Shown: positions 1 to 60,238 of the stretch, in pieces | Layout of the letters: the number at the start of each line of letters is the position of its first letter | How positions within the stretch are numbered: the stretch's first letter is position 1 | Assembly (NCBI GenBank): GCA_000697335.1 | Contig: JNEM01013289.1 | Span: 1 to 60,238, forward strand | Direction: 5' to 3' | DNA length: 60,238 nucleotides | DNA from: Conidiobolus incongruus B7586 | Lineage: Eukaryota | Position numbers and translations under genes: made by a program | The notes under the pieces: model-generated | The model's database searches: none | The model's input: the letters and a program-made list of their open reading frames with translations, nothing else | Told to the model about the DNA's origin: nothing

Positions 1-2100
1 TATATATAAGAATTTAAAAAATTAATCTCTTAATAATTATATTTAAGATAAACAAAAGCTAATTTTTTTATTGGTATTATTATTAAGAGTTTGGTTTTCA
101 TATTTAATTTCTAATTAGATTAAAAAAATACCAAATATAATAATATTAAGTTATTATTTATATTAAGTTTATAAGAAAAAGAAGTTATTATTAGCTAGTA
201 TTAATTAAGTTAACTTTATATATGAATTTTAGTAAAGTTTATTAATAATGAATTTATTTGATTAAATTATCTCAAATTTTATATAGAATGTTTATATTAA
301 GTGAGAGATAATAATATTAACATTATATATAATATTAAGTGGTTTAAGAATTCAATGAATAAATGTATTAAACCAAAGTATCAAGACTTAATAAAGTTTG
401 AATAGGATAAAATTGAATTAAATAAAATGAATTTCAATCAAATTACATATCAAATATGTATCAATTGACATTGAAATTTATAAAATATATTCAAGTATCT
501 TTGATTCAAGTTATTGTTTAACTAGGCATGATTAATTATTGATAGGAGTTCTCAAAACCAGTGAAAATTCCAGGAACAGTATAATTCGAAAAATAAGGCC
601 ATTTTATTTTAAAAAATGATTAATTATATCAAATGAAATTCCGATTAATTATTATTTTATTAAATTTGAGTTTTGTTAAAAAAAATCAACCAATTAAAAT
701 TATTAAATAATAAAATAATAAATATTAAATTTAACTCAATTTGAATTTAAAAAAAGCAATTAATATCCAAAATAAAGTATTAAATAACAGTCAATCATTA
801 AAATGTAATATAATATTTAAGATTAAAATTTAACACAATTTAATAAACAAATAAATCAAACAAGTTTAAGTTAAAATTTTTTACTCTATTTAAATTTTAT
901 CAGAGTTTATTGATTAAAAACTTATGCATCCACTGACAAATAACTGATAAACATTGAATAATAATAAAAATATCAAGGTTTTGGATTTAATTTTCGGATA
1001 GTTTAGGCTGACTGATTTAATTATAATTCAATTGATGATATAATGGTAGTTTATAGAATATTATATATCAATAATTCATATACTTTACTCTAAAATATAA
1101 AGGAAAATAATTATAAAGTCATATAAAATTTTTTAGTCTAGTTATTATCAAAAAATACTTTGGGTAAATTAAAATTTTATAGTTGACAAATATAAGGAGT
1201 GATAATTGATCAAATAGTTTAAAATTTACTAATTGACATAATTGATAAATTTTATCAATTATATTTGAATAATAAAAAAATGAGACCAATAACTAATTGT
1301 TTGAAATATTTATAAGGGTCAATTTTTTTATTAACAAATTTTTAATTTTTAATTTTTAATTCATTTAACCAAATTGATCAATAATTAAGAATATGATAAT
1401 TAAAATTTAGCTGATATAATAATATTTTATTTATATATTTAGGATAATCAAAAACACTTTAACACTGTATCAATTCAATATTTTACAATCGGTCAAATTA
1501 AACTCATTTGGTTGTTGTCTGAAATTGAATGCATCGATTTGCAATTTGGGTAAAGTTCAGTCATTAAGTTTATAGTATATCTTGATTATTAATTTGATAT
1601 TAACACTAAAGCACAAAATGTCTGATAATGCTACTAGTTTTAATGATTTAATATATTATCACAAATATAATTATTTCCGAATTAAATAATTTTAAAATTA
1701 AGTTTTCAAAAAAATTTGCATAATCTTATAATAAAAAACTATGAATATATATATATTTATAATGAAATTATTACATTAAAAGCTAATACATTTTTATTAT
1801 AGTATAATTAAAGAATAATATATCATTAAATTATAAAATATATAATTTAAATTAAGATTAAAAATTATACTTATTAAAAATTGAAATTATTATACTTTAT
1901 AAAAAATATTCAATTTATTTTGTATTATTAATTCACTTTAATTATTATATTAATATTAATATAATTTATAAAAGAAAATTTTTTTTCAATTTTATTCAGT
2001 TAATTTTTATTTTTAATTAGATAAGAGATATGAAATTATTTAACTGTTAGATATATAAAAGTTAAACATTAGAATGAAATATTAAAACCAAATAATTTTA

Positions 2101-2830
2101 TTAATTCATTAGGTTGAATTGAGTGATTCCATTTATAGAATCTTCCGTAATATAATTATTTGTAAGCAAGAGCCGATGCAGTGGATGACTATTCAGCAGG
2201 GTGATCTCCCATTCCTGAATCAATATTACATATTATCTTTTAATTAATTAATATATTTATTAATTTCAATTATACAAATATATCTACTTGATAATATCTT
2301 ATATTTCCGATAATAAAATTTATTAATACATAAAATAATGTTTATAGAGTATTTTTATAATATTATTGTAATTATTCAATAGTAAAAAAAACTTATAAAT
2401 TTAATATCATTTTGTTCAATTAGTCATAATCCTTACTTATATTTTGTTCTTAATATTTAATAAGTTATATTATAAAATTTTTTATTAAGGACGTATTCAA
2501 TAGTCATTTGAAAATATTCAAGTTGTTGGATAAATACTTTGCATTGAAAACGACTATATTGTTATTGGATAAACTAGTAAATTTTTTTAATAACTTCATA
2601 ATATTCATTAATAATAGATATGAAATACTTAATTATCAACTTCGCTATTTCTTATATTGTTTTCAAAATTTATTGGTTAATATTATATTCAATTCCTGAT
2701 TTAAATTCGTTAAAATATTGTATATATTTTTATTTTATTAAGCTTTTAAATTAAATAGGATATATATATATCCTCAACTTCAATATTCATACTAATTCAA
2801 ATGGGCTTAAAGGTCTTGTTAAAATCAATA
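2101..2830 (-). pseudogene. Possible decayed coding fragments, family not recognised
   Basis: Minus frames read as protein-like text with scattered TAA/TAG stops (FNEFKSGIEYNINQ*ILKTI*EIAKL...QQLEYFQMTIEYVLN, ~2485-2715), plus a ~40-codon open GC-richer patch at ~2101-2225. Confidence 0.25.
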
Positions 2831-5800
2831 CATATTTAATTAATGTTTTACAATATTATTTATAGTATTAATAATATCAATCGGTGATATTATTAATTTA
2901 TTGATTATAATATATATACTATTGAATGATTTCAAGGTTAATATTATAAAACTTGACAAAATAGTTTGAATCTAAAATGAAGATTGTTTTATCAAAAAAT
3001 AGGATTATAATTAAAAAATCAACTCAATTCAAATAGTAAGATTATATAATAATAAATTCACTAGATTTTTTTATTAAACTAGAAATTTAATAAATGATAT
3101 ATTAAATTAAATATGAATTAAAAATTATTTCAATAAATTATAATTTATGATATTTTTGCTAAATTAGTAACTATCAAATAATACTTATATAAATTTATTT
3201 ATTATAATTTATAAATTACTAAAAATGGAAATAATAATTGTAATTTATTAAAAAAAACAATTCAATACTAATTAACTATTATTAAACCAAAAGTTATATT
3301 ATTTTATAAATAAAATAAATATTAATTATTTCACAATTACTAATTAAAGAAATATCTATTACCAAATTTAGTATATATTAAACCAAATAAGTGATTAAAT
3401 ATAAATAAATAACAAATCAGTAATAATTGAATTTGATTGTATCACAAAAAAAACTTGATGTTTAAATTAATTGATTGATATATTTTTTAAAAAAAATTAA
3501 TTAATTAGTAAATCAAGTATAATTAAATTATTTTTAAAGGTAATTTTTCATAATTTATAACTAAGTTGAGAATTTTCAATTGAAGAATTATGCAATATTT
3601 TTTATTGAAAATTTTAGTCTAAGATTACTTATAATTGAGTAATACTAAATATAATGAGAGTTTAAAGTATGATATGAAAGTTGATTTAGCTTGAGTTATT
3701 ATTTGATTTTTTTTTCTTTTGTTGCTATACATCGTTTATATGATTATCAATTAAAAATCTATTAGAATTAATTATAAAATAGTATAATTAATTTGTCCAT
3801 TATTCAAATTTTTTAAAATGGCGGTAACCACTCCATGTAATATTTTTTTGTATTAAATTTAATAAGAGTAATTTATTATATTTTATAAAATCAATACATC
3901 TAGTCGCATAATACACCTTATTAATGTCGCATCTAATAATATTATATTAACATATTTTTGAGGAATTGGTAGTTTTAACTGCAATGGGTGTGTATTATCC
4001 TTATCGTAAAATCAAAAAGTCACAATCCAGAAAGTTCTACAAATTAAATATGATAAAAAAAATCTGCAAAAATTAAGAGATATTAACATTTTTAGTTTTT
4101 TATATGACTTCAATTTGTCAATAATCTACTAGAACTAGGATCTTATATTGTATAATTAAAATAATTAAACTCATTAAATTAGTAAAAATTTCCCTTTTAT
4201 TTATGAAAAGAAGGCAACCACTTTCCGTTATATATATTCTTTTCCGGATTCAAATTCATCAATTGAATAAAATATTAAAAGCTAATATATCTGATAGTAT
4301 GAATTTTCTAATAAATCTTAATATAATCAAAATATACCTTTTATATTTTGATTCATAAAGTAAACCCATCCAATTAAAATTGAATAATTTTTCTCATTAA
4401 AATTTTAAATTGTGTATGATTCTTTAATGTTGATTGAGTGAATATGTTTAAGGAATCGGTTCTTGAATTGTAAAATATTTGTTCAGTTAAAATTGTGAAT
4501 ATAGGACTATTGGTAAGAAAGGTAGTACACACTTTAAAAGATTGATTCACACTTTAATTTTAATCTAATAATAGAATATATTTTTCACAGTTAACATACT
4601 TAATAATATAAATTATCATATCCTTTTAAAATAATATCATATCAATTCTATATATTTATGGTAGAGGCAATAACTAATTAAAGAACATTTTATTTTCTTT
4701 GCCACATCAAGATAACAAATCAAGTGGATTATAACATAAGTTTTATTAGCTAAACATATTCCAAAAACGGAGGTTATAAAGTATTGTAACTATCATTAAA
4801 TAAATTTTATAATAAATGAAATGTCATTATATTAATCACCATTGTTCTAAAGTGTAAATGAATTTACAATATATGAGCTATTCAACGATAAAAATTAAAA
4901 AAAACAAAAAAGTAATTCAATAAATATTTTATAAATATAACATTTTCCAACTATATCAGACCAAAATGATAATGACAAAGCCATCAGTGATACAAACTTC
5001 TATTGAAGTATATATTCTACTTTACAGTTTATTTTGAATACTTATAAACAATTATCAAATTTATGACATAATATTCTAACGAAATTAAATTATAACAATA
5101 TTAATTAATATTGAGATATGAAACACAATTATTAAGAATATTATAAAATTCAATTATATACAAATTATTAAATTAAGAAATTTTTCAATTTTTTTAAAAA
5201 AAAAATAATAAGTACAAAATTATAAGAATTAAAAATAAAATTTGATATAATTCATAATATGAGTCAAAATAATGATTTATTTTGGGATTGAACTTTTTAA
5301 AATTTTCAAATATATTGATTCTTTGTAATTTTTATAAGCATTATTACTAATGAGATTTATTGTCCGTAAAATTCCTAAGCATTATATATATATAATTTTA
5401 GTATAATAATAGCAATTGTCGATCTCATTTCTAAAATTTAATCTAAAAAATTTTTTTATATTTCGTATTTATATATGTAAGTAATTATATACTTATATAC
5501 AGGAAGAATGATACTTGGGAAAAAAAGGAATTAAGAATTACACCATCCTCTAATAAACATTCATAAAAATTTCAATTTACTAGGCATTAATTATTAAAAA
5601 TATCATAAAATTTTTCAATTAACAATAATAATCTGAATTTGTATATGAATTATGAATTATGAATAATTATATATATATATATATTACGAAAAATGATCTA
5701 CGGTACCTGATCACTAATCAATTTGTTAATTTGAGTTAATAATTTTTTTTAATTAACTAATCCATTAAAAATAAAATTTAATTTATAATTAAAAAGGAAA

Positions 5801-6523
5801 TTTCCGAAATTAATAAAAAATAACAAATCTAGTTTAAAAAAATAATTTTTTTTTAATTGAAATTCATATGATTTTTTAAATTATAAATTAAGAATACTAA
5901 TATTAATGTACTCTTTAATTGAAATTTGTACTTTATAAATACTGTAAATTATGTCGAATAATTATACTATATCATATCCTTCAAACAAAAACTAGCTTAC
6001 TGTAAATAATACAAGTTTAATAATTAAAATTCAAGTTATAATTGTAAAATATATATATATATATATTATTGATAAAATAAAATTTTTAATAATTATTGAA
6101 TATATTAAAAAAAAATGTTTCTTTTTCAATTCAATAATTATTCTTATTATATTCTTTTTTTTTATTAAAATAAAATTAATTAATTTTATCAAGTATTCTA
6201 AACAAAAATGAACACATTTTCAAAAAAAAGAAAATAAAATTTTTTTTGGTAATACTTGAAATTAGCGATTTATTTATTAGTATTTGTAACAAATATATAT
6301 ATATATATATTAAAAGTCCGATAGATTCTTAAGAGAATTTTATTTAAAGAAATTGGAATTAATTTGAGGTTCTGAATATCTATTTGATAATATAAAAATA
6401 TATATTTTTTATATTATTGATTTTTTATTAAAATTATTAGTTAAGACATATACTATTGATATGTATAGATATGATTAAAATTAATAAGTATTAATATATT
6501 GGATGAATTAATTAATTAATTAA

Positions 6524-7354
6524 TTAATTGAGGGTTGAATTCCTTCTCTGATGAATTTTGATGTGTGCTGATAAATTGTCCGTCCTGCTGAAGAATTTGT
6601 TACACGTGGAGATGGGGCACTGATACGGCCTGTGGTCAAAGTGGACACAGCGCTGGTGACGCTTCAAATGCTCCGCACGCTTGAAGGTTTGGAAGCAGTT
6701 GTCCACTTCACAGATGTGGAGTTTTTTTGTGTGACTGACTGATTGCGAGCGTTTTGTGCGGAAGTGAGTCGGTGGCTGAGAATGCAAGGCAGGGACGAAA
6801 TTGGAAGTTGGTAGACTGTTTGGGGTGGTTTGAGGAGATGGATGGTAAGATGCTAGCTGAGACCTTGCGTTTGTGACAGTGGTTGAAGATGTTTCTAAGA
6901 ATGTGGGGATGGATAACTGAGAAGGAGGGGTTAGAGGGTTCTGAAATAATTGAGCTTGGGTTGGAGACCACATTGAAGAGATGTCGGACATTGAAGGGAT
7001 AGCTAGTTCGCTGTTAGGATCGAGAGGAGTTGACATGGAGGGATAAGACAATGGACTTGAAGACGAGTTTGATAAGAAGGGTTGATGTAAATCCATCATG
7101 CTACCATTCATAGATAAGTCTATAGGAGTCATTGGAGACCATGGCATGCATGATGAAATATCCATAGGATACGTTTGGCAAGTATCCATTGAGAGATCGG
7201 CCAACATTTTGGAATCAAATGGTCCTGGTGTGGGGATCCACCGCAATTCCTGGGCCATAAACATATCGAGAGAGCTGTTGGAGGGAGGAATGGTTAGCTG
7301 GTTGATGAATGCATCAATCTGCTGATCTTCATTAATCTCTGGGCGAACACTCAT
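6524..7354 (-). CDS. C2H2 zinc-finger transcription factor, Msn2/Msn4/Seb1-like
   Basis: Intronless 276 aa ORF with an S/P/M-rich N-terminus and two C-terminal C2H2 fingers, CFQTFKRAEHLKRHQRCVH and CNKFFSRTDNLSAHIKIH, matching the FKRxEHLKRH / FSRxDNL signature. Confidence 0.85.
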   Translation of the reverse strand: MSVRPEINEDQQIDAFINQLTIPPSNSSLDMFMAQELRWIPTPGPFDSKMLADLSMDTCQTYPMDISSCMPWSPMTPIDLSMNGSMMDLHQPFLSNSSSSPLSYPSMSTPLDPNSELAIPSMSDISSMWSPTQAQLFQNPLTPPSQLSIPTFLETSSTTVTNARSQLASYHPSPQTTPNSLPTSNFVPALHSQPPTHFRTKRSQSVSHTKKLHICEVDNCFQTFKRAEHLKRHQRCVHFDHRPYQCPISTCNKFFSRTDNLSAHIKIHQRRNSTLN

Positions 7355-8041
7355 GTTTTTAATTGATTAAATAATCAAAGAAAGGAGCTATAGTAGCGAA
7401 ATTAATTAAATGATATTAGGTAAGTATTGAAAAGAAACGGAATTAAAAGTATATGAGAGTGGAACGGAAAACTTGGAAATTAAAAAGGAAAGCACAGCTT
7501 TAATACCAAGTCACAGTAATTGATTGAACTAAGAACAATCAGCAGAGAAATTAGAATAGTAACAAGCAGGGATAAAATTGGAGAATTTTTTTTAAAATTG
7601 TGAGTGAAATCCCTGTATTTTATACTACCCCTCTAAACCCTTCCCCTCTTCTCCTTGAATTTTTGCAATTTAAAATTTTTTAATTTTAAATTAATGATTA
7701 TAACCTGAATTTAGTCTACCAACTAATCGAATCACTAACATTATAGTCTTATAGCATGTTAACTTAAGTTTTTTCATATCTAACTATATCAGTTTGAAGA
7801 TCACGCTCATGGGGGATATCAAACATATTGGGGTAACCTTGACAGAGGGGGAGCTCCAATTCAATCCAAAAAAATACAAGTGCAAATTCTAGTTATTATT
7901 TATGCATTTGAGAAAATAAATTTGATCAAATCGAAATTTTCCTGAAAATGAATACATATTATTGATAATTTAATATAATGAATGATTTAGGAAATTAGCA
8001 AAATACACGTATTTTATTAAATTTAACATATTGGATTAATC

Positions 8042-8293
8042 AAGTTGATGGATAATAAATTATTAGCATTATACTTGAATCAATTTGGTAATGTACTATA
8101 AGAATTGCTTTAAGCGAGAATACTGCGATACTATGATGAAACATGCTCAAATCTTGGTTGGTACATTTTAACCGACGAATTTAAGAGCTTCACATGGCGT
8201 GAGACCTCCACATTAATGGAAAGACCCTTAGCTCCTGATATTGATCCAACACAACTTAAACCTGATTCAATTTATAACTATCAACTAAAGTAA
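8042..8293 (+). pseudogene. Decayed coding fragment of unknown family
   Basis: One frame reads KLMDNKLLALYLNQFGNVL*ELL*ARILRYYDETCSNLGWYILTDEFKSFTWRETSTLMERPLAPDIDPTQLKPDSIYNYQLK*. Both internal stops are TAA, and the GC content is above the flanks. Confidence 0.35.
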
Positions 8294-10021
8294 ACAAAAA
8301 GTTTTAATTAATATTTGAAGCTATTCCTCAAATATTCATAACCAAACAACTTTATAAACTATACCTTTAGCGTTTATTATTTTATTTATACTATTAAACT
8401 CCTTGTAAATTCATTTCATTTCTAATTAAATTGTCTTAATTTTAACACCTTATTATTTTTTAAGCATTAAAATGCTTTTTTATACTTGATAATTAATAAT
8501 CAACTGCTAGAGATAAAAAACAACTGAAATATCTTTTAATCAAAACTCTTTCCCCAATTTCTTATGGAGAAAATTCAGAAAAAATTCGTTAAATTCTTGT
8601 AATTATTGACTATTAAGGATCTTTATTCCTTATTATATGGATTTAATATATTTTAGTTAATTTTACTTTCTAAATAATGGCATATTATTTTGAGGACTAG
8701 AATTTCTGTGGACCTCATTTTATATACGTATGTAAAATTTAAATATAATTATCAATAAATGATAATTAGACAATATAAAATATAACTCCATTCCAATATC
8801 ATGAGAATATTTATTAGTTTAGTCAATAGATAGATTTTGAACTTGAGAAGGGATACAAATAAATTTACTTTCGATTTAAAACCATTGAATTTATTAAAGA
8901 TGGATGTACTATTGAATCTCTAATATATTAATGTGAATTTAACAATCAAGCTGAAAATATCATATTAATGAATAACGATTATGAATTGCATTCCATAGAA
9001 ATAATAAAATAACCCCAATCTCATAACAGCATCAACTAACTCAGAATTACAATATTGAAAGGCAAAAATAAAATCAAATAAATTATATCCACTTGATATT
9101 AAAATTTTATTCTGAAACATTGCACTAAATTAAATAAGACCAGATATTGGATAATAATGTAATTGTATATGATATATATATTAGGATAATGAAAATAATT
9201 TCTAGCTTTGATAAGATATATTGACTATTAACCATCGAATAAAATAAATTATTTAAAAATAACCCAAATTTTATCAAAAATGATTTTTGCTTTTAATTGT
9301 TTAATTCAATTATTATATTATAAATGATTTGAAATTAATATAAATCCTACAATATTATATTAAATTCATACTCCTTGTCAAAATCAGATTATTATTTTAA
9401 GATTTTAAATTCTATATTCTAAATATTTCTAATTAGTTAATGAAATACTCTAGCTCGGCGTCTATAATTATCAGTAATTTGATCATTTAATAATAACAAT
9501 ATTGTTTATATATAATACATTATTATTTATGATAATTAAATAATTAATCATATTAACTATTTATATATTCAAGTCATTTCAACCAAAAAATAATCAAGAT
9601 TTCAAAGTCAATGAACTGGCCATAAGTCAAAATTTTACAATATTATAACGAGAAATATCGATAATAATCTATTTATTTATAAATTTTACTGTGGTAATCA
9701 GGTAAAATATTTTAAAAGAAACTCCCAGTTGCTATATTATTTTAAAACTATTAAAAAAATAATTTTAAAATTTAAAGCTGGTAGATCAAATAATTAGGAT
9801 TTATCAAGATTTTATTGCCTATAGTCAATATACAAACAAAAAACTAAAAAAACATTCTTTTATATTTGGACCATCACCCACACTTATAAGCTAAATAATT
9901 AGCTATTATAATATAATTTTAAGACTAAAATAGTATGATAAAAGATCAAAAGTACAATTTTATATCAATAAACTACCATATTATCAAATATATCCTGATA
10001 TATTCAAAGAAAAGAACTAAA

Positions 10022-10562
10022 ATCAACTAGTCTTGGATCAATATATTGACTCCCCTATTTTAGATTTAAAAAGTTATATAATTAGATAAAAATTAACCAT
10101 TATTTAAATTTCAAAAAATGATTAAAAAAGTAAATGTTAATATTAAATATAAATTATAATAAGATGTGTTTTCACTAATTATTACCTTAAAAAATTGGTT
10201 CAAGTAAAGCTATTTATAATAGATCCTATAATATTAAATGTTGCTAAAAACTATATATATATAATATTAAAAACTAATTATAATTCAAGATATGAGTCCT
10301 ATTTATCATAAAAATAATATTAAAATCCATTGAAAAATAAAAGACTTAGTTGCCAAATCGCCCATACTCCCTAGACTTGAGTCCATGTGATCATAACTGT
10401 TATGGGAGATTGATTAATATTATTACTGACCAATAATTTAAAGATATCTAATACAATTGATAGAAAATTAAATCCAATAATTGTATCTTTAAAAAGGCTT
10501 TAAGGTGTCGAAAGGTTGCGTAAAATCTGGAAGAGCATCATTGATTAAAGTGCTAATTACTG
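10022..10562 (+). mobile_element. Degenerate Tc1/mariner (mariner-like) transposase remnant
   Basis: Catalytic-domain motifs in order: IN*SWI at 10022 (cf. GDE-x-W), KK*ML...H*LLP, LPNRPYSLDLSPCD at 10350-10391 (cf. LPHPPYSPDLAPSD), then GVERLRKIWKSII. Many stops; TIRs not identified. Confidence 0.75.
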
Positions 10563-10889
10563 ATATAACAACAATATATGCATTTAATTAAAGTATATAT
10601 ATATGCAACATAAGTTTGAAAATCCAGACTTATTTTTTTATCATTTGTAAAATTAATAAATGTTAAATAAAACCATTCTTTTCTAATATTAATACTAATA
10701 AAATAAATAAACTCAGGAAGTGGAAAACTAAAATTTAAATATACTGAATGTTTATGGTAATTTGGTATTTCGTTTTTTCAAATGAATTTTAATATTCAAT
10801 CAATATAATTTCTATTTCGAAATTAAATTTATATATGGAAATATTTATTAAAATTGTTTGATTACAAAATAAATAGGTTATTATTAGGG

Positions 10890-12660
10890 TTAAATGAATT
10901 TGAAAATAAATAGAGATGAAACGGACAAAATTGTTAGGATTGTTAGACCGCAAAAGATACTCAATCGCTTGTTGTTGTTGACATCATCTAGGAATTGATA
11001 TTTCCAGTATGAACCTGTGACTATGACAGAATAATAGCTGGAAAAGTACTTGGTAATGAGCTGGTTCGCGAAGTTTGCATCCAAGTAGCCGTGTAAACCA
11101 AAGTGATTGAGTTGGAGGCCACTCACGCTGAGTTGTTTGGACCATCTCGAGTTTGAAGGTGAAGTTAATCGATGGCTGGGATCATTTGTTACATCGAGAG
11201 AGTTTGAAGTTTTGAAATAATTATCGATCAATTGTATCAATCTTTCCGTTTTAAAGTACCAGTAATTCACAAATTTTTTCAGTATCTCCATACTTTTATC
11301 CGTCTCGTTTAGGAAATCGTCCATTTGGATGGAATTAATGAGATACTGATAGGTTTCTAAGTCTTTCTTATTGAGGACAAGTAGACTGGCGTCTTTGGGA
11401 TTGGATTGGAGTGTTGGTGGTAAATTGATGTTATCATCTTCAAATCTGATTACCAAGTCGTAACAATCTCGTTTCTCAAGAATCAAAAGATCACTGGTGA
11501 CTGCGATATAAGATCCCAACCTTTGAATCTGATCTAATTCATTCACGCCAACGTTAAAGAGTATTTCATAAGGATCGGAATTAAATAAATCTGTTATAAT
11601 ATCTGTTAAAAAGGACAAATTCCATACTGAAATTTAAAATTAGCCTATTATATTAATAAAATAACACACTAAAAATTTACCTAAAGCACATGGGAATTGT
11701 AATGGAGGATTACAATAGATAACAATTCTCTTTTTTAGCAATATAAACTTCCAAATAACACTCCACTGAGCTCCAAATAAATAAATCACTTGTTCCAATT
11801 GATTTATTGGGTTTAGTACTTTTGGTGACTGTGCTGACGGGCTATTTAACCTTGGAGAACTTAAAAAACTATCGTTATAAACTGGGTCAGACTGTGAGAA
11901 TACATTGGGTGGTAACTGATAAAATGTTGTTAATTCTTCGCGCAGTTCATCAAGGGGTAAATTCAATCTAAAATATTCAACAAATCAATTCATGATACTT
12001 AAAATTAATATCTAATAAACTTACTTGATATTGTCAATTAACTGTTGAATTCTAATATTCAAAGATAAATAATTATTCGAAATTAAACCAATCGACCTCA
12101 TTTCATAACCTCTCACTTTAAAACGATTGGAACTAGCAGGTAGCCTTTGATAAATACAAACGCCATAATTTTCACCAATTTTAAAATAACTAAATTATTA
12201 ATTAATATTAATAAAATATAAATAAAAAATATTACAAAATATCATTAAAAATTTTATGCAAACCACTTGGTAAACTTAAATATTCTACACTTTCTAAATT
12301 ATATTCTAAACTCATTATTAATATAAAAAAAAGCATATAATATATTATTATTTATTATACCTTGAGGATATTTAAAATAAATTTCATTGCCTTTTAAAGG
12401 GTCAAATATAGATATAAATACTGCTTCAATACCGTCCAACTGTTGAGAATAATTTGGGGATGTCTGTAACTCGTAGGTATTATTCCCAGTTATTAGTGTT
12501 TCTAACTGATTTAACTTTATGTCTAAACTGCTAAATATTAAATTAAATTATGGTTTGTTTGGTTATATCAGAATTACTTGGTTTTTGAGGTATTGTTAAT
12601 TGTATCAGATGAGTTTAGTAGTGGTGCTTCGATAGATTGTTCATAATTTAGCGTTTCCAT
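10890..12660 (-). CDS. DENN-like protein (DUF2347 / Anr2 / DENND11-LCHN family), multi-exon
   Basis: ATG at 12660. GT-AG introns (e.g. 12531-12577, 12306-12360) join AVFISIFDPLKGNEIYFKYP, VEYLSLPSGLHKI, YFKIGENYGVCIYQR, MRSIGLI, LFGAQWSVIWKFILLKKRIVIYCNPP and LFNVGVNELD. Confidence 0.75.
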
Positions 12661-14840
12661 TTTATTTCAAAATTATTAAAATGATTATTGTTTAAATAAA
12701 AGATATGATTAAATATTTATTTTTTATTCTTTTGCATATAATGAATATAGTATAGTATTTGTTTTGATAATGATTTTTGATTGGTTATGGGATATTTTCT
12801 GAGTTTAAATTTAGTTTTAATTTTAGTCATATTGAAATTTTTGGGTGATTATATAACAGAAAAGGGATATTGCTATTCAACTAAATTTGTGAATATTACA
12901 CACTTTTAAACTATTAGACTATTTCTAAAATGGGAAACGCAGCAATATCAATAAAATTATATAGTATATAGACTGTTTAATAATTCAAGGTATTTAGTAC
13001 TAATCTTTGTACATTTTTTACAATTATTTTAATGGATCTATAGCTAAAAATAACCATTATGTATTTTTTAATTTATAATAATACGATATTTTTATAAAAT
13101 ATGGCAATTAATTAGAAATCAATTTATAATAGATTAATGCAAAATAATTTTTATAAATACTGATTCACACAATCCAAAAAATTGATAAATTTATGAACTT
13201 GATGATTAACCACATATTTTAAAATTTAATATTTGAGAAAGATTAGAAACTAGAATTAAAAATTTTGTGTTATGGAAGATTTAAATTGTGTGAAAAATAT
13301 GAGTATGTAATTATTTCAATTCCAAAAAAATTCGGTATTTTTCAATTGATTCATTTTTGTTCAAATGCTGTGAATAAAAAAAGAACGTATCAATGATTAA
13401 AGTTTCAAATTCTAATTATATTAGACTAATTTTAAATGTTATTAATTTATAATTTAATATATTTCAAATAATAGAATTTCCTTCAATTATTAGATTATCC
13501 GTGACAAAAATAATAATTTAAATTTAAAATAATCCAAATATTGCAGATTATTTGGTTAATAATTGAATTTTTAAGAGTTTATTATTTGAAACTTTGTGAT
13601 ATCACTTTTATGTTAACAAATTAAAATTTTAGAATATTTTGAAATTAAAAATAAAAAATTTGAATAAATTGGTGATTTAATTATTGAAAACGAATAATTA
13701 TTTTTGTTAGCTACAGAATCGATTAAATATTCATAAACATATTAATGATGATAATAAATACTGGTTTTTCATGAAAAATAGTAGCCCTTTATAAATATAT
13801 TCAATTATCATAAAAATTTATTTCTAAATTACAATTAATTAATTTTAGCTATTAAAATAAAATATAAATGAAAGTAATTATATTAATGACTCATAATAAT
13901 TAGAATTTTATTTAATTGATTATTGAAATGTACAAAATTGGAAAATGTTTGTAAAATCAAATATAATTGAATTTCGAAGTGTTATTGTAAAAATCCATTT
14001 AACAGAATGAGAAAAAAATTATTATATAATGGATTTGGTCTCAATCAAGTGCAATGGGTACTGTAATTCTAATGATGTGTATTTATGATTATTATGCATC
14101 ATTTATAACTATTTTAAATCAAAGTAGTCAATGTTATATCTTATATTAATATATTTATTGTTTCAATATTCCTGATTGATATTATATTTTCAAGCTTAAT
14201 ATTTTTTGTTATATTAAAAACTTTTTGAACTTTGACGAAGATTTGCTTATTATATGGAAAAATACGTGTATTAAAAATTGAACACAACTTTCAAATTGAG
14301 CTTCAGATCAATTAGTATTATTTTTATAGACGATTTTCTTGGTGGAAATGGTTCATGTAGTGGAAATTTTTGTCAGATATTTTAAAATTAATATTAAATA
14401 ATAACTTTTATTACTCAATTCGGTTTAATACTAAGAGGAATGGACGTGAAATAATATTTTTTAGAATATTCATGTGATTATCAATGGATTAAGACTTGAT
14501 TGTTATTCCATTGATCTTTGGATTATAACAATGGATACTACTAGATTTTTTACTATATTGTAAACTGAATTAAAGAATAAATAATGTTATAAATGTCATG
14601 AATTTTAGAAATGTTCAGAAAAATTCAAGATTAATGAGAATGGTATCAGGTGATGTGATGTAAATCGGATGTATCGTTTGATGAAAATATTTTATGACAT
14701 TTAATATATACAGTATTGTATATTGAAAATGATGTCACAATATTCAATATTCAATTAAGTATAAATATAAATATATGATTCTAAGTTGAGTTCAAATCTC
14801 GAAAAATTAATAATTGAATGAATAAAATAATCATCGAAAT

Positions 14841-15912
14841 ATGAACTCTGCTAATGTAAACTCACCTGTACTTGTTACTGGAGGATCAGGATATATTGGA
14901 TTTCGTATTGTTTATGAATTGTTGAAAAAAGGCTATAAAGTTCATACTACCACTCGTAGTTTAGAATCTTCAAGCGCTAAAAAGTTGAAGAAATTACAGG
15001 ATGATTTCCCAAATCAGTTACGAATTTTTGAAGCTGATCTTCTTACCGATGGTGCATATGAAGAAAGTTTGAAGGGTGTTAAGGCTGTTATGCATGTTGC
15101 TACTCCTGTCAACTTCCACCCTGTTGATGCTGAAAGAGATATGGTTAAGCCAGCTGTACAAGGTAATTAAAATTATTGACTTTGCAATATTTTTCTAAAT
15201 ATCATCAATATCAGGTACCATGAATGTTTTAAAGAGTTGTCTCGATTGCGATACCTTAGAAACTATTATTGTCACTTCTAGTACTTCTTCTGTATTTGCT
15301 AATATTCCCACTCCTGGGGTTGTTTATGATGAAAGCAATTGGAATACAACCTCTCGCATCGATTTCAATCCCTATGCCTATTCTAAAACACTTGCTGAGA
15401 AGAAATTCTGGGAATTTGCAGAAGAGAATAAAACTCGATTCCGTTACGTCGCCATTAACCCCTGTGTCGTTGCTGGTCCTTACGTCTACCCAGAACTCGA
15501 GAAGGAGAGTGAAAATGTTGGTGTAGGTTATCTTACAGATATTTTATTTGGTCGTGGAGAGTTAATTCAGGGTAATTTCATACTCAATTTATAAATAATG
15601 GTTTTTAATGTAAATATTTGAATAGGTGAAATGAACTTAGTTGACGTCAGAGATGTCGCCAAAGCCCACATTGCTGCTTTGGAAAAATCTAACATTACTG
15701 GTAGAAATATCATTTGCTCTAACAGTATCACCTGGGCTCATATCGCTGATTTGTTGAAGCAGCATTATCCCAATCAACCCATCGTCACTAAACCCTCTGA
15801 AGAAAAATGGGAAAGATTCCCAATTAATAACTCCAAATCTGTTCAAGAACTCGGTATGGAATATATTGACGTTGATCAAACTGTTCTCGATACGGTTAAA
15901 CAATTTATTTAA
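14841..15912 (+). CDS. NAD(P)-dependent epimerase/dehydratase-fold reductase (Gre2 / dihydroflavonol reductase-like), 3 exons
   Basis: Rossmann motif VLVTGGSGYIG, HVATP, TSS, catalytic YAYSK and VDVRDVAKAHI. Exons ~14841-15162, 15214-15571 and 15626-15912. Confidence 0.9.
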
Positions 15913-16737
15913 ATAATTATAAAGGTATATTAATTTCAATATATAGTATATTATGAATATAGTAGATAATTCAAATTGAAGTTTGATTTGTGTCTAAAAA
16001 TTTAAATTTTTTATTTAATTAAAAATTAATAACATGATATTAAATTTTGAAAAAGATATAATTAATATATTATAAATGGAATTGCTAATTAATTTTTGTA
16101 ATTTAGATTTATATTAATTAATATTACAAAACATGAAAATTTAAGGATATATAGTATATATCAACTGATACATTTGTGACATATAGCAATTTTTTGAATC
16201 AATTTCATATTAATATTTTCCATCTTTTAAGATTATATTTTCAAACAATATTTTGATTTATTTAATTTGTAAATCATTGATTTTAAATTGGTTATGATCC
16301 TTAAAAATGGTTTTATTAAACTTTCAGTTAATAAATTATAATTTTTAATATATTATCGATGAAATAATGAATTTTATTTATCATTAAATTTTATAGTGTA
16401 GATTTTAACGTTAAATATTTAAAAACTATTTTATTTTGTTATTGTAATTGTAAAAATAAGACAATTATTTATATCAAAACTAATTTAAATTTGAAATTAA
16501 TATTAAATGGATAAAATTATATAATTAATAAATGATCAAATATATCAAATATTATATATATAAGAATTAATTTTTTTATTTTAAAATATACAGTTGAATT
16601 AGTATTTTAATTGCTTTTAATTTTAATATATTGAATAAAAAGTTGGTACATAAAAATTTAATATCATAACTAGAATAAAATATTCTTAATTTTTAATAAA
16701 TTTTTACTGGTTAAAAAAGTATAATTTTGATAAATTG

Positions 16738-16761
16738 ATATATATATATATATATATATAT
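16738..16761. repeat. (AT)n microsatellite
   Basis: Uninterrupted AT dinucleotide run. Confidence 0.8.
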
Positions 16762-18517
16762 TAATTTAAACTATTGAAAAATTGAATAAACTTTTATTTA
16801 CTACTAAAATATGATGCGTTTATCAGTATTAAATTTAATAAAATTTATATTAAATATAATAAACAGTAATTCCAAAAAACATAATTAACATTTATCAACT
16901 AAATTTAAAAATTTAAGTCAATATAATTAACTATATTAACTTTGAACTAAATCACGTTATTTTTAATATTGCTCTTTATTAGCAATTCCTATTTGCTATT
17001 AAGTAATTTTGTAATTTGTTGGTTTATAAAATTTATATCAAATCATTTAAAGACACACAATGAACAATTAATCATATACCAATATATGTCAAATAATAAA
17101 TAATTTATCATACCTAAATGCTAATATTAATAATTGTTTTGTTATACTTATATTATATTCTAGAATGGTGATTTTATCTAAATTTGCTATATAAATTTTA
17201 TAGTTAGTTTATTTGAAATTTTGACAAATTTAAAATATTTAATAATATATATTATCATATCTTAATACATCAAATTTCGTATGTAATTTAAACAAAAAAA
17301 GGTATTATAAAAAATAGAATTTTAAGAGCGATTGTTTACATGCAATTTATATTATCAGTCATAATACAAAAACAATATTATATAAGTATAACTATCAGTG
17401 TTGAAAATAATTCATGAAGCTATAATTTTTTCATTATAATAAATAGTTAATAATTCACTTTTTGCTAAATATATATTGATAAAAATGAGTATACCTTATT
17501 CAAGATATAACCGATTAGTGTTAATTTTTGAAATAGTTATATTAAATTGAATCAATATATTTATAAAACGAATATGATTAACAACTAAATAAAAACTTGG
17601 ATAATATGAAATATAACATGAGAGTTCTTTATTTATTAATTTATCTAACTTAAAAATTTTTTTAAATTAATTACCAATGAATCAGAACAATAATAATTTA
17701 TATTTCAAGGCAATAAATTGATAATTAAAATTAAAATTCAATTAAATGTGAATTATATTGGATTAATATAATTTATTTGAATATCAAAAAAAAAATTAAA
17801 GACTGAATAGAATGTAATAATATATTATTAAAGAATATTTGAAGTGAATATATTTATAAATAAATTAATTGATAATGAAGTGATGTGTAAATATAAACTA
17901 ATTATTAAAATTAGTAAAGGTCAAAAAATCTTAAATTAGATACACAACACATTACAAATATTCAAAATCAAAAGCAAGAATTTAAATTATTGATAAAATG
18001 TTAGTATAATAATGGAATACATACTGAAACACTAGTTGAATGAACTTGTCAAGTAATAGCAAAGTAAGGATGTAATAAGATCATACTTATATTCTGAATT
18101 ATCAACTGAATTAATGAAAGGAAAATAAATATGATAGTTTATATATATACAGATGTAAATGTCAAATTAAGGAAAAAGAAGTTTCGGAATAACATTGCTC
18201 ATGATATATTATGTATTCTTTGAAAATTTTAAATGCAGAGAAGAATAAAAAAATCTATATAAATATTTAGTATTATAGAAGAATAGAAATTAAATATACT
18301 AAGGGTGATTTGATAAAAAGCAATAAAAGACATATTATTTAGTACTTGCAACATAAATCGGATACTCGTTCGATATCGGAGGAATGCGTGAATAAATCCA
18401 AAGCTATTCTATAGAGAGTCAGATTGATAGTATTAGTACTCTAGTTATTCAATATGGTTGATTGCAATATAATATTTATTATTGGTACAAACCAAACCAA
18501 GTGGATAGTGAAGATTT

Positions 18518-19368
18518 TTAGTTCTTGTAACCACGGCTGGCACGACGACCACGAGCACGCTCGAATTTGCGTCCCTTGGAGCGGACGTAGGGCCTAAAAT
18601 TACAATGGTTAGTAAAAAATAAATTTTGTAAATACATTCAAAAAACACATACTTGGCGTGGCTCTTGGGGACACCGGCAGCTCCGAAGTGCTTGACGGCT
18701 TCACGAGCGTTCTTTCTACCACGGAGTAACAAACAGTTAGAACCAGTGGGAGCTCTCAAAGCGAGTTGATCGAAAGTCAAACATTCACCACCAGCTTGAG
18801 TAATGCGGGCACGGGCAGTGCGAGTGAAACGAAGAGCACAGACCTTTAAGGCAGGGACTTCGGGAAGACGTTCGTCGTTGGTAACGGTACCAACAATGAC
18901 GATGGTCTTATCTTTGTTGTTAGCGGAAAGCTTGACAAGGCGAGAGATGGAGACAGGAGGGCGGTGAATGCGAGACATAAAGAGACGCTTCAAAACGACC
19001 TTGTTGAAGTCGGACTCGGTACGACGAGCCAAGAAACGGTACAACTTGACCAAAAGACTCAAGTAGACGTTAGTGCTACGGGGAGCCTTACGGTTCTTGT
19101 TGCGGACGTGGTGCTTAACAATATCAATACCCTAATTATTAAAGATTTGTTTAGTAATTGAACATCACATATGTTTTGATTAATCATTTTGTTGTTGATT
19201 TATAAATTTTTGATTAATTGATGTGCTCATTTAGTATTATTTAATATCGTTTTGTTTGTTTTATCACGTATAATCCATTGCATCCATTATTTTATCCTCT
19301 TTAATTATTACATATTCATCTTATTTTGTTTACTTTGATTTCTTTTGTTGACCTTTACTACTCACCAT
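18518..19368 (-). CDS. RPL18: 60S ribosomal protein L18 (eL18), 3 exons
   Basis: ATG-only first exon (19366-19368) and intron 19132-19365, then [18 protein letters not shown]...LYRFLARRT...[12 protein letters not shown]. After a second short intron: [24 protein letters not shown]. Confidence 0.97.
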
Positions 19369-20010
19369 TTCGTCAAATTGTTATCCCGTAGCGGTAATCG
19401 AAGAGAAGGTTATAGACCCATAATTACACCCGACTTATCACACACTTTTCCCTAAATTCGATTAATTTTTTTATTATAATTTTAATTTTGGTTGGTAAAT
19501 TAATCTAACATAATTTGATGATTTCACTATTATCCCATAATCTTTTCAAATGAAATTTTATTTAAATATATTTATTACCTGTATTCTCTTAGTGTATAAA
19601 CCCCAACTATCAACCTGTTAGTTTATTCATTCAATTCATTTAATAAATATGAAGTTATCATTAGTTCATATATTTTACTACAAATTCTCAATTTACACTT
19701 TAAATTTACATTATCTATTACTCGATTTATATTTTTATTTTAACTTTTTATTTCTAAATCAAATTAAATATAAATTTTTATTAATTTATTAATAATATTT
19801 GTATTTAAATATTTATATTTTAATTGATTTCTATATTTAAAGAATCTATATACATTTTAACTCAAAAATTTCAATTTAAACATTAGATATAATTATATTG
19901 ATAAATTTAATATTTTTTCTATCTTTAAAATTTAAAGAGTATTAATAATTCTTACTATTTTAATTCACATTTTGCAGTTCATTCTGCAATATTTTTTATT
20001 GTATATAAGG

Positions 20011-20011
<1 letters not shown>

Positions 20012-20042
<31 letters not shown>
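20012..20042. repeat. (TA)n microsatellite
   Basis: About 15 uninterrupted TA units. Confidence 0.85.
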
Positions 20043-20045
<3 letters not shown>

Positions 20046-20046
20046 A

Positions 20047-20650
20047 TTAATTGGAACGCTTATTAGATAAATTTAAATTCGAACCATTTTGTGATAGTGA
20101 CCTCTTTTTGTTCTTTTTAGATGTCTAAAAAATGAAATATAAATATTTCAATATAATATTTTCAAATTATTATTTACTTGACATAAAGAATATAAAAATT
20201 TTAATTCTGCTTCATCTGTAATATGTCCGAAATCTTGAAACAATCACTAAGTATTAGTATTTATTATCATTTGATATTTTATTTACTCTGGTGGGGTAGT
20301 GGTTGAGTACAATGGTCGGGAATATATATGGGTAAACGATAATGTTGCGTTTCGTTTGGTTCATACTTTGATAATATCCCTTCGTTCGAGCTTAACCCTT
20401 CAAATAAGTCTTCCACTAGAATATATAGTTAATTGATTACTGATTCAGAATAGAAGTATTATCAAATGAATTACTTTTTGATTTTGAATAATTATTTAAA
20501 TCATTTTTTTGTGTTTTAACAAAGTGACCGGTTAAATTTCATTTATTATTCTTATGGGTTATTGATTATTTGTTAGTAATTATTTTTAAATATTGATTTT
20601 ATGGCAATAAATTGGTCATATTGGATAAATATTTAATGAAGTTGTTTATT
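20047..20650 (-). pseudogene. Decayed spliced gene of unknown family
   Basis: Three intact-looking GT..AG introns join in one phase to give ...IIIQNQK|WKTYLKG*ARTKGYYQSMNQTKRNIIVYPYIFPTIVLNHYPTR|*LFQDFGHITDEAELKFLYSLCQ|TSKKNKKRSLSQNGSNLNLSNKRSN*, with internal stops. Confidence 0.4.
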
Positions 20651-21142
20651 TCTGAATGAATAGCATAAATATATGAATTATGTTGTTCAATTTATAAGTT
20701 TTTTTTATATATTATAATAATGAAAATAATCAATAATTAATCATCGAATAAATGTATAATAAATTATAATATAAATTAATGTATTATTTTATAAATATAA
20801 ATGATAGTAGTACTATATGTATGTTATTAGGCTAATTACAATGCTATAAATAATGAAAATATTCTTAATATATAATATACTTAAACATTATTTTAAAACA
20901 AATAAAATAATAATATAATATAAATTCAAATTTAAATTTGCCATTTAATTACAATTATTTAATGGAGTAATATTAGGATTGACTGTAATGTAAATAAGGT
21001 GGATAATGATAATTGATGTAACATAATGTTTATCATAATATCACATAAATTTATGTTTTAATTCTATAATTCATTTTTAATTATTCAATATAAAATTATA
21101 ACTTTCATTAATAGAATATACATAATTATATATTTATACAAG

Positions 21143-23632
21143 ATGAGCTTTAATAATTCGAATACAGGATGGTCCAACAAAGTTGATACTAACAAATGCT
21201 CTTCAAGCAAAGAGGACCCGTTTGCTTCATTAATCAACTTGAATAAATCTTCTTCAAAGCCACCAACTCCAATGGCATCGCCTCAACCGACAACTCAGGC
21301 CAAGGGATTAGCTCCATCTGGTGGTTTGTTTTGGAGTATGAAAACTTCAACTGTTATTCATAATAATAATCAGCAACCTTCAAATGTTTCTTTGAATAAG
21401 TTAGCTGCAGAGCAGAGTTTTAGTTCATCACCTACTCTTAGTAGTACACCTACAGGCGGATATGTTTCAGCTTCATCTAAAACGTATTTTAATATTCAAT
21501 TGTTCTATATTTATTGAATACTAACCACTTATTTAATAGATCTGATCCATGGGACCTAGATTTCTTATCAAATGCTTCTTCAAAATCTAAGCCAGCTACT
21601 CCTATACCTAACTTCGACCCCTTTGATGTTAGCTCTTTGAAAGTAATTAGCTCAATACTTGAAATTTAGAATTTTATTTATATCAATCTCGATTTAGAGT
21701 AGTAACAATTCGAAAACTTCAATTCACCAGTCAGATCCTTTCGGCCCAATTCCTTCCACGAAGGTGCACCCTCCTCAAGATCCTTTTGACGATCAGAATG
21801 ATTTCCTCGGAGAGCTTGGTAAGCCATATAGTCCCCGAGTGAGCTCTCCTCTGCATGATACTCGCACTCCAGAAGACACTTCAGTCGATTTTGCCTTGGC
21901 TCAATTGATGGAAGAAGGGTTTGAATTGGAAGCAGCAAAAGTTGCTTTGCAACTTGAAGGAAATAATGTTGAACAAGCCAGGCAAACTTTATTACAACAG
22001 CAATCTATCCAGAACAGAAATAGTCAGCCTTCCCGATTTTCAAGTGACGAAGAAGAATGGCTCGGTCGACCACCCGTCCCCCCACATCGCTCCAATACAA
22101 GAAATCAAACAAATTCCAACTTGCCATTTTTCAAAAACATTAATCAAGACCAAATAATGCAACAGGCAAACGAGTTTGGAACTAACGTGTTTAACAAAGC
22201 TCAGATATTTTTTAACAAATCTAAGCAAAAGATGAAAGAAAAATGGGAAGAAATCCAGAGCTCTGATTTTTCATCTGGTCACTCAACACCCCCAGAATTT
22301 AGTGACAGGTATGAAAGGAGAAGAAAGTTTGGAAATTATGAAGTTGATAGAAATCAGGGTTACTCAAGCGATGATGATTTTCCAAATAGTCATGAAAGAT
22401 ATAGAGATGACTCCGATGATGAAGATCATACAGGTTATCAAAAGTTCGACTCCGAGATGGGTGAATTTGGCAACTCTACTCGTCAAAGAAATGACTTGAG
22501 CGCTTCCCCAATCTTTAATTCATCCAAACCACCAACCTTGAATAAACAGCCGGAACCTGAGCTAGATCTGTTAGGTTTGTCAAACATCTCTTCCTCTACA
22601 TCTTCACGTCAACAACCCTCGCCTTCAGCTCAGAGGCATTCACCATCCCAACAACATAGTTCGAGACCTCGACCCCCTGTACCTTCTAGGTCATCAAAAC
22701 CACCTGCATCATCAACTCCTCCTCCAGTGGATAAAGCTTCAGTAGATACACAAACACTTGCAAAATCTGAGCAATTGCGTCAGAAGGGCAATGAATTTTT
22801 CAAACTTGGACAATATGATCAAGCCCAACAATATTATACCCAGGCAATTAATATTCTCCCCGCTCAGCATCCTAATTTAATTCCATTATTAAACAATCGA
22901 TCTGCATCATTGCTAAAATCGGGTGATTTCAGCAAAGTACTGCAAGACTGTAATCATGTCATTCAAATGATTGGTCCCCACAAGAACTACACACCTCAAA
23001 ATAGCAATTCAACTTCTTTGATGGCTCAGATGAACTTAAAGGAACACTACTGTAAATGTATAATCAAGCTAGGTACAGCCCTAGAAGGCCTAGAGAAATT
23101 TAGCGAAGCAATGGCCAAATATCAAGATCTAGTTCAGCTTGGATCCAGTCAATTCTTACCACAAGCTAATCAGGGTATTCAACGATGCCAGAAAGCTTTG
23201 AAACCCAAGCCTAAACCTGTATATAAGCCTCCTGCTAAACCTGCAGCTAAAGTTGAAGTTAATCGCTCTGATGCTGTTCAGAAGTTAAGACAGCAGCAAG
23301 TGGCTCAGGATAGAGAAGAAGATCAGAGATTACAAATAACCGATCAAGTTGAAGCAAAAGTAAACGCATGGAAGCAAGGCAAAGAGGGAAATATCCGTGC
23401 GCTATTGAGTTCTCTTCATACTTTGCTATGGCCTGAACTCAATTGGAAGACAATAGGTCTTGGTGATGTCTTAACCGACAAGCAAGTTAAGATTTGTTAT
23501 ATGCGAGCGATTGGTAAACTCCATCCTGACAAACTCTCTCAGTCAACCACTGTAGAGCAAAAGTTGATGGCTAATTTAGTATTTGCAGCTTTAAATCGAA
23601 GCTGGGATGAATTCCAAAATGGTAATAAATAA
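21143..23632 (+). CDS. SWA2: Auxilin-like clathrin uncoating factor (UBA + TPR + C-terminal J domain), 3 exons
   Basis: Exons 21143-21483, 21540-21642 and 21698-23632 stay in frame. DPF/DPW motifs, UBA (LAQLMEEGFELEAAKVAL), TPR (RQKGNEFFKLGQYDQAQQYY) and auxilin J domain (NIRALLSSLHTLLW...YMRAIGKLHPDKL). Confidence 0.9.
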
Positions 23633-23901
23633 TCAAGCTGTTCAAGGATCTATATCAGTATAATTTTTTAAACCAACTATAATAGATTTTTTTCATGATT
23701 AATCATTAATTCTCAAAACCAGCATTTACAATAAAAATTAAAAATTTAACCATCATTGATTTAAAATTCGCTACTTAATTTTGATATTAATAATATAAAC
23801 AATTAAATACACCCAGATGGATTTTATTCATCATAAATCATTACAGTATTTAACAAGATTCGAGAAAATTTAGCAATTATAATAAGTTGAATAAAAATGA
23901 T

Positions 23902-26790
23902 TTAAGCCAAACCAAGGCTGCTTTTGGAAATGCAATCTAAAAACCACTTTTTGTCGCGAATGAAGATACCATTCTCCTGAGAAGACGTGGTAGAAGTGTC
24001 AATTTGGTCACGTATGATAACAAGTTTCATATGATCATTCACACCTTTAACATGAGTTGGAGGTTTTGGTGTGACGATACCTTTACCTATCTTTACCAAA
24101 TTTCTAAGTTCAGTTTTGTTGGCACCTCCCGAGTCGAATTTGCCATCAAAGTAGAATTCAAAGCCAGAAAATAATCCAAAAACCTAAGGTTATTGATTAA
24201 TATATTATATTTTAAAAAATATTAGTTATATTACCTCACCAATAGGTCGTTCAAAAGCCAATTTGGGTCCAGCACAGGGGTAAATAGCAGAGTCGCCTTG
24301 AACAATGAAAGGCTCTTCTTCAAGAAGACCACCAGCATGAATGCTTTGAATTATCCCTATATTTAAATTAATATACTAGTAATATTTTAGTGATAATTTA
24401 AAAAACTAACAATCATAGCTTAAAATTTTCTGTGATAGAAGCAAGCCAAACAAATATTTACTACTTCGAATGCAACCTTTCTCTAATTCTTTATATTGAC
24501 CAATGAGGTGAGTAGTTTTAGGATCATAGGGTTTACTTGATGTGAGGGTAACGTTGACACCAATTGCTTTTAGATATTTAATATCTTCAGTCAATCGATC
24601 CTAAAAATTTAATGGCAATTATTTTTGGAATTCGAAAAACATTATAAATATTAAAATACCCTAAAATCACTATTTAATCCGGTTGTGGCCAGGTAGATTT
24701 TCTTCCAAGGTTTAGCTTTAATAGAATATTCTGTAATATTGGACATCGTGCCATTTATATTGTTCGAGGTTGATTTGGAAACCTTGAGTGATTTAGTTGA
24801 TTCCAATTTTAATAATTGTTTAACAGATGATAAGCTTTTTACAAAGCTTGAATCTGCTTCTGAGCTCGATGTACGATTTTTCTTTGAATTGGCAGTTCTG
24901 GACGATGGGAATCTAAGGTTGTTACATGCTTTACACTTGCGTCTTTTACAATTATTCAATAGTGTGCACTTGGTACAAGTCCACTCTGAAGTATCTGAAT
25001 CTGGAGTGGGAATAGACTATAGACCAATATATATAGGTGATCAAACAGTTAATAATAATCTACATACCTTGGTCTGACCTAATATTTTCTTTGATTTGGT
25101 ATTAGAGGAATAGCTATCTTTTGGTTCTACTTTCAGGGATTTATTCTAAATTATCAAATTAGAATTATTAAAAATTATTTGCAAAAAGTGAAGGAATACA
25201 GTAATATCTGGCGATTGCTGAGATTTAAACTTCTTAGAATTAGGTTCTTTGAGCAATTTCTTTCTGGTTTTACCAGGTTTTGTATTAGAATCAATTGATT
25301 CCTAAAGAAATAATGACGATTAGTTAAAATTTTAAGGATATGTAACTTGAAAAATACATCTAATTGGGATTGAGGTGGTTTAGTGCTAGGTAAAATGAGT
25401 GAATCAAGTTGCATAGTATTATCCTATCAACAATCAAAAATGGATCAGCAAAAATATAATAATATTAGAATGAACGAATTGCTTACATTAGTCAATTCGT
25501 CTTTAAATTGATCACATTGAGAATTAGATGGAATCTTGATATAATCAAACTTATCCAATGGCCCTAGAGTTTTAAGGGTACAAGAATCAACTTTAATTGG
25601 ATCCTATAAACATAATAGGGTTAAAATATGTTACTAATAAAAAGATAAGTGATATACTTGGATGTGACTCGGGTTAATCGAAGTATCTTCTGGATGATTC
25701 ATAGTTATACTCAGCATTCCAGGAGCATCAATTCCATCAAAAGATGAATTGACTTGATCGTTATTTTGATTGATTTGATTTTTGGACTGATTATACTTCC
25801 CCGCAAATTGTGTGTTTTGGGTACACATAACCATATCTACTTCGCTTCGACTGAAATCCAATAAATTTAAATCATTAAGTCCAATGTCTATAGTTCCAGG
25901 ATTTTGAGATTGAATAATGCTAAATTCTTGTGAGTTAGGAAGGAGTGCTTCAGGGTTGACAGTAGTATTTGGGTCACTCGTTTGTGAGTTGAATTTCTGT
26001 GTTGATGTAAATGGAGCATCAATTGAAAGATTGTCATTTAAAAAATCTCTTGAACCTAGCTTTGGATCGGATTTTGTTGTTTTCTGAGATGGGTTCTGGG
26101 TCGAAGTGAAAACAGTATACTGAGAATTTGATATATATTTTTTACTAAAAGGCCCGTTCACAGGATTCATTTGGGTTAACACCGTTTTGATAGGAGGAGG
26201 ATTATTCAGATTGTTAATTTTGGGAGATGTTTTCACTGATACATCAGTTAATTGAGTGATGCCCATTGATATTTCCTCAGGTTGACTATTTTCTATACTT
26301 TCTTTCATAGATGTTAAATTGGATAGGTTAAGTTCGCTGCTTGTCCTTTTCAAATTCAAACTAGAAATATTTGCCATTGAAATATTGCTGAAGCCAACTG
26401 GTGTACCAAGAGCCCTTAATTCATGCAATAACTCAACTAGGTTTCTTATGGGAGGATTACTTTTAATATTTAAAGGTATGGCAAAGCTACCGCAGTCAAA
26501 GCATGTATTATGATTTGGTAAATGGTCTCGAATACATTTGCTAATAAATATAATATATTAAATAAATTGTTATACAAGAAAAGGAAATACGTAAAATGAA
26601 TAACACTTACTCGCAAAATGTATGCCCACATTCGCTGACTGTACTAGCAGATTTATATATATCTTTACTAAAGTAGCATTATTAATATTTGTTTATTCTC
26701 AAGATAATACGTGATATACCAGATAAGACAAGTGAGCTTGGCAGTCAAGATTCTGACTCTGTCATTAAAATCGGAATTATTGGTGGACAT
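23902..26790 (-). CDS. BRCA1: BRCA1-like protein: N-terminal C3HC4 RING, SQ/TQ-rich linker, RanBP2/NZF zinc finger, tandem C-terminal BRCT; multi-exon
   Basis: ATG at 26790. Spliced RING LTCLIC..ECGHTFCDKCI..TCFDC; finger WTCTKCTLLNNCKRRKCKAC at 24924-24983; BRCT1 IYLATTGL...RSSKYLFGLLLSQKILSYDWIIQSI...FIVQGD...GPKLAFER; BRCT2 LFSGFEFYFDGKF...WFLDCIS. No ankyrin repeats seen. Confidence 0.7.
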
Positions 26791-27816
26791 TGAAATTTTT
26801 TAGTGAAATTGAACTAGTTAAAAATATAAAGTTTTTCAAGAGTTATAGTATTTGAAAATAATTTAGAGAAGTTTAAGAAATTAAAAATACAAACAGATAA
26901 ATATAAAAATAAAAGTAAACTAAAAGGGTCAAATTATGTAAACTAACTTAAAAACTCAAAGATTAGACCGAAAAATAAGTTTTAAATGAAAGAACAAGTA
27001 AAGACCAGATCAAGTAGTCATATATGTTTTTGAAAACTGAATTTATAATCAAAAAATTTAAGCGCTATCACCTCTATTTATATCCGATTGAGCCACAGTA
27101 CCAAATTTAGGAACTTACATCCTTAAATTCAACTATAAATTTTCTTAGCCAATAGATTTTTGTTAGAGTGATCTAATTATTAACGTTTTAATTGATTAGC
27201 AAGAATTATGTATAACCATCCAATCAAATGTCAATTTTATTAAACACGAAAGATGATTTGAAATGCTATAAAATTTTGGTGATGATAATAAACACATTGA
27301 TCAAATAATTTTTATCAGCGTTTTTAGTTTAATATGATATATAAATTCATATTATCATCATTAATTTTAAGTCAAAGTTATTATAATATTTTCATAATTT
27401 ATTTTTTATCAAATAATAGATTAATATTATATAATATGCAATCGAAACAACTGAAACCCTTTTCAATATGAAAATAACCTTGGATTTTAAATCCAATAAT
27501 TATCTTTTAATTAAATGCAATATTTTAAATATATAAACGTAAAGTATATCTTGTTAAAAATGATATTAATTAATTCTGTTCTAAACTTAACAATAATCAT
27601 CACAGAAATTATTTCAAAGGATGTATTATCATGATAAAACATCTTCAAGAGTAGTTTAACATCGAAACATACATTGAAATTGATTATTTGTTCTACATTT
27701 ATTAAATATTTTACTAATTTTAAAATTCATTAATTGTTTAATTAATAATATTAGAAAAGATAATTAGTAAAATTTTGAAAAAATTATTAGAAGAATAAAT
27801 CAGGTTTAGTAATTAC

Positions 27817-28215
27817 TTATAATTAAACTGTTCCAAAGTTGTTCAATTTTGATCACTGTTATCCAAGTCTTGTATGAAGTCCAGAGACCCCAAGGAGGTA
27901 AACCTCAACGCTAATCCTGGAAGATTGGCCTGATTGTTTGTTAGATAGCAAGGGGATATTTTTAATTATATTGATCTTTTAATATATCTTTATAATATTT
28001 ATGATATTTGAAAACTTTGGTTAATCCAAGTTACATATATAAATATCAAGCATTTTCACATATTTTGCTTATAAAATACTTGTCATTAACTATTACTTTA
28101 CATCAAAAGTATTCTTTTATAAGGTAAGATTTGCTCATATTTGTAATAAAAATATTCTAATATTATTTTGGCCTTTTTACTTTCAATTCATCTATGTTTT
28201 CTTTTTATTGATATT
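27817..28215 (-). mobile_element. Truncated, degenerate TnpB/Fanzor2 element 3' end (copy A)
   Basis: Reads IKRKHR*IESKKAKIILEYFYYKYEQIL..KEYF*CKVIVNDKYFISKICEN..LGLTKVFKY..KNI..CYLT, a transition-mutated Fanzor2 C-terminus. 75/98 identity with 37203-37300. Confidence 0.8.
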
Positions 28216-29599
28216 TTATCTTATTATATTTTTTAAATTTAAAAAAAAAATTATTAATAAATTTCATTCTTTTTCTCATTTAAATCATCTTAACAAATAT
28301 ATATATATATTATATTTTGATAATTCATATATTAACTCTTGTTAAAAAATCATACAAATGTATATATTTATTTAAATCATAATAATTGATGATTATTTAT
28401 ATTATATAAATTAAATAATGGCAAAATTTTGAAAAATTAAATATAATTTTTCAAATATAAAGTTAAAAACAGATAAAAATTATAGATATAATACTCCTTT
28501 TTATTAACAATAGCCTTGGCTATATTTTTGATTAAATTTCCAATATTTTTAAATTAAAATTTTCTATTAAAGATTAATATTTAATATTTTGTAATTTAAT
28601 TATATCTGTTTATAAAAGTTTTTTTTCTTAAAAGCGAAATCTTTAATTACCCAAAATTATTATAATTATATAAATTATAATCTGGTGAATATATTAGATA
28701 TGATAGTTTTATGCATTTTTTAAAGAAAATTATTGGTAAATTGAATTTTATATATTTTTCAAATATTAAAAAAAATAATTAATATCTTTAATTTATAATT
28801 AAAATATGATTTAGAAACAATCTTATTTAATAAATAAAATATTCATTTTTAATTAATTAATTTTTGATAGTTAAATAAAAAAGTTATATATTATTATAAT
28901 ATATAATATTAATTATTAGTAACTTATAAATATAATGTTTTTTATAAAATAGTTATTTTGACATAACTTAAAATTTTGGTTTAATTTCAAAAACTATAAA
29001 AAAGAACAAAGTTTACTAATTCTAGATATTTAATATTAAATTTTTATTTTTGAATATATTTTTAAAGGTTTTATTTAATTATAATTTTTTGATTTTTTTA
29101 AGTTTTAAATTATTTATTATTTATTATTTATTGTTTTTTTAAAACCCAAATCTAGTAAAAAATATATTATATTCTTTTTTAATATCTTTTTATACCTTTA
29201 TTTTTTATTTAAATTCATTTATAATTTACTCTTTATTTTATCTTATTTATATTATCTAAAATCTTACCTTAATAAATAATAAGTTTTATAACTTGAAATA
29301 AATTGCTACCCTAGTTTTTAGCATTAGGATAGTATAAAATAGTAATTTTGAATAAAACATTTTTTTTATAAAATTACTTATAGAATTTAATTAACTTTAA
29401 TAAGTTTATGTCTGTATTAATATATTACCAAATTAATAAACCCTTGAATATCAATTTCCAGTTTAATTATGATAAATTCAGAAATAAATATAAATAAAAA
29501 ATAATAATTTTATTAATTTTTTAAAATATTTTTTTCATAATTAAAGAATTATTTAAAAAGTTTAGCATTTTTTTCATAATTGATAATTATATATCCTTT

Positions 29600-30350
29600 A
29601 TACATTATTTAGTTTAAAATTCAGTCCTTAAAATATTTATTTTAATTTAGTAATAAATTGATATGAAAATTAATAACTTATAAATACCAAAGTCCAAATA
29701 TATATCAATGTATATTTTTAAATATCTACTATTATTAAAAATAATAAATAATGCTATTACTCTCTTATATTATTAATTTGATTATATTTAATTTTTATTT
29801 CTCTTTGATTATAATATTGGTTGCTCCCAAAATATTAGGATTTGTATTAGGACAGGAATCAATATTAAATTGATTTTTATTTGCCACAATCATGGGTTTC
29901 AATCATTAATTATTTTGAAAAAAATTACTTTTTATTATCTGTAGCCCAAGTGAATAATGATTTGTTTAACCGCAATATATTTACGTTTTAAATTCAGGAT
30001 ATATAAAAATAAAATATTATTCACTAATTAATTAAACCATGTCTTATATACCTCATTTAGCTTAATTTTTTATTACTATATTTCGTTATTCGAAGAGTTT
30101 TTTATCAAACATTTTTGAGGATTATTTAATTTATTGTTATTTAATTGAAAATACAAATTATACATTATCACAATAATTTCTTTTTTATTATTTTAAGAAA
30201 TTAATAAATTCAATTATAAACTTTGAAAAATAATGTTTAAAGTTAGAATTCCTCTTTTAGTTATCTTCATTCTATTTTATAAATACTTTTAATTTTTGAT
30301 AATTTTTAAATATTCATATTAAATCTAGCAAATATTGTCCTAATAAAGGA
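29600..30350 (-). mobile_element. Probable extremely degenerate LTR-retrotransposon (Ty3/gypsy-like) RT/RNase H remnant
   Basis: Weak motifs in RT-RNase H order across frameshifts: IFARFNM, GILTLNIIFQS, NYCDNV (cf. YxDD), YIRH (cf. YLGH), LFTW, NTNPNILGA (cf. DASxxxLGA). Each match needs G>A/C>T back-correction. Confidence 0.35.
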
Positions 30351-31495
30351 AATAATATTATCAATTATTTTAGTAAAATTTTATATTTTATAATTTATTT
30401 TTTTAAACCAAATAAATAGAATATATAACCTATTTTTTTAATTCAAATTAAATTATAAATTATTTAAAGAATAATTTTATAATTGATTTTTATGAAGTTT
30501 TTTATAAAAAAAATTATAACATATTTTTAAAAATATCCTTCAATATCTTATTTTATATATTCTGATAAGTGTTTAATTGCAATTGGGTTTTATCTTTATA
30601 ATATTTTATATTTATTATATAAAATAATAAGATTTCTTAAATTATATTAAATATACTAATTAAAAATAGTTTTATTTAAAAAAGTAATATAAAGTTTATT
30701 ATTAATTGATTTTCTTTTAAAAACTAAATAAGAATAGCAAATACTATTATAATTTAATAATATCAATAATATTTACTTATCAATATAGTATTTATTTAAA
30801 ATAATTTATAAAAAGGGTTAATTTAATTTAATTTAATATTTTGATTTATGTTTTAATAAAAGATTATATAAAAAGATATAAAATTCATTAATTGTAATAA
30901 TTTATTATTAAAACTTTAGTTTTTAACTATACCTTAATAAATTTTATTTAACAATAATTACTCTAGCTTTTTTTAAGCTTTAGTTAAATTATAAGGTATT
31001 TATTTTATATTTTTATTAATTAATTTTAATCTAAAATTTAATATACATAAAATACTTATATAATTAATATTAAAATACCTTAATAATTTTTTAATTAAAA
31101 TAAAAAAGTATTTTTTAATATACTTTTTTACTTTATTAATAATTAAAAGAATAATAGTTAAAATTAATTTTTTAAATTTTAACAGGTTTTAAATAATTTC
31201 TTTCTTAATATTAAAGAAATTTACCCAACAATAAATTATTAATTTTGATAATATTTTATTACTAAGAGTTACTTATAAATTTAAATAATTTTAAAGGGTT
31301 TATGGTTTAGTTTTATTAATACTAAAATAAAAATCTTTTGATGAACACTATTTAGTTTAAACATAATCAAATTAAATAACTAATTTTAAAAAATTTCTAA
31401 TTTCTTCAATTCTACAATAATATTAATAAGAATTGTAAATGATTGAAATTAATAAATAATATAATATTGTGGTTATTAAAACATATTTGAATAAT

Positions 31496-31569
31496 TGATC
31501 TTACTCAGATTCAAACTGAAGACTGTTTGTGTGTTAGACAGATGTGATAACCAACTACACCATGAGATC
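31496..31569 (-). pseudogene. tRNA-Val(AAC) pseudogene
   Basis: GATCTCATGGTGTAGTTGGTTATCACATCTGTCTAACACACAAACAGTCTTCAGTTTGAATCTGAGTAAGATCA. D arm/A box and AAC anticodon loop are intact, but the T loop reads TTTGAAT instead of TTCGA and the acceptor and anticodon stems contain mismatches. Confidence 0.85.
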
Positions 31570-31743
31570 TTACTAAGTGTGTGGCAATTGTTACTTTATT
31601 GATATGTTTTCCCATTCAAAAATCACTATCAAATCACTGATCATCCCAATTAAGCCATATAAATAATCCCAACCAGTTGTGAATAAGGCTCTAAACTCAT
31701 GATATCACAATATCTACATGTCTTACAACCATACTATTGATCC

Positions 31744-32298
31744 TTGATGGCCTACTTATGCTATACTTACCACTTAATCAAAAAGAATTTTTTCTCTATT
31801 TTACAAATAAAACCTTATTTTCCTACTCAAACCCCGCTTCAGAGCATACTCAAGGAGCCACCTATAGCTTCACATGAGAAATATTCCATTATCCATTCTA
31901 CATCCATTCCTATTGGTATTCTGTGATTTTGCCTTCTTAGCATGCCAAGTTCTCATACTGCCACTGCTGATTTAGTCACCCTCTTCAACGCCCCATTCAA
32001 TAGTAATCATGGTCGGATGGCCAGAGAACGGATCATCAGTAACCTGCATTAGTTTGTAGGCACAATGCTTCACAATCTGGCCCATACAATGGCTGTGTCA
32101 GTATCCTCGATGACTCTCAAGGAGCTAATAACCGCGACAAAGTGCCTTGCCACTAATTACAAATTTCTATTAACAATAGGACCAAATTGTTCGATCAATA
32201 AAAAGTATTCTTTTTTCATTCTTGATCCAATATTTTGTATCCTCTTATTATCAAGTCCATTTTACATCTATCAAGTAAATTTATCTAAGTCATTATAA
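31744..32298 (+). pseudogene. Near-open coding remnant, possibly retroelement gag-like
   Basis: ORFs 31744-31926 and 32065-32298 are in the same frame and are bridged by only one TGA and one TAG. The segment is GC-richer than its flanks. No diagnostic motif recognised. Confidence 0.3.
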
Positions 32299-33637
32299 TC
32301 ATTTCTCCCAATACTTTCCAATATCTTTTAAACTTTTATGAAAATGCTCTTGTGATTATAATCCGTTTATCAGTATCTTTAAACTAGTATGAAATTAAAA
32401 TATTTTAGTTATTTTGATTTCATTATAATAATATAAATAGTCCCATTCAATTAAATAAATCTAAAATTCTTTTATGATTATAGATTCATTATTTAATACA
32501 GGAAGTTCTTGTTAATTATTAAATTTATATAATACAAAAGAAATTCCTGGTTGTAATTATATTTATTATCACAATATTTAGGTAAAATGTATTAATTGGG
32601 TTTTTGTTAAAATAAATATACCATATACAAATAGTTTTTCAATGTAGAAATAATAATCAAAAAGATTGAGACACATATAATGTATTTTTGCTAATGCTTG
32701 TCATATTTCTTATCACTACTGAGAGTTTTTAGTGTATCTTTGAATTCAACAAAATTAAATTGAGTATACAATTAGAATAATGTTTTGTATATGATCCATA
32801 GCATTAATTTTGTTCTTGATTTATTTGATACAATATTTGATGATATGCCTATAGTTTGAAATGTTTGTTCTACGAATGAGTTCTAACTAAAATCACAATT
32901 AAAATTATCCTATTTTTATAACTTTTTTCCAATTTCGAATTAAATTTCTATCAATATCAAATAAAATTTAATCCAATCAAATTCATATTAGAATAATATA
33001 GAATTGTAAAAAATTGGTATAATATAATATAATTTAGTTGAATGTTAGATCAAAAAAATTTTTTGATGCTATCCTTGAAATGATTTATAATAAATCAAAA
33101 ATATAAAGTATTATGAAAGTTATATATTAGATAAAAATTATATATACTATTATAAATTATTTTATCCACTCAAAAATTAAATTATACTGATCGAATATTG
33201 TATAAAATTTTACAATTTAAATTTGTTTAATTTAATACTGAATTATTCGACCGTAATTGATAATATAAATTAATATGCTATTATCAGAAAAATCATTTTA
33301 AAGAATGTATTTTGAATTCTGGCATTGGAATTAAAACTATAAAAAGGGTTAATCGAGAATGAATTCTAGCAAAAACAAGTTACTGTCAAATGATAAAGTA
33401 AGTCAAGGATTATGATGAGCAACAATAATAGATTATTTCATATTAATGTTAAAACAATTATAAATATATCGACGGTATCGAAGCTAGAAATCAAGATGAT
33501 CGCTAATGAGACAAGTAAAATTAATCAATATATTAATTAATAATTTCAACTCGACTAATCTCTTCGTTGGCGAAGCATATTCAAGATAAATTTAGCATAA
33601 TTAGATACAAGGTTGTGAGTTAAAAATCATAGTTATT

Positions 33638-35161
33638 TTAAGCAATCCGAGCAGAATCTTCTGTTATTAGCTCCGAATTCGTTATAGGACGCTTATCCAT
33701 TTCGACTTGGCTTGAAGGAGAAGCTGGCCCAGTTTGGATCGATGTGGTGTCAGATTGAATCGTATCATCAGCCCTTTCTGAAGGTGAAGGTAATGTCTCT
33801 TGCTGTGAAGTCTGTGGAGACACAGTTTCTTCAGTAGGAGCATTGGTATCAGCTGGTTGCGCAGATGGAGAATTTTCAGTAGAGTAACCATTTTGTTCAG
33901 CTTCTAGTAAACTTGCACGAATGGCCTCCATAATCATCAGTTCTTCAATATCTACACCCATATTATGAACAGCGGCCAGGTAACCAGCGTAGTCGCTTGG
34001 AAGGTCAGCTCTGGTTCGACGAGAGGAACGCGGACGGATTGATAAAAATCTACCAGGATGAGCTAGGAGGGCACCTCTTTGGTTACCTCTATTGGAAGAA
34101 TTTCTCATGCTTTCAGGACGGAATTCATCTATTGAAAATTAACCAAACTGGTTAACATTATGAAAAATAGAAGAATTACCTGCTGTGACAGAGCTTGCGG
34201 TTTTATGCTTTTGAGGCTTTTCGTCACTCTCTGAAGAAATCTATAAGATGAAAATAAGCATTAGAATAATGTATTTAGTTGAAATATAAAATACTAGATG
34301 GCTTAAAATTATAACTTACATTAGGATTATTGGGATTAGCCAAGAATGGATTTTCCAAATGGTCGTATCTCACAGCAAAATTTTCATGGGCACAGAATGG
34401 GCATCTAAAAGAAGGAATGTCAAGTTAGATAATTGGTACGTTGATAAATTTTAGAATATATTTAAAAGAATAATGATAGGGTTGAACAGTCCCACTAGCA
34501 AATGACAATAGAATTATTAAATGACTTACAATGGAGGCGTGTCTGAGTTTGCAGCTCTCTTAATTTCAACTAGACATTCTGTACATATGGGTTCATCACA
34601 ACAGCTGGAGTAATTTATGTTGGAAGGATAATACTAAAGTTGCAATTAGTTAACTATATTTTCAATGAAATTTAATTTGTTAATTAATAATTATATAGGT
34701 TTAACATTTTTCCGTTCAAAATATTATAATATAAAAACAAGTCCACTTACCAAAAAGCAAATAGGACATTCAATAGCTTTCTTATATAATCCTGTCAAAA
34801 TATTTTCTTGTGAATTCGCAAGCGAAGAGTCAATCTTGGGAGATTTTTGACTATGGGACTTCTGGTGGCCAGTCAGGGTACCCCATTTATTTCCGGAGGT
34901 AGGCAAATTTAGCTGACTCGAAGATTTAGGGCGAGGTTGCTGGTACATTTTATTAAGAAGGGGTGACGGGAGTTTGCTGACTTCGTCTGGCTCATTGAGT
35001 CCTTTATAAAAAGGTGCTATTTTCCTTTCAAGTATAAGTTTTCGGATTATTTTAGGGTCATAATCTAAGTTGCTTAGTTGGTAAATTCCGAAGGGAGTTA
35101 AGGTACCATAATCAATAGTTTCTTCTTGTTTAACTTTGTGTTTTCCTTGGTGGTTACCCAT
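33638..35161 (-). CDS. SIP5: Sip5-like RING-type zinc-binding protein, multi-exon
   Basis: MGNHQGK start, [30 protein letters not shown], spliced [32 protein letters not shown]...CPFC, and a C-terminal UIM-like [17 protein letters not shown]. Confidence 0.85.
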
Positions 35162-37156
35162 ATTTAATAGTATTTGTGTAAAAAAATATATTTATAAGAA
35201 GATCGATTATGTAAAATGTATATAAAACAATTGAAAAAAATAAATGTGGCTGAAGCACAACTGAATGAATGTGTAATAGTAGTAAAAGTAGTCAGAGTAT
35301 AAAAACAGTCAAGATATAACCAATAAATCAAATAAATATATAGTTGGTATCGTTTAATACAAGAGTGAAAGAGATTATTGAATATAAATATTTAACAAGG
35401 AATAGGTGTAATTTAAAATTGATTAATTGGATGATAATAATAATTGGGTTGAATGGATAATAAGTTGAGTTGATTGAATAAATTGTTTGAAACTATTTAC
35501 AACGTTATCATAAAATCATATAATTTCCATTGATTACCATCAATCGATACTATATTGGTATTTATAGAGGATTCTAAGGGATCAGGTCATATTTAAAGTT
35601 TTATACATATTCATATAATGATAAATAATTCTATGTATTAATTCTGCTCATATATTAAGGGGAGGATTGTAATTCAAACAGAGAGTAAAAGGGAGAATTA
35701 TATCATTAATTGGAAAAATTTATTGGATCATAAATGACTACAAAGGGTAAATATTGTATAATAATTACCTAGTAAGATACCTCATACATTATATTTTCTA
35801 TTATAGTTATTTATAATCTCTACTATGAAAATTATTTGTATTGAATATATTCAAATTTGAAATCAACGAAACAAAATATGTGGATCAATGTTAAATTTAG
35901 ATTCTGAAGTAATATAAGGTTTGTTATAAATAAGGTATAGTGGCAACATATCACTATTATTCATTGTATATTATTATCATTATAAAAATAATCATATTTT
36001 TTCAATATAGATGTCAGTTGAAATTTTCTAAAAATGCAATAAGATCAAGTTGATCAATGCTTCTGAATTGATTGGTTCACAAATTGATAAGAATGCATAG
36101 ATTAGTAACCATTTGTCAATTGATTAGTCAGAATGGTTAGAGAATATATAATATGACCAATGCGAATGAAAGGAGTAGTGACATGAGTAATTTTAATTAA
36201 AAATTGAGTGATAAAATAGAGCTAATAATAGCAATCTATTCTTTTTTTAAATACTGGATAACTATGGCTTCCATAGGTTATTATTATAACTTTTCTTCTC
36301 ACACTTCATTAATTATTTGATCGCTGTTAATGTAAATAAATGAGGGGGTATGAGGTTGTAGGGAGTTTTATTTACAATTATTCCTTTTTTAGAGCAATTT
36401 TTAATTCAATTCACTTAATATTAAATAATTTGTATAAAATGATGATTAAATACAGTACAATTATCAAAAAGAGATATAATATAATGATATAATAAACTTT
36501 ATATAAAGGATATTAGCTCAAAAGTTTCCAATGGGACTAAGGATGGATTAATAGTAACATTCAACTCGTTGCTCAGCCTTCTATGATTTCATTATTCATC
36601 ATTTTTTTAAAACATTTAGTCACTAAAATTCCATTATTAAAATCAATTCAAACCATAATTTTTTCATTCGAAATTAAGGAATATAGCTATATTCATTTTT
36701 TTAATAAATAAATCTGGATAACCAGAAATTACATTGTAATTTGGATCTATACAAACAATTTTATGAAATCGTTACATAGTTTTTATTCATTACCTAAGAT
36801 TACTTCATTAAAAAATGAATTCAAAATTACTAGCTACGATTTGGATAAAAATTATAATATTATTACATTCAAATATTTGAATAAATAAAACTGATAAAAA
36901 CAAATTTTGAAGGTGTATTTTGTATTAACAAACATCATAATTGGATTTTAAATGAGTCATAAAGCATCATTTTGTTTATCTTTATTCAATGAATAACAAG
37001 CATATAATATACAAAAGATATAAGCCTATATTGTGAATAATACAATATTTTAAATACTTTCTTTTTGTTAAGATCTATTAAACAGTATTTTTTTTATCAT
37101 TTGTAAATTTTATATTTAATTGATATTTTTCTGTAATATTGAAGTACTGGGATTGA

Positions 37157-37290
37157 ATATAATCAAAATTGTTCAATATTAATCAAATTTAATCAACTCT
37201 TGTCCAAGTCCTGTATGGAATCCACAGACCCCAAGGGGACAAGCCCCAATACCAATCCTGGAAGATTAACTTGATTATTTGTTGACTAGC
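37157..37290 (-). ncRNA. Candidate (degenerate) omega-RNA scaffold of the Fanzor2 element; paralogue at 27817-27950
   Basis: Lies directly 3' of the RuvC-III motif, is the GC-richest and best-conserved part of both copies, and contains hairpins GGGG-CTTG-(T)CCCC and GGGGTC-TGTG-GATTCC. Confidence 0.5.
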
Positions 37291-37752
37291 AAAAGAGTAT
37301 ACTTTTAATAATATTAATGTCTTGATCCATTTTTTATGATATTAAAAATACTTGAAAGTTTTAATTGAATCCAGTTAAATATTCAAACACTCAAAACTAC
37401 TATATGTTGTGCTTATGTGAAAATTATATTATTACGATATACCAAAAGTACTCTTTTATTTTGTTATATAAAGTTTTCTTAAATTTGCAATAAGATTATC
37501 TTAACATTATATTTGTATTTTTACTTTTAATGCATTTATTTGCTTTTCTCATCATCATATAATTGTTAAATTAAGGAAATATAGTAATAAGATATTTATT
37601 CAAAAATCAATCTAATAGATTTATTATAAACCTTGTTAATATGATTTTTGGTTTTTTAATATTTTTAACTACGTTTCTCACTATATTGAGATTTAAATAA
37701 TAGATTTTTAGTATAATTTATTTTACAGCCTGTTATATTTATGGTAAAATTG

Positions 37753-37774
37753 ATATATATATATATATATATAT
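37753..37774. repeat. (AT)n microsatellite inside the Fanzor remnant
   Basis: AT dinucleotide run interrupting the decayed ORF. Confidence 0.8.
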
Positions 37775-39818
37775 TAATAGAAATTAAAAAATAGCTTGAT
37801 ATTAAAGTTTATGATTAAAGGTTAAAATTATTTTTTAATATATTTTATCTAATAATTTAACCATAAATTTTTTTTCATTATTTAATTTAATATCTAAATT
37901 TATAAAACATTTTATAAAAAACATATTATAACCGCGTTTTTCTAATAATCTCCAAGTTAATTATATTTTATTGTAGTTAAAATTAATTGGGTTAAAAACA
38001 TTATTTTATAATTTATATAGCAAATAGTGATTTTTTGAATATAGTTTTTTATTCAAATTTAACCTTTTTATATATAGTATATTTAAAATTATATTAATTC
38101 AGATGGTTATTGGTTAATTTATTTTAAATATGGTGAGGATATTCTAATACTTATTTGTTATCATCCTTAAAAAATTATATTCAAACATTTAATTTTTGAT
38201 TCTTATAATTAGATATAAGAAATTTTTTAACAGTAATTGTATATTTATTAAAAGTTAATCTTATTTTTTATATTATATGATTAAATTCTTCTTGTCAAAA
38301 ATTAAAATAAACTTGTTTTTTGATTATATTGTATTTTATATTAAGCTATTCTTATCCGCTTTATTTTTCTAGAAGTAATCTATCATACTTTGGTATAAAA
38401 TATACAAAAATATAAACAGATTATAGGTCAGGTTATTTGTTGAGATATGTTTTTAATATACAATAAATAACTATATATTTTATTTTATTTTTTTCCAAGA
38501 TTAGTTTAAAAAGCCAAGATTTATCTATAAAAATGTTGATTTGTATTGGTAATAGTAAACTTAAGGAATAGTTTGTTTATATAATTTTTTAATTAAGTTT
38601 AAAAGCTAAGAAATTTATCATTGAGTTTGATCTAACATCCCATATGATGTTATATTTAAAAAAACTACCTTTAGGTTATAAGACTTATTTATGGTTTTAT
38701 TTTGGTGTTTAAAAGAGACTATTATGAAAAATGTTTAGATTTTCAATGTTAATATTGCTTTTTACTTAATTAAAATGTTGCTCAATATCTAAAACTGATT
38801 ATTGCTTGAATTTATTTAGAGTTTGTATGATTCTAATCTTTTCCAGTTCTATCCCAACATCTAAAAATGCTTGATAAAATTCCAAATTATTTTCTTATTT
38901 TGGGGGTAGAAGTATATTTAGAATTGTTTTACTTGTCTAAGAATAGCAATAGTGTGCTTTGTGCTGCATTGCTTGTAACTAAATATTATTATGTAAAAAT
39001 ATCCAAGTATCTGGGGTGCAAGTCATAGTTTATCTATGACTTGATTGAATATCGATAGGTGTATTCAAAACAAGTAGAAATTCTGGGAATGATATTGTTA
39101 ATCTGATGATGGATATTTTTAATTTTGGAATAATTCTTTAATATCCATATTTGATTTTATATAAAGATAATATCTAGATTATGTGAATTATGATTTACAG
39201 TTTAAGTATATGATTTTTCTTGAAAATTGAAAACTATTCTACAATTATGTGAAGAGAATTACTATAGAAACAATTTAATTATGATTCAATCATAATCGAA
39301 TAATGTTCAACATTAAAAAAGATAAATTATCTATGACTAATATACTTTTAATCACTTGTTATTTGAAATTTAGTTTATAAATTAGGAAAACCCGATCCCA
39401 TAATGAAAACAAAGTATACCCAATTTACTAAATTTGACCAATTTGAGGAATAAGCTTAGAATTCAACAAAAAACATTTAGAAAAGTAACTTGAAAAGATA
39501 CAACCTTCAATAGAGAATTTAAACCACTATCATTCGAACTTTTATCACAGCTATCACATTATACTTTGAATATCTCGTTTAAGCACTCGTCAATAGAAAA
39601 ATTAAATTATCAAATTTTATAAAACAAGTATGCAAAATTTTAATTATAAATTCAGTCTCAATTTAATTTGAATTCATTTCAAATTTTGAATATAATTTTT
39701 TCAAGATGACTTTTCTAGCTTAAGAAACATATATTTCAAGTTGTATTCTATTTGAATATTAACCAATTTAAAGCATATCTAGCTACTATACTGCCAAGTT
39801 AGGTGTATTTTATACATA

Positions 39819-42668
39819 ATGGGAGACTACGAATCAAGAAAAAATCGTAGAGAGGATCGTTATAAACATAATTACAGCGAAACTTCAAGCGAATCTAAAA
39901 GCACTTTCAGAGAATATTCAAAGAATTCAAAAGATGATTCTTATCAAAGACAATTAGACGATTATCAGAAACACAGAGAAGCTTCGCCCACACCTTATGA
40001 TGGAAATAATAAAGAAGTATTATTATGTTTTATATAAATTGGTACAAGTTTTAATCTTGATTTCTTTTAGAAGAATCAGCGTCCTAGAGAACATGCTCCA
40101 AATAACACAATAATTCTCACTAATTTACCCCCTAATGTTGATGAAAACTGGGTAATTAAATATTCCTTTTTTGTTAGAGTTCCTTGTTAATTTCGTATAT
40201 TAGATTTTATATTCACTCGCCGAACTTCAGGTGGCCAACATAAAAGAACTGCGGCTTATTAGAGACCGCCGCACTGGTACGTTAGCTACAATATATATAT
40301 TTTTTTTCATAGTATTAATTAAAAACTATTGTCATTTATTAGGTGTTCCAAAAGGCTTTTGCTTTGTTGAATTTTTTACTATCTATGATAGTCAAGCCTT
40401 TTACACAAATTTCTATCCTTGTATCCAAATCGGCGATCAAAAAGTTTATCTGAATTACTCTGAACCACAAAATGCGCCTGGTGGTATGGGCGCAGATAGT
40501 CTAAATGATCAAAATTGGACATGTTATACGGTGATTATTTTTATGAAGTTTCTATAGCATTGATAACTAATTTTTCGTGAATACAAGTGTGGTTTCTTTA
40601 ATATTAGGAGAAAATTTGACTGCTATAAGTGTAATTCCAGAAAGCCACGTAAGCTAGAGCTTTAAATTGTACAATTATTTGTTATTAAATCAGGACTAGT
40701 TGCTCTTAATGCCCATGTCTTATATAGTGAAACTAACAAAGGACTTTCTGATGTTGGAAGCATTCCTCTCCATGTTTTATTGATTCGTCAGCTTGACAAG
40801 GATGTAACTGCTGAAGATCTTTATAAGCGGTTTTCCCAGCTGGCTAGCATACGACGTACTTGGATCATTAGAGATAGAGAAACTAAGACTTCTTGGGGAT
40901 TTGGGTTTATTGAATTTTGGGATGTTAATGTAAATGATTTTAATAATATTAAACTATCAATTCACTTAATTTTCTATAGACTGCCGGTTCTATACTGGCT
41001 AAGATTAGTAATCCTGATCAATTGCCTGATGATTTTGTTTTGATTCCCAATCATCCACCCATATTGCCATCTTTTGCTCAAATGACTTCATTTATTATGG
41101 CAGAAGCACCCTCAGAGTGGACTGTCCCTGGTGATCAGAACACCAACTTAATGTACTGGGATGTGAGGGGCTATGCCGACCAGTATCCCAAAGAATTGCC
41201 TCTTACATGTTCTGAGCCAGAAGTTAAACAGGAACAAAAAGTACCTACCAAACCATCAGTTTCAGCTTCTGGAACTATTTCTACCGCTTCTGTTATTTCT
41301 GAACAGCCCAAAGGTTGGATCGTTTTCATATTTCAAAATATACTTTCTAATATATCTATTTAGAAAATGTCCATGCTCAACTTGCTGCACTTTATGATAA
41401 AATTTCAAAAATTGATACCGATTTAGTTGATATCAACATTCCAAAGCCTAGTATCCTCAATCAGCCTGCCAAAGAACAAAGGTATATTATATACACTCTT
41501 TCTAGTTTAGTTATCTGATCAAATCGTAGTCAAACTCTACCAGCATCTAAAAAATCTAGTGCGCCATCATCATCATCTAGACCTGGTAATTCTAAGGTTA
41601 GTTAATCTTTAAGTTAATATTGGCATTAGACTCACAATAATGTAGGTTCAAGCTCAACTCAATAAATGGAATCAAAAGATGGCTGAACTTAGACAAGAAG
41701 CCCCTCCTGAATCTGCTGAAGAAAAAGTAAATCACCTATATATTTATATATCAAGATTTATATTTACATGCTCATCACATCAATAGTCTACTGTTCCTGT
41801 ATCTGGACCTAATGCCATGCCCAGCAATCCTTATCTCAAAGATTTACTTGACACTGATAAAAAAGCATGCCTCTTATGTAAGCGCCAATTTAAGACGAAA
41901 GATGAATTACTACGTCATCGCGATGTTTCTGATTTGCATAAAGTAATTAAGTTTTAATTAGTCAAATGTTTCTTATATTCATCATTTTTGATTAGCAAAA
42001 TCTAAATAACACCGAGCTAGTTAAAAAAGTGCAAGATAAGATTAAAGCAAAATTTGGAGCTAATGTATTTAATGCTTCTAACGAGGTAATTTAGTCAATT
42101 ATATTATATATCAACAGATGGTTTAATACTCATAATTAGGAGAGCCAATATCGTGACAGAGCCCAAGAAAGGAGAGCATTATACAATCAACCTAAGAATC
42201 CACCCAAATCATCAAATCCCTTCCATCAGAAGAAAGCTGTTAATCGGTAAGAAACAAAGTTTTGAGATGATTATAATAATGTTATTGATGATTATTTTAG
42301 CGAAAGTATTGAAGTGCCTCCAGAACCTCCAGCTGAATCCATTGGTAGCAAGCTGCTTAAAAATATGGGTTGGAAAGAAGGTCAAGGGCTTGGGCGAAAT
42401 ATGGACGGCATTGTCGAACCTGTTAAAGTATTTTGAATATATTTAATAATTAATGCACACAATGATTGATGAAATGTTTAGGCTGAATCATATGGTCAAG
42501 GGGCAGGTATTGGTAGTGGACCTAAAACAAGCTATGAGGATTCTGATAAAAACCTGGAATACAGAGAAAGGGTCAAGAATGCTGTAAGATTTTATTCGCT
42601 ATTTCAAATCAATTCTTCTCACCTTTTTATTTTTTTAGTTTCGTCAGAGATTCTTTGAAGAGCAATAA
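39819..42668 (+). CDS. RBM5/RBM10-like splicing factor (RRM, RanBP2 zinc finger, RRM, C2H2, G-patch), many exons
   Basis: RRM1 LRLIRDRRTG|VPKGFCFVEF; finger WTCYT|CGFFNIRRKFDCYKC; RRM2 IIRDRETKTSWGFGFIEF; ACLLCKRQFKTKDELLRHRDVSDLHK; YRDRAQERR; G-patch IGSKLLKNMGWKEGQGLGRNMDGIVEPV; TAA at 42666-42668. Confidence 0.9.
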
Positions 42669-43650
42669 TTTTTCTTTTAAATTTGCCTATTTCAAATCTT
42701 GCGTCTAAATTATCATGGTCAATTTTTTAAACTGATCATATTTAATAAAATCTGAAAAACTCAACAATATCATAATCTATAATTATATTATATTTATTCA
42801 TGCTCAGCATATTCATATAAATTCCCAATTTTTTGACGCATGAAGAGTGCATATCTGATTATATTTGCATTTTGAATTCAAATGGTAGTTTGTTTAATGA
42901 TTTTTTGTATTTTAATATAAATATTATTATAATTTTTAACAAAGAATTATATATATATGTCTTATTCTATCAATAAAATTAAATTTGTATTTCATTCAAT
43001 TTTTATCAAACATAAGTAATATTATTGAAGATCTTAATTTGAAATAAATATCATCCAAGAATAACAAATTCAACTGAATAAATTAACAAAATGTTGACCT
43101 TGATATTTTGGATAAGGTAATTAACAATTTCATAATTTTATAGAATATAAAAATTTGAAAATTTATGAATTTTAACATATATTTGATTTAGTCATATATT
43201 ATATATTATATAAGTGAATATTTTTTCAGGTTTAAATTAATCAAAATGATAACTTAATATATAAATATATTGAGTGTAATTATGGGAGCATAATTAATCA
43301 ATATTATTTTTTGATAGAAATATGATTTTACATTGACAAATTATAAAAATTATATTTTCACAAATTTAAGAATTCACCAATAGTCTTAAGCAAATCAAAT
43401 TCAATAAAATATTCATTTAGCAAGTATACAAGAATTTTAATTATGGATAATATTATAAAATACTAAAAATAGGTTAATTCATCCTTTAATAATTTTTCAA
43501 AATTAATTTAAATAAAAAAATCACATGATATGAGGTGACTTCACTCTGATTTGTCCCAAAAAAAATATTACAAAATAATGATATATTTATACACATGATC
43601 ATTCGAATTTTAATTTCAATATAATTTAATTATTATTGTTAATATTAGCT

Positions 43651-46385
43651 ATGTTGCGTCAATTTGCTAGATCAAAACAAAATATTAGATTGAATAATTT
43701 GGATAAGGTAAAATAAACTATACAAAACAAACTTGATTTTGACTTTTAACATAATATTTAGTACTATACTTATTCATCTAAATCCAATACTTGGAAGGTT
43801 CCATTACATTCTGAATGGTGTGAGTTAGTTAAAAAGGAACTCAAGGGTAAAGACCCCGAAGAAACTTTGACTTGGCATACTGCTGAGGTAATTAATTAGT
43901 CACTTGTTTATTAATGTTAATTAACGCATTATTTTATATATTCAGGGTATTAAAGTCAAGCCAGTATATACCAAAAAGGATATCGAAGGTATTGAAGAAG
44001 AAATCCCAGGCAAGTTCCCATTTACAAGAGGTCCTTACGCCAGTATGTATACATATCGTCCTTGGACAGTTCGTCAGGTATATTTTCTTACAATATTCCA
44101 ATTCATACAAACTAATAGTATTATAATAGTATGCTGGTTTCAGTACGGTAGAAGAGAGTAACAAATTTTACAGAAAAAATTTGGCTGCTGGTCAACAAGG
44201 TTTAAGTGTTGCTTTCGATTTGGCCACCCATAGAGGGTGATACATTATTAAATGATTACATAATATAATATTAACATCATTGCTATAGTTATGACTCAGA
44301 CCATCCTAGAGTAGTGGGTGATGTAGGTATGGCTGGTGTAGCTATTGACAGTGTAGAAGATACCAAAGTAAGTAGATTTTATTATTATGGCTTTATATCA
44401 AATTAACTTATTTGAATAGATTTTATTCGATGGAATTCCTCTCAATAAAATGTCAGTATCTATGACAATGAACGGAGCCGTACTTCCCATTTTAGCAATG
44501 TACATTGTCACCGGTTTAGAGCAGGTAATCATACTGCTGCAATGCAATTTATGGAAAGTAACAAAATAATTATCTATAGGGAGCTAAACTCAGTGAACTA
44601 GCAGGGACTATCCAGAACGATATTTTAAAAGAATTTATGGTGCGTAATACTTTCATTTACCCCCCTAAACCTTCTATGAGAATTATTGGTGATATCTTCT
44701 CTTATACTGCCAAGGTACCGATACAGACTAAAACTACTAATGTGTAATATCATAACACCAATTCTTTAGAATATGCCCAAATATAATTCCATTTCTATTT
44801 CTGGTTACCATTTACAAGAAGCTGGTGCTGACAATGTCCTTGAATTAGCCTTCACCATTGCTGATGGTTTAGAATATGTTAGAACTGGTAATAATTTCTA
44901 TATTATACAAATTATAAGATATTATTGACATTTATATTATTGAAATTGTATAGGTATTAAATCAGGTATGACTGTTGATGAGTTTGCTCCTCGTCTATCC
45001 TTCTTCTGGGCCATTGGTATGAATTTCTATATGGTAATGAAAGCTGATTCAAAAGAAAGCTGTTTTTTTTTATTAAATCCCATTAGGAAATTGCCAAAAT
45101 GAGAGCTGCTCGCAGATTGTGGGCTCACCTGATTAAAGAAAAGTTCCAACCTAAAAACAAGAAATCTATGCTCTTAAGAACTCACTGCCAAACCTCTGGT
45201 TGGTCCTTGACCGAACAGGATCCTTACAACAATGTTATCCGTACCACAGTTGAAGCTATGGCTGCTACCCTTGGAGGAACCCAATCTCTCCATACCAACG
45301 CTCTTGACGAAGCCATTGGTCTCCCCACTGAATTCAGTGCACGTATCGCCCGTAATACTCAATTGATTCTTCAAGAAGAAGCTATGATTCCCAAGGTTGC
45401 TGATCCATGGGGTGGTTCTTATATGATGGAGTCCCTTACCAACGAAATCTATGAAGCCGCTCTTAAACTCATCAATGAAATTGAGGAGATGGGTGGTATG
45501 GCCAAGGCCGTAGATTCTGGTATGCCCAAACTTAAGATTGAAGAGAGTGCTGCCAAGCGTCAAGCCAGAATCGACTCTGGAAAAGAAACTATTGTTGGTG
45601 TTAATAAGTACCGTTTGGAGAAGGAAGATGACTTGGAGATTCTGGCCATTGATAACACCAAGGTACGCAAATCCCAGATTGCTAGAATCGAAAAGGTCAA
45701 GGCTGAACGTGACAGTCAAAAGGCTCAAGCTTGTCTTGATGCTCTTACTAAGTGTGCTGAAACTGGAGAGGGTAATTTACTCGAGTTATCTATTGAAGCT
45801 GCTAAAGCCAGATGTACCGTTGGTGAAATTTCCTATGCTTTGGAGAAAGTATTTGGCCGTCACCAACCTCAGAATCGTGTAGTCAGCGGTGCTTATAAAT
45901 CCGAATATGGTGAACACGATGAAGTTAAATTAACTCAAGAAGTCATTAGTAAATTCACTCAAGATCACGGTCGTCCTCCTAGATTGCTTGTTGCTAAGAT
46001 GGGTCAAGATGGCCATGACCGCGGTGCCAAAGTTATTGCCTCTGGTTTCGCTGACCTTGGTTTCGACGTTGATGTTGGTCCCCTTTTCCAGACCCCTGCT
46101 GAAGTAGCCCGCCAAGCTATTGATGCTGATGTACATGTTATTGGTGTTTCCTCTCTAGCCGCCGGTCATAAGACCTTGGTTCCAGCTTTGATTGAAGAAT
46201 TGAAGAAGCTTGGTGCTGATGATAAATTAGTCATTGCTGGTGGTGTTATCCCTGCCCAAGACTATCAATTCCTATTTGATAATGGTGTTGCTGCCGTATT
46301 TGGACCAGGTACTAAGATCCCCGTAGCTGCTAGAGAAGTAGTTGAAAAGATCGACAAGTCGCTTCAACAAGCATCAACTCACTAG
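43651..46385 (+). CDS. MMUT: Methylmalonyl-CoA mutase, mitochondrial, adenosylcobalamin-dependent; multi-exon
   Basis: Presequence-like [87 protein letters not shown] and the B12-binding [13 protein letters not shown]. Confidence 0.97.
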
Positions 46386-46632
46386 TCTAAATTAATATAA
46401 TCATAATAAACAACTATCTATTTTGATAAAATTTAGTCAAGATTTTGGATTATATTTATGAACTCTGTATCATTCAATAAAATATCTAATAATTAAAGTA
46501 TAATGCAAAATGAACACAAAACACAGGGTTTAATTAAAATGATATCATAGTTATTTATATTATTCAAACAAAAATTAATAAACATCACATATTAGTATAA
46601 TTATCAATTGGTAAAGGTTATGCGTGGAATAA

Positions 46633-47940
46633 TTAGTTGCGTTGACCGTCTTGCTGGGATTGAGGTTGGTTCCAAGATAAATAGGAAGGATCTCCTAATT
46701 TTCTATAATTAAAGTTAATATATAATTACAAGAACGAATATAATCAAATTACCTTGGACGGTACATGTGCATGGCGGTAAAGATAATACCAAATAGTACA
46801 CATAAGGCACCTACAGCAATGTATGCACTGCCTAAGAATGGGTTACGACCTCCCAAGAAGGATGCAGTTGAGATAACGATTGCTTTTCTTCCTCCGAAAT
46901 AGGCATCGTCAAAAGTCATGTTAACTGTCATCTGGTACATACCAGCCTTTAATGTCTTATCGGATTTACCGTACAACTTGCGGAAGTGGGGTAAACCAGC
47001 AACACGCATCCAAACCTTGAGATGTTCAGTAAGTGCTTTGCTCGGGGGATATTCGTCAGTATACTCTCCATTGGGATATCTGTGAATCCAGTTGGGAGGA
47101 GGCAATACATCGGATGGTTTATATTTGGTTGGCTTGAACACATCATCATCGGATGGCCAGCTAATGTTGGAACTGTCGAATTGGTATTCTTCATTGGTGT
47201 TGGAACTATCAGCAGGCTGAAGGTTGCTGAAAGTGTCGTTGAATAAGGAATTGGCAATAAGTCCACAAGGATAAATGGGTTTCATATTGCCTTTAGAGTC
47301 TTCGCGTTGATGAAGAGGACTGCACTCCGATTCCAGATCTTTTGCGGATAAATCATTCCCTTGAAGTTGTTTATAGCTGATCGATTTCACGTAACGTCTG
47401 TGGTTCTGGTAGAAATTTGTAAGCCTATAGTAAAGAAATACTGGCCCTTCAATATCCGTGACAACTGGGAACTGAATAGTGCACATGGGAGCTGAAGTAT
47501 TATCGAATCGACTCACAACAACATTCTCACTCTTATACTTGAAACCTGGAAGTTGCAAGTATTTTGTTCCAGGGGGTAAATTAACTTCATAGTCTTGTTC
47601 TGGTATCGGTTTAAATTGGCTTCCAGCAGTTTTACAATCGGTATAATCTATTACAATTTCTTTAACCTAAACAACTATTGTCAAATAGAGCTAACTATAT
47701 AAAGAAATTTGAAATTACTTGATTACTATAATAAAGCAAAATACCACCAATAGGAGCAAAAATAATGCCGATGAGGAAGAGAGTTGGAAGCACCGTTTTA
47801 GGTGTTAATATAGGTTGCCATGCCTTTAATCTTTGTTGTTTAAAAGCGGTATCTAATTAAAATGTTATAACTCATATAATATGCTATTAAGAATAAATAT
47901 TACTAGCTGGCTTTCTACTTTTAGTTTCTTCGACAGACAT
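46633..47940 (-). CDS. CDC50: Cdc50/Lem3 family P4-ATPase flippase beta subunit, 4 exons
   Basis: [99 protein letters not shown]. Confidence 0.95.
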
Positions 47941-50156
47941 TTAATGAATTGAATATCAGATTGAATAACAAAATTAAAATATTATTTATTATTTATTAGT
48001 TATTAGTTATTATTTGGTATATCTGGTAAAGCTGTGAAAGAAAGTTAAATCTATGAATTTATTTAATTTTCAGCAATCTAATTTACACAACTATTTCGAT
48101 TGAATTGTCACATAATATAACATTTTTGGCAATGTTGAATATTATTTTGTGAAATTGTATTACTCTTGAATATATGCTTTATATACCCTTAATTTCAGCA
48201 ATTGATCAAACATTGTTTAAGCTATTGAATATATTATATTGGATATTCAGTTGGCCAAAACAAATACTGTAATAATAGTTTCTATAGAAAAAATTCACCT
48301 ATATCCATAAAAATATGGTTTTCCAAGATAATGATTATTATAACGCTCAAGTTAACATTCAAGTACATTTTTCTTGTAAATTTGTACAATTAATCTCGAT
48401 TTATATTAATATCAATTGTTTTATAAATATACATTATAACTTCAAAATAATCGTTGTTATTGTAAATTGAAATATTAAACACATGATAATGCTATGTTAA
48501 TACAAAATTGAATAATTTTTAAATGGATGATCATTCTATTAAATCCTCTAATTTCGAAATAATTTGACGTGTTATACAAAATACTTGATAAATGTTCATC
48601 ATTTAAAATGAGCGAATATTTAACATTCTTGTAGTTGATGCAATATATACTTATATATATTTTTATTTAAAAAATCACTTGGATAAAACGAATTAAATTT
48701 TACCCAGGTTTAGGGTTAAAATTATTACAAAGGACTGAATGACTAATACTATAAAAATATATTCAAGATATATATAATTGATGGAATATTACTTTCAAAT
48801 GCATATCATAAATTATAATCCTTCAAAATTTTTATTTCGCACACTGTACGTATAAAAAATATTATAATTTGAGATTTATTTCAAAGTTTATTTCATTAAA
48901 TCAAGTTTTTCAAGTTGATTTTTTCCAAGGACCATGTTACGTAGCTAATAAATACATTTGTATAATATGGTATTTTTTTCAAATAAATTAAAAATTTTAC
49001 GTTTTCTCTATGAATTTTTATTTTCATATAATATACACCGAAACTGTTGATCAAATAATATTAGTTATTTTATAATTTCCTTAAAATTTTTTTATAATTA
49101 GAAACAAATCTGAACGAGCCTATGACTACAATTGACCAGAGTAATATAGTAGATTGTATAAAACTGGTAAAAATAGTGAAAATAAAAATAAATGATTATT
49201 ATATTAATATGATTCTCTGTCAAAAGTATGCTTTGAAAAACAATCATAATCAGTGACAGTGAAACAGCAATCATAGAAAAATAATCATTTTTCATTTGAG
49301 ACAGTATATTTTGATATGATATAGGAATAGATCAGAGTAAAGCGATTAGTATAACTTTATAATAAATAATTTTTGATGTTTTAAAATACTTTTAGCTGTA
49401 TTATAATATTTGAAATAGCTGATGAAAAAATTGAGCAATAATATAATAAGCTCAAACTGTATATAATCTTAATATTCATTTTGAAGATATCAATAAATAT
49501 AGTCTAACGTTATTTGATGATATTAATGTGAATTAATCCTATGAAAAATATCCTTTGAATTTGAATTATAATGAATATTGAAATGTTATTTTGTTTGATA
49601 CTAGCATTGTTGTGTATAATATGTATTGTATAGTCATGAATTAGTTATAATTCTGGCATTATTCTAATAATTTGAAAATATATAATAAACTCATAATAAA
49701 GATGACCATTTCAAATCAAATAACGATACACACAATTTAACGATTTTAATGATTGATATAAAATACAAATATTTCTAAATTAACCATATATTTTCTTTGA
49801 AATAATAAATATATGGTAATGTTAAAATAAAGATTTTGAAACTACTTTTTGTTAAGAAACAATCACTCAATATAGCTTATTAAGTTTGAATCAATTTCAA
49901 ATCCTCTAGAATTATTCTAAATAGCGACTAAATTTTGTTGTGAGAATTAGAAAATATTTAGAATGCACTATACATTATTCACAATTATAATTGGATTTGA
50001 TTTAGTTGGTAAAGATGGAGTTTAATGAAAAATTTAATAAAACATCAGTATAATGTCTGAATCAATCTAAAAAAAGTGACTAATAATGAAAATCATTATT
50101 AATATACTTGACATTTAATTAAAGTATTTAGAATTATGTATTATATTTCTAGTTAC

Positions 50157-50650
50157 CTTCAAGCAACAGACTTAGCATATGAAAATGGGAGAGTTCATGA
50201 TAATTCTCTTTAACTAGGGGGCTTGAGCCAAACAAATATAATATGCCAAATATATTTTATAATGTAAACTGAGAATAGATTTTAATAAATTTTGTGAGTG
50301 AATAATATAAATTATTAACTATATTATCGAGTTTAATTGATATTATCATCAAAGTACTTGAATTAAATGGATGATCTAAAACTAACCAATCTAAACCCAA
50401 TAACATAAATTGTTCAACTTTCAAAAATTCAAATATTTTGATGAATAAAAATGAACCAATCAAGTCTGTTGGAATGAGATGAAAAACCGAAAAGGGTAAA
50501 TGAGAATCAGAGTATATAAATAGATTATTTACGTAAATGAGTAAAATGAATTGGTTAATTCGTTACTTTCAATTACAATAAGATTGTTCTTGTGAATTGA
50601 ATAGGTTAGTATTTAATATTATATTATCTCATTTTATTATATTATTACTT
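50157..50650 (-). pseudogene. Possible decayed spliced gene, unknown family
   Basis: Intron-like segments (TACTAAC..CAAG; GTAAAT..CAACAG; GTACTT..ATAG) join NNLIVIESNELTNSFYSFT|LDWFIFIHQNI*IFES*...HIIFVWLKPLVKENYHELSHFHMLSLLLE with several stops. Confidence 0.25.
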
Positions 50651-51319
50651 GGATCCTTATAATGTATTATTATTTTTTTAATTTGTTTCTTCTCTTGTTA
50701 TTATGTTTTTGTTTTTGTTTTTGATGATTAATACTTGTACTTAAAGGGATTGCTCAATTTTGCTTATTTTATTAAATTATTGCTTATTGGGAATATTGTA
50801 TCGAGTTAACTTTATTATTTAATATTAATGGGTGTATTATATCAAATAATATTGAAAATATGAATAACAGATTTAAATTCGCAAAATATCATATTTAAAG
50901 GTAATCTGCAACCAATAAGTAGATAAAGAGCTTTAGTGGAGGGTTTTGCTTTAAATTTCATGCCAACTCGATGCTTAAAACATTTCACAAAAATATATGA
51001 TATATAATTCAATAATCAGTCTATTTATCTTATGATGAGAAATATAATTTTTAATTGTTTACATTAATTTACATACTAACTCAATTTTTTAGTTTAGCTC
51101 CTTTTCGACTCATTCAATATTTATCCCTAATACAATATTGTCTATTTATAAAGTAAGCCAAATATTATACTTGCGCTTTATTTTCAAGAATTCGAATTGA
51201 AATTGACTTGCTGTAATCATTACATTTTGTTATATTTCACATAAACTAAATTAAATCTTGAAAATTTAGTTTAAATTAATTTAAAACAGCATCAACAAAT
51301 AATTATATATTAATTAAAA

Positions 51320-53825
51320 ATGTCTGGAAGCTCTAAATCTGTTAGCCGCTCACCTTCTATATCCCGTTCTCAGCGCTCAGTTTCTGTCTCTCGCTCTCCG
51401 AGATATCGCCGAAAGAGATCAAGATCACGATCTTTGAGTGTATCCAGATCTCCTAGAAGAACAAGAGACGAATCTCCTAGTGGACGCTCTCGTTATCGTC
51501 GTCGCAGAAGCAGCTATAGCCGTAGTAGAAGCCCTGTTAGCCGTTCACCTTCTCAAGAAGATCGCAAATGTAAGCTTATTACCAAAAGTTGTCATTTAAC
51601 GCTGAATTAATTTATTTATAGATCGTAAAACACATCGCTCACGTCATGGCCACCGATCTCCTAGACATAGTCACGATAGATCCAATCATGGTTCACGTGA
51701 CAGAAGAAGTGGTTATGGCTCTCATCATGATAAAGAAGGATACCACCAGGGTGGAAGATATGGTGGAAACTATAGAGGAGGCAGCTATAATAGGAGAAGT
51801 GGTAGAGGCAGAGATAATTTTTATAACAGGTACATCAACACAAGCATCTCTATGACTAATAAGTCCAGTTCGTTATAATCTAATTAATATTCTTAGGCCC
51901 GACTTTGGTATACCTAATTATGACTTCGATAACCCAAGTAACAGTGGATTCATGATGCATGACTATCCTACAGGTCATGCAGCCCCTTTTGGAAATATAA
52001 GCAGTGTACCACATCTTGTTCCTGGAGGACCCAACCCTCACCATCAGTAAATAAGTATGATAACACATTGTTAATTTATTATTAACTATTGATTAGTGGC
52101 GTTCCGGATGGACAGAACATGATTAACCCTCGCGATCTTCCTACTCTAGTCCCCATGAGCTATTTCTCAGATTATATGAGATGGATAAATCCAGAAACTC
52201 AAATGTCTGAAGATGAGATCTATCAAGCTTATACTCAATACAAAAAAGAATTTCATTATCGTCAATTAAGAAGTTTCTTCAATCAGCATCGTAACGACAA
52301 CTGGTTCATGGAAAAATATTGGAATGAAGCCATCAATGATCGCTTGAAAGAAGCTTACCCTAAAAAAGTTCAGTTATTTGATACATTCGTGACCCAACTT
52401 CAACAAGGTCGCTTTGATGGATTGTGCTATGATGAGCCACCATCAAACTCCAATGGAAATCAGCAAAATGAAGAAAAGGATCATGACTCTGAGCCAAATG
52501 TCATATTCATTAAAAGTATTCCCCCTTCAATTTCTCGTCACCAAGTTCAGGATTTATTTTCTAAATTTACTGGCTTCCAACATCTGATGCTTTCAGACCC
52601 CAACCCTCTCAAAAAATTCCATCGTCTTGGATGGGTCATTTTTGATCAAGGCATTGATGTAACAAAGCTTTTAGAAAATGAATTGAAAAAATGCTGCATT
52701 GATGAATTTGAATTCCATCTTGCTCCTCATAAGAACAAATCTATTCCCAAACTGACAAATCCTCTTCTTAGCAATCCTACTCGCTTGAGACACGATCTTG
52801 CCAAAATTATTAAACTTGCTAAAGAGTTAGAATTCTATTTTGCTAAAGCAGGGCAGCCCGATACTGAAACTCCCAACCTGTTTAATGGCACTGAGCACAT
52901 TAATCAGCGCATGGAAGTTATTTTGGCTGAAAGGAGTCCTTCACCTGCTCGCTCTCACGAAGAAGGCAGTCAGACAGATGATGCTCCTATTTTTGAAGTT
53001 AAGAAGAGATTAGATCTTCATCTTGCTTACCTTCGCCAAGTATTTCATTATTGCTACTATTGTTCCGCATTATGCGAGACATCTCATGACTTGATTCGCA
53101 AATGCTCAACTCAACATTACCGTAGTACAGATACGAAATCTACTTCCTCTACCAAGACTTGGGAATCTTGGATCAAGTCATTTGATCAAAAATTAGATCT
53201 TCAAATTAACGGACTCAATTCTCAAGAACTGGAAAATTTTGGGGGTCAAAGTTTGGAAAAGGAGATTGACCTATATGCATCTTCCCAAGTCCTTGTCATT
53301 GAATCTAACAAATGTCGTTGTAAACTTTGTAACAAACTATTCAAAGGTGCTGAATTTGTTGAAAAGCATGTTAAAACTAAACACAAAGCAGATTTCCAAG
53401 AGATCATTGATGAAGTTCAATATTTTAACAACTATATTCGTGATCCCTACCGTGTAACACCACCTTCCAATGTAGCTACTGTTGGCCCAAATGCATTCCC
53501 AGGACCTTTTGGTCATCCCAATTTCGCACCTCCCAGCGCTGGCATGATGCCACCTGGCCCACCCGCTCCCATGCTACCTTTTGGGGCTAATCCTGATGGT
53601 ATGGCACCAACTTTCCAAATGCCTATGCATCCACAGCCTATGGCGTTCCAAACAATGCATCCTAATACAAGATATCGTGGTAATCGTAACTTCAATAATT
53701 CCAATACTAAGTCCAATACTTCAACCGTCCGCAATGTTGCTCCTCCCGATCCAAGACGTCAAATGAGATCTTATGTCGACTTGGATGAGCCAGGACCCTC
53801 AGCTGATTCAGTTGCACAGAACTAA
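51320..53825 (+). CDS. SRRT: SERRATE/ARS2 RNA effector protein, 4 exons
   Basis: RS-rich N-terminus, YKKEF..QLRSFFNQHRNDNWFMEKY, RRM-like IFIKSIPPSISR..LSDPNPLKKFHRLGWV, LDLHLAYLRQVFHYCYYC, KCRCKLCNKLFKGAEFVEKHVKTKH and C-terminal DPRRQMRSYVDLDEP. Confidence 0.93.
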
Positions 53826-54759
53826 ACCCAATCACATTTACTTTTCAGGTAAACCATTATTTTAATAAGGCAAACATCTATTTACATTGAGCAATATATT
53901 ATCTCAGTCATCTGTCAAGACTATATTATTGATTAATTAAAACATATTATATTTTGATATCAAAATTTAATTTTATATAATAATTGCTCTATCATAGTAT
54001 TATTTTAATATTTTATTTTTGATTTAATACCAATTTCTAATATCTAATATTATAATGTAAATTTTTGAATATTCCAAGTTAAACTAAATATCTTTATAAA
54101 TATGGCTATTATGAACCATTGGAAATAATTTTTGAGTTTAGTATCGATATTCAAATCAACTTAATATGTTAAAATCAATATAGATTATGTTACCAGCCAT
54201 TATTAAAATTTTTATTTTAATATATCAAGATTTTTTATCAAACTGAATGTTATCAATTAATTTATAAGTTATTATTCATATTTTATCTTTAAAAACTGGT
54301 ATTACTATATTTAAGTTTAGATACATTGTCAGAATATGATACAGACATATTATAGAAACGGGGAAACTATATCTCCTTCATTATCCAAGATTTCGGCTCC
54401 GAAATTTTCAGCCGAGCAATTTGCAAAATATTCCCAACGTGACATCACATTTTTCAATAGTTTATCCATATCCAAATGCATACTTCAGCTTTCTTTTTCT
54501 GATAAAAACAAAAATTACATTAGAATATTATTTAAATAAATAATCATATATATGTAGATAATTTTGCAAAGCTCTACCGGAATATCAATCATATTTTGAT
54601 AATTACTATATAAATATTGAATATGTTCTTGATTAGATTTATTTTTTAAGTATTAAAAAATCAACCAATATCCCGATAATTTCATTATTAATCATAAGTT
54701 CCAATTTAAAAATTCAATATCGATTCCATAAATTTTAACTCTTTAAACTTGAATTGAAA

Positions 54760-55469
54760 ATGATTGATAATTTTAAAAATTTATTTAATCAACCATATCT
54801 CACTCCTTTAGCTTTATTCATTGGTGCTGTTTTATTCACTTACTACTCTAAAAACAGTCAAGCTTCTCAATCCAAGCCTCAGCACAATCATAAACAATCT
54901 AAACCCTCTACACATTCTCAACCTAAAGCGTAATTTTGTTTAATTTTCAAAATAATCAAACTTAATTATGAATATTTAAATTTAGTTCACCTAGTATGTT
55001 TGGAAATTCAGGTTCTGGACCTAAAGTCGACTTATTACCTCCTAAAGATGACAAATTTACTTTAGAAGAATTAGCTAAATACAATGGACAAGATAGTTCT
55101 TTGCCCATTTATGTCGCTGTTAAGGATACTGTATTTGACGTCAGCTCTAGTTCTTCTTATGGTCCTGAAGGTGGTTATAAAATGTTTGCTGGAAAGAACC
55201 CCAATAGAGTATGTCCTAGTTTAAATATGATTTACATCCAGCTTAACCATATTAATTTATTTTAGGCTCTTGGTAAAAGCTCATTAAAGCCTGAAGATTG
55301 TATTCCTGATACTTCCGATTTCACTCCTGAAGAGGTAAACTTTTTAATATTATATATTTTTTAAGATCTAATAATTAAATTGATTCTTTATTAGCAACAA
55401 GTATTGGATGATTGGCACAAATTCTTTGAAAAGAGATATAATATTGTTGGTAAAATTGTTCGTTCTTGA
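54760..55469 (+). CDS. MAPR family cytochrome b5-like heme/steroid-binding protein (Dap1/PGRMC-like), 4 exons
   Basis: N-terminal TM segment (LTPLALFIGAVLFTYY), FTLEELAKYNGQD, IYVAVKDTVFDVS, YGPEGGYKMFAGK, ALGKSSLK, LDDWHKFFEKRYNIVGK; TGA at 55467-55469. Confidence 0.9.
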
Positions 55470-56713
55470 ATATTCGAATAAATTTTTATTTTATTTCATA
55501 TTAAAATTTATTAATGATATCTATTGTTATTTTTTTACAGCTATTTTTCACTTTTATACTTGATCAATAGTAATATTGAATAGAAAATTGATAAAAATAA
55601 TATGCAAAACAAACGAATAAATAATTAAATATTGTCATAATATATTTTTTGTAAACACTGATAATAATATTATATCGAATTTAATATTAATATTTTATAA
55701 ATAACAATGTTGTTTTGAGAAAGTTTTCTAAATCAAAATATAGTTATTGTATAAGTAATATATTAATGAAAAACATCAAAACCAAGTTGATTGATTTTTA
55801 ATCTTAAATTAATAATATATAATGCTATGTATAACATTAATATAGTATACTGAAAGAGAAATTATTGATATTTTGTCAATATTTTTTATTTACAAAATAA
55901 TGTGATTAAAATTGTTTTAGTATATAATTTTGGAAAGATCTGAATTTTTAAAAAAAATATGCTATGAATGTAAACTGTTAAATAAAAATTGATAAGTAAA
56001 TTATAAGAAAATTTTTGAGCGAAGCCGATCTTGAATAATTTTTAGAGCAATATAATAGTTTAAGCTAAAAAACATATTGTAAACTCAAAAAGATAAAGAT
56101 ATAAAAAAGGAGTGGAAATCAGTAAAGAAGATATTAAAAACGTGAATACTTTACTGATGATCAACGGATCTGAGGGTGATTAGATTTAATTTTAAAAAGT
56201 TGAGATCGTTAAGAAATCGAAGAGGTTGATAATATGAAATATAGATCTGTCTTGGAATAAGGTAATTCGAATAGGATGTCAGGGATAGTGTACAAGCCAA
56301 GAGGAATATAAAAATACCAAGAAATTCCAAATTTAATAATAACTGAAAGGTTAAAGGGTGAGAACAAATGTACTATAAGGAAAATTTATAAAACTTATAG
56401 GATAAAAAGAGACCTCTAGAAAAGCTAGAAAGGAATGTATAAATAAAATAACTCGATTAGTATTGAGAATATAATAAAAATAAAGCAAGTAGAAGAATGA
56501 ATCACCGAGTTTGATACTAATAATAAACCAAGATCTAGATCTATAAAAAATTTTGAATGTTTTTATAATAAAAAATTAGAATGAACACGGAACCAATAAA
56601 TTATTGATGGGAAGGCCCTTTTGTTACTTGTGAGGAACCTTACCTCATTTTATTAGATGTGTGTCGTTGTACATCTAATGATTACTACTTAAACAGTAAA
56701 TTTGACAAATACC

Positions 56714-57499
56714 TTAGTAACGCTTAGCGGGGGTACGAGATAAGAAATCGGTGAATTCTTGGTAAGGAGACTTGTTGAATTTGGTTTCAGCCCACAAATC
56801 GGGAGTAAGGAAAGCGTAGGTGTTACCGATAGCAGCAAAAGTAGCCTTGACAAAGTTACCCAAAGTGCGAGTGGAACCACGAGCGGAGGTGTAACAATCG
56901 GTAATACCGGCCAATTGAAGGACCTTCTTGGGAGTAGGAGCAGCGACAATACCGGTACCACGAGGAGCAGGAACTAAACGAGTGAGGACGGAACCACACT
57001 TACCGGTGACCTTAGTGGGGACGGTGTGGGGGTTACCCAAGTTAGCACCCCAGTAACCACGACGAACGGGGATAACAGAAAGCTTAGCGAGGATAATAGC
57101 ACCACGAATAGAGGTAGCAACTTCTTTAGAGCACTTGACACCCAAACCAACGTGACCGTCGGAATCACCAATGATGACAAAAGCCTTGAAACGAGTACGC
57201 TGACCGGCACGGGTCTGCTTTTGGACGGGCATGATCTTCATGACCTCATCCTTAAGGGTGGGGAGGAAGTAGTCGACAATTTGGTATTCCTTGATGGGAA
57301 GAGAGAAGAGGTAGATTTGTTCAATGTTCTTGATCTTGCCTTCCTTGACAAGACGACCCAACTTGGTAACGGGAACCCAGCTCTTTTCTTCATCACGGGC
57401 ACCGCGACGTCCGCGACCACCACGGCCACCACGTCCGCGACCACGGCCAAAGCCTCCACGTCCACCACGAGTTTCAGTAGGATTGGTAGAGTCCGCCAT
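56714..57499 (-). CDS. RPS2: 40S ribosomal protein S2 (uS5), intronless CDS
   Basis: ATG at 57499, RGG-rich N-terminus, [38 protein letters not shown]. Confidence 0.98.
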
Positions 57500-60238
57500 A
57501 TTTAATTTCAATCAAAGATTTTTGACTTTGTAAAGAAAGGGAGGTATTAAATGGAAATTTAAAATATTTTAAACCTTCCCAGTAAAATTTTGTAGAAGGC
57601 CCATAAAATTTTCACAATTCCAATTTAGACCATTCCAAAGTTTTGGAATTCTCCAAATTATGGGATTTTTTTAATTTACGCCTATATATAAATATTTATT
57701 CTGACATTATATCATAAAATAAAATTCACTATTATTTCCAAGTATTATTTATTATGATTTAATTACTTCTAAGATTATATCTATCTATATTTTAATAATC
57801 AAATCGTAGAGCATATATATAATAATTGGCTTGATAAAATATTTGAATAATTCCCTTTGTTTAATTTTGAAATGAATTGTCTTAGGCATAAATTACAATT
57901 CAATGTATATCTTTATAATAATCATACGTTATTTATCACATTGATAAATTTTGTAATTGAATTGTAGCAATTTACACACTCAAATTTTGTCATTCATACA
58001 TATCCCATATTTATATATTCGTATATCTTCTTTATTTGGATTTATAACCAACCAATCACATTTCTCCTATTAAAAAATTAATGTTAGATAGTTTGAATCT
58101 TGTGAGCAAATTTTCCTATTACAAATTTGAATTTTATTTAATCAATGAGAAGAAATATTTGTTCCATATATAAGATAAATGACAAGTTACTGCAAGTAAT
58201 GATATATTATCTCAATCATTTAAATCAAATATTTCCAAGCTGATTAATAGAAGTATTTATTATTTTTAGTAACAAATATAAAATGCCTATTTTTGAAAAT
58301 CAATCTATTTATCAGCGTTGATTATATTTGTTTTTAATATATTAAACATAATGGAAATTAAAATATAATTCTTAAGATTTAAAGCGAATTTAATTAAACA
58401 ACTATATTTATTATCAGCTATTTGAAGAATTAATTTAATTAAATATTCCATAATAGTCAAAAATTTCATTTATTATCGATTTTTAGTAGTTAATTACTAT
58501 ATTACTATATATTGATATCTTCATCACATGATTAAAAGGTCCTTTTCAACTGCAGAAAATATCAATTTTTTATATTAATTTTTTATTTGAATCAAATTTT
58601 CTATATTTTCAAAAATATAATCTAAACAAAAGATTAATTTTAATAATATAATATAAAATTAAAATAAATATTTGGTCAATGAATCATATTTAAGTACACT
58701 AATTTATTCAAAAGTTAAAATCCAAATTCTTTCTTGATATTAAATCTGGATCAATATAATATTAATAAACTTAATAATACATCAGCGATTGATTTTTCAA
58801 TAATGGCGTGATAACCCATTTAGTTATTAAATATTGATCAAATAATATTTTAATATTAAATCACGTTAAATTTTTCTATTCAAAATTAATTTTTAAAACA
58901 GTTTAAAAATTTCAAATTGTTTCATTTAAATTTTAGATTATAATAAATTAATCGCAAATAATATATTCAAATCTCTTTTTAATATATAAAAGCATGTAAT
59001 ATAAAATTCTATTATATTGATTTTTCCAAACAATATTAAAAGAAAGCTAAAGATTAATATATCTAATTGGTACGATAAAATAAGGGTTGAAAAAGAACCA
59101 TATGGGTTATTACGGGTCAAAAACATGCACTTTGACATTCAAAATTTAATTATCATGATATTTGATTAACTTCATTTAAGTTATAATTAGTATTATATAT
59201 CACATTTTAGAAACTATTTCTTTTGTTAAATTATTAAATCTAGAAAATATCAAATATTTATCTCCATTTATTATTAAAATTTTACAAAAACCCTATAAAT
59301 TCATTTAATTAATTATAGGAAGATATACAGTTAGTGAAAAATAATTATTTATTTTTAAAAGATATATTATATTTTTATTAGCATATCAGTATTAATGACT
59401 GAGTATATTTCAATTATCAAGATCCATATAATAATAAAAGGAATATATTATAATTGAATCTAAAATTGACAAGGTTTTATAATTATTATTCTCTTCAAAG
59501 CTATTCTTAAAATATAAGATTCAAAAATTAAAAATTAAAAAATTAAAATGAATAATATTATTTTTGGGTATAAATTACTATTAATTAATTAAGTTTTAAA
59601 TTTTATTAGTAATTAATATGCAATATATTATGTTAATCATTATAATATCAGTTAATATTTAAAGAAAAAACTTTATTAGAAGATTATATAAAATATTATC
59701 TATTATTTTGATTAAATTTTGAATATCAAGTTTCAAGATATATGGTTGCCTATAAACCTTATAATCTGATTTTAATATTATTTATTATTATTATTTCTAT
59801 TAATATTAATTTTTTGAAAACTTATTAAGCTTATATAAATATCAAAATTTTTTGATTTTAATATTTTCTGAATTAAATTCTTTATTGATGGCTTATATTA
59901 ATAAAAAATATCATTTTATATTTAATTATATTATTTTATTAATTAAAACTCTTTATATTAACTTTATTTAATAAAAATTTTGAAATATGATAAATTATTT
60001 TTTTTATTAAATTAAGAAACACATATTATTATAGTTTGGAAAAACTATAATCTTTGCCTAAATTAGCTATTAGCTAAAATTTATATAAAAAAACAAAAAC
60101 CTCAATTAATATATATTTCTAATATATATAATCAAAATAAATATCAAGCTTGATATTTAATAATTAAAAATTTATATTATTTTATTATTGATTTGAAATT
60201 TATTCAAATTTAATTTTATAATTTTGAAATTTTAATAT

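Follow-up and report, generated by a model that had tools for sequence, protein, structure and literature searches.

The segment at 37157..37290 on the minus strand is, with high confidence, the 3′ (right-hand) end of a dead Fanzor2 (IS607-type TnpB) element copy, one of two copies (A and B; Table 1) in the window—that is, in the whole 60,238-nt stretch of DNA analyzed here. The GC-rich core of the segment is a candidate fossil of the element's ω-RNA scaffold, now disused; this is the best single reading of the sequence, and its chances are judged to be about even. The reading is drawn from position, geometry, analogy within the family, and sense-strand changes that are tolerant of G-U pairing. 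In position, and in position only, the core lies where an ω-RNA would be expected, in frame with the ORF tail and close to a right end at 37157 in copy B and 27816 in copy A. The original prediction of an ω-RNA scaffold is borne out with respect to position, distance to the right end, viral analogy, and slower G/C decay, but not with respect to structure beyond chance or similarity to Rfam and viral sequences.

Table 1. Features of the two element copies found in the window.
Feature	Positions	Strand	Evidence
Copy B, 3′ end of decayed Fanzor2-type element, candidate ω-RNA interval	37157..37290	-	99 of 135 columns invariant relative to copy A (27816-27948)
Copy B, GC-rich core with three short hairpins, in frame with nuclease ORF tail	37203..37269	-	Genome-copy depth peak ~15x single copy; G/C retention 26/40
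Copy B, AT-rich terminal tail with 10-nt repeats, in-frame TGA (37195-37193), right end 37157	37157..37202	-	TRF; homology to copy A stops
Copy B, decayed C-terminal third of Fanzor2/IS607-type TnpB ORF	37286..37600	-	Fanzor2 profile; motif scan
Copy A, counterpart of candidate interval; core 27862-27928, right end 27816	27816..27948	-	Alignment; genome-copy depth up to ~18x
Copy A, decayed Fanzor2-type ORF remnant ('CKVIVNDKYFISKIC', 'LGLTKVFKYHKY', 'INIIKNI'), frameshifted	27949..28270	-	Profile positions 40-86

The window consists of AT-rich eukaryotic DNA, with a GC content of 13–20% in intergenic regions versus 30–42% in exons, and its genes are spliced and fungal-looking, including genes for ribosomal proteins and methylmalonyl-CoA mutase. 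The latter is represented by a long exon at 45087–46385 (+) encoding the C-terminal half of the protein, with 55–66% identity to bacterial enzymes, and constitutes a B12-dependent enzyme in a fungus-like genome. A gene for tRNA-Val (anticodon AAC) is located between copies A and B at 31496–31569 (−). (AT)n microsatellites were found at 16738–16779, 20015–20056, and 37751–37792, the last of which occupies the expected place of the upstream part of the copy B ORF.

Copies A and B form repeat units of at least 390 bp (27818–28205 and 37158–37547) that are 70–71% identical (E 5e-42). In their local alignment, 277 of 392 columns are identical, and 62 of the 94 substitutions are transitions, indicative of deamination-type decay of the copies. 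Neither a third copy (searched for with a two-copy nhmmer profile) nor an inverted copy of the element end was found in the window. The right end was set at 37157 and 27816 because homology between the two copies ends there and because the loose ends of two other contigs diverge there, being already unrelated before 37156. Both copy ends read TTT(G/A)ATTATA, and the end at 37157 lies 141 nt past the ..NI of the RuvC-III motif.

The 10-bp terminal repeat that had been described was recovered in copy B, at 37160–37196 with a period of 10 and 3.7 units (TRF), but not in the terminal tail of copy A by the same program. Such repeats, together with the palindrome TGATCAAATTTGATCA, would be the putative binding sites if the segment had acted at the level of DNA, as the right-end recognition region for a transposase (an IS607-type serine recombinase or other mobilizing enzyme). 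This explanation is unlikely. It is consistent with the repeats of copy B, with the ..GATCAAATTTGATC.. that loose ends of other copies show at the place of the terminal tail, and with the terminal TTTGAT(T), which is similar to the ..AATATTTGAT conserved where chlorovirus-type elements end; Fanzor2 has also been described in IS607-type elements without TIRs or TSDs (Bao and Jurka, 2013). However, it accounts for the AT-rich tail and not for the GC-rich core, copy A is without the repeat by TRF, a short end-motif match in AT-rich DNA could be due to chance, and the surroundings of the two copies showed no gene for a transposase.

The upstream ORF had been proposed to encode a Fanzor-type nuclease, and this assignment holds. 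IMG/VR was scanned with the back-translated EYTSKTCxxCG motif, which yielded 71 loci, many of them on giant-virus MAGs and genome-sized (330–370 kb) contigs, and a C-terminal profile was built from 57 distinct segments out of these 71 giant-virus Fanzor2 loci. Searched against 1206 six-frame chunks of the window (hmmsearch), the profile had its top match in copy B, at 37600–37440 (−), with 17.0 bits and an E-value of 2.9e-4; the runner-up, an unrelated match, reached 8.9 bits. The match spans from the RuvC-II 'LPxFE' region to '..W.H..FR..L..K.EY'. In a shuffle control, the copy B score (17.7 bits) was reached by none of 500 shuffles, and the 2.4 bits of copy A, unaided, by 15 of 500. After restoration of G/C, copy B scored 23.0 bits and copy A 15.7 bits summed over two collinear pieces, in both cases with 0/500 shuffles reaching the score. 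A full-length Fanzor2 profile (42 proteins, 523 positions) matched the same place in copy B with its positions 401–453 and detected nothing further upstream, the region of the RuvC-I Asp included. Only about the last third of a Fanzor2 ORF is recognizable as such in the sequence.

The elements preserved in copy B comprise the RuvC-II region, a zinc-finger remnant with Cys-to-Tyr replacement, and a RuvC-III remnant, 'DQDINIIKSIL', at 37327–37295, within an ORF broken by stops and frameshifts, including a TAG at 37285–37283. The Fanzor2 motif given by Bao and Jurka (2013) is D-X(125,275)-[TS][TS]-X-X-[C4 zinc finger]-X(5,50)-RD. At the [TS][TS]xxC place, copy A reads ISKIC and copy B reads ISTTY; the zinc-finger Cys pairs appear as C/Y (FKYHKY, FKYF*Y), and RD appears as QD in copy B. 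In both copies, G-to-A or C-to-T changes would suffice to explain all of these departures from the motif. In the AT-rich DNA of the window, any one motif of the ancestral-set scan recurs often, with 12 to 367 matches per window. On the strength of the profile, the upstream sequence is, with high confidence, the decayed C-terminus of a Fanzor2-type (IS607-type TnpB) protein.

Other searches did not single out the copies. No Pfam family, PF07282 included, matched the three minus frames of the 2.85 kb upstream of both copies or the 390-bp units. PDB matches to E6 and NKG2-D obtained with phmmer (E ≥ 0.27) were dismissed as chance. A word-indexed protein search (5-residue words) gave 15 candidates for the copy B tail (46 aa) and 49 for the copy A frame (129 aa), none with E ≤ 10 among the longer proteins that the search covers. 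Profiles built on 27 Bacillota TnpB C-termini or on 98 TnpB proteins of Bacillota and phages/viruses did not make the copies stand out; the G/C-restored copies scored no more than 2.1–3.2 bits with TnpB profiles, and 42 and 19 of 1000 shuffles did as well. By Smith-Waterman alignment compared with shuffles, the two copies showed no significant homology beyond the upstream edge of the 390-bp unit, though the Fanzor2 profile extends the copy B remnant to 37600. With the window's own remnants as queries, no intact nuclease of the family was found.

The core has a GC content of 42–55% versus 10–25% upstream. The claim that it had kept far more GC than the nuclease ORF proved correct: among sites that are G or C in at least one of copies A and B, 26 of 40 were kept in both copies in the core versus 22 of 76 in the ORF part (Fisher p = 3e-4), and the higher retention of the core persists inside CA, CC, and CT contexts. 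Plain identity showed no difference (54/68 in the core, 185/252 in the ORF part; p = 0.35). Deamination is lower in locally GC-rich duplex DNA, and this, not present-day selection, most simply explains the slower G/C loss of the core. That slower loss is the sole hint of constraint among the observations, and it can be explained neutrally.

As had been predicted, the ORF tail reaches into the segment, and it keeps the frame of the RuvC-III remnant. From 'DQDINIIKSIL', the copy B reading frame continues through the core (..STNNQVNLPGLVLGLVPLGSVDSIQDLDKS) to the TGA at 37195–37193, its sole break being the TAG at 37285–37283, where copy A carries TAT. Furthermore, a 'YLT' following NILL is common to the window tail and Fanzor2 tails. 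The core is open in all three frames, so that openness proves nothing; the continuing frame and the shared 'YLT', on the other hand, suggest that the core probably lay within a family-specific C-terminal tail of the nuclease ORF. The main rival to a fossil scaffold is a core with no RNA role at all, made up of the extinct nuclease's G/P/A/L-rich coding tail together with DNA of the element end; this is possible, if rather doubtful. Its apparent preservation would then result from slower cytosine deamination in GC-rich duplex DNA and from the easier alignment of GC-rich stretches, and the frame running to the TGA, the TAT of copy A, the 'YLT', and a core identity no different from that of the ORF part are all in keeping with it. 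However, no protein in a 5.8-billion-cluster collection (proteins of 82–2000 aa) shares the tail; most Fanzor2 relatives stop 3–28 aa past ..NI, compared with ~34 aa here; and the differences between copies A and B at codon positions 1, 2, and 3 (5, 3, and 6) carry no coding signal. Moreover, an RNA scaffold can coincide with a coding tail in Fanzor2, as illustrated by chlorovirus-type elements. Patterns of the core DNA had no matches in metagenome contigs or in viral contigs, and core peptide and DNA words are absent, save for two chance matches, from the supplements of Saito et al. (2023) and from 12 of the 14 supplementary files of Bao and Jurka (2013).

The three hairpins reported for the GC-rich core were confirmed on the minus strand of both copies, with 31 of 32 stem cells paired in the 67-nt core. 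Between copies A and B, one pair differs at both positions (G-C in B, A-U in A), four show a one-sided change from G-C to G-U, and one has a mismatch only, and compensatory pairs thus number 1 of 16. The one-sided changes that keep a pair are C-to-U changes giving G-U, which pair only in minus-strand RNA. In these two fully readable copies, the structure is no better than chance. Compared with dinucleotide shuffles, the fold energy of the 80-nt core gave z-scores of −0.06 (B) and +0.18 (A), and that of ~144-nt versions gave −1.18 (B) and +0.97 (A). In simulated decay with four random G/C-to-A/T stem changes per copy, at least 31 of 32 cells stayed paired in 10% of trials (P = 0.10), and changed columns are about equally frequent in stems (8/32) and in other core columns (5/21). 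Rfam contained nothing at gathering score for the candidate segment; a snoRNA match in that search (E = 8) was rejected as chance. Overall, there is no evidence that the core folds beyond chance. The z-scores near 0 and the pairing retention at P = 0.10 would be expected of a core without an RNA role, as would the stem-breaking changes in other genome copies described below.

Contigs of the DNA runs X1–X4 were mapped to the window at ≥80% likeness, with a single-copy depth of ~15–17; runs X5 and X7 yielded no matches. Contig depth rises from ~15 to ~230 over 37210–37271 and from 17 to ~317 over 27866–27892, from which it follows that the family has roughly 15–19 genome copies still matching the core. 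Among genome copies, the core is the part of the element with the most matches at ≥80% identity, and the AT-rich tail between core and element end (~45 nt) varies between subfamilies. The flanks of copy A at 27704–27784 (~3–4x) and 28217–28432 (up to ~24x single-copy depth) are also multi-copy among source contigs at 80% likeness, a signal that is at least partly attributable to AT microsatellite or low-complexity sequence. One source contig joins 27895 to 28021 and is an internal-deletion derivative, with 125 bp missing from mid-core to the zinc-finger remnant.

The proposed G/C-restored consensus matched the two-copy alignment column by column and, for the most part, the other copies too. 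The majority letters of these copies restore G/C in copy A at 27912, 27905, 27902, 27896, 27877, 27870, and 27857 (52–91% of depth). The string failed at three places: the majority has T at 27910, 'AC' versus the 'GT' of copy B at 37240–37239, and, at 27873, G instead of the A found in both window copies. Behind 27948/27949, the loose ends of other copies read I-N-I-A-R-S-M and I-N-T-V-R-N-L-L on the minus strand at the RuvC-III place; judged from these translations, other copies hold a better-kept RuvC-III motif. With respect to the stems, a G-to-A change at 27891 and a C-to-T change at its partner 27876 occur in different contigs, judged by matching contig depths in both runs, and a G-to-A change at 27881 occurs without a variant at its partner column 27886. 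Several copies therefore carry uncompensated stem breaks; haplotypes are decodable from contig depths for a few low-frequency variants.

These data bear on the suggestion that the relative preservation of the core reflects continued use in trans, which found no support. A core that is a living ω-RNA module under selection, still transcribed and serving in trans an intact Fanzor2 encoded at another genomic site, is very unlikely. The slower G/C loss (p = 3e-4), the concentration of copies with ≥80% identity on the core, and the conversion of most one-sided stem changes to G-U pairs on the minus strand would be in line with such use, and other Fanzor hosts provide precedents for ghost ω-RNA loci (Saito et al., 2023; PMC10432273). 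However, no intact nuclease was recovered with the window remnants as queries, several copies have uncompensated stem breaks, the fold z-score is near 0, and both window copies carry ORF remnants and are hence not ghost loci. Indeed, both keep ~100 codons of ORF remnant, unlike ORF-less ghosts, and the loose ends of other family copies also run on into the RuvC-III region.

The closest known systems include the Fanzors of Glomeromycotina. Supplementary file 3 of Saito et al. (2023; PMC10432273) includes 'FZ2' Fanzors of Rhizophagus, Gigaspora, Scutellospora, and Diversispora, among its entries being Rhizophagus irregularis CAB5365895.1, Gigaspora margarita KAF0471510.1, Scutellospora calospora CAG8439319.1, and Diversispora eburnea CAG8448100.1. 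By eye, these entries and the window remnants share the same motif order and spacing, ..EY..CKVI.V..YTSKTC..CG....LG..KVFKC..C....DRDINGARNILLKYLT; 'KVFKC' occurs three times in that file, every time in FZ2 rows. The hosts and the window are also similar in genome style, both being AT-rich with spliced genes of fungal type. In contrast to the tabulated FZ2 proteins, the window copies are dead (stops, frameshifts, Cys-to-Tyr replacement), and their tail after NILL is longer and GC-rich. In the R. irregularis FZ2 protein of that file (row 1871), 'FMYGNC' takes the place of the 'FKC..C' of relatives, and 'DRN' that of 'DRD', and this annotated gene may be degenerate too. Among the papers listed as naming both 'Fanzor' and 'Rhizophagus', the titles and the opening parts of abstracts contain no description of guide RNAs or element ends of Glomeromycotina Fanzor2.

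The viral relatives provide a measure of the expected geometry. Diverged copies of viral Fanzor2-type loci cease to be homologous 116–126, 148, or 157–188 nt past the ..NI motif, and for giant-virus IS607-type Fanzor2/TnpB elements (loci L200–L270) the resulting range of right-end distances, 116–188 nt, includes the 141 nt of the window. The viral ORFs are intact, unlike those of the window; the loci include some in chlorovirus-sized genomes and are comparable to ISvNY2A_1 and ISvAR158_1 of Bao and Jurka (2013). In 14 chlorovirus-type elements (L204, L206, L212, L216, L227, L233, L240, L245, L253, L256, L259, L261, L262, and L269), the sequence from RNILL to the right end folds into 46 consensus pairs, 12 of them compensatory. 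This multi-hairpin structure begins inside the ORF tail and stops at ..AATATTTGAT; covariation thus shows that a structured RNA overlaps the ORF 3′ end in chlorovirus-type Fanzor2, and by analogy this 3′ structure is the model for what the window core would have been. The similarity to sequence downstream of intact Fanzor2 genes that the original prediction had called for was absent across the 71 viral loci with blastn and covariance models. Specifically, the window core had no blastn similarity to 62 viral Fanzor2 downstream regions, a covariance model built on copies A and B had no match among the 71 loci (best E 2.1), and neither copy was matched by a model built on the 3′ regions of the 14 chlorovirus-type elements. 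The 3′ comparison covers viral loci, and these comparators are distant from the window family.

In TnpB and Fanzor systems, the scaffold RNA overlaps the ORF 3′ end (Saito et al., 2023; PMC10432273). In the system of SpuFz1 from Spizellomyces punctatus described in the same study, the scaffold lies between or over the ORF 3′ end and the right end, like the candidate interval of the window, and multi-copy right-end relics in a fungal genome are common to both. However, SpuFz1 is a Fanzor1 with 30-nt inverted repeats, unlike the Fanzor2 of the window, the Spizellomyces ghost ω-RNA loci are without an ORF, whereas the window copies retain ORF remnants, and SpuFz1 RNAs were shown by small RNA-seq, whereas the RNA of the window is a candidate.

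A fossil ω-RNA scaffold would imply the following for the active ancestor. A minus-strand transcript running from ~37290 to 37157 would have formed the nuclease-binding scaffold, and its continuation into the flank below 37157 would have supplied the guide, as in TnpB/Fanzor systems. Against the fossil scaffold stand the fold z-scores near 0, the single compensatory pair, the retention at P = 0.10, and the uncompensated breaks in other copies. In addition, the ~45-nt AT-rich tail separates the core from the element end, and for a scaffold that must abut its guide, an intervening variable tail of this length is unusual.

Published tables already include Fanzor2 genes of such fungi, and other Fanzor hosts already provide cases of ghost or decayed ω-RNA ends. 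The segment is useful for annotation as a fossil—a TE remnant, not a gene, a new RNA class, or a new mechanism. If the core were a living module after all, this AT-rich, Glomeromycotina-like fungal genome would contain ~15–19 guide-RNA cassettes that had persisted beyond the loss of their own nuclease genes, and the threefold slower G/C loss of the core would be a footprint of selection. Overall, the locus fixes the right end of one Glomeromycotina-like Fanzor2 family and the interval in which its ω-RNA would lie, and it offers a multi-copy alignment target for covariation.

What the first reader, a model, noticed from the sequence alone, without database searches (positions are those of the whole stretch)
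37157..38920. Hidden IS607-type tnpA plus Fanzor2 RNA-guided nuclease transposon in a fungal chromosome
Seen (minus strand, across stops and frameshifts): HTH KYTSTPKIRK*FGILSSIFRCWDRTGK-IRIIQTLNKFK, VSFKHQ and IIWDVRSN, then a weak RuvC-I candidate at ~37792-37827 (FNL*S*TLISSY), MRKANKCIKSK..MLR*SYCKF..KEYFW, a decayed zinc ribbon and MDQDINIIKSILFC. Established: IS607 TnpA has an N-terminal HTH (TLRRW..GKI..IRTPGG) followed by YxRVSS..Q and DxGSG, and TnpB/Fanzor2 ends in DRDxNAARNI. Restoring transitions converts MDQDINIIKSILFC to MDRDINAARSILLR. Inference: a dead copy of a prokaryote-derived, autonomous RNA-guided transposon family; intact relatives could provide a new compact programmable nuclease.
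Basis: partly seen in the sequence, partly recalled or inferred. Interest (0 to 1): 0.88.

Follow-up and report, generated by a model that had tools for sequence, protein, structure and literature searches.

The report
Dead IS607-Fanzor2 transposon family, entomophthoralean fungus
This is a long-dead, mutation-riddled copy of a known kind of jumping gene that once carried a recombinase and a likely RNA-guided DNA cutter, with further decayed pieces scattered in the genome of an early-diverging fungus from a group where our searches found no earlier report of it.

Summary
Confirmed. The minus strand at 37154-39094 holds a full-length but dead IS607-type element: left end, tnpA (serine recombinase), Fanzor2, right-end RNA region. 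A tool-blind phmmer of one reading frame returned 5 hits, all Fanzor2-like C-termini. A frameshift-aware profile puts TnpA here far above all unrelated tiles (36.5 versus 3.0) and aligns Fanzor2 collinearly. The copy has about 24 stops and 10 frameshifts; the RuvC-II Glu and all four zinc cysteines are gone. A second copy (27814-28249) and a lone left end (483-581) lie in the window; at least 10-12 other contigs of the same sample carry either end. The host is entomophthoralean by its nearest named RPS2. The same clade is already tabulated for Glomeromycota (Yoon 2023, Saito 2023 supplements), and this scan reported the same kind in other fungal DNA (e1-7415716). New: the host order, a dispersed family, and unexplained sparing of the RNA-bearing end from C-to-T decay. 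No intact copy was found.

The parts
38977..39094 (-). Left end of the element (copy A), with a perfect 10-bp inverted repeat at 39019-39043 and a decayed CCGTT-like terminal motif at 39088-39094
   Evidence: Depth peak and 12-13 other contigs with variant letters here; one 3510-nt contig holds this end and the right end; 76% match to window 483-576; hairpin z -3.6; CCGTT found upstream of tnpA in 6 of 17 relatives, 5 of them 164-184 nt upstream. Exact terminal base inferred.
38769..38925 (-). tnpA pseudogene, MerR-like HTH domain (1 frameshift, 2 stops)
   Evidence: tblastn E 2.3e-5; 36 bits, 0 of 200 shuffles; 37.0 glocal, 0 of 200
38451..38765 (-). tnpA pseudogene, serine-resolvase catalytic domain; YARVSS-like motif at 38702-38728 (Ser codon kept, Arg lost), DxGSG-like motif at 38628-38645
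   Evidence: glocal 7.9 vs null -12.6+-4.1, 0 of 200 (boundaries chosen after alignment); local tests marginal (0 of 200 at 14.6 vs max 14.5; 22 of 200 for the second half)
38408..38624 (-). Possible remains of the Fanzor2 N-terminal extension overprinted on tnpA in another frame
   Evidence: In relatives the LWLPT motif sits 11 nt before TnpA's KDRL motif in 16 of 30 loci; window match weak (glocal 1 of 200, local 28 of 200)
37211..38333 (-). Fanzor2 (TnpB-like) pseudogene: HTH/REC, WED, RuvC, zinc ribbon; about 19 stops and 5 frameshifts
   Evidence: (N part 20 bits 0 of 100; C part 74 bits 0 of 100)
37796..37823 (-). Likely site of RuvC-I (DPG motif), destroyed
   Evidence: Aligned here in 11 of 12 parameter sets; not significant alone
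37319..37425 (-). RuvC-II Glu deleted at about 37422, four zinc-ribbon Cys changed to Y/F/Y/Y, RuvC-III Asp codon kept at 37319-37321
   Evidence: 12 of 12 parameter sets for E and D
37154..37275 (-). Right end: three-stem omega/reRNA-like region overlapping the ORF tail, then roughly 10-nt periodic repeats and the terminus (relatives end in GTA(A)GCG)
   Evidence: Alignment with copy B and L143; L143 folds into the stems at z -4.0, A and B not significant (z -1.2, +0.9); 9-10 other contigs with variant letters; termini
37751..37775 (.). (TA)n microsatellite expanded inside the dead Fanzor2 gene
27814..28249 (-). Copy B: decayed Fanzor2 C-terminus plus right end
   Evidence: 70% over 399 nt to copy A, E 5e-41; tblastn E 7e-11; 50.5 bits, 0 of 20 shuffles
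29963..30744 (-). Possible upstream continuation of copy B, separated by about 1.7 kb of other AT-rich DNA (weak)
   Evidence: -51.5 vs null -78.5+-3.7, 0 of 40, but only z 3.6 vs 3.4 for an unrelated tile in the tile control; no tnpA found beyond it (24 of 60)
483..581 (-). Piece C: lone left end
   Evidence: 76% over 95 nt to A's left end, E 1e-15; no tnpA detected downstream (97 of 100)

Best explanation
The stretch is a dead, full-length copy of an IS607-type DNA transposon (tnpA serine recombinase, Fanzor2 gene, right-end RNA region) that likely multiplied in this fungal genome long ago and has since decayed by C-to-T/G-to-A change. Shown: homology, order, both ends, further copies, loss of frame and of catalytic residues. 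Inferred from the family: when intact, TnpA would bind the repeats at both ends, excise the element as a double-stranded circle and insert it by crossover at a matching dinucleotide (here likely CG: relatives end in ...GCG and begin CCG...), while Fanzor2 loaded with the right-end RNA would cut empty target sites next to a CCG-like motif and so favour retention and spread. Today neither protein can be made from copy A or B.
For: Fanzor2; TnpA; collinear over 1.75 kb; YARVS-to-RD distance about 1400 nt vs 1429-1789 in 16 relatives; TnpA-motif ORFs in 30 of 83 relative loci examined, many of them short contigs; 3 of 3 tested above the IS607 cut-off; best solved relatives: mimivirus Fanzor2 9b0l E 1.7e-30; IS607-family TnpA 6dgc, 6dgb; locus is single-copy and identical in the host's contigs, ends recur in 9-13 other contigs with unlike flanks, one contig has both ends; A and B stay aligned with L143 to the terminus; flanks differ beyond it; A-B differences 22/27/31 by codon position, p 0.47, as for neutral decay; 95 of 137 ancestral G/C at amino-acid-fixed sites changed, 74 by C>T or G>A; 22 of 153 A/T changed. 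Mechanism of IS607 and reRNA: PMC10711439 passages.
Against: No generic profile detects any fragment. RuvC-I and the second half of the resolvase domain are not significant in local tests. My aligner assumes AT-biased decay, so the spectrum leans that way, and segment boundaries were chosen after seeing the alignment. All extra copies come from one sample; the tool warns that depth is no copy number. No empty insertion site was available, so transposition (rather than segmental duplication) rests on similarity stopping at the element ends. The CG crossover and CCG motif rest on 6 of 17 left ends and decayed termini.
Confidence: 0.92

Rival explanations
1. The Fanzor2 fossil is real but the upstream part is not tnpA (a TnpA-less, non-autonomous Fanzor2 element, or chance motifs in AT-rich DNA).
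For: No Pfam or NCBIfam hit for the tnpA fragments; catalytic motifs individually marginal (16 of 300, 174 of 300).
Against: HTH 36-37 bits with 0 of 200 shuffles; top tile of 454; right strand, order and spacing; catalytic domain 0 of 200 as a whole.
Confidence: 0.03
2. The coding part is dead but the ends are or were kept by selection: decayed copies acted as 'ghost' loci, mobilised in trans and supplying guide RNAs to an intact or domesticated Fanzor2 elsewhere in the genome.
For: Against L143, A and B lost 68 of 95 and 65 of 95 G/C in the ORF but 24 of 58 and 22 of 58 in the right end (p 3e-4 each), and ORF losses at fixed sites are independent between A and B (21/9/6/4, p 0.7); only the ends recur at >=80% in other contigs; stems 2 and 3 still pair in both copies; ghost loci with conserved ends and RNA are described for SpuFz1 (PMC10432273 passages).
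Against: Neither copy folds better than shuffles (z -1.2, +0.9); stem 1 is broken on a different arm in each copy; 15 of 16 A-B differences in the tail are transitions, i.e. it also decays; no intact Fanzor2 was seen; the interior of A is single-copy, so no recent trans-mobilisation of this lineage; synonymous divergence from L143 inflates the ORF figure (though the fixed-site figure, 69%, is free of it).
Confidence: 0.1
3. The decay was caused by a targeted, RIP-like or methylation-driven C-to-T process that hits repeat interiors and spares edges, rather than by the genome's general AT bias.
For: 78% of G/C changes are C>T/G>A on both strands; GC falls from 0.33 at the left end to 0.09-0.2 inside; RIP-like indices were reported in Zoophthora radicans with caveats (PMC10515909 passages).
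Against: No dinucleotide preference (CA 16 of 29, CC 10 of 21); RIP indices of the element resemble other intergenic DNA; all intergenic DNA of the window is 13-25% GC; the terminal 50 nt lost more G/C than the stems.
Confidence: 0.15
4. Bacterial contamination or an assembly chimera.
For: Gene set is of prokaryotic type.
Against: Host contigs cover the locus with 0 differences at the same depth as the flank and run on into it; neighbours are eukaryotic genes; decay matches host composition; nearest relatives are eukaryote-type Fanzor2, prokaryotic ones only 35-39% over full length.
Confidence: 0.01

Closest known systems
Eukaryotic IS607-type elements with Fanzor2 (Bao and Jurka 2013, PMC3627910; Gilbert and Cordaux 2013, PMC3673617; passages read)
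   Same: tnpA (MerR HTH + resolvase) overlapping a TnpB-like ORF with zinc ribbon; no TIRs or TSDs seen; cyanobacterial nearest prokaryotic relatives
   Different: Their fungal hosts are yeasts and Ustilago; this host is entomophthoralean. Gilbert and Cordaux found no evidence of transposition within eukaryote genomes; here the ends recur at many loci.
Glomeromycota Fanzor2 in Yoon et al. 2023 Table S2 (PMC10711439) and Saito et al. 2023 tree table (PMC10432273): e.g. Racocetra persica CAG8798034.1, Scutellospora calospora CAG8436474.1 (TnpA and Fanzor2 in one gene model), Rhizophagus FZ2 rows
   Same: Same sequence clade (CAG8798034.1 is P0015 here; CAG8449213.1 is the best phmmer hit), same KTARxML.WSHY...EYPWC motifs, TnpA linked
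   Different: Host phylum (Zoopagomycota vs Mucoromycota); copies here are far more decayed and invisible to protein-based surveys; 0 rows for Conidiobolus, Neoconidiobolus or Entomophthora in either supplement.
ApmFz2 (mimivirus TnpB-like protein L79, PDB 9b0l) and NlovFz2
   Same: Best solved-structure match of the relatives' profile (E 1.7e-30); IS607 context; DPG-type RuvC-I in relatives; NlovFz2 uses a 5'-CCG TAM, like the motif inferred here
   Different: Those are intact and active; this copy has lost frame, RuvC-II Glu and the zinc ligands.

Membership tests
IS607-family transposon | TnpA with N-terminal MerR-like HTH | tested here: met
   (as a pseudogene)
IS607-family transposon | Serine-resolvase catalytic domain after the HTH (YxRVSS, DxGSG) | tested here: met
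   Domain as a whole 0 of 200 shuffles; single motifs marginal; relatives pass NF033518
IS607-family transposon | tnpA upstream of and overlapping tnpB on one strand | tested here: met
   Order and spacing; overlap direct in relatives (16 of 30), weak in the window
IS607-family transposon | No TIR/TSD; crossover at a matching dinucleotide | tested here: inconclusive
   No long inverted repeat joining the two ends among the 25 listed; relatives' ends suggest CG; no empty site available
IS607-family transposon | Mobility (dispersed copies) | tested here: met
   Copies A, B, C in the window with unlike flanks; 9-13 further contigs per end; historical only, one sample
Fanzor2 | TnpB-like RuvC + C4 zinc ribbon + RD motif in a eukaryotic genome | tested here: met
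   Cys and Glu lost in the copy itself
Fanzor2 | DPG at RuvC-I and repositioned Glu (Ealt) before the zinc ribbon | tested here: inconclusive
   Present in the closest relatives; both destroyed in copy A
Fanzor2 | Groups with Fanzor2/pro-Fanzor rather than Fanzor1 | tested here: inconclusive
   All similarity hits are Fanzor2-type and best PDB match is ApmFz2; the tree has long branches and held no Fanzor1 or cyanobacterial rows
Fanzor2 | Structured right-end RNA | tested here: inconclusive
   Three stems conserved in position with L143 (z -4.0) and some covariation across 6 rows; A and B alone not significant; no Rfam match
Fanzor2 | RNA-guided, TAM-dependent DNA cleavage | not testable with these tools
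   Needs biochemistry on an intact relative; impossible for this copy
Repeat-induced point mutation (RIP) | Context-specific C-to-T excess confined to repeats | tested here: inconclusive
   C>T/G>A excess present, no CpA preference, indices like other intergenic DNA

The most novel reading that the evidence does not exclude
An IS607-Fanzor2 family transposed to dozens of sites inside an entomophthoralean nucleus, and its dead copies kept their ends and guide-RNA scaffolds under selection as a dispersed 'ghost' guide library serving an intact or domesticated Fanzor2 still hidden in the genome; alternatively the copies record a RIP-like C-to-T defence outside Dikarya.
Probability: 0.12. Interest if true: 0.65.

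Novelty: new member of a known kind. Interest (0 to 1): 0.3.

Why it matters
It extends IS607-Fanzor2 elements to Entomophthorales (no such rows in two published Fanzor tables and 0 papers in two term searches) and shows that protein-based surveys miss such fossils. The many dispersed ends speak for real transposition of a bacterial-type serine-recombinase element in a fungal nucleus, which the 2013 survey could not show. The fossil itself offers no tool; the intact relatives found here (about 430 aa core, with cognate TnpA and ends, predicted CCG-like TAM) are ordinary candidates among thousands already known. The uneven decay (ends spared) is the one open point and is testable with a full assembly.

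Tried and rejected
Pfam on six frames and 19 fragments, NCBIfam on 5 fragments, PDB sequence search with the window frame: nothing relevant. Viral-contig scan and plasmid tblastn with the decayed fragment: nothing. No whole genome is held, so copy number and intact copies could not be searched directly. No RNA holder listed. Laying host contigs on relative L143 at 80% found 3 short right-end pieces and nothing over the ORF; uninformative about intact copies because the family may be under 80% alike. Runs X5 and X7 gave 0 and 1 pieces. First aligner version with a fixed background gave a false TnpA score in GC-richer DNA and was replaced by a local background. First spectrum attempt used too strict a threshold, redone. 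Tree (59 rows, P0001 and all cyanobacterial loci dropped by my motif filter): A and B pair (98/95) next to P0005 but both are long branches of odd composition, so no donor can be named. tnpA and left end of copy B: not found. tnpA after piece C: not found. Introns: copy A is shorter than all 16 measured relatives between YARVS and RD, leaving no room for one. Jiang 2023 supplements held no species table (control), so their zero says nothing. One Saito supplementary PDF could not be read; bioRxiv supplements are closed; subscription papers (e.g. the ApmFz2 structure paper) were not searched and may bear on novelty.

Full report
Setting. The window is eukaryotic: intron-broken genes separated by DNA of 13-25% GC. 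The RPS2 protein's nearest named match is Neoconidiobolus thromboides (89%), then Basidiobolus (84%), so the host is an entomophthoralean fungus (inference from one gene). No whole genome is held. The finding lies between a gene ending near 36.6 kb and an RRM-containing gene starting near 40.2 kb. Contigs of the host's runs cover it with 0 differences at about 31-33 depth and run into the flank (X1 and X2 are one sample and may be the source of the window).

Observation. The quoted peptides are present. Generic libraries miss them. A phmmer search of the single frame 37289-37738 against 1.84 billion proteins gave 5 hits (E 1e-7 to 5e-4), all Fanzor2-type C-termini, 4 of 5 with PF07282; the best is a Scutellospora calospora protein. 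The tail of P0005 matches the window beyond the RD motif, into the right-end region. Searching with P0005 gave 379 longer relatives, 120 listed; tblastn of 130 proteins hits only this locus (best E 2e-16) and a second one at 27.8-28.2 kb (E 7e-11) at E<1e-3.

TnpA. Metagenome loci of the relatives carry an upstream ORF with the IS607 motifs in 30 of 83 loci examined (many contigs are too short), and 3 of 3 tested pass NF033518. With 120 such proteins, 31 of 34 tblastn HSPs at E<=0.2 fall on 38751-38949 (best 2.3e-5). I wrote a frameshift-aware codon aligner with an AT-drift model and local background. HTH: 36 bits, 0 of 200 block shuffles. Whole TnpA: 36.5 at this tile, 3.0 at the best unrelated tile of 454. 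The catalytic domain passes as a whole (0 of 200, boundaries chosen post hoc) but its motifs are marginal singly.

Fanzor2. Collinear from 38333 to 37211: N part 20 bits (0 of 100), C part 74 bits (0 of 100), RuvC-I region not significant (63 of 100); columns 27-316 give z about 13 against 3.6 for the next of 162 tiles. The alignment needs 5 stops and 5 frameshifts in tnpA and 19 and 5 in Fanzor2; the RuvC-II Glu is deleted and all four zinc Cys are changed. The relatives' profile matches mimivirus Fanzor2 (9b0l) best among solved structures, and TnpA matches IS607-family catalytic domains. Of 32 prokaryotic loci, 30 are cyanobacterial by title, 35-39% identical over near full length; one 2.3-kb MAG contig at 53% shares its right end with metagenome loci and is probably misbinned (inference).

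Ends and copies. Copy B (27814-28249) is 70% identical to A over 399 nt, and a lone left end lies at 483-581. Laying host contigs at 80% shows single-copy cover over the genes and peaks at 37200-37340 and 38980-39090, with up to 10 and 12 other contigs (X1; 9 and 13 in X2) carrying variant letters; one contig holds both ends. A, B and relative L143 align to a common terminus; relatives end in GTA(A)GCG or a near variant (13 distinct ends listed). CCGTT lies upstream of tnpA in 6 of 17 relatives, and A and C have transition-decayed versions at the matching distance. This suggests crossover at CG and a CCG-like TAM (inference; NlovFz2 has 5'-CCG, PMC10432273). The right end holds three stems; L143 folds at z -4.0, A and B do not beat shuffles, six rows show some covariation, Rfam has no match.

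Decay. At amino-acid-fixed sites 95 of 137 ancestral G/C changed (74 by C>T or G>A) against 22 of 153 A/T, with no CpA preference (the aligner's prior leans this way). A and B differ evenly over codon positions and lost fixed G/C independently, so decay followed insertion. Unexplained: both copies lost about 70% of G/C in the ORF but about 40% in the right end (p 3e-4 each), and the left end keeps a perfect 10-bp hairpin. Ghost-like constraint, an edge-sparing C-to-T process, palindrome self-correction (recalled mechanism, untested) and outgroup bias all remain open.

Mechanism. Shown: anatomy, copies, death. Inferred from PMC10711439 (abstract, introduction, part of methods and passages read): TnpA moves a double-stranded circle by dinucleotide crossover, and the nuclease uses the right-end RNA plus flank as guide. 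The homing role is from the abstract opening of PMC10690162 (listing only) and concerns bacterial TnpB.

What is known. Fanzor2 in IS607-type elements, including fungi: PMC3627910 and PMC3673617 (passages), PMC10530073 (passages), PMC10432273 ('Fz2 is found broadly in fungi'). Supplement searches show this clade in Glomeromycota, including P0015's accession and a TnpA-Fanzor2 gene model, and no Conidiobolus, Neoconidiobolus, Entomophthora, Basidiobolus or Massospora rows. Paper searches Fanzor+Entomophthor and Fanzor+Conidiobolus gave 0; an Entomophthorales genome paper has no IS607 or TnpB mention (PMC10515909, passages). This scan noted the same kind in other fungal DNA (unchecked AI notes); nothing for this genome.

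Verdict. A real, well-spotted fossil: a new member of a known kind, in a host order not found in the tables and papers searched. Interest 0.3.

Noticed in passing
window 27814-28249 (-) and 483-581 (-): Second decayed copy (Fanzor2 C-terminus plus right end) and a lone left end of the same family within 60 kb.
   Followed up: yes
window 29963-31569 (-): Very AT-rich stretch (10-14% GC) that may be the upstream part of copy B, ending near a tRNA-Val(AAC) gene at 31496-31569.
   Followed up: partly
window 39019-39043: Perfect 10-bp inverted repeat with a 5-nt loop in the left end, intact in A though decayed in piece C.
   Followed up: partly
window 45087-46385 (+): B12-dependent methylmalonyl-CoA mutase (PF01642 + PF02310), a cobalamin enzyme in an early-diverging fungus.
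   Followed up: no
L082, L083, L085, L089, L100, L108 and others: The Fanzor2 N-terminal extension is overprinted on the TnpA catalytic domain at a fixed -11 nt offset in 16 of 30 loci; 26 of 37 long Fanzor2 proteins carry the motif.
   Followed up: partly
L162 (MAG contig titled Rummeliibacillus, 2340 nt): Eukaryote-type Fanzor2 whose right end is nearly identical to metagenome loci L091, L094, L095, L111; probably a misbinned contig.
   Followed up: no
L103, L104, L131, L135, L160 right ends: Short tandem direct repeats of about 10 nt just inside the terminus, likely TnpA binding sites.
   Followed up: no
L113-L118: Near-identical GC-rich elements whose longest tnpA-motif ORF lacks the HTH and YARVSS part in that frame (possible intron or frameshift).
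   Followed up: no
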